In this document: positions 1 through 32,770 of the stretch, one piece after another | Numbering within the stretch: the first letter of the stretch is position 1 | Layout of the letters: each line of letters begins with the position of its first letter | Source of the DNA: Klebsormidium nitens | Lineage: Eukaryota > Plantae > Klebsormidiophyceae | Direction of reading: 5' to 3' | NCBI GenBank assembly: GCA_000708835.1 | Contig: DF237736.1 | Location: 1 to 32,770 of the forward strand | Length of the DNA stretch: 32,770 nt | Notes under the pieces: model-generated | Seen by the model: only the letters and a program-made list of their open reading frames with translations | Told to the model about the DNA's origin: nothing | The model's database searches: none | Program-made: the position numbers and the translations under genes

Positions 1-421
1 CGACTAAATATGGAGCCTCTTCGTGAGTCCTAACTAATCAGTCTTTGGGAAGAAGGCAAGAAGACGCAATTTTTCTGAGAGGCGCTCTTGCACGAGGTGA
101 TCCCAAGGCGTGCTGAGAAGCTTCGCATGGTTTCCGCACATGTGAAGTAGACAGGCAGCGTGTGACCCTGTCCAACCGTCACACTTATCTTTGCACTAGA
201 ACAAGAGACCAGACCGAGTTGCGCCAGCAACTCTTTGTATGTCGTCTGAATACAGCTAATTAGGAGCAGCGCTTTCATGGCGTCCACCCTGTTAGTTGTC
301 TCCATCAGCGCCATAACATAGAGTTCCGGAGAGACGGTGGCCTCTTCGTCATGGTATCAGACAAAATTACATGTCTGTCTCTTAGTGACATACAGTCGTT
401 GCGTTCTTTAGAGAATCCGTT

Positions 422-1480
422 TTGCTTGCATTGCTACGGTCGTACGAGGCTGCATGGCAGCGACGCCTAGCGGCACGACAAGGTTCTAAACAACAGAATC
501 AACGTTTTCTGTCTATCTACGCTCAGGCTGTTCAGTACTCTGCCTGCGTTCTGACATTTGGATCCACCACCCTCAACCTTGAGTGGACGAGAGGTGGTCG
601 ACTACAGCGTTTGCCACTAAGTTCCGTAAGCCGCGAAACAATCACAGATCTGATTGCTGCCCAACCAGAACTTCGCCATCTGGATTATGCTCTTAAGTTG
701 CACTTTGGTGAGCCAACATCGGGCCGGAACGGCAGTAATCGACCTTTCAACGTGAAAGGTGATCGGGTAAGCAACTTAGCTCCCTTTCAAATGACTATTC
801 CGAAACGAGAGTTCAGGATGCTTCCAACTGCCGCATATTCAAATTTGGACAGTTGGTGACAGCTCGAACGTGTCTGCAGTGCTCAGCATGTAATTTAGTC
901 TTCTCTGTGTTCAAAGTCTGGTTGCAAGTTGCTGTTCGTCGAACTCACTTGTAAGAGCCCACTTTATACAGGCGGTCAATACCTGTTCCCGAAATTGCTT
1001 CATGACTTAGACTTTCGTCTGTTTCGATCAAGGTACAAGTTCACTCCGGCTTGGCCATTCCCGCGGGAGATGGTGACCGATTTGGAGATTTTGATCTGTA
1101 CGTACGTGCCAGTCATAAGTATATCGGTAGACCTTGGTTTAGCGACGTTGCAATTCAAGCTGAGTAGCATGATCCTAGTCTTCCTGCGAACGAGCAAGCC
1201 CCCCCCGGAGGATTGGTATGGCCAGCTCCGTTTGCTTCTTTCTTGCACGGATCTCTCGGGTGAGCTCCACGAGTTGGCTTTCGTCCGGTATTACAAAGAA
1301 GTCGAGGGCGAAGATGGGACGAAATGCAAGATGTTAGATTGGGATGCGGACTCCGCGGGGAATCCTGTCTACAGGTTAGTCCCAATTGAGAACATTCTGC
1401 GCGCCGTACATATTGTTCCAAATTACAACGAGGAGATTGAAAGTTCATGTTCGTTCTACATAAATAGATATAAGTGGTAG
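422..1480 (+). pseudogene. C-terminal part of a Plavaka/CACTA(CMC)-like DNA transposase, probably intron-split and degraded upstream
   Basis: ORF 929..1480 ends WYGQLRLLLSC...ELAFVRYYKEV...YRLVPIENILRAVHIVPNY...FYINRYKW*, the pattern I recognise as the BAH-like C-terminus of Plavaka/CACTA transposases. ORF 422..859 is open and protein-like in the same orientation. Sequence upstream of 422 has stops in the frames I translated. Confidence 0.55.
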
Positions 1481-2315
1481 ACAGGAAGCAAGCCACATAG
1501 GAACATTGTAAATTATGTAAAGGTTCAAGTGAAAAATACGCCTTTGTGACCCACCGGAAAATCAATCTCTGCATCAGATTCCTTTCAAATGCGAGTTCAT
1601 AGCAGATGATAGAGTGCACACCTCCATTTGTGAATTTGATGTGCGCGGATGCTCGTGGATATAATGGCACACTCATAGGAGCTTAATTGCACTGATTTGT
1701 CGGAATCAGATCCAGACTGGACCTATGACGAGACCGTTTGCGGTCGTTAAGCGCCTATCTTCACATGTTCCGCGTCTTTAACATGCATCTAGTACGTTGC
1801 CATATATTTGGCGCATAGAAGCGACTAACAAGTGACGCATGATTACAACTAATTGTACTCATACGTATGTCAATTTGAACCAGCATATCATATACGTATA
1901 CCCAGTTACAAACTCGCAGATATATATCTATCTGTCAGTGGTGTTTCCAATACGTGTGGCCGCGCGGACTCGAGCTAGGCGCATAGTATGTGATTGATAC
2001 TTGTATGCTTTGATTTCAAGTGTATCTGCCATGGTGACGTAGAAGATACATATATGTCGGACATGCAGTGCAACTTTGTCACAAGTAGTCAGGCTGATGC
2101 AGCCGATTCAAAAAGGCTGGCGTGCTGCATACACATGAGCTTGGGGCCAAGGTGCCAGTCTCAGAGAACTGGGCGCATGCGGCCTAACTTACCGTCAGCT
2201 GATGCACTGCACAACTCATCTTGATGCATATGAACCGTGAGTCTTAAGTGCCATATAGTGCAAAGCCTTCCGACACAATGATAGCATATACTAACTACGA
2301 TAAGCCAATAAGCGA

Positions 2316-2800
2316 ATGTGCATCATCCCGCGCACGCCCGGCGGGGCACCGGCCGGGCGCGACCGCAGCCTGACGGCCTGGTTGCAATCATTGAATGGCC
2401 TGCCGGCTGCTTTATGCCAAGGCTCTAGTACTCGGCCGTACGTGCATTGTCAATGGCCACGGCGCGCGCGGGGCAATGCTTGCATGCGCGCGCGCGACCA
2501 CGATCATGTCAGGGCGGAATTGCGCGCCGGCGCGCTGGACGCGGCGCGGCCGCTGTCGACCGACGGGCGGCCGCGCGGCCCCGGCCCGCGGGCGACCGGG
2601 GGCTCGGCCACCGCGACTTATATAGTGCGCGCGTACTAATGATACGTACGGTCGCGGCGCGGGCCGCGGCCGGCAGCTATATGGTACGGTACAGCTAACG
2701 CCAGCCGCGCGCGGCGCGTCGCCGCCGGGCGCGCGTGCGCGTCCGACGTCGGACTCAGAGGTTTCAGTGTCGCGCCGCGCGGCCGCGGATTTGGCAGAAA
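2316..2800. repeat. Extremely GC-rich block of short palindromes and inverted repeats
   Basis: Perfect 14-bp palindrome GTCCGACGTCGGAC (2741-2754). Imperfect IR cgcgcacgcccggcgg (~2329-2344) vs ccgccgggcgcgcgtgcgcg (~2722-2741). Many GCGGCCGC/CCGCGG/CGCGCG words. The overlapping ORFs on both strands are low-complexity Arg/Ala/Gly/Pro translations. Confidence 0.7.
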
Positions 2801-3682
2801 CGTTTCCGGGGCGTGTCCGGTACCGTTACTATGTCGGATATGTTGCCGAAACGCACCGGGACAGTCAGTGGCGGTACACAGCGGATATGTTTCACTACTT
2901 TTGTCGCCGAAACATCGCCAAAAGGCCCCGGAGTTGTTATTTTTTAACGTATCCGCTGCGCTAATAGCACGGGTACATTCCGGAGACACACTCGTGTTGG
3001 TCACACATCTTTCCGATGGTCGTCGCCGTACGATGATCTAAAATGTAGAGCAGGCATTGATCGAACGGATAAGGGCTGCTCGACCTGCCAGAGTCTCGTT
3101 CCGATCCGCATCAAACTGTTCCGGCCTCTACTTTGACTGCTTCCAGAAGAACGAGCTGCCGACCTCCGGAAGCTTAGCAAGCTGTACAGGGCCACTTCTC
3201 TTCACTTTTAGGGTGCATGAAGACCAATGAGGGGCTTTCGGAAAGGCATTGAGCTGTAGATATGCTTCATACACACTTGGTTTCTCATTAGCATTGATTA
3301 CTACGACTTTCATGAGTTGTATGTAGGTATTGAGCTTACATTGAGAGCACATGAGCTCCTCGAAATGCATGAGGAAAGTTCTCTTCGGAGACTTTGAAGC
3401 CCTGGGTCATGACAAAGAAATGCTCAAATCAGTCCGTAAAACTTTTAGCGAGTCACCTATTCGTGTTTAATGTTGGCAGAAAGTGGAAAATAGTTGGGGC
3501 ATGCACTGCCTGCATACCCATTGCAGCGCATCATGTCGGACCCCATGCGCTCTGTTCAAGCTCCGATCCTGTCCACCATTTTGCAAAGCCGGTGGTGCTG
3601 CACTGTACGATTCGGCTTATTTCATCGACGGTGGAGGAATCATATAAGCCCAATCGTAGATTCTGCAGAGAACCGCCTGAAT

Positions 3683-3950
3683 ATTCTGTATTTCAAGGTT
3701 TCAAAAAGGCGGTATTCCGTATTCCGGGGTGCTCAAGCATTCTGTATTCCGTTACGCAAATGTGACTTTTGACATTTTGCAAGGTACATAAGGAGTGCGC
3801 TTGTCCTGTAAGTTATTTTACAATCTTCTTTCGTTCGAAGCATGCTTCTGGATGTCTTTTTACTTCGAAGTCAAGTATTTTGGCGTTGTTTGCCACATGT
3901 TGTGTAGTATGCTAGGAAAAGCCCTGTATTCTGTATTCTAGTATTCCAAG
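3683..3950. repeat. Dispersed GTATTC(C/T)GTATTC short repeats, possible transposon subterminal motifs
   Basis: tattctgtattt (~3683), gtattccgtattcc (~3713), cattctgtattcc (~3739), gtattctgtattctagtattcc (~3927). Confidence 0.4.
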
Positions 3951-4029
3951 GCCTATTATACCCTTATACCCGCGATGGGGGTCTAAAGCGAGTTTAAAGC
4001 GTCACGACTCGATCATCCGGCCCTAGCTG

Positions 4030-4330
4030 ACGGTACGTGCAATTAAGTGCCGCTCAGCCATGGCACCGACCGTCACCGTTCGGACTGCAGTGTCACCGCC
4101 ATATGCGGGCGCCATGCAGTCGGGTCACAGGCTGGCCGCCGCGGCACAGGCTGCCAACATGCCAAGCGGCGGCCGCCCGGCCCGCGGCCGGCCGCGCGCG
4201 CTACGCCCCCGCTACGCCCCGGGCCGCGGGCCGCGGCACGCCGACGGTCCGACGGTAATGGCCGCCGCACACAATCTCGCGCGGCCGCCAGCAAGGGCTA
4301 CTGTTGTACTGTTGTACTGTTCTACTGTAC
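4030..4330. repeat. Second GC-rich palindromic block ending in a TACTGT-based microrepeat
   Basis: ggcggccgcccggcccgcggccggccgcgcgcg, gctacgcccc x2 and ccgacggt x2, followed by ctactgttgtactgttgtactgttctactgtac (~4298-4330). ORFs in all frames are low complexity. Confidence 0.6.
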
Positions 4331-4782
4331 CTAGGTTGCTCAGCTTAAGTTTGTAGGTGGTCTTGGCTATCCAACTGCAAACCTGCTGCGCTTAGGCGAG
4401 TGAGATGTTCCATCGCGGAATATCGGATATCATCATGATGGCATCGCGATGACGGGCTCGCACACTGAGATTCAATGGGGTCAGTCGTGGGTCTGTCAGA
4501 CAGACTCACAGACTTACGATAGATTGAGAGAGAGTCGCCGGGTAGTCTGCGGGACTTCTGCTCCGTACATGACCCACTGACCCAGTGTTTTACAGAGGCC
4601 TTAGGTACCGTTGCCTACATGCCTACTACGATTTCGTACACGGTCACACGACCTTGCTGGAGTGACAGGCCGTTGGGAGGGCGTTGGGGCGTATAGCGCG
4701 TTCGCGCGTGACTCCCACTCCTCCCATTCGCATAGACGGGGCATAGACTATACATTCATTGTGTCGTTTGAATAGCTGAGTA

Positions 4783-5068
4783 ATAGAGTAGAAGACGAGG
4801 ACCATTTCGTTTTCGAGTGCCCAGCTTATAGGTTCCTACGTACAGATCGTTACAATATGGATTACTTGGATTTGCTTGTTGGCCAGTCGTCGGACCAGTC
4901 CGCATTTTGTCTGCGTCATTTTATTCATGTTATAGGTCAAAATTCGGTGAAGAGAATCAGCACATGGCCTTGCTAGCTTTGTTAGAGAGGCGTTTAGGAC
5001 TCGAAATTACATTCTGACCTTGTCTCAGAAGCCATCCATGGCTCCTACGGGATTTTAAAATAGACTGA

Positions 5069-5102
<34 letters not shown>

Positions 5103-5129
5103 GTGAGTGACAGTGATTGATTGATTGAT
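4783..5129 (+). mobile_element. 5'-truncated non-LTR retrotransposon (LINE, RTEX/L2-like) 3' end
   Basis: Translates NRVEDEDHFVFECPAYRFLR..., the zinc-finger-like motif at the C-terminus of LINE ORF2. After a frameshift it reads FVREAFRTRNYIL...GF*, followed directly by a (GATT)n tail. Confidence 0.7.
5069..5129 (+). repeat. (GATT)n microsatellite, tail of the LINE fragment
   Basis: gatt x8, then gagtgagtgacagt, then gattgattgattgat. Confidence 0.9.
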
Positions 5130-6113
5130 GGCCCGGCGCCCGCTAATTCCGTCTGTCTCCGTACGTTACCATGTCGAAGCGCCTGGCCAATCCGGTGCAG
5201 CCAACCGGATCGTCGAGCTAGCTCGCAAATCGGTAGACGTTTTCACGATACAGCTCTGGACAGTTCCAAACCATGTTTTATTCTCGAGAAGCTGCCCCAA
5301 CTTGCGTAACATCATTCAACGTCATTTAATACAATTTCACGTGCAGAAAGTCTAAACTTACGGCGCACGGCGGTCCGACTGCATGCCCCGGCGCCTATCC
5401 AAGTGCAACTACCCATACTATAGTACCGTCAAATTAAATCATAGTTGCATGGCCTTGGCATGTGCTTATTGAGTCCATGTCATGGTCTGAGTGGCTTGCA
5501 CAATAGCATGTTCCAGCAGTGGCTCAGTCGGCCTTGGCGGCATCATTGTTGCATACACATAATATCATTGCGACTTCAATCATCGAATCAATTGGAATAG
5601 GAAGTCAAGTCTTTTTGGTGAGTGTAGCCGGACTAGTTCATATTGCTGACAATGGCAGATTGAGTCCAATGAACGGCTACATTCTATCACAAGTATGCGT
5701 ACTTGTCACTTTCTGGTTTGTTTTTGAACACCTATGAGTGCTTCGTGCTGAGCGGTTCCAGCTTTAACGCTTGAATACTTTAGGAACCTGCTTGACCCTA
5801 CCGTAGCGCCAAGCTTAGGCAACACTGCAAAGCTTGGATGACGAAAAACAACATTGCTCCAGTGTGCTGTACAGCGGACCTAGTCTACTGATTCCATCCA
5901 ATTTAGGTACGTGAGAACGATTGACTCGATAGAACTGTACTGTACGCAGACCATGTACACCTAATTCAATACCTACCACACTAGATCAACAGTCTGGCCT
6001 CATGACAAATCCAGACCATCACCAAGAATGATTGCACTCCAATGCAGTGCCGGTTTCAAGTGAGCAATATGACATGAAAGACGTGGTCAATGAGGCTCCC
6101 AGGCACAAGCAAT

Positions 6114-12637
<6,524 letters not shown>

Positions 12638-12987
12638 TTTGCAGCTGCAGCGGGTCAAGGGTCTGGTTCTTGAACCCGGGGTACCCCTCCAATGAGCAGA
12701 TCTACCAAGAGCGATGGATGTTTGCGGTGTTTCAACAAGTGACCAGACGCTTACGATGACAGCTCCCTGTGTTCGTTCGGGGACAATGGCTGGACCCAAG
12801 AACCTTGGAATGAGCAGATCTACAAGCTGGTGAAAACAAGCCTACTTTGCTTTCAAATGTGTTAGCTCTGGGCAACACTTGGGAAACGCGAAACCACCTC
12901 GGTCACAGCTGAAAAAGAAGCGCCTCTGGTGCTGCCTTGCAACTGAGTAAGAAAAGTGGCTTATTTCCATGCGATGATCGACGCCGG

Positions 12988-13508
12988 ACAAATTAATTAA
13001 AACCATATATCGCAGATGTCGATGCTCCCGACAAAATTGTCAAGACCGTGCGAAATGGCACATTTGACAAGAGGGTTGGACCGCCGTTGCATCGCGCACC
13101 GTACGATCGGCAACGCACGGTCCGATATCGACCGTGCGCAACGCGACCGTGTCGACCCACAAAGTTGCTCGCCGCGACTGTCTCAATTGCAGTACATAAG
13201 GGCGGCGCCCCTTATTGGAGGGGGTGGGGTGGTGGTTCGACGTCTTGCCCCGGGTTCAACCAGCACTGCAAGTCCACTAGCATTAGGGTCTCGCGTACCG
13301 CCCGGGGAGCAACCGGGCCCTCCCTGTGACATTAGGGTCTCGCGGGCAACCGAGTGACAACCGGGCACTTCCTAGCGACATTAGGGTGTGTGGCGGTCAC
13401 TCTATCCTAGGTTTTTATAGTGCCCGGTACTTCCCTGTGACAACCGCCCGGGGATTCTAATTTTGTAGACCACCCGACATCTGCGATATACGGTTTTTAT
13501 TAATTTGT
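12988..13508. mobile_element. MITE-like non-autonomous DNA transposon with 34-bp terminal inverted repeats
   Basis: Left end 12988-13021 acaaattaattaaaaccatatatcgcagatgtcg matches the reverse complement of 13475-13508 at 32/34 positions. Internal repeats: attagggt x3, caaccgggc x2, ccctgtgaca x2, and a 9-bp hairpin (13114-13138). No TSD found. Confidence 0.75.
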
Positions 13509-13884
13509 AGACCACCCTCGCTATCGCACGGATTACAAGCACTTTTATGCCTGTTGCAACTAAGGTCAAACCATCAGGTTCAAAGACAACAGTTGAGCTT
13601 TTGAGGCGCTGTTGGGAAGACGCCAAGAGAAGCCATGAATAAGTAAATGATTGGAACGTGCGTACGGATCACACTACCTACTCATAAATTATACACGTCG
13701 AAGAGTGTGTGCTCAGCCTTCTGTCCTGAGGTGAATGAGCACATAGCTGCGCCTTTTCCCCCATGCTGATGTGCAGCAACCACGTATGGACCGAATGCTT
13801 CTGAGACATCACATCGACGGCTCAACACGTCTCCTCAAAAGCCGCATTCAGGCATAGGGGCCAGAGACATATAAAATGCTTCAT

Positions 13885-13989
13885 GCAAACCCCAACTAAC
13901 CAACTGATTGTTGGCATAAAAGCCGCCAATCTCCGCGCGCCACGTGTCCCCCCGGCCGAGAAAGCAGGCCTCCTGCCCGAACCGGCCAA
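13885..13989. repeat. 105-bp direct repeat, copy 1 (identical to 20322-20426); contains CCAAT and the G-box GCCACGTGTC
   Basis: Base-by-base comparison with 20322-20426 shows no differences. G-box at 13939-13948. Confidence 0.95.
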
Positions 13990-14044
13990 TTGCATAAAAA
14001 ATATTGTACAGGTCGGGGCGTTTTTTGTGCGAAAACGGGGGGTC

Positions 14045-14116
14045 GGGGTCGCCGGAGGCGGCCCCGTGGGGATCCACGGGGCGAAGCCCCGGGGCGAGGG
14101 GGGCCGAAGGCCCCCC
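14045..14116. repeat. Cluster of four GC-rich mini-hairpins, three of them interlocking
   Basis: ggggtcgcc-GGA-ggcggcccc (14045-14065), ccccgtgg-GGAT-ccacgggg (14062-14081), ggggc-GAA-gcccc (14078-14090), ggggggcc-GAA-ggcccccc (14098-14116). Confidence 0.9.
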
Positions 14117-14647
14117 TCAACGAGCCTCCACAACAGAACTGCCAATAGGGTTTTTTCCTTCAACCCTAATTTATACAAGCAGAATGGTGCTTGCTCTAGC
14201 TAGGGCTCGGAGCCATACTGTCCGCCATACTATCAACAAGCTGGCATGACACTACACCATGCACTTGAATCCGTTTAATGTACATCTCGCTTAAGGCGTG
14301 CAATGCAATCTCGCCTTTACATTCGAAGTTCATAGTGAGAAACAATAGTTGTTAGTCTCTTTGTCATGCTTAATCCTTTAATCGGTTGTAGCGGTGTAAT
14401 TCATGGCCCTGATTAGAGCTCGATTTGAGCAGAAGAGACGAATTAACCTTGAAGCGGATTTTGTGGATTGCAACAACACTCTGCACCATCAAGTCTAGTC
14501 ATTTAATACGTGCATTCACCTGTTCTACAATCACGCTAGATGCCGTCTATCAAGACTCAACTTAAATAAATCAAAAACAACATGCTGCTTACCTTAATTG
14601 TGCCCTAAGTCTAAGAACGAGAGGTTCAATTCAAAATCTATAGCTAA

Positions 14648-17600
14648 CTAGTCTGTCTTTGTTGCACTGGCCGTAGCCGGCACCGACTCTCTTGGACACC
14701 TACAATCTCTAACGAGGAGCCCGCACCCTCTCCTACAACGCTTTTTTACACCTACACCACCCCTTCGATTCTTAGATGGTCGCAGTGGGGGAAGTGAGTG
14801 GCGCGACAAATGGCTCCCAAGCTGCTCGGGATTGTGCTGTTGATTGGGCTGTGTGAACGGACTCTGATATGTTGGGTGCGGCATGTGTGTGAATGGCCCA
14901 AGGCCATGACCCGCGATGTGGGGCGACTGGACGTGAAAGAGATGGTTTGGATTGATGGTCGGCAAAGGTGAGTAGTTGGAAGTAGGCTGCATAGAAAACG
15001 AGTGGTAAGCGTGGAGCGAGTTGAGTGAGTCTTTTCGCATGATCCCAGTAACGAGTTCCTTCTCGTACTTCTTCAAGAGCACGATATTCTTCTGATGGAT
15101 CGCATTATCTGCCCCCGAGACATGCGAAATGGTAAGAGCGGCCCTCTGATTCCACTCCTGACACATGTTGGCCCAGTTGGTGGAAGACTTGCTGGAGTGT
15201 CTAGTATACAACTCAGAGAAAAGGCGGACTTCGGCTGGGGTCGATACAGGACGAAACAATTCTCGAAGCGCGGGTCGCCGCACTCCACGCTTCTTGATGA
15301 AAAGGAGCCGTCCGTGTCGTTTCACCTCTTGTCGAGGCTCCACCGGCGGGCCCATATCTCCAAGCGGCCCTTCAGGTTTGCCGACACCTGCACGGTCTCC
15401 AAGAAGCGAAGTTAGATGCCGACGTTTATATTGGCAAAGCGGACCTTGGGTTCGCTACAAAGTTTGTATCTCAACTCGGACGGTCGATACTCAAAAGTAG
15501 ACTCTCCAGGCTTGCACAATACGGCAATCTCAAACCAAACAAATGATATCAGCTTGCCACGCACTTCCTCTAGGAGAGAACAAAACGTATTTGAACGGGC
15601 TGACGTCATTACTAACATGGTCCAGTCCAGTCGTTTGAGATGCACGCCAAAACTTGTTGTTGACTGCTCGAGTGAACCTTGGACAACTTTGCACGACTTC
15701 ACCAGCCAAAGCAGCCAAATGCATGTACCTAGGGGTCAAGGCTAAGTCTTGCCTAGCTGCGAACCGTCCCGCTGCAACGGGTGACCTTGAGCTTGTGGAT
15801 CGATGCCCCCACAGAAGAGGGTTGGTCCTTGAGCTACGTACAAAAGAAGAACGTGTCAGGATCTCAAGGAGTGGCACCAGTGGAAGGCCTGCAAAATGGT
15901 ACGCACTTTAGGATCTGGTTTTTGCTGCGATGCAAGATTGTGACGTGCGATGCAGGATTGTGATGTGAGAAGATTCTTTCTCGCAATCAGCCCTTAGTCT
16001 CAAAAACGACGGCCTTCACATTAAAAACCCATGGATGAACGTATTGGACGGGCAGGATGTTCTGTTCCGAAAAACTTACGGAGAGGACGGCTTTCTCCGT
16101 GAAGGCCTCCGGAGGTGTTGTCTTTAGGCGTCCGCTTTCATTTCAACGCTGCACGAAAGTGAACCGGTCAATAGCTGAATCAGGTGTCGGCGCTGGTTGC
16201 GAGGGGAGGGCTGCCAAAGCGCGCGCTGGCTGCAGCGCTGGTTGCGGCGGGGGGGATGTTGGCACTGGTTGCGAGGGGAGGGCTGCCGTCTTGTGCGCTG
16301 GCTGCAGCGCTGGTTGCGGGGGGGAGGCTGCAGCGCACGCAGGTGCTTGCTGAACAGGAAGCGTGCCTGCAGCGATCATGGGCTCAAAGTCAGGTAGGAA
16401 GAATAAAGCAATAACCTCGAGCAGGATCAACATGGGAAATTCAAGTTGGAAGCAAACCACATGTGCGCATCTTGTACTAGAAGAAGTCGTTGTAAGTAGT
16501 GAACATGGGCAGCTGCAAACAGTACGCAAGGACTAAAATAGGACATGGAAATGCGAGCGTGCGCAGACATGTACAAGTTTGAGGACACCTGAGCAACTTG
16601 CGGCTTTCCTATTTTGCACGAACATGTGTGTGACCTGAGCAGCGCTCTTGATCAAGTTGTACTGTTAAGCAACATACGAAGTTTCAAGTGCTTACCAGCG
16701 GCATGCATGCTCTTGAGCCACTGCTCCTCCAGCATGGACTCCACAATGGCGGCTTCTTGATCCAAAACCTCGGGTTCCGGATCTCCCCCTTCTCGAGACA
16801 CCGCTGTCTGCATCTCCACGGAGGCCGCATGGACCCCAAACCGCTCTTGAGTGGGAGGGGCTGGCCGCCACTCGGGGCAAGGGTTAGGCCAACCCATGGC
16901 AGCGCAAGTTGCTTGCATCTCCTCTAGAAGCCAGTGGTCGAACATCCCCCAGTCTTTTGCACCCTTGCTGCTCACGGCGCACTCGTAGTTCTACCGGTAG
17001 TTAAATAGAGCGATGAGGGCCCCAGCCAGCTCGGGGGAATAGTTGCCTCCCCCCAACAACGCGTTTAGGTGGCGGTGGTACCCCTCAAGAGAAGAGCAAC
17101 CACGAATTCCGATGTACGGCGGCATCGCATCGGGGGCGCTGACCAGGATGTACATCGCGTCAACACGGAGCGGATCTGCATCAAGCAAACAACTTCACAT
17201 GCTCAACGACCAGGTCCAACTTAGAAGAGTGTGACTGTTTCCGAGATTTTTGTCCAACCCTTTGAGGACACGTTGTTGTCATAAACTCAGGACGTCACTG
17301 ATAAGCACGCTTCAAGTTGCTTCAAAGTGGACAAGAAGAAGCTAAGGGAGCAATTCATACCAGCTAGCTTCCTGCCGCCATCAATATAGAAGAACATCAA
17401 AACATTGCAGTTATACCCTGGACTGTAAGAAGCTCAGGAAGCACTTCATTTGTAGTTCCCACCCGGCACTTTTTAGGCACGATTTCGACAAAGCACTTGG
17501 TAAACAAAATGTCAACAAAGTAAGGCTTACTCACCGCTCAAACAACCCTCCTGCATGAGCTGTACTTGCCGCTCATGAGCAGCCCGGACCTCCTCCATGA

Positions 17601-19819
17601 TGAGTGGGTCCTGGTTGATGCCACAAATTGACGGGAGGTACTTGGCCACCACCGGTTCTACCCCTGCCACCAGCTCCTCCGGCTGGGGGATGATGTGCCG
17701 GCAACGTGCGCGCCAGTAGCTCTGAGGTTTCGCATCGACCTCTGCCCGGGTAAGCTTGCGTCTTCCTGCCCCCCCGCAAGAAGGAAAGCTCGCAGCGCCT
17801 GCTTGTCTCGTTGATGGAGCTTGAACATCGCTGCCGCATAGTCTCGGCAAAAGTCGGCTGCAAAGCAAAACAAAGTCGGTCACCGAAAAATCCCTAAGAT
17901 AAGCTTCAATAGATCTCGGCGCAACAACAAAGTTGGATTGCCCTTTGGAACTGCAGCCATGGTGCGCTAAAACCTCTGACGCGGCACTCGGTATTTACAA
18001 ACAATCTGTCAAGAGTCACATCTCGTCCTACTGTTTGCAGACATGACGCAAGTCGCAAAGGAAGACTCCAGCCCAGTTCTTACAGACCTGTAACAAAGCA
18101 GTTTCGCAAGGTAAAATCCTCACCTTTGCTCGTGTGCGCGTCAGGAATGAGTTCGAAGATGCGACGCAGAACGTGAGTGGCATCCTCCAAGACCTTGGAC
18201 AAGCTAGGAATGGCCTTGAGCAGCTGATTGGCCACACAGCGTGAGTTGTCCACCCACATGAACTCCGGCGGCTGACCAGAAAAGAAATGTCAAGATGTCA
18301 GGATGTCAGGAAACATCAGAATGTATCAGGTGCAGGTCTCGAGAAAACGTGCACGGCCATTAGTATGCAAATTGCGCACATAGTCTGAGATATGAGAGCT
18401 AAGAAAACGAGTGCGCATGTGCGATGTTACAAGCTAGAGTCACAATTCACCAAAAGCAGTCAAGATTCCAGCGGCCATACAACGATGCAATGTATACAGA
18501 GAAACACAGGGATATGATGAAGCCTTACCTGGAAACCGAGCTCGTCGTAGCGCTTCAGAACATCTGAGAGGCCACATGCGTACTGGTCGAACGACGTGTC
18601 ACCCACAGCCCACTGTCCAACGATCTGTGACCACTCATTCATTATGGAGTAAACAGCGGCAAAGTCCTTCCGTCCATCAGCAGAGCGGATACGGGAGGCC
18701 GCCTGAAAGGTGTGATCGCCCCGCCAGTAGATGCCATCCACCGCAGCAAGGTGGCGACTAATGAACTCCATACGTGAGTTCAGAGAAGCTAGAATGACGC
18801 CTGCATGACACATGGAAGGACCGAGCTATGTCAAATGAGTGTAGCTTTGATGCTCTGAGGCAAGGCCGGAAACAATGATCACATTGTACAATCATGCAGT
18901 TGTACAAGCTTCTCTGAATGGTTTGAGTTATCTGAACCAAACAACCACAGCACTGTAGTTTAAATGGCAAGCCTACTGCAATATGCTTATTGCCTGATCA
19001 ATATGATAGCTCTTTATGCTCTTCAAGCTGCAAGAACTTCGGCCCTGATGGCCTGGCAATGTTGCAAATCTGCTGCCACCAAGAAGGTAACGTGCAGAAA
19101 CAATTGATCATCAACAGATTAGGCAATTTTGAAGTCTTCAACGTTGACAACCCCAGCGTTCAAAGTGATCCAACGCATTCACAGATCTGCTGCGCAAGAT
19201 GCAAACCCTGTGCAGCATGCCTACAGTGGAGCAACCATCCTGATAAGGTTGCCATTTGTGTGTTAACAAGAGAATGGAAAGTTACCTGGGCAACCCTCTC
19301 CCGGCTTCTTGCCCTCTCCACACCTGAAGACCTTGCTGTAGAGAAAAGCAGGCGCGTTCGCACTGCAAACTCTCCTCATCTTCTCATGGGTCCAGCTGTC
19401 AGAACAGACTTTATCAATCTTCCCACACTTGGGGCAGTAGATGAAGGGGACCAGCTCCCCAAAGAAAAATTGCCAATGAACGAAGTACACTACTTTGCCA
19501 GCCAGATCATTGGAAGTGATTTGGGTGCAAACTATCTTGGCCCCTGCTAGCCTGCACAGCATTTGGATACTCTCGCTTCATGCTGGGCCACTACCTAGGG
19601 TCAGGAGCCTGATCTTTTGAGGGGCCCTTTCTTTGGATCTATTTTAGGGATCACCCAAGGGGGGAGTGATTTCTTGTCCTTCCAGTCTGGAGGTGGTGCC
19701 ACCTGGCTGTGACACCATTTTACTAGATCCCCTGCACAGACTTCATCCTCTTTTCTTGGATCATAACTTGCAGTGCTGACGGAGGCTCCTGCAGCAGCTC
19801 CACCCGGGCCAGACGCCAT
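14648..19819 (-). pseudogene. Degraded multi-exon DUF6729-type (Mutator-like) DDE transposase
   Basis: DUF6729-like FVHWQFFFGELVPFIYCPKCG...RRVC...YSKVFRC (~19300-19500). Core exons 18800-18529 (WRGDHTF...VYSIMNEWSQI), 18271-18124 (WVDN...LEDATHVLRR), 17857-17535 (YWRARCRHIIPQPEEL..GCLS), 17175-16696 (DP...RGCSSLEGYHRHLN...FNYR*N), and C-terminal RPVSTPAEVRLF...WANMCQEWN (14648-15355). Lesions: exon 17535-17857 is 1 nt short at a G7 run, in-frame TAG at 16993-16991 where W is expected, in-frame TGA at 16145-16143, and further breaks near 19600 and 18900-19200. Confidence 0.75.
16190..16333 (-). repeat. In-frame 72-bp tandem duplication encoding a Pro/Ala/Gln-rich linker
   Basis: gc(g/a)ctggttgcgaggggagggctgcc...gcgctggctgcagcgctggttgcgg starts at 16190 and 16262. 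It translates PQPALQPA....ALPSQP twice. Confidence 0.85.
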
Positions 19820-20152
19820 GGTGCGGTTGGTACCTGTCAGAGCAGGTGCCAAGCCCTCTAGCTCAGTATTCGAAAGCTTGCCTTGAACTTCTGAGCAAAG
19901 CCTCTTCAAAAGAGAGACGAGTCCCAACTTCAAGACTCTTGAGGTAGCATGCAATACCGTTTGTTGCTCGCCGACTGAGCGGAACGGAACGGACGCAGCA
20001 GCCAATTCGGAGCCTGCTGGTCGCCTTTGCTGTAACCCCCAGCTTCAAGCCGCCTTCTGCAACTGTCAACCCCCCCAGAATGCTGTGTTGGCCGTGGATT
20101 TTGAACCGCTGGATCGTCTGCCAGCTGCAGAGATTCAACGGCAGATTCTTGG

Positions 20153-20264
20153 TCGTTAGTCCGACTTTACGCCGTTCAATCTGACCTCTCGTGCGTCGTT
20201 AGTCCGAGTTGCTGCCTCCAGGATGCACGTTAGTCGGACTTCGAATCTAAAGTCGGACTAACGA
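20153..20264. repeat. 112-bp module bounded by a perfect 17-bp inverted repeat, with two internal copies of the core word
   Basis: tcgttagtccgacttta (20153-20169) / taaagtcggactaacga (20248-20264). Internal cgttagtccga (20197-20207) and cgttagtcggact (20228-20240). Confidence 0.85.
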
Positions 20265-20321
20265 GGCACCAGAACGCAGGATTTGACCCCGGACTGCGGC
20301 CGCTCGCCCGTTCGGGGGGCA

Positions 20322-20426
20322 GCAAACCCCAACTAACCAACTGATTGTTGGCATAAAAGCCGCCAATCTCCGCGCGCCACGTGTCCCCCCGGCCGAGAAA
20401 GCAGGCCTCCTGCCCGAACCGGCCAA
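20322..20426. repeat. 105-bp direct repeat, copy 2, enclosed by a perfect 14-bp inverted repeat
   Basis: Identical to 13885-13989. Flanked by gttcggggggcagc (20310-20323) and gctgccccccgaac (20427-20440). G-box at 20376-20385. Confidence 0.95.
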
Positions 20427-20651
20427 GCTGCCCCCCGAACTGGCCTGGGTTAGAGACTTTCCGGGTTACCTTAGGACTAGAGGGGAAAGAAACCAGCCCC
20501 AGCGCCACTTGGTTCACTTCAGAGTTTCAAGCAGGAAGGACGTCTTTATATCACAGATTCACACTGGCTGCGCCTGCTTGTAAGAAGCAAATGCTCATAC
20601 TGATACAATGCTATTCCACAACACCATTGCTCATAACATCTCGAAGGTACC

Positions 20652-23191
20652 ATGGCAAAATGTCCATTTGCCTTCACGCCCGGTTCTGAAGCGACTGCTG
20701 CTGCCAATATGAAGGATATCGCAGCTACGAAGTGCCCCTACTTGGTTGAGAACAGGGACAAAATTGTGCATGTAGAAAAGAAGAGTGATGCTGAAGAGAA
20801 GCCAGGTTTTTGCCCCTATGGCTTTGGGGGTGCACCTCAGTGGACGGAGGGGTCTGTCCATATGGCTTCGGACGCACGATTAACGTTTCGGACACGGCCG
20901 ACAGTCTGAGCTCACTTAGTGTAGACGGACACAGCCTGGTTGAAGAGGAGGCCAGGGTTGAGGGCCGGAGTTCTGAGCCAAGGTGTCCGATGGGTTATGA
21001 TTCGGACACCGTCAAAGTCAGGCGCCTGACGTGCCTCGGCTGCAAAACGCTGCTTTTCAACACCGTGCGCATCCTGCCGTGTCGACACCTCTTCTGCAAC
21101 AGCTGTGCCGTCCGGTTGGACGCCTGCGGATTGTGCGGTGGGGAGAAGCAGTCCTTGGAGCAGGACGATGAGACGAGAATGCTGGACCGCAACGTGAGCT
21201 ACTTTATCGAAAAGTATGCTCGACGGAGAAAGAAGGACGCTCAGGGCACCCCCGCGGAAGCACAGGAGGCTAGCGGCCAATCAGAAGGGGGCACCAGTAG
21301 CAGCACCCAGGATCTGTCCCTGGAGCAAGGAGGTCTTCTTTTGCAGCTGGCGATGAGAGTACGTTTCATGACTGAGCACAACTTCCCCAGTAAATATGAT
21401 ACATCTTCTCATTGCCTGCGCCGCTGCTCCTGAGTGAGGGGTCCTGTTGGGGACTGGAAACTGTCAGCTTCTTGAACTTCCGGTCCTATCATCCATGATT
21501 GGGTCCTTGGTGCCAATTTATAGCTGCTGTTCATTCTGTCTGGTCAAAATTCCTAATCGTTGACAAAACTGGTCCTTCCCCCCTGGAATAAGTTGCGTGC
21601 TCACTGTTTAATAGTCAGGCTGAATGACACGGTGGCGTTGCTTGAAGTTGGTTGTAACGTTGGTGCTACATGTGCTCAGCCCCCCAGCAACAGGCGTCTG
21701 ACGTCATCAGCTGGCAGCCTTGGTCGACACAGAGCGCAATGCTTATTAGCGCAGGTACTGAAATTCGTCTGTCTCTGCAGGCTTATAATGGTCGAAATAA
21801 TGAGAGCTCCATCCACTTGCTCAAGCTCTGCGAAGAGGACTTGAGGAGCGCTTTGGCTGAAAGAAGGACCTCAGCCAAAAGTACTCTGTCAGCTTGGTGC
21901 CATAGCAGGCGCACGAGGGGATGTGTATCGGAGCTCGCGAACATGGTTGGAGCTGGTCCAGGAAAAAAATGCAGAGGTCAGTTCCCGAAGTTTGCTCGAA
22001 AGAGCGAAGCTCCCTTATCCTTCCAGAGGACAAGAGGGCCTGGCAAGCCTGAGCATCATTGTTGCCCCTCATGTTTACTTATGCAACTGTTCGTTTGTCT
22101 GTAAGGACAGGTTACTCAAGTGCAACTCCTTCCTGGATTGGCTTTTCAATAGTTAGTGGTTTCCATAGAATTCTTACATTTGATCCGTTGGCCTTCTCGT
22201 CTCTCAGATTGTCCATGATCTGTCGGTTGCATACAACAAGCTGGGCGACCTGCACTACCTAGCCAAGCGACCAGATGAAGCGCGGGAAGAGTACTTGAGG
22301 GCGCGGACAAAGCTGATTCCACAGCATCGCAGGTAGGCAGCTTTCTGTGTTCCGCTGACTGATGTCAAGATCCGAGCAGGACTTGGAAAGCTGTGCTTTG
22401 AAGATGGCAACAGTCTTGGCAGTACAGCAATGATGATTCTAGTTCAGACTTGGATGCGGATGATCCACAACATCAACCGTTCCAGTGTCCCCAGTTTGTC
22501 ACGTGCATTCTTACTTACCAGTGTCTCAGCGGTTCTCGTCCCTCCCTCTTTCCATGCAATGGTGTTAAGTCTCTCGGGAACGCAGGTTGTCTTTGTTGCA
22601 AGTACGCTACTGCTCTACGTTCCCCGTACATTAGGTCATCACCTCTACTCTCAATATCTCCTTCAGGTCCTCGATCTGGTCGTGTCTTACACGAAAGTTG
22701 CTGACCTGGACCGCGCTTCAAAGAAGGACAGAGCAGCAGGGGCGCACTTCCACGAGGCTGCAAAGGTGGCTGCACAGCTGGGGCAGAGACGGGAGGAGTA
22801 CAGTGGGGCCCTCGAGCAGAAGGTAGGCATTTATAGAATGAACACTCTCAGTCCATTCGTTCCACTGAACGAGAGACCGTCAAAAAAGCCCCTCGTGCTT
22901 CTGACGTTGATTATGTTCGTGGACTGGAGCTCTTGCTTATGATGTTATACAAGGGCCCTTGCGATATTGTTGAAGCTTCAATGTTTTCGTCTGCTCAGGT
23001 TTCTGGGTGCAAACTAGTCGACTTTTCACCATCTTTGGCTTCTCGTCTGTAAATCACTGCTGAAGTGGACCTAGTTTATTTTGCAGCGACTGGCCTTGCT
23101 TGCCTTCATTGGAGCACAATTGCAAGGACTCAGGAAAGAATGCCCATTGGGACAAGACGAAGCGTACATTCGTAGAGTTGGCCCGCACTAG
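20652..23191 (+). pseudogene. NCA1: NCA1-like (NO CATALASE ACTIVITY 1) RING-finger + TPR catalase chaperone; frameshifted, so either a pseudogene or assembly errors
   Basis: Exons 20652-21358, 21781-21976, 22208-22332, 22667-22822, 23087-23191 (GT-AG). It matches plant NCA1 as I recall it along its length: repeated N-terminal CP(F/Y) motifs, CPMGYDS, C3HC4 RING CLGC..PCRHLFCNSC..CGLC, DLSLEQGGLLLQLAMR, LCQLGAIAG..GD, IVHDLSVAYNKLGDLHY, VLDLVVSYTKVADLDR, ALEQKRL. Exons 1-3 (707, 196, 125 nt) each break frame although each junction needs phase 0. Confidence 0.8.
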
Positions 23192-23284
23192 ATACCTCGT
23201 TCGTTTTCCTTGTAACAATGCTGCTGCGAATGTTCAATGCCCCTTCACGCCCGATCTTAGGTGCCAAAACGTATCAGGCCTAAA

Positions 23285-23324
23285 TTAGTACCCCATCTCT
23301 GGGTCGGGTGAGATGGGGTACTAA
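23285..23324. other. Perfect 15-bp stem hairpin in the NCA1 3' region
   Basis: ttagtaccccatctc - tgggtcgggt - gagatggggtactaa, flanked on both sides by aggcct. Confidence 0.85.
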
Positions 23325-24184
23325 GAAGGCCTGGATGCATGCCCAATTCAGCAAACGAACAAGCAAACGCTACTCTGAAGACAGGACTACACGTTTTGGC
23401 CGGTTTGGAATTCGACTTGAATTTCTGCAGAAGCAATCTTGTACTCCTGTCCCTAGCTCTACTCTAAGATCATATTGCATGCAGCTAACCCCATTTAGGC
23501 AGGCTATAAAGATCTTGCATATAGGAGTGGGTATATGCGCACGCGTTCATCACTACTTGTGTCACGCACATATGTTGCCCTTAAGCCTATTTGCATGACG
23601 GGGGATCGTGGCGGTCAGTATAAAGCTACGTTGCTAAATTGAGCAGAATGCAAAATTCACATGCATATGACCGGCTATAGTCAAAGCCTGCACTTCATAT
23701 GCCCGCAAGCTTTCAATCGACTATTCGATCTCGAACCTTCTTCGAGCCTCACATGCATGAATATACGTTAGCTTGATAAAGAAAAGGTGATGTCAAGAGG
23801 GAGAAACATTGCAAGGATCCTTTCCCCGCTTTTCAGTGGGGCCATTGCTGATTGATTCTGCGTCTGCAGCTTGATTGCTGCCTTGGACACGACGGCACAC
23901 GCTTCGTATTCGAACCGATGCTAAGTACTCTCAGGTGCGTAATGAGGCTCTGCTAGGAACGGTCTCAGAATTGGAGGCATGCTTCCTCGGTCTCTTTACA
24001 GGGCAGTTTACTTTGCACATATGTTTAGCCGATGCACTAGCTAAAGGAAGCCGCTGCTTCCCCAGCCTAGCCTAGTTGCCAAGAGAACGTACGGTACGCT
24101 CAATCGGGTTTCTCTTTTCACGGCTGTACCTAAGGTGTAAGCAGCTGTGCGAAGTTGATCGTTCATCGGCCAACTCCTGGAAGC

Positions 24185-24898
24185 CTATTCCTCGCTTTTC
24201 GGTTGTCCGTCTCTCAAACGTTCACCATAGATGCTCTTTGATTGTCCATCCAGTAGTATTTTTTCCAAGTCAGCAGCTATTGCTGCCCGCCGCTCAGGAG
24301 TCATTAACACGCCTTTGTTCGATAACAACCGAGTCGTCTCAGAAAGGTACGCTTCGAACTCCTCAGAAGTCATCTGCGCAGCATACAAGGGGTATAGTCA
24401 GAAAACCAGAGATGGATGATTAGGGAATAACGAGAAGAGAAGCAGGCTGCCTTGAAAGTTGAAAATAGCAGTCTAGAACCATGTAGAGCAGGTCAAGGTG
24501 TCTAGCTTTCAAGATCAAGTCCGTACAGAGTCGGGAAAGTACAGCTGCTGAGCAACTTACGAAGTACGAGTTCGCAATTTTGTACAGTCATAAAGGGACG
24601 AGGTAACGATACTCGGGATCCGTCACTAGAATAAGAAGCACGTATCCAACCAGATTGAACAGCTTGTCTGCAGCCTGCATCGACCACATTCCCCAAGTCG
24701 TCCTCACAATCTTTCACTCACCTCGGGTTGAGGCTGCTCCAAACTGTCGTCTGCGGCCGTACCAACTTGTTGCCGATTCCCGTTTGCGCCTCGGGCCCTT
24801 GATAAGCGCCTTGCTTTAAGAATCGCCTCGTTCTCTCTGTATAAAAATAAGACGGCCTTATGACACTTGACGGCTTTCTGCTTATTCCAGAATGCTGA
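24185..24898 (-). other. Two additional spliceable exons (24898-24722 and 24373-24185) downstream of the NTPase-REase stop
   Basis: Strong donor GG|GTGAGT at 25145/25144 overlapping the TGA, acceptor ttgcag at 24899, donor GAG|GTGAGT at 24722/24721, and acceptor gcgcag at 24374. Read in phase 0 the two exons give an open 121-aa peptide ending MTSEEFEAYLSETTRLL...KSEE*. Confidence 0.45.
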
Positions 24899-25140
24899 CT
24901 GCAACAGGGTGGAAGTCGGGAGTTGTAGAGCCACGATACACAGGGGCAGCAATATAAGGAAGGCCTTCTTTCAACCCGTACTTTCAACCCGTAAGTGCTG
25001 GGAAGTCAGAGCATAAGACTTGAAAGCCCGAACTCGACAAGGAAGCAGAGTTAAGGGGCAAACTGCTTCCCCACGCTTCTTCAAAGGTTGGAGCCTTGCA
25101 AACGCAGAATGGCAGCCATCAAAGAGCAGCTTCTTTCGAC

Positions 25141-28100
25141 TCACCCTGCTAATGGCCGAATGTCGCCAAAGCAGCCAAGGAACCCTTCCATCGCGTCTCC
25201 ATCGACCACAATCATCGGTGGCTTGCAATTTTTCATCGCTTCCTCTGCTTCTTTCTTCCTATCTAAACGGGATGTTGTGATATAAAAGACTCTGAGGTTC
25301 GGGGCTTTGGGACCTTTCGAGATGTTTGTGTGTTGCTGTAAGACTGTTTTTACTGCATTCTTTCCCCCTGTTCGTTTGCAACTGAAGATGTTAAGCGATA
25401 CCTCGCCGGTCTCTCCCAGCACTCGGGTGACATGTAGGTCAGCCGCTGTGCAGTCCTTCCCGCTTGCATAAGGATCCATTCTAAAGACCAGATTTAAATC
25501 GAGATATGACCTCGACAGCGGCTGGTTTCTTTCGTAGGGTTTGACTTCGACTAACCCGTCTGCGGGCACTTGCCATGTGTAGGCGTTATCGATCAAAGGA
25601 TCCCTCATGTACTGAAAGACTGACAAAAGCCTGACCTCAACCTCCTGCAACAAAAGGCTTCGAGTCAGAGCTGACTTGCTTCCGAGAGCGATGCTTCGCC
25701 ATGAGTGCAGTCACAGGGTCAGGACCAGGCACTACATGAGCAAACAGCTTCACGATGAGGCCCAACCCTTGTCCTCCTACTGACGTCTACTTTCCTTCTT
25801 CTGCGCTCCATCAAAACAGAGTCCAAGCAGCTTCCTGGAAAACCTCGCGTTTTCGGATGGCGGAGCGAATGCATACTCCAGCATCCATGACGTTTAGAGT
25901 TCCAAAGATTCGAGCACCTTTCGACAGATCCAACAGAAACGTGGATTGGGTTAAGAAAAAGAAACCATGACGCTCAGCAGATCGAGTCTCGTCGTGGAGA
26001 CAAGCTCAGCGTACCTCGTTCAAAGTCGATTCTGCAGCAATAGCTGTGGGGTAGAGATCTCTCAGGCGTTTTCGCACGCTCTCCGGAGCCGATGCTGCCC
26101 CTGTGTGCAACCGCTCCAACTCCAGGACGAGCCACGAGAGCACCGCTTCCCTCGCAGACACCATCTCCTCCAGACGCGTTCCGTCAAGCGCTCCACCGCA
26201 GCCTAAGTCCCATAGCAGGCCTAACCCTGGCACGCTGTCAAGCTGCCCCAATCTTTTGAGCTCCCGGATAACTAGCTGCAGCAGGTAATACGGCATGGTG
26301 AGCCGTTGAACCGACTGCTCCTCTAAAACCTGTCGAGTCCCCAGCCTATCTTTCGCCCCTTCCTTCACCTCCTTCACCTTCTTATGGATCAGCAATCGTC
26401 TTTTCGCCTTCGCTGCTTCCGTGAGGTACGGCATGGTCAGCTCCAAAATCTGTTCTAGCTTCCGCTCAGGGTCTCGGCCCACTAGCATTGTGGTCTGCTC
26501 GATCGGGTAGGCTACCAAAACCATGCTAACGAGAACTTTCGCAACCTCCACCCCCCCCCAGCGCTCTATCAGGTCGCTTCCCCTGAACCATATCTCAACC
26601 TCTTCTTCCACATACGGCTCCATGATTGCCGCCAGCTTGGCGTAGATCCCGGGGGCTGCAACCTCTGGTAGCCGCTCCCAAAATGCAGGTCTGACAGCCG
26701 CTCTCGCCACTGCCATAAGATAACGGGGAACGCCCCCAGCTTTCGCAAGAAGGAGGCGCACGGGACCGCTATAAACGAACTCGAAGATCTTGTCGGCTTC
26801 AGAGGGGTGCTTTGAGAGCATCACGCTTTCCACGAAGGCGGCTGGCAGCTCCCCGTCGTCCCGCAGCTCCAAGAGGTCGTGCATCTTGGCGGCGCCGTAC
26901 TCAGTCAGCTCGAAGGAGCGTTGCACCTTGTGCAGGTTGGTCCCCATTGGTATAAACATGAGAGCTGCAATCAGAGAAGCGGCAGGAAGGTTGGTCATCT
27001 TATATTACTAAACGTCCCAATGGAAGCAGCCAGCATCACACAAGGTTTAACACTTCAGAGCTGATAGACAAGATAAACAAAGCACAATCTGCATCACATA
27101 GAAGTAACTGCCAGATAGATGCTCTCTGCAGCGCTTCACAGCGTGCAGAATATTGAGAATGAACCTTGACACCCTAAAAAGGCAGCCCGCTACTCTCAGC
27201 AACCGACCTATCAAAATCAAACGGAAGCCAATGTGGTTCTGTCCAGACTGGCTTAGAGAGCAACGAATACTTAACATCAGATGCTAACGGCTGCATCACT
27301 GGAAGTGCCCATAATCTTTCTCCAGAAAGCGGGGTGGAAGCACATCTTACCATGGAAATCCTTGCCAGAGTACAGGGACTTGTAGTCGCAGACGGCTTTT
27401 AGGATTGTCTTCAGCGCCGTCTGCGGATCAATCTTGCAGAGTCGCTCCAGTTTAGATGCCGCCAGCTGAATCTCGTCCATGACTATGATGCTTGCTAGCA
27501 CGGACTGCTCAGGGAAGCCTCCTTGTTCGCGGACCAGTTTCGCCCGCAGGCGGCACACGTTCTTGATGGTAAATAGCTGCTCCAGCCTCTGCAAGCAGCA
27601 AAAGGAAGTCAGACACATGCCTTCATCAACCAGCTCGCGGAGTCAAAAGCAAACCAGACTATGAGAGCTGCTACGACCTTATTCTGCAACCTTGATTGGA
27701 CTAAAAGTGGAGACAACCTCACTGACAACCCTGCTTAGTGAGGAGCATCTGACACATCACCCCGTCGCAGCAACCTGGATAAACCCTTCCAAGTCTTCCA
27801 GAGAAGACTGCCAAAGCATCAACCAATATCCAACTTATCTTATGAATCCTGCCGTCATCACCTAGGGTCTTTTAGTGAGCTCAACATACTGCGCCGCAAA
27901 AGAATGAGTGCATATTCTCACCTTGGTTGTGATGACTGTCCGCAGTTCTACCGCCGTGAAGTTGAAAAAGAGGGAGGCGTACAGGCGGAGCCCAATCGCC
28001 CGATCTGCTGCCTTGGCATCGAAGCGCCCGTTGGTGCAGTCAGCCAGTGTGAATTCCCCCCCGGTGCCATTGAACTCCATGTAAGCGTAGCTGATACGGC

Positions 28101-29452
28101 CTACAGGAATCACAAGTGGTCGATAAACATCAAGAAAAGGAGAGAACATTACCAGGCACGCAACAGGTGCACTTGCAGAGCAGCTCTGAATACCCTTTGC
28201 TAAGAGGAGTTTGTTGACAGGCCAACATAGTGGAGCTGCTTAGAGCTTTTTCTCACCACTGTCCAAGAGGCGGACGCCGTCTTCCAGCTCCCGCACATCA
28301 ATGTTGATCTTCAGGTTCTTCAGGGCCGCAAGAAGATCCCGATGCTCCAGCAGTAAACCAGCTAGGAGTCCCACACTGCCTTTCGTGATCTCCTCACCCA
28401 ACCTGGTCTTGCCAATCCCAGGACCTCCTTGCCATGGAGACGCGTGAACTTGGTCCCGCGGGATCCTGCGCCCTGCATAGAAGTCATTGGTGCGGAGCGT
28501 AGCCATCAGCTGCAGAGAAGGGTAACTGCATCAGTCACAAGAAGATTGCCAAAACCTCTGTTTAGGACCCCCAGAAGTCAGACTGCCTGCAGGAAATTTA
28601 TCGTAGACAGAGGAAGAGACAACTGTTCAGCATTCATCCATAGATGCCCCTTGGAGGTCTTTGAACAAGCAAAGGAACAAGGACGTGAAAGTAGTAGGCC
28701 TCTGAAGTCCAATCACGAGGGACTTACTTCTTGAAGAACTTCTAAGACTTCTGCTTCTCTGCCCACAAACATCGAAACCTCTGGCTCCGGAGGGACTCTC
28801 TGAAGATGTTGCGATAGGATCGCATGAACAGCTTCCAAGTCACGGCAGGAGCGCAGCCTGACACATAGGGCAAGCGAAAAGTAAGGACCATAGAGGAGGG
28901 AGAAGTGGTGCGCCGCTACGCAATTGACCTTTGAGTGCAATGATGGACTAAGCATCAGCTGTAGACTGCAGGATGCTTTCTTACGCAACTACAGCAATGT
29001 TCCCTGTCAGTCAAATCATCAACTGCAGTCTACTTTCAACAAGCACCAGGGGAGGCGAAATTGAAATTCACAGGGAATGAGCCTCAGAAACCCTAAGAAC
29101 CTTCTGAAGTGACTAATTCTTAGGAGTCCTACCTCCTGATGATTCCCTGGGTATCTTTGCCCTCAGCATCGCCTGCAAAGAAACCGCCCTTCTCAGCGGT
29201 GACTCTCAGCCTATTAGCTGCTACCGTCTGGACATGGACTCTTTCTCGCAGCAGACTTTGCCTACCTAGACTGACAGGAGGTGGTGGTGGTGGTTTTACT
29301 CGAGAACGGAAGAGTGGCGGATGTACAAGACTGTGCAGACCTGCTGCAAAGCACCCGACAGGAGTGAGTCTGCAAGAGAGAGTGGATGGGGAAACCTCAT
29401 GTCTGTGTGAGAAGGGACGTGCTTGAACCACCTGTGTGGCTGGGCACGACAT
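25141..29452 (-). CDS. Crinkler/RHS (CR)-type P-loop NTPase + restriction-endonuclease-like protein with a transit-peptide-like N-terminus; 7 exons, 857 aa
   Basis: Exons (minus): 29452-29133, 28857-28728, 28509-28257, 28100-27922, 27588-27351, 26964-26015, 25644-25141. All introns are GT-AG and phase-compatible, total 2574 nt with no stop. Motifs: FVGREAEV, Walker A GGPGIGKT (28428-28405), Walker B IIVMDEIQ, MFIPMGT, GGVPRYL, GTRLEEMV, and C-terminal ASG..AADLH...IFSCK (PD-(D/E)xK-like). The start codon is inferred. Confidence 0.7.
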
Positions 29453-29854
29453 TGCGAAGACTTGTGATACTATTGCAGTAGCGACTGTCTGAAAGCCTGC
29501 ATCTAGGCAGCTAGGGTGGTCAAGCGGCACCTGGTGGAAGCAGCCACTGCAACTTGTGCAAGTTCTCAGGCTTCCAACTTTTCTCAAGTTGGAGTGGAGT
29601 CAGGAGTCGAGACTCGAGAGTCGGTCCTCTGCAATGAAAAAGCCTCGGCCGATCGGAAGGCTTTTCAGATCGTGGTTTTGGCCATAAAAACAACGATCGA
29701 AAAATCCGGGAAGTCGCAAAACTCGATTTTTCGAAGCCCAGTGTGGAAAGGCTTTCCGAGCGATTCCTCAAGAAAGAGGGCTTCTCCAAAAAGCCCGGAA
29801 CCACGAAGTCGCTCAGTGTGGAGGCCGCCCAGGAGTCCTCTGCAATCTACATGA

Positions 29855-29900
29855 CAACTAACATAAAACTGGCCAATCTCGAGCCGCCACGTGTCCCCCA
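29855..29900. promoter_or_regulatory. Diverged copy 3 of the CCAAT/G-box module
   Basis: caactaacataaaactggccaatctcgagccgccacgtgtcccc aligns with the 105-bp repeat (caactaac...cataaaagccgccaatctccgcgcgccacgtgtcccc). G-box 29886-29895, ~430 bp upstream of the NTPase-REase ATG. Confidence 0.6.
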
Positions 29901-30448
29901 CTTCCGTCTGAGCCGGTGGCCTCGGTTGTCCGCTACGGGTCTGGCCCGACCGGATCAGTTTCCGAGTGGGGCAGTTTGAGTCGGAGGGCCAAAATTCGGG
30001 CCGCACGTTGAATTACGTATACCACCGGTGAGAGGGCCAATATATATTCCGCCAAAAACTCTGCCCCCACGTTGCATTACGTATTACATTCTGGTGTAAT
30101 TTCGGTACGTATCAGCGTCTCCTCGCGACACGTGTACGTGTTTACGGTACCTTTGGGTACGTGGACGCTTCTGAGGCCTTTGCGACTCGACAAAATTTTG
30201 ACCAGGCGGCAGCCTCCGCCCTATAAATTCCAAATTTGCAGACGCAAATTCTCAGTCCCAGTTTCCATACCTTCCCAACAAGCACCAAACCGCCTACTCC
30301 GGACCCACTGAAGCGCCGACCAGTACTACTTGCGAGCAAGAGCCTGATTCTAAAACAACGAAAGTGTGATTTGAGTGCCATACCTTTCAATAGAAGCCGG
30401 CGCTCGGAAAGGGGCCTGCCCGAGCCAGCCAGGAGCCAACCATGCCTA

Positions 30449-30507
30449 CAACTAACCAACAGATGGATCTTCCGGGCCGCCACGTGTCCCACCACCGAAG
30501 AAGCAGG
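30449..30507. promoter_or_regulatory. Diverged copy 4 of the G-box module
   Basis: caactaaccaacagat...ccgggccgccacgtgtcccc...gaagcagg aligns with the 105-bp repeat. G-box 30479-30488. Confidence 0.55.
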
Positions 30508-30937
30508 CTGTCCCTTAAATTTCCCAGTTGTGTGTCGCCCGGTCTGCCATGGGTCTGGCATTCCACGGGGGCTGCCGAAACACTAGTCGGTAGAGAATCG
30601 TCTCCGTGCCTGGTTCGGATTGCAAAGGCTTTTGAAATGTGCAAATATATTTGCGTCCATAAGTAGGAGTCCTGTTCGATTTGGGTATGTGTTATTTAAA
30701 TATGTATACCAAGATACCTATTTTCATCTGCTTCGATCCTACCAATATTGCTTCGGCAATTTTTATATGTCGATACGGAGTCTTTGGTCTCGGATTTGCG
30801 CTGCCAAACCTGAAGCTGGAGTGGGCCACTTGTCAGCATTTTCGCCAACTTGGGTGAGTCAGCTGAGCTAGAGTCTGGTAAGTTCGCGCCAAGACTCATC
30901 AATCAGCAGGGACATCAGGAACATCAGGGACACATGC

Positions 30938-31250
30938 TCAGACTGTCGGTCCACTTCGTGCTAGGGCAGGACTGCCATTTGTACTAGTAGCTATCATCAC
31001 TGACCAAGTTCTAGCTGCTGTGAAGTTTTTAAGAGCAGCAAAACTCTGGTCTTGTGGAAGATTCGCGTTCTCGTAAGTCACTTCAGCAAGCAGATTGGTC
31101 GTTGCAAACCCGTGGCCGCCCGGTACAGATCGCTTTCCATAGATTGACATCTGATCCCCGGGCCGACCAAAAACTCCAGTCAAGGCACGGAGAGCAGCCA
31201 GCAGACTGCCTCCCTCTCGGTGGTTTTCAGACTCAGTTGGCAGGCGGCCG
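30938..31250 (-). other. Possible exon of an unidentified, probably degraded minus-strand gene
   Basis: Open, protein-like frame (GRLPTESENHREGGSLLAALRALTGVFGRPGDQMSIYGKRSVPGGHGFATTNLLAEVTYENANLPQDQSFAALKNFTAARTW) with a possible ag acceptor and gtcagt donor. No family recognised. Confidence 0.25.
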
Positions 31251-31865
31251 TCTAATCAGCTGTCACAGTTGCCACATGCTGGTATTGTCAGGTAAGTACA
31301 GATATTCATCCTTTCTGCACCTCTGAAGGAATAGAAACGGCGTTCAGCAGACGCCACCATGTAACTTCACTGAGGTACCAAAGCGTCAAGAGTAATATCA
31401 AAGTCCAACTTTCGTCTTGCAGAATGCGTTCAGTCGGATGTCAATTTGGGCCGGAGGCTCGTGGATGTCTGGTACTTTCCAGCGGAACCGGGCGCTCTGC
31501 TTCATATGAACAGTCCTCTTTCGCTTGTGATCGCTTCATTTTACATCGATGTGTCCGCCACTCTTTCTGGCTGAACACATCGATCAATAGCACACCATCG
31601 TAGAGTGTACGCAGGGCATTGTGGAGGCGGAAGAGGCAACGTCAGGGTGGCCACAATCGGCAGATAGAGTAGGCTAACAATCAGTAGATGACTGAAGGAG
31701 TGGATCACTTGGGTGGTTTCGGCTCCAACGACGGACTTGAAGCTGGTTGAATACTTTCCCAAGATGGGGCCTGCACTTAATCAGGGGCAAGGTTGCGCTA
31801 TGCATGGCAAATTACTCAATGTTGAGACAAGGAGCGCCCTTCAGGATTTCTGAGGTGGACAGTTG

Positions 31866-32131
31866 GGACACCAAGGACAGCAGGGACACTCATCGGCACA
31901 CATAAACGTTCCGGTTGGAACAAAGAGTCTAGAGACTGTAGTTTTGATCGAACATGATGTTGCTTGGGACACATGGACACTTCGGACACCGAGGACACCA
32001 GGGACACTCATCCGCACACACAAACATTCCGGTCGGAACGAAAAGTCTAGACACAAAAGCTTGCGATGCATAGTTTGTGCTCGAACAGAAGTTGCTTGGG
32101 ACACATGGACACTTGAGACACATGGACACTT
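31866..32131. repeat. Tandem duplication (~118/132-bp units) built from GGACAC words
   Basis: ggacacc(a/g)aggaca(g/c)cagggacactcatc(g/c)gcacaca..aaac(g/a)ttccggt(t/c)ggaac..agtctaga...gttgcttgggacacatggacactt starts at 31866 and 31984, plus a partial third gacacatggacactt. Confidence 0.85.
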
Positions 32132-32770
32132 GGGAATTGACGAGTCGTGTTTGTTCCGCGAGAGTCTCTACTTTTGACAGGGGGCGTCCGGAAAGTAGGA
32201 TGTCAACTTGGATATTGGTGTGGTTGCCATTGGTTGTGTCGCTGATACCAACGCTTTGCTCAGTTCGTTTTGTGATGACTGTCCATGAAGGGCACAGAAA
32301 GCGACACGTGCTTTGAACACTGTGAAACTCCTGCATGGTGGCCAACCGCTACCTCATCTGACAGCTCTTCTCGCGTCCTCCTTATATGCAGAATCAAGTA
32401 GCCGAAGTCTTGTTGATTCAGGAGAACAGAAGAACATTGATCAGAGACTGCAGCTTCAGTCGTCTGGAGCACTTTGATGGCAGCTGGCAGCAGTGATCGT
32501 AAGTGCTCTAATTTTTAGCAGCGACATACCACGTGGTTGGTGTCCAGATCAAAATGACAGGAGAGCAAGAAAACGACCAGTTTTTGGGCATGGTAAGCGA
32601 TCTGAGCCGTCTGCCAGATTTGAGTTGAGTAGCTCAATCAACAGAATTGTTTCTGCCAAAGGTTCGCCACACTTTGCTAATGGATGGATGTAGTTGGGCT
32701 GTGACGATTCGAGTCTATGAATCTTCATATCGAACTCGTCCCAGTATATTGTCCGCGCGCGTATGGCGTA

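Follow-up and report, generated by a model that had tools for sequence, protein, structure and literature searches.

Pathogen effectors active in the host nucleus are the most familiar carriers of CR/Crinkler NTPase-nuclease modules, and the green lineage has nuclear-encoded organelle nucleases in the exonuclease DPD1, the resolvase MOC1 and MSH1 with its GIY-YIG domain, for which both localisation and function have been demonstrated. According to the review PMC5289972 (after Zhang et al. 2016), the C-terminal layout of CR proteins is NTPase+HTH+REase, and the Crinklers characterised to date are nuclear (PMC5353544).

Here, we describe a gene on the minus strand of a 32,770-nucleotide stretch of Klebsormidium nitens DNA (contig DF237736.1; "the window", meaning the whole stretch analysed), which had been predicted from its letters to encode a Crinkler/RHS-type NTPase-nuclease with an organelle-import header. 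With CR proteins such as the Phytophthora CRNs and the "Crinkler family" of Mucoromycota, its product shares domain order and size, that is, an NTPase, a helical linker and a small C-terminal nuclease-like domain (PMC5289972), and here, too, a variable N-terminal module precedes a constant enzymatic core and evolution is fast. In contrast, the CR header (Ubl/LxLFLAK or alpha-helical) is missing and an 85-aa, low-complexity, presequence-like leader stands in its place, the candidate catalytic motif reads D...SxK, and the libraries and searches described below detected no sequence similarity to any CR protein. Besides, known CRNs go to the (host) nucleus, and the K. nitens gene, with probably nine exons, has one paralogue rather than a large family. 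With the AAA_16/ATPase_2 (PF13191/PF01637) STAND and ORC/Cdc6-like AAA+ proteins the product has in common an FVGRE-type motif before Walker A, GxxGxGKT, hhhhDE and a GGxPxxL lid, which we take to be hallmarks of AAA_16/ATPase_2-type families, yet it differs in the lack of a Pfam match (at E = 10, for the paralogue) and in the long spacing of ~155 residues between Walker A and Walker B. Like DPD1, MOC1 and MSH1, it stems from a nuclear gene and carries a presequence-like leader before what would be a nucleic-acid enzyme, whereas folds and families are unrelated, and its localisation and function are predictions.

Gene structure and transcripts

That the locus is a real protein-coding gene is practically beyond doubt. 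All seven exons of the original prediction lie on the minus strand with exactly the boundaries claimed (29452-29133, 28857-28728, 28509-28257, 28100-27922, 27588-27351, 26964-26015 and 25644-25141, the last end being revised below), every intron is GT-AG, and the summed 2574 nt contain zero in-frame stops. Each of the six proposed introns is visible as a joint in transcript contigs (four runs from four studies, 100% identity to the window). This includes the splice on which the prediction had been staked beforehand, between exons 1 and 2 (29133/28857), which is joined in 4/4 runs. The features are as follows.

29453..29626, minus strand: 5' UTR up to the limit of the transcript contigs, which end at 29626, 29586, 29551 and 29464
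29133..29452, minus strand: exon 1; start ATG at 29452, 106 2/3 codons, GT donor at its end, joint in 4/4 runs
29198..29452, minus strand: leader residues 1-85; presequence-like composition, ...RLRVTA at the end, followed by EKGGF
28728..28857, minus strand: exon 2; conserved pre-NTPase segment with FVGRE at its end (28769-28755), dN/dS 0.16
28257..28509, minus strand: exon 3; Walker A GGPGIGKT (28428-28405)
27922..28100, minus strand: exon 4; part of the NTPase core that separates Walker A from Walker B, dN/dS 0.18, aa identity to the paralogue 81%
27351..27588, minus strand: exon 5; Walker B IIVMDEIQ (27489-27466), dN/dS 0.26
26015..26964, minus strand: exon 6; remainder of the NTPase and lid with GGVPRYL (26737-26717), helical linker, basic cluster
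25145..25644, minus strand: exon 7; candidate PD-(D/E)xK-like nuclease domain with AADLHV (25446-25429) and NIFSCK (25392-25375)
24837..25144, minus strand: intron 7; GT..AG, donor overlapping the stop codon of the seven-exon model, retained in a minor isoform
24722..24836, minus strand: exon 8; basic and acidic tail (…ENEAILKARRLSRARG…QPQPE), with a homologous tail in the paralogue protein P0004
24185..24373, minus strand: probable exon 9; 62 codons and a TAG stop, deduced from splice-site sequences

It was the 3' end of the predicted 857-codon frame that had to be redrawn. Exon 7 had been drawn from 25644 to 25141, and its closing TGA (25143-25141) runs into the GT donor (25144-25143) of an additional intron, whose joint (24836/25145) occurs in 4/4 runs at a depth of 82-329; a contig retaining the intron (24808-25174) has a depth of 11-35, the spliced form being about ten times as deep as the retained one in all four runs. 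The annotated paralogue protein P0004 shares the exon 7-8 junction (...RPLAG/ENESLQ). The 857-aa product fits only the minor isoform that retains intron 7, while the main mRNA has this extra intron (25144-24837) spliced out and continues into exon 8 and probably exon 9, so that the C-terminus of the protein differs from the one predicted. The main open reading frame would comprise 900 aa if it ended after exon 8, and 957 aa with the probable exon 9; strain L001 has the same sequence at both the exon 8 donor (CCCGAG/GTGAGT at 24722/24721) and the exon 9 acceptor (...GCGCAG/ATG at 24374/24373). In each run, one contig reaches past one end of the aligned transcript stretch; we infer this to be the end at 24800, as none of the listed 5' contigs goes beyond 29626.

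Further transcript details concern the 5' region and exon 3. The 5' UTR carries an out-of-frame, 10-codon uORF with its ATG at 29502, and an alternative acceptor of exon 3 at 28472 removes 37 nt and leads to a stop after 37 codons. In one X3 contig, thirty unmatched letters at 29551 are absent from the window and were taken to reflect a chimeric contig. The gene is nuclear, spliced and expressed, with eight verified exons and probably a ninth.

Selection and the start of translation

The one paralogous locus found (L003) holds homologues of exon 1 (49% aa identity) and exon 2 (65%), and is annotated as two partial genes with the start at a wrong Met. Judged from codon comparisons, exons 2-7 are under purifying selection, with dN/dS values of 0.16-0.26 for exons 2-6 against the paralogue. 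In two other strains, exons 2-8 are without stop or indel, the introns carry indels, and pN/pS between strains is 0.42-0.53. The gene had been considered intact and maintained, and its expression and undisrupted exons in these strains agree with that. The swapping of headers envisaged for this class, on the other hand, did not show up between the two paralogues, both of which carry the same leader.

Of all ATGs, only the one at 29452 leads to the exon 1 donor in the frame of exon 2. Comparing the window with the paralogue, codons 1-29 of exon 2 have a pS of 0.76 and a pN of 0.24, and the paralogue, with Ser in place of the window's internal Met, lacks an ATG anywhere in that exon. Given purifying selection at the beginning of exon 2 and the lack of an ATG in its paralogous counterpart, translation should start in exon 1, which, on these codon-level grounds, is translated and holds the start codon. 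Alternatively, exon 1 might be a 5' leader or uORF, with translation beginning at the Met of MFVGRE or at an exon 3 Met. The annotation of the paralogue KFL_006350020 from the exon 3 Met would fit such a downstream start, as would the near-neutral evolution of exon 1 and the frame-breaking indels that strain L002 and the paralogue carry in exon 1. In L002 (97% identical), ATG 29452 is out of frame owing to a deletion of 14 nt; however, another ATG restores the same downstream frame there, with ~10 residues in place of the first 32 of the leader. The exon 1 of the paralogue is frameshifted 20 nt before its donor in the 2014 assembly, but the shift comes from one A too many in a run of A and may be a homopolymer error of this early assembly. 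Moreover, the purifying selection on exon 2 acts 5' of the internal Met, the conserved FVGRE segment of the paralogue can be translated only from exon 1, and an open frame of 106 codons arises in just 1.5% of exon 1 shuffles. We thus regard a downstream start as highly improbable and retain the start in exon 1.

The NTPase half and the C-terminal domain

Database searches, with single exons and spliced paralogue proteins as queries, failed to place the protein in a known family. Pfam and NCBIfam gave no match to any exon, and Pfam no model for the spliced paralogue protein P0003 even at E = 10; PADLOC and PHROGs matched no part, and PDB sequence searches returned no accepted match to any part. 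Curated NTPase models (AAA_16, ATPase_2, NACHT, AAA_22 and others) were hit neither by P0003 at E <= 10 nor by single exons, exon 1 had no Pfam match at E <= 1, including to the Crinkler header family PF20147, and the exon 6 linker, where an HTH could lie, had no family match. An exhaustive phmmer search of exon 6 against 1.84 billion representatives recovered Klebsormidium copies only, plus one match, dismissed as spurious, to a repeat protein of 1459 aa (12 matched stretches). Word searches of proteins, tblastn against plasmids, and two scans each of viral and metagenome contigs yielded no further relatives. By these sequence searches, the lineage of this gene is restricted to Klebsormidium. 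Its predicted ATPase is fast-evolving, and both halves of the label "Crinkler/RHS-type nuclease" are interpretations that were invisible to Pfam, NCBIfam, PADLOC, PHROGs and the PDB.

The motifs themselves—FVGRE, GGPGIGKT, IIVMDEIQ, GGVPR and D...SCK (25446-25375)—were all found where they had been predicted. GGPGIGKT and IIVMDEIQ conform to the Walker A (GxxxxGK[ST]) and Walker B (hhhhD[DE]) patterns and are kept in the paralogue, and we consider it very likely that this half of the protein is an AAA+/STAND NTPase. AlphaFold2 gave an unusable model of P0003 from a single sequence (pLDDT 32), whereas the ESM Atlas model had a pTM of 0.65. Its best full-length structural neighbour in the Atlas was a Mucoromycota "Crinkler family protein" cluster (TM 0.64, residues 1-375) that carries the header family PF20147; by features, an unnamed Mucoromycota cluster (0.97) was followed by AAA_16/ATPase_2/NACHT clusters (0.88-0.89), and the nearest clusters were eukaryotic (Mucoromycota, Basidiomycota). 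This Atlas comparison is a single source that comes with neither alignment nor E-value and concerns the paralogue, 62-81% identical to the window's protein. The Crinkler/RHS-type assignment survives in part: in the ESM Atlas, the NTPase half of the paralogue lies nearest a fungal Crinkler cluster, but a CR header is missing and strict CR membership does not apply. We favour, on balance, the view that the protein carries a CR-type module.

The C-terminal domain of ~165 aa is harder to place. Exon 7 is 75% identical to its paralogous counterpart, and all candidate catalytic residues are invariant, namely D69, S88 and K90 (exon 7 numbering) of the motif D69...S88-C-K90, which reads S-V-K in the paralogue. 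In the catalytic D...(D/E)-x-K pattern of PD-(D/E)xK nucleases, the place of the second acid is here taken by Ser; the SxK domain could be inactive or something else, and a PD-(D/E)xK variant with a relocated acid is possible. All named language-model feature neighbours of exon 7 in the Atlas were REase families (0.83-0.90). AlphaFold2 on a two-sequence alignment gave an unusable model (pLDDT 37, with 153/166 residues below 50). In this low-confidence model, the DSSP order of helix, three strands, helix, strand and helix fits alpha-beta-beta-beta-alpha-beta, with D69 at the start of the second strand and S88-x-K90 at the end of the third. Foldseek of the same model against the PDB returned nothing at E <= 0.001, and an Atlas shape search no significant match (TM <= 0.52). 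Two rows of the shape search were Replic_Relax and Transposase_31, presumably members of the PD-(D/E)xK clan, to which we attach low weight given such a model. By sequence, exon 7 matched uL30m of the plant mitoribosome in the PDB, but below threshold (E = 0.016; 0.18-0.64 with a two-sequence profile), and this was put down to chance. As for the predicted nuclease, its D...SCK motif stands as placed, but the REase fold failed to model and the motif is SxK rather than (D/E)xK; on balance, we lean slightly towards a nuclease fold.

The protein might also be an independent, lineage-specific AAA+/STAND NTPase without relation to CR proteins, whose C-terminal domain could be, e.g., a protein- or RNA-binding alpha/beta domain. 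Consistent with this idea, no library links the sequence to a CR, REase or NTPase family, a CR header is lacking, SxK replaces (D/E)xK, the fold model failed and fold searches were non-significant, and generic AAA+ folds align as well, with TM values of 0.52-0.56 for the P0003 Atlas model against Pch2/TRIP13, NACHT and Cdc6 clusters. Yet, in structure and over the full length, the NTPase half comes closest to the cluster with the Crinkler header, its nearest feature clusters are eukaryotic, the named neighbours of exon 7 are without exception restriction-endonuclease families, and domain order and size match the NTPase+HTH+REase layout (PMC5289972). We deem this alternative unlikely.

The leader and a possible organellar role

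The prediction had also put a header with two acidic residues on an exon of its own, and this was borne out by counting: the 85 residues include 2 D+E, 11 K+R, 5 H, 14 S+T and 12 P, as against 13% acidic residues in the rest of the protein (binomial P = 0.0006), and the paralogue leader is similarly acid-poor and basic (D+E 2/83, K+R 10). Exon 1 is low-complexity and Pro-rich, and FVGRE follows the leader within ~50 residues. The first 20 residues have a charge of +2 (on the scale of PMC11581415) and 3 S/T, and with a maximum 19-residue Kyte-Doolittle mean of 1.19 the leader is without a hydrophobic signal-peptide core. By composition it thus resembles a presequence (N-terminal, translated, acid-poor, net positive, hydroxylated, no signal-peptide core), and the same holds for the paralogue. 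The dN/dS of the leader against the paralogue is 0.54-0.80; a value of 0.7-0.8 would equally be expected of a functionless disordered leader. Despite this near-neutral drift, the acid-poor, basic, S/T/P-rich make-up was kept in both paralogues. Acid depletion that persists through free sequence drift is a classical presequence signature. Going by composition, an organelle import signal is a realistic, if tentative, reading of the leader; were it a presequence, the plastid would be a more likely destination than the mitochondrion, with cleavage predicted near ...VTA/EKGGF.

There is a considerable chance, albeit short of even, that the same NTPase and nuclease-like protein is not imported and that its leader is a disordered basic N-terminal extension, e.g. 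a regulatory region or a tail that binds nucleic acids or partners, with the protein acting in the cytosol or nucleus much like characterised Crinklers and STAND-type immune/conflict NTPases. The high dN/dS of the leader (0.7-0.8) and the replacement of its first 32 residues in a near-identical strain would fit, as would the between-strain pN/pS of 0.42-0.53, which suits a conflict gene. Known CRNs are nuclear (PMC5353544), exon 6 contains an NLS-like basic cluster, KAKRRLLIHKKVK (26410-26372), and transit-peptide-like composition is a poor predictor in algae, where sequence-based organelle predictions have low precision and are more often wrong than right (PMC11581415). However, the exon 6 cluster is not conserved in the paralogue, no alternative role of the leader is indicated, and the acid depletion common to both paralogues (2/85 and 2/83 versus 13%) has outlasted the drift.

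Our overall explanation, in which an organelle presequence is the likeliest single role of the leader, joined to a CR-like NTPase, a linker and a probable nuclease, is plausible but somewhat less than an even prospect. It comprises four parts: a translated leader of ~85 aa, acid-poor, basic, Ser/Thr/Pro-rich and rapidly evolving, of which a presequence would be the most economical reading; an AAA+/STAND-type P-loop NTPase whose fold appears nearest to the NTPase of Crinkler (CR)-family proteins; a helical linker; and a probable, divergent PD-(D/E)xK-type nuclease of ~165 aa (D...S-x-K) followed by a short tail. Nucleotide binding or hydrolysis, probably with oligomerisation, would gate the action of the C-terminal nuclease on nucleic acid, and the leader would select the compartment in which this happens. 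Targeting, cleavage, ATPase and nuclease activity, as well as exon 9, are predicted features of this scheme. The bolder version—a CR-type, NTP-gated nuclease that lost its trafficking header, gained a plastid or mitochondrial presequence and is sent into the alga's own organelle—strikes us as rather unlikely.

If true, it would be the first organelle-resident member of the CR class, and a module of secreted effectors and conflict systems could police, degrade or help eliminate organelle DNA, be it foreign DNA, damaged genomes or organelle genomes in turnover. The role of CR modules in free-living eukaryotes and plants is the question on which this gene bears, as it shows a streptophyte alga near the land-plant lineage retaining, expressing and splicing such a probable module behind a leader resembling an import signal. 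Even without import, it would still be an example, confirmed by transcripts, of the very fast-evolving and lineage-restricted AAA+/STAND-nuclease genes that annotation pipelines split or truncate. With import, it would provide a handle on an endogenous role of CR proteins in organelle genome surveillance or turnover, and on "header swapping" towards a presequence.

Gene structure and transcript isoforms

Re-derived from the sequence, the predicted gene model comprises seven minus-strand exons (2574 nt in total) with consistent phases, GT-AG borders at every intron and zero in-frame stops. The motifs on which the original prediction of a Crinkler-RHS-type (CR) NTPase-nuclease was built were all recovered at their positions:

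28769-28755, minus strand: FVGRE, in exon 2
28428-28405, minus strand: GGPGIGKT, Walker A
27489-27466, minus strand: IIVMDEIQ, Walker B
26737-26717, minus strand: GGVPRYL, lid motif
25446-25375, minus strand: D...SCK

Twenty public runs from seven studies contained 0.23-0.72 of the words sampled from the 4.3-kb stretch, of which exons make up 0.60, and 18 of them reached half or more. Contigs from four studies that mapped to 24800-29800 showed all six predicted introns as joints at 100% identity. These runs carry no RNA label in their records and were taken as transcriptome assemblies because their contigs are intron-free. The joint between exons 1 and 2 (29133/28857), on which the model hinged, was seen in all four runs, so exon 1 is not left unjoined, which was the main way in which the prediction could have failed.

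Transcript contigs extend up to 29626, placing ATG 29452 well within the transcript. Only one ATG, at 29502, precedes it, and this begins an out-of-frame uORF of 10 codons in the 5' UTR (29470-29502, minus strand). This uORF is conserved base for base in L002, the matching locus of another strain. In one run (X3), a single contig diverges from the genome at 29551, near a possible acceptor (ttgcag) at 29547, and carries 30 letters there that are absent from the window; these letters could stem from an alternative upstream 5' exon outside the window or from a chimeric contig.

While exons and splicing held up, the 3' end of the model, with its stop after 857 codons, did not. A seventh intron (25144-24837, GT..AG) was spliced out in four of four runs at a depth of 82-329, and a contig retaining it (24808-25174) reached a depth of 11-35, about a tenth of the spliced form. 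As the donor GT of this intron (25144-25143) overlaps the proposed stop TGA (25143-25141) and retention is shallow, the 857-aa product corresponds to a minor intron-retention isoform. In the main mRNA, the frame runs on into exon 8 (24836-24722), and P0004, one of the two annotated proteins of the paralogue, has the same exon 7-8 junction and a homologous tail (...RPLAG/ENESLQKARR...). Exon 8 ends in a strong donor (CCCGAG/GTGAGT). A further exon of 62 codons, closed by the stop TAG at 24187-24185, could start from a good acceptor at 24374/24373, and another strain has the identical donor and acceptor. The ORF would accordingly span 900 aa without and 957 aa with this predicted exon 9. Besides, contigs of three of the four runs used an alternative acceptor at 28472 (minus strand, in exon 3) alongside the canonical one at 28509. 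It drops 37 nt and shifts the frame, with a stop after 37 codons, ahead of the P-loop. The resulting isoform is unproductive, and could be an instance of regulated unproductive splicing.

Translation of exon 1 and nature of the leader

Comparative evidence came from the single paralogue found:

L003:9025-15523 (DF237584.1, K. nitens): paralogue, split by the annotation into two partial genes (KFL_006350020, KFL_006350010)

Its annotated start leaves out homologues of exons 1 and 2, which nonetheless lie upstream (49% and 65% aa identity, respectively). Between window and paralogue, dN/dS was 0.16-0.26 in exons 2-6 and 0.72 in exon 1. Codons 1-29 of exon 2 precede the sole internal Met of the window's gene (M-FVGRE), and among them 76% of the synonymous sites had changed, versus 24% of the non-synonymous ones; that Met is a Ser in the paralogue, whose exon 2 is devoid of ATGs. 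This pattern argues that the segment is translated and that initiation lies in exon 1, and ATG 29452 is the window's only ATG that reaches the exon 1 donor in the correct frame. Judging from these comparisons, translation must start in exon 1, which rules out both the paralogue's annotated start at an exon 3 Met and the view of exon 1 as a mere leader.

Two further features of the paralogue were observed. Exon 1 (29133-29452 versus L003:9025-9334) has a dS of ~0.5, below that of exons 2-6 (0.65-1.4), though its dN/dS is near 1; nucleotide-level constraint, local gene conversion or small-sample noise could account for this. The region equivalent to exon 6 contains ~380 additional nt, as an extra intron or insertion.

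The leader encoded by exon 1 (residues 1-85) contains 2 acidic, 11 K+R, 5 H, 14 S+T and 12 P residues. Against an acidic fraction of 13% in the pooled translations of exons 3-7, this depletion has a binomial P of 0.0006. The paralogue's leader is of matching make-up (2 of 83 residues acidic, 10 K+R, 15 S+T) despite near-free sequence drift; both finish in ...A/EKGGF, and a search of the leader for a signal-peptide-like hydrophobic core found none. Composition kept without sequence conservation is the behaviour of organelle presequences and lends genuine support to that interpretation. Two observations nevertheless speak against it. One is a deletion in strain L002, which is 96.8% identical:

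L002:~230-260 (window ~29365-29378), exon 1: 14-nt deletion (Logan SRR14092358)

It puts ATG 29452 out of frame and a second ATG (~29400) in frame, swapping the leader's first 32 residues for ~10. The other concerns the paralogue in the 2014 assembly: 20 nt short of its exon 1 donor, a run of As has one A too many, a frame-breaking insertion that is possibly a homopolymer error. The stretch deleted in L002 ends with an acceptor-like CAG. The targeting predictors proposed for this question reportedly recover about half of the true plastid proteins of algae, along with roughly double the number of false positives (PMC11581415), so a positive call from them would not be decisive here. On balance, we consider import of the protein into an organelle through this leader a tentative reading, somewhat short of even odds.

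The predicted NTPase and the exon 7 domain

Searches were run exon by exon, and the paralogue's two proteins stood in for the spliced product: P0003 covers the NTPase half, whereas P0004 covers the linker, the nuclease-like domain and the tail. Relatives with a name were limited to KFL_006350020 and KFL_006350010 from K. nitens; these and the 100% identity of the public contigs identify the DNA as K. nitens or a strain almost identical to it. For the enzymatic body, sequence searches of Pfam, NCBIfam, PADLOC, PHROGs and the PDB gave zero matches, an exhaustive phmmer search with exon 6 against 1.84 billion representatives returned Klebsormidium copies only, and word searches plus plasmid, viral and metagenome scans added no further relatives. 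By sequence, the enzymatic body is an orphan.

Among neighbouring ORFs of at least 150 aa, only the one at 20810-21430 (plus strand) has a Pfam match above the family's curated cut-off (C3HC4 RING finger, PF13920, E = 2e-6); the ORF at 929-1477 gave a sub-threshold DUF4875 match only.

The ESM Atlas model of P0003 was usable (pTM 0.65). Its nearest feature neighbours in the Atlas language model were unnamed eukaryotic clusters, one from Mucoromycota (0.97; 212 of 256 features in common) and one from Basidiomycota (0.93), followed by AAA_16, ATPase_2 and NACHT clusters (0.88-0.89). The best full-length structural neighbour was a Mucoromycota 'Crinkler family protein' cluster (TM 0.64, residues 1-375), 24% of whose members carry PF20147; Pch2/TRIP13, NACHT and Cdc6 ranked behind it (TM 0.52-0.56). 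Added to Walker A, Walker B and the lid motif, these neighbours of the paralogue's protein make it very likely that the gene encodes an AAA+/STAND NTPase, and a CR-type one is the likelier case.

For exon 7, the named Atlas feature neighbours were all restriction-endonuclease families (BsoBI, 0.90; XamI, CfrBI, Mrr_cat and Card1), and the candidate residues D69 ... S88-x-K90 (exon 7 numbering) are invariant between gene and paralogue. However, a Ser (S88) sits at the place of the second catalytic acid, the AlphaFold models of exon 7 and P0003 were poor (pLDDT 37 and 32, respectively) and fold searches with the low-confidence exon 7 model gave no significant match. A nuclease fold therefore remains a lead, which we favour by a narrow margin.

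Relation to CR proteins and selection

Taken as a whole, the original prediction is partly supported, with organelle import and the nuclease fold staying predictions. CR proteins combine a header domain with enzymatic C-termini (Zhang et al. 2016, as reviewed in PMC5289972), and characterised CRNs are nuclear (PMC5353544). Our literature search found no paper that ties Crinkler-type proteins either to organelle presequences or to Klebsormidium. The sole paralogue found has the same leader, so header swapping is not seen in this small lineage. The protein would work like the C-terminal module of CR proteins and probably descends from it, yet it lacks the header domain required of them and is hence not counted among CR proteins strictly defined. 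In two other strains, exons 2-8 contained zero stops or indels, whereas the introns carry indels, and strain comparisons gave pN/pS values of 0.42-0.53. The gene is maintained intact while evolving rapidly, as is often the case for conflict-related genes.
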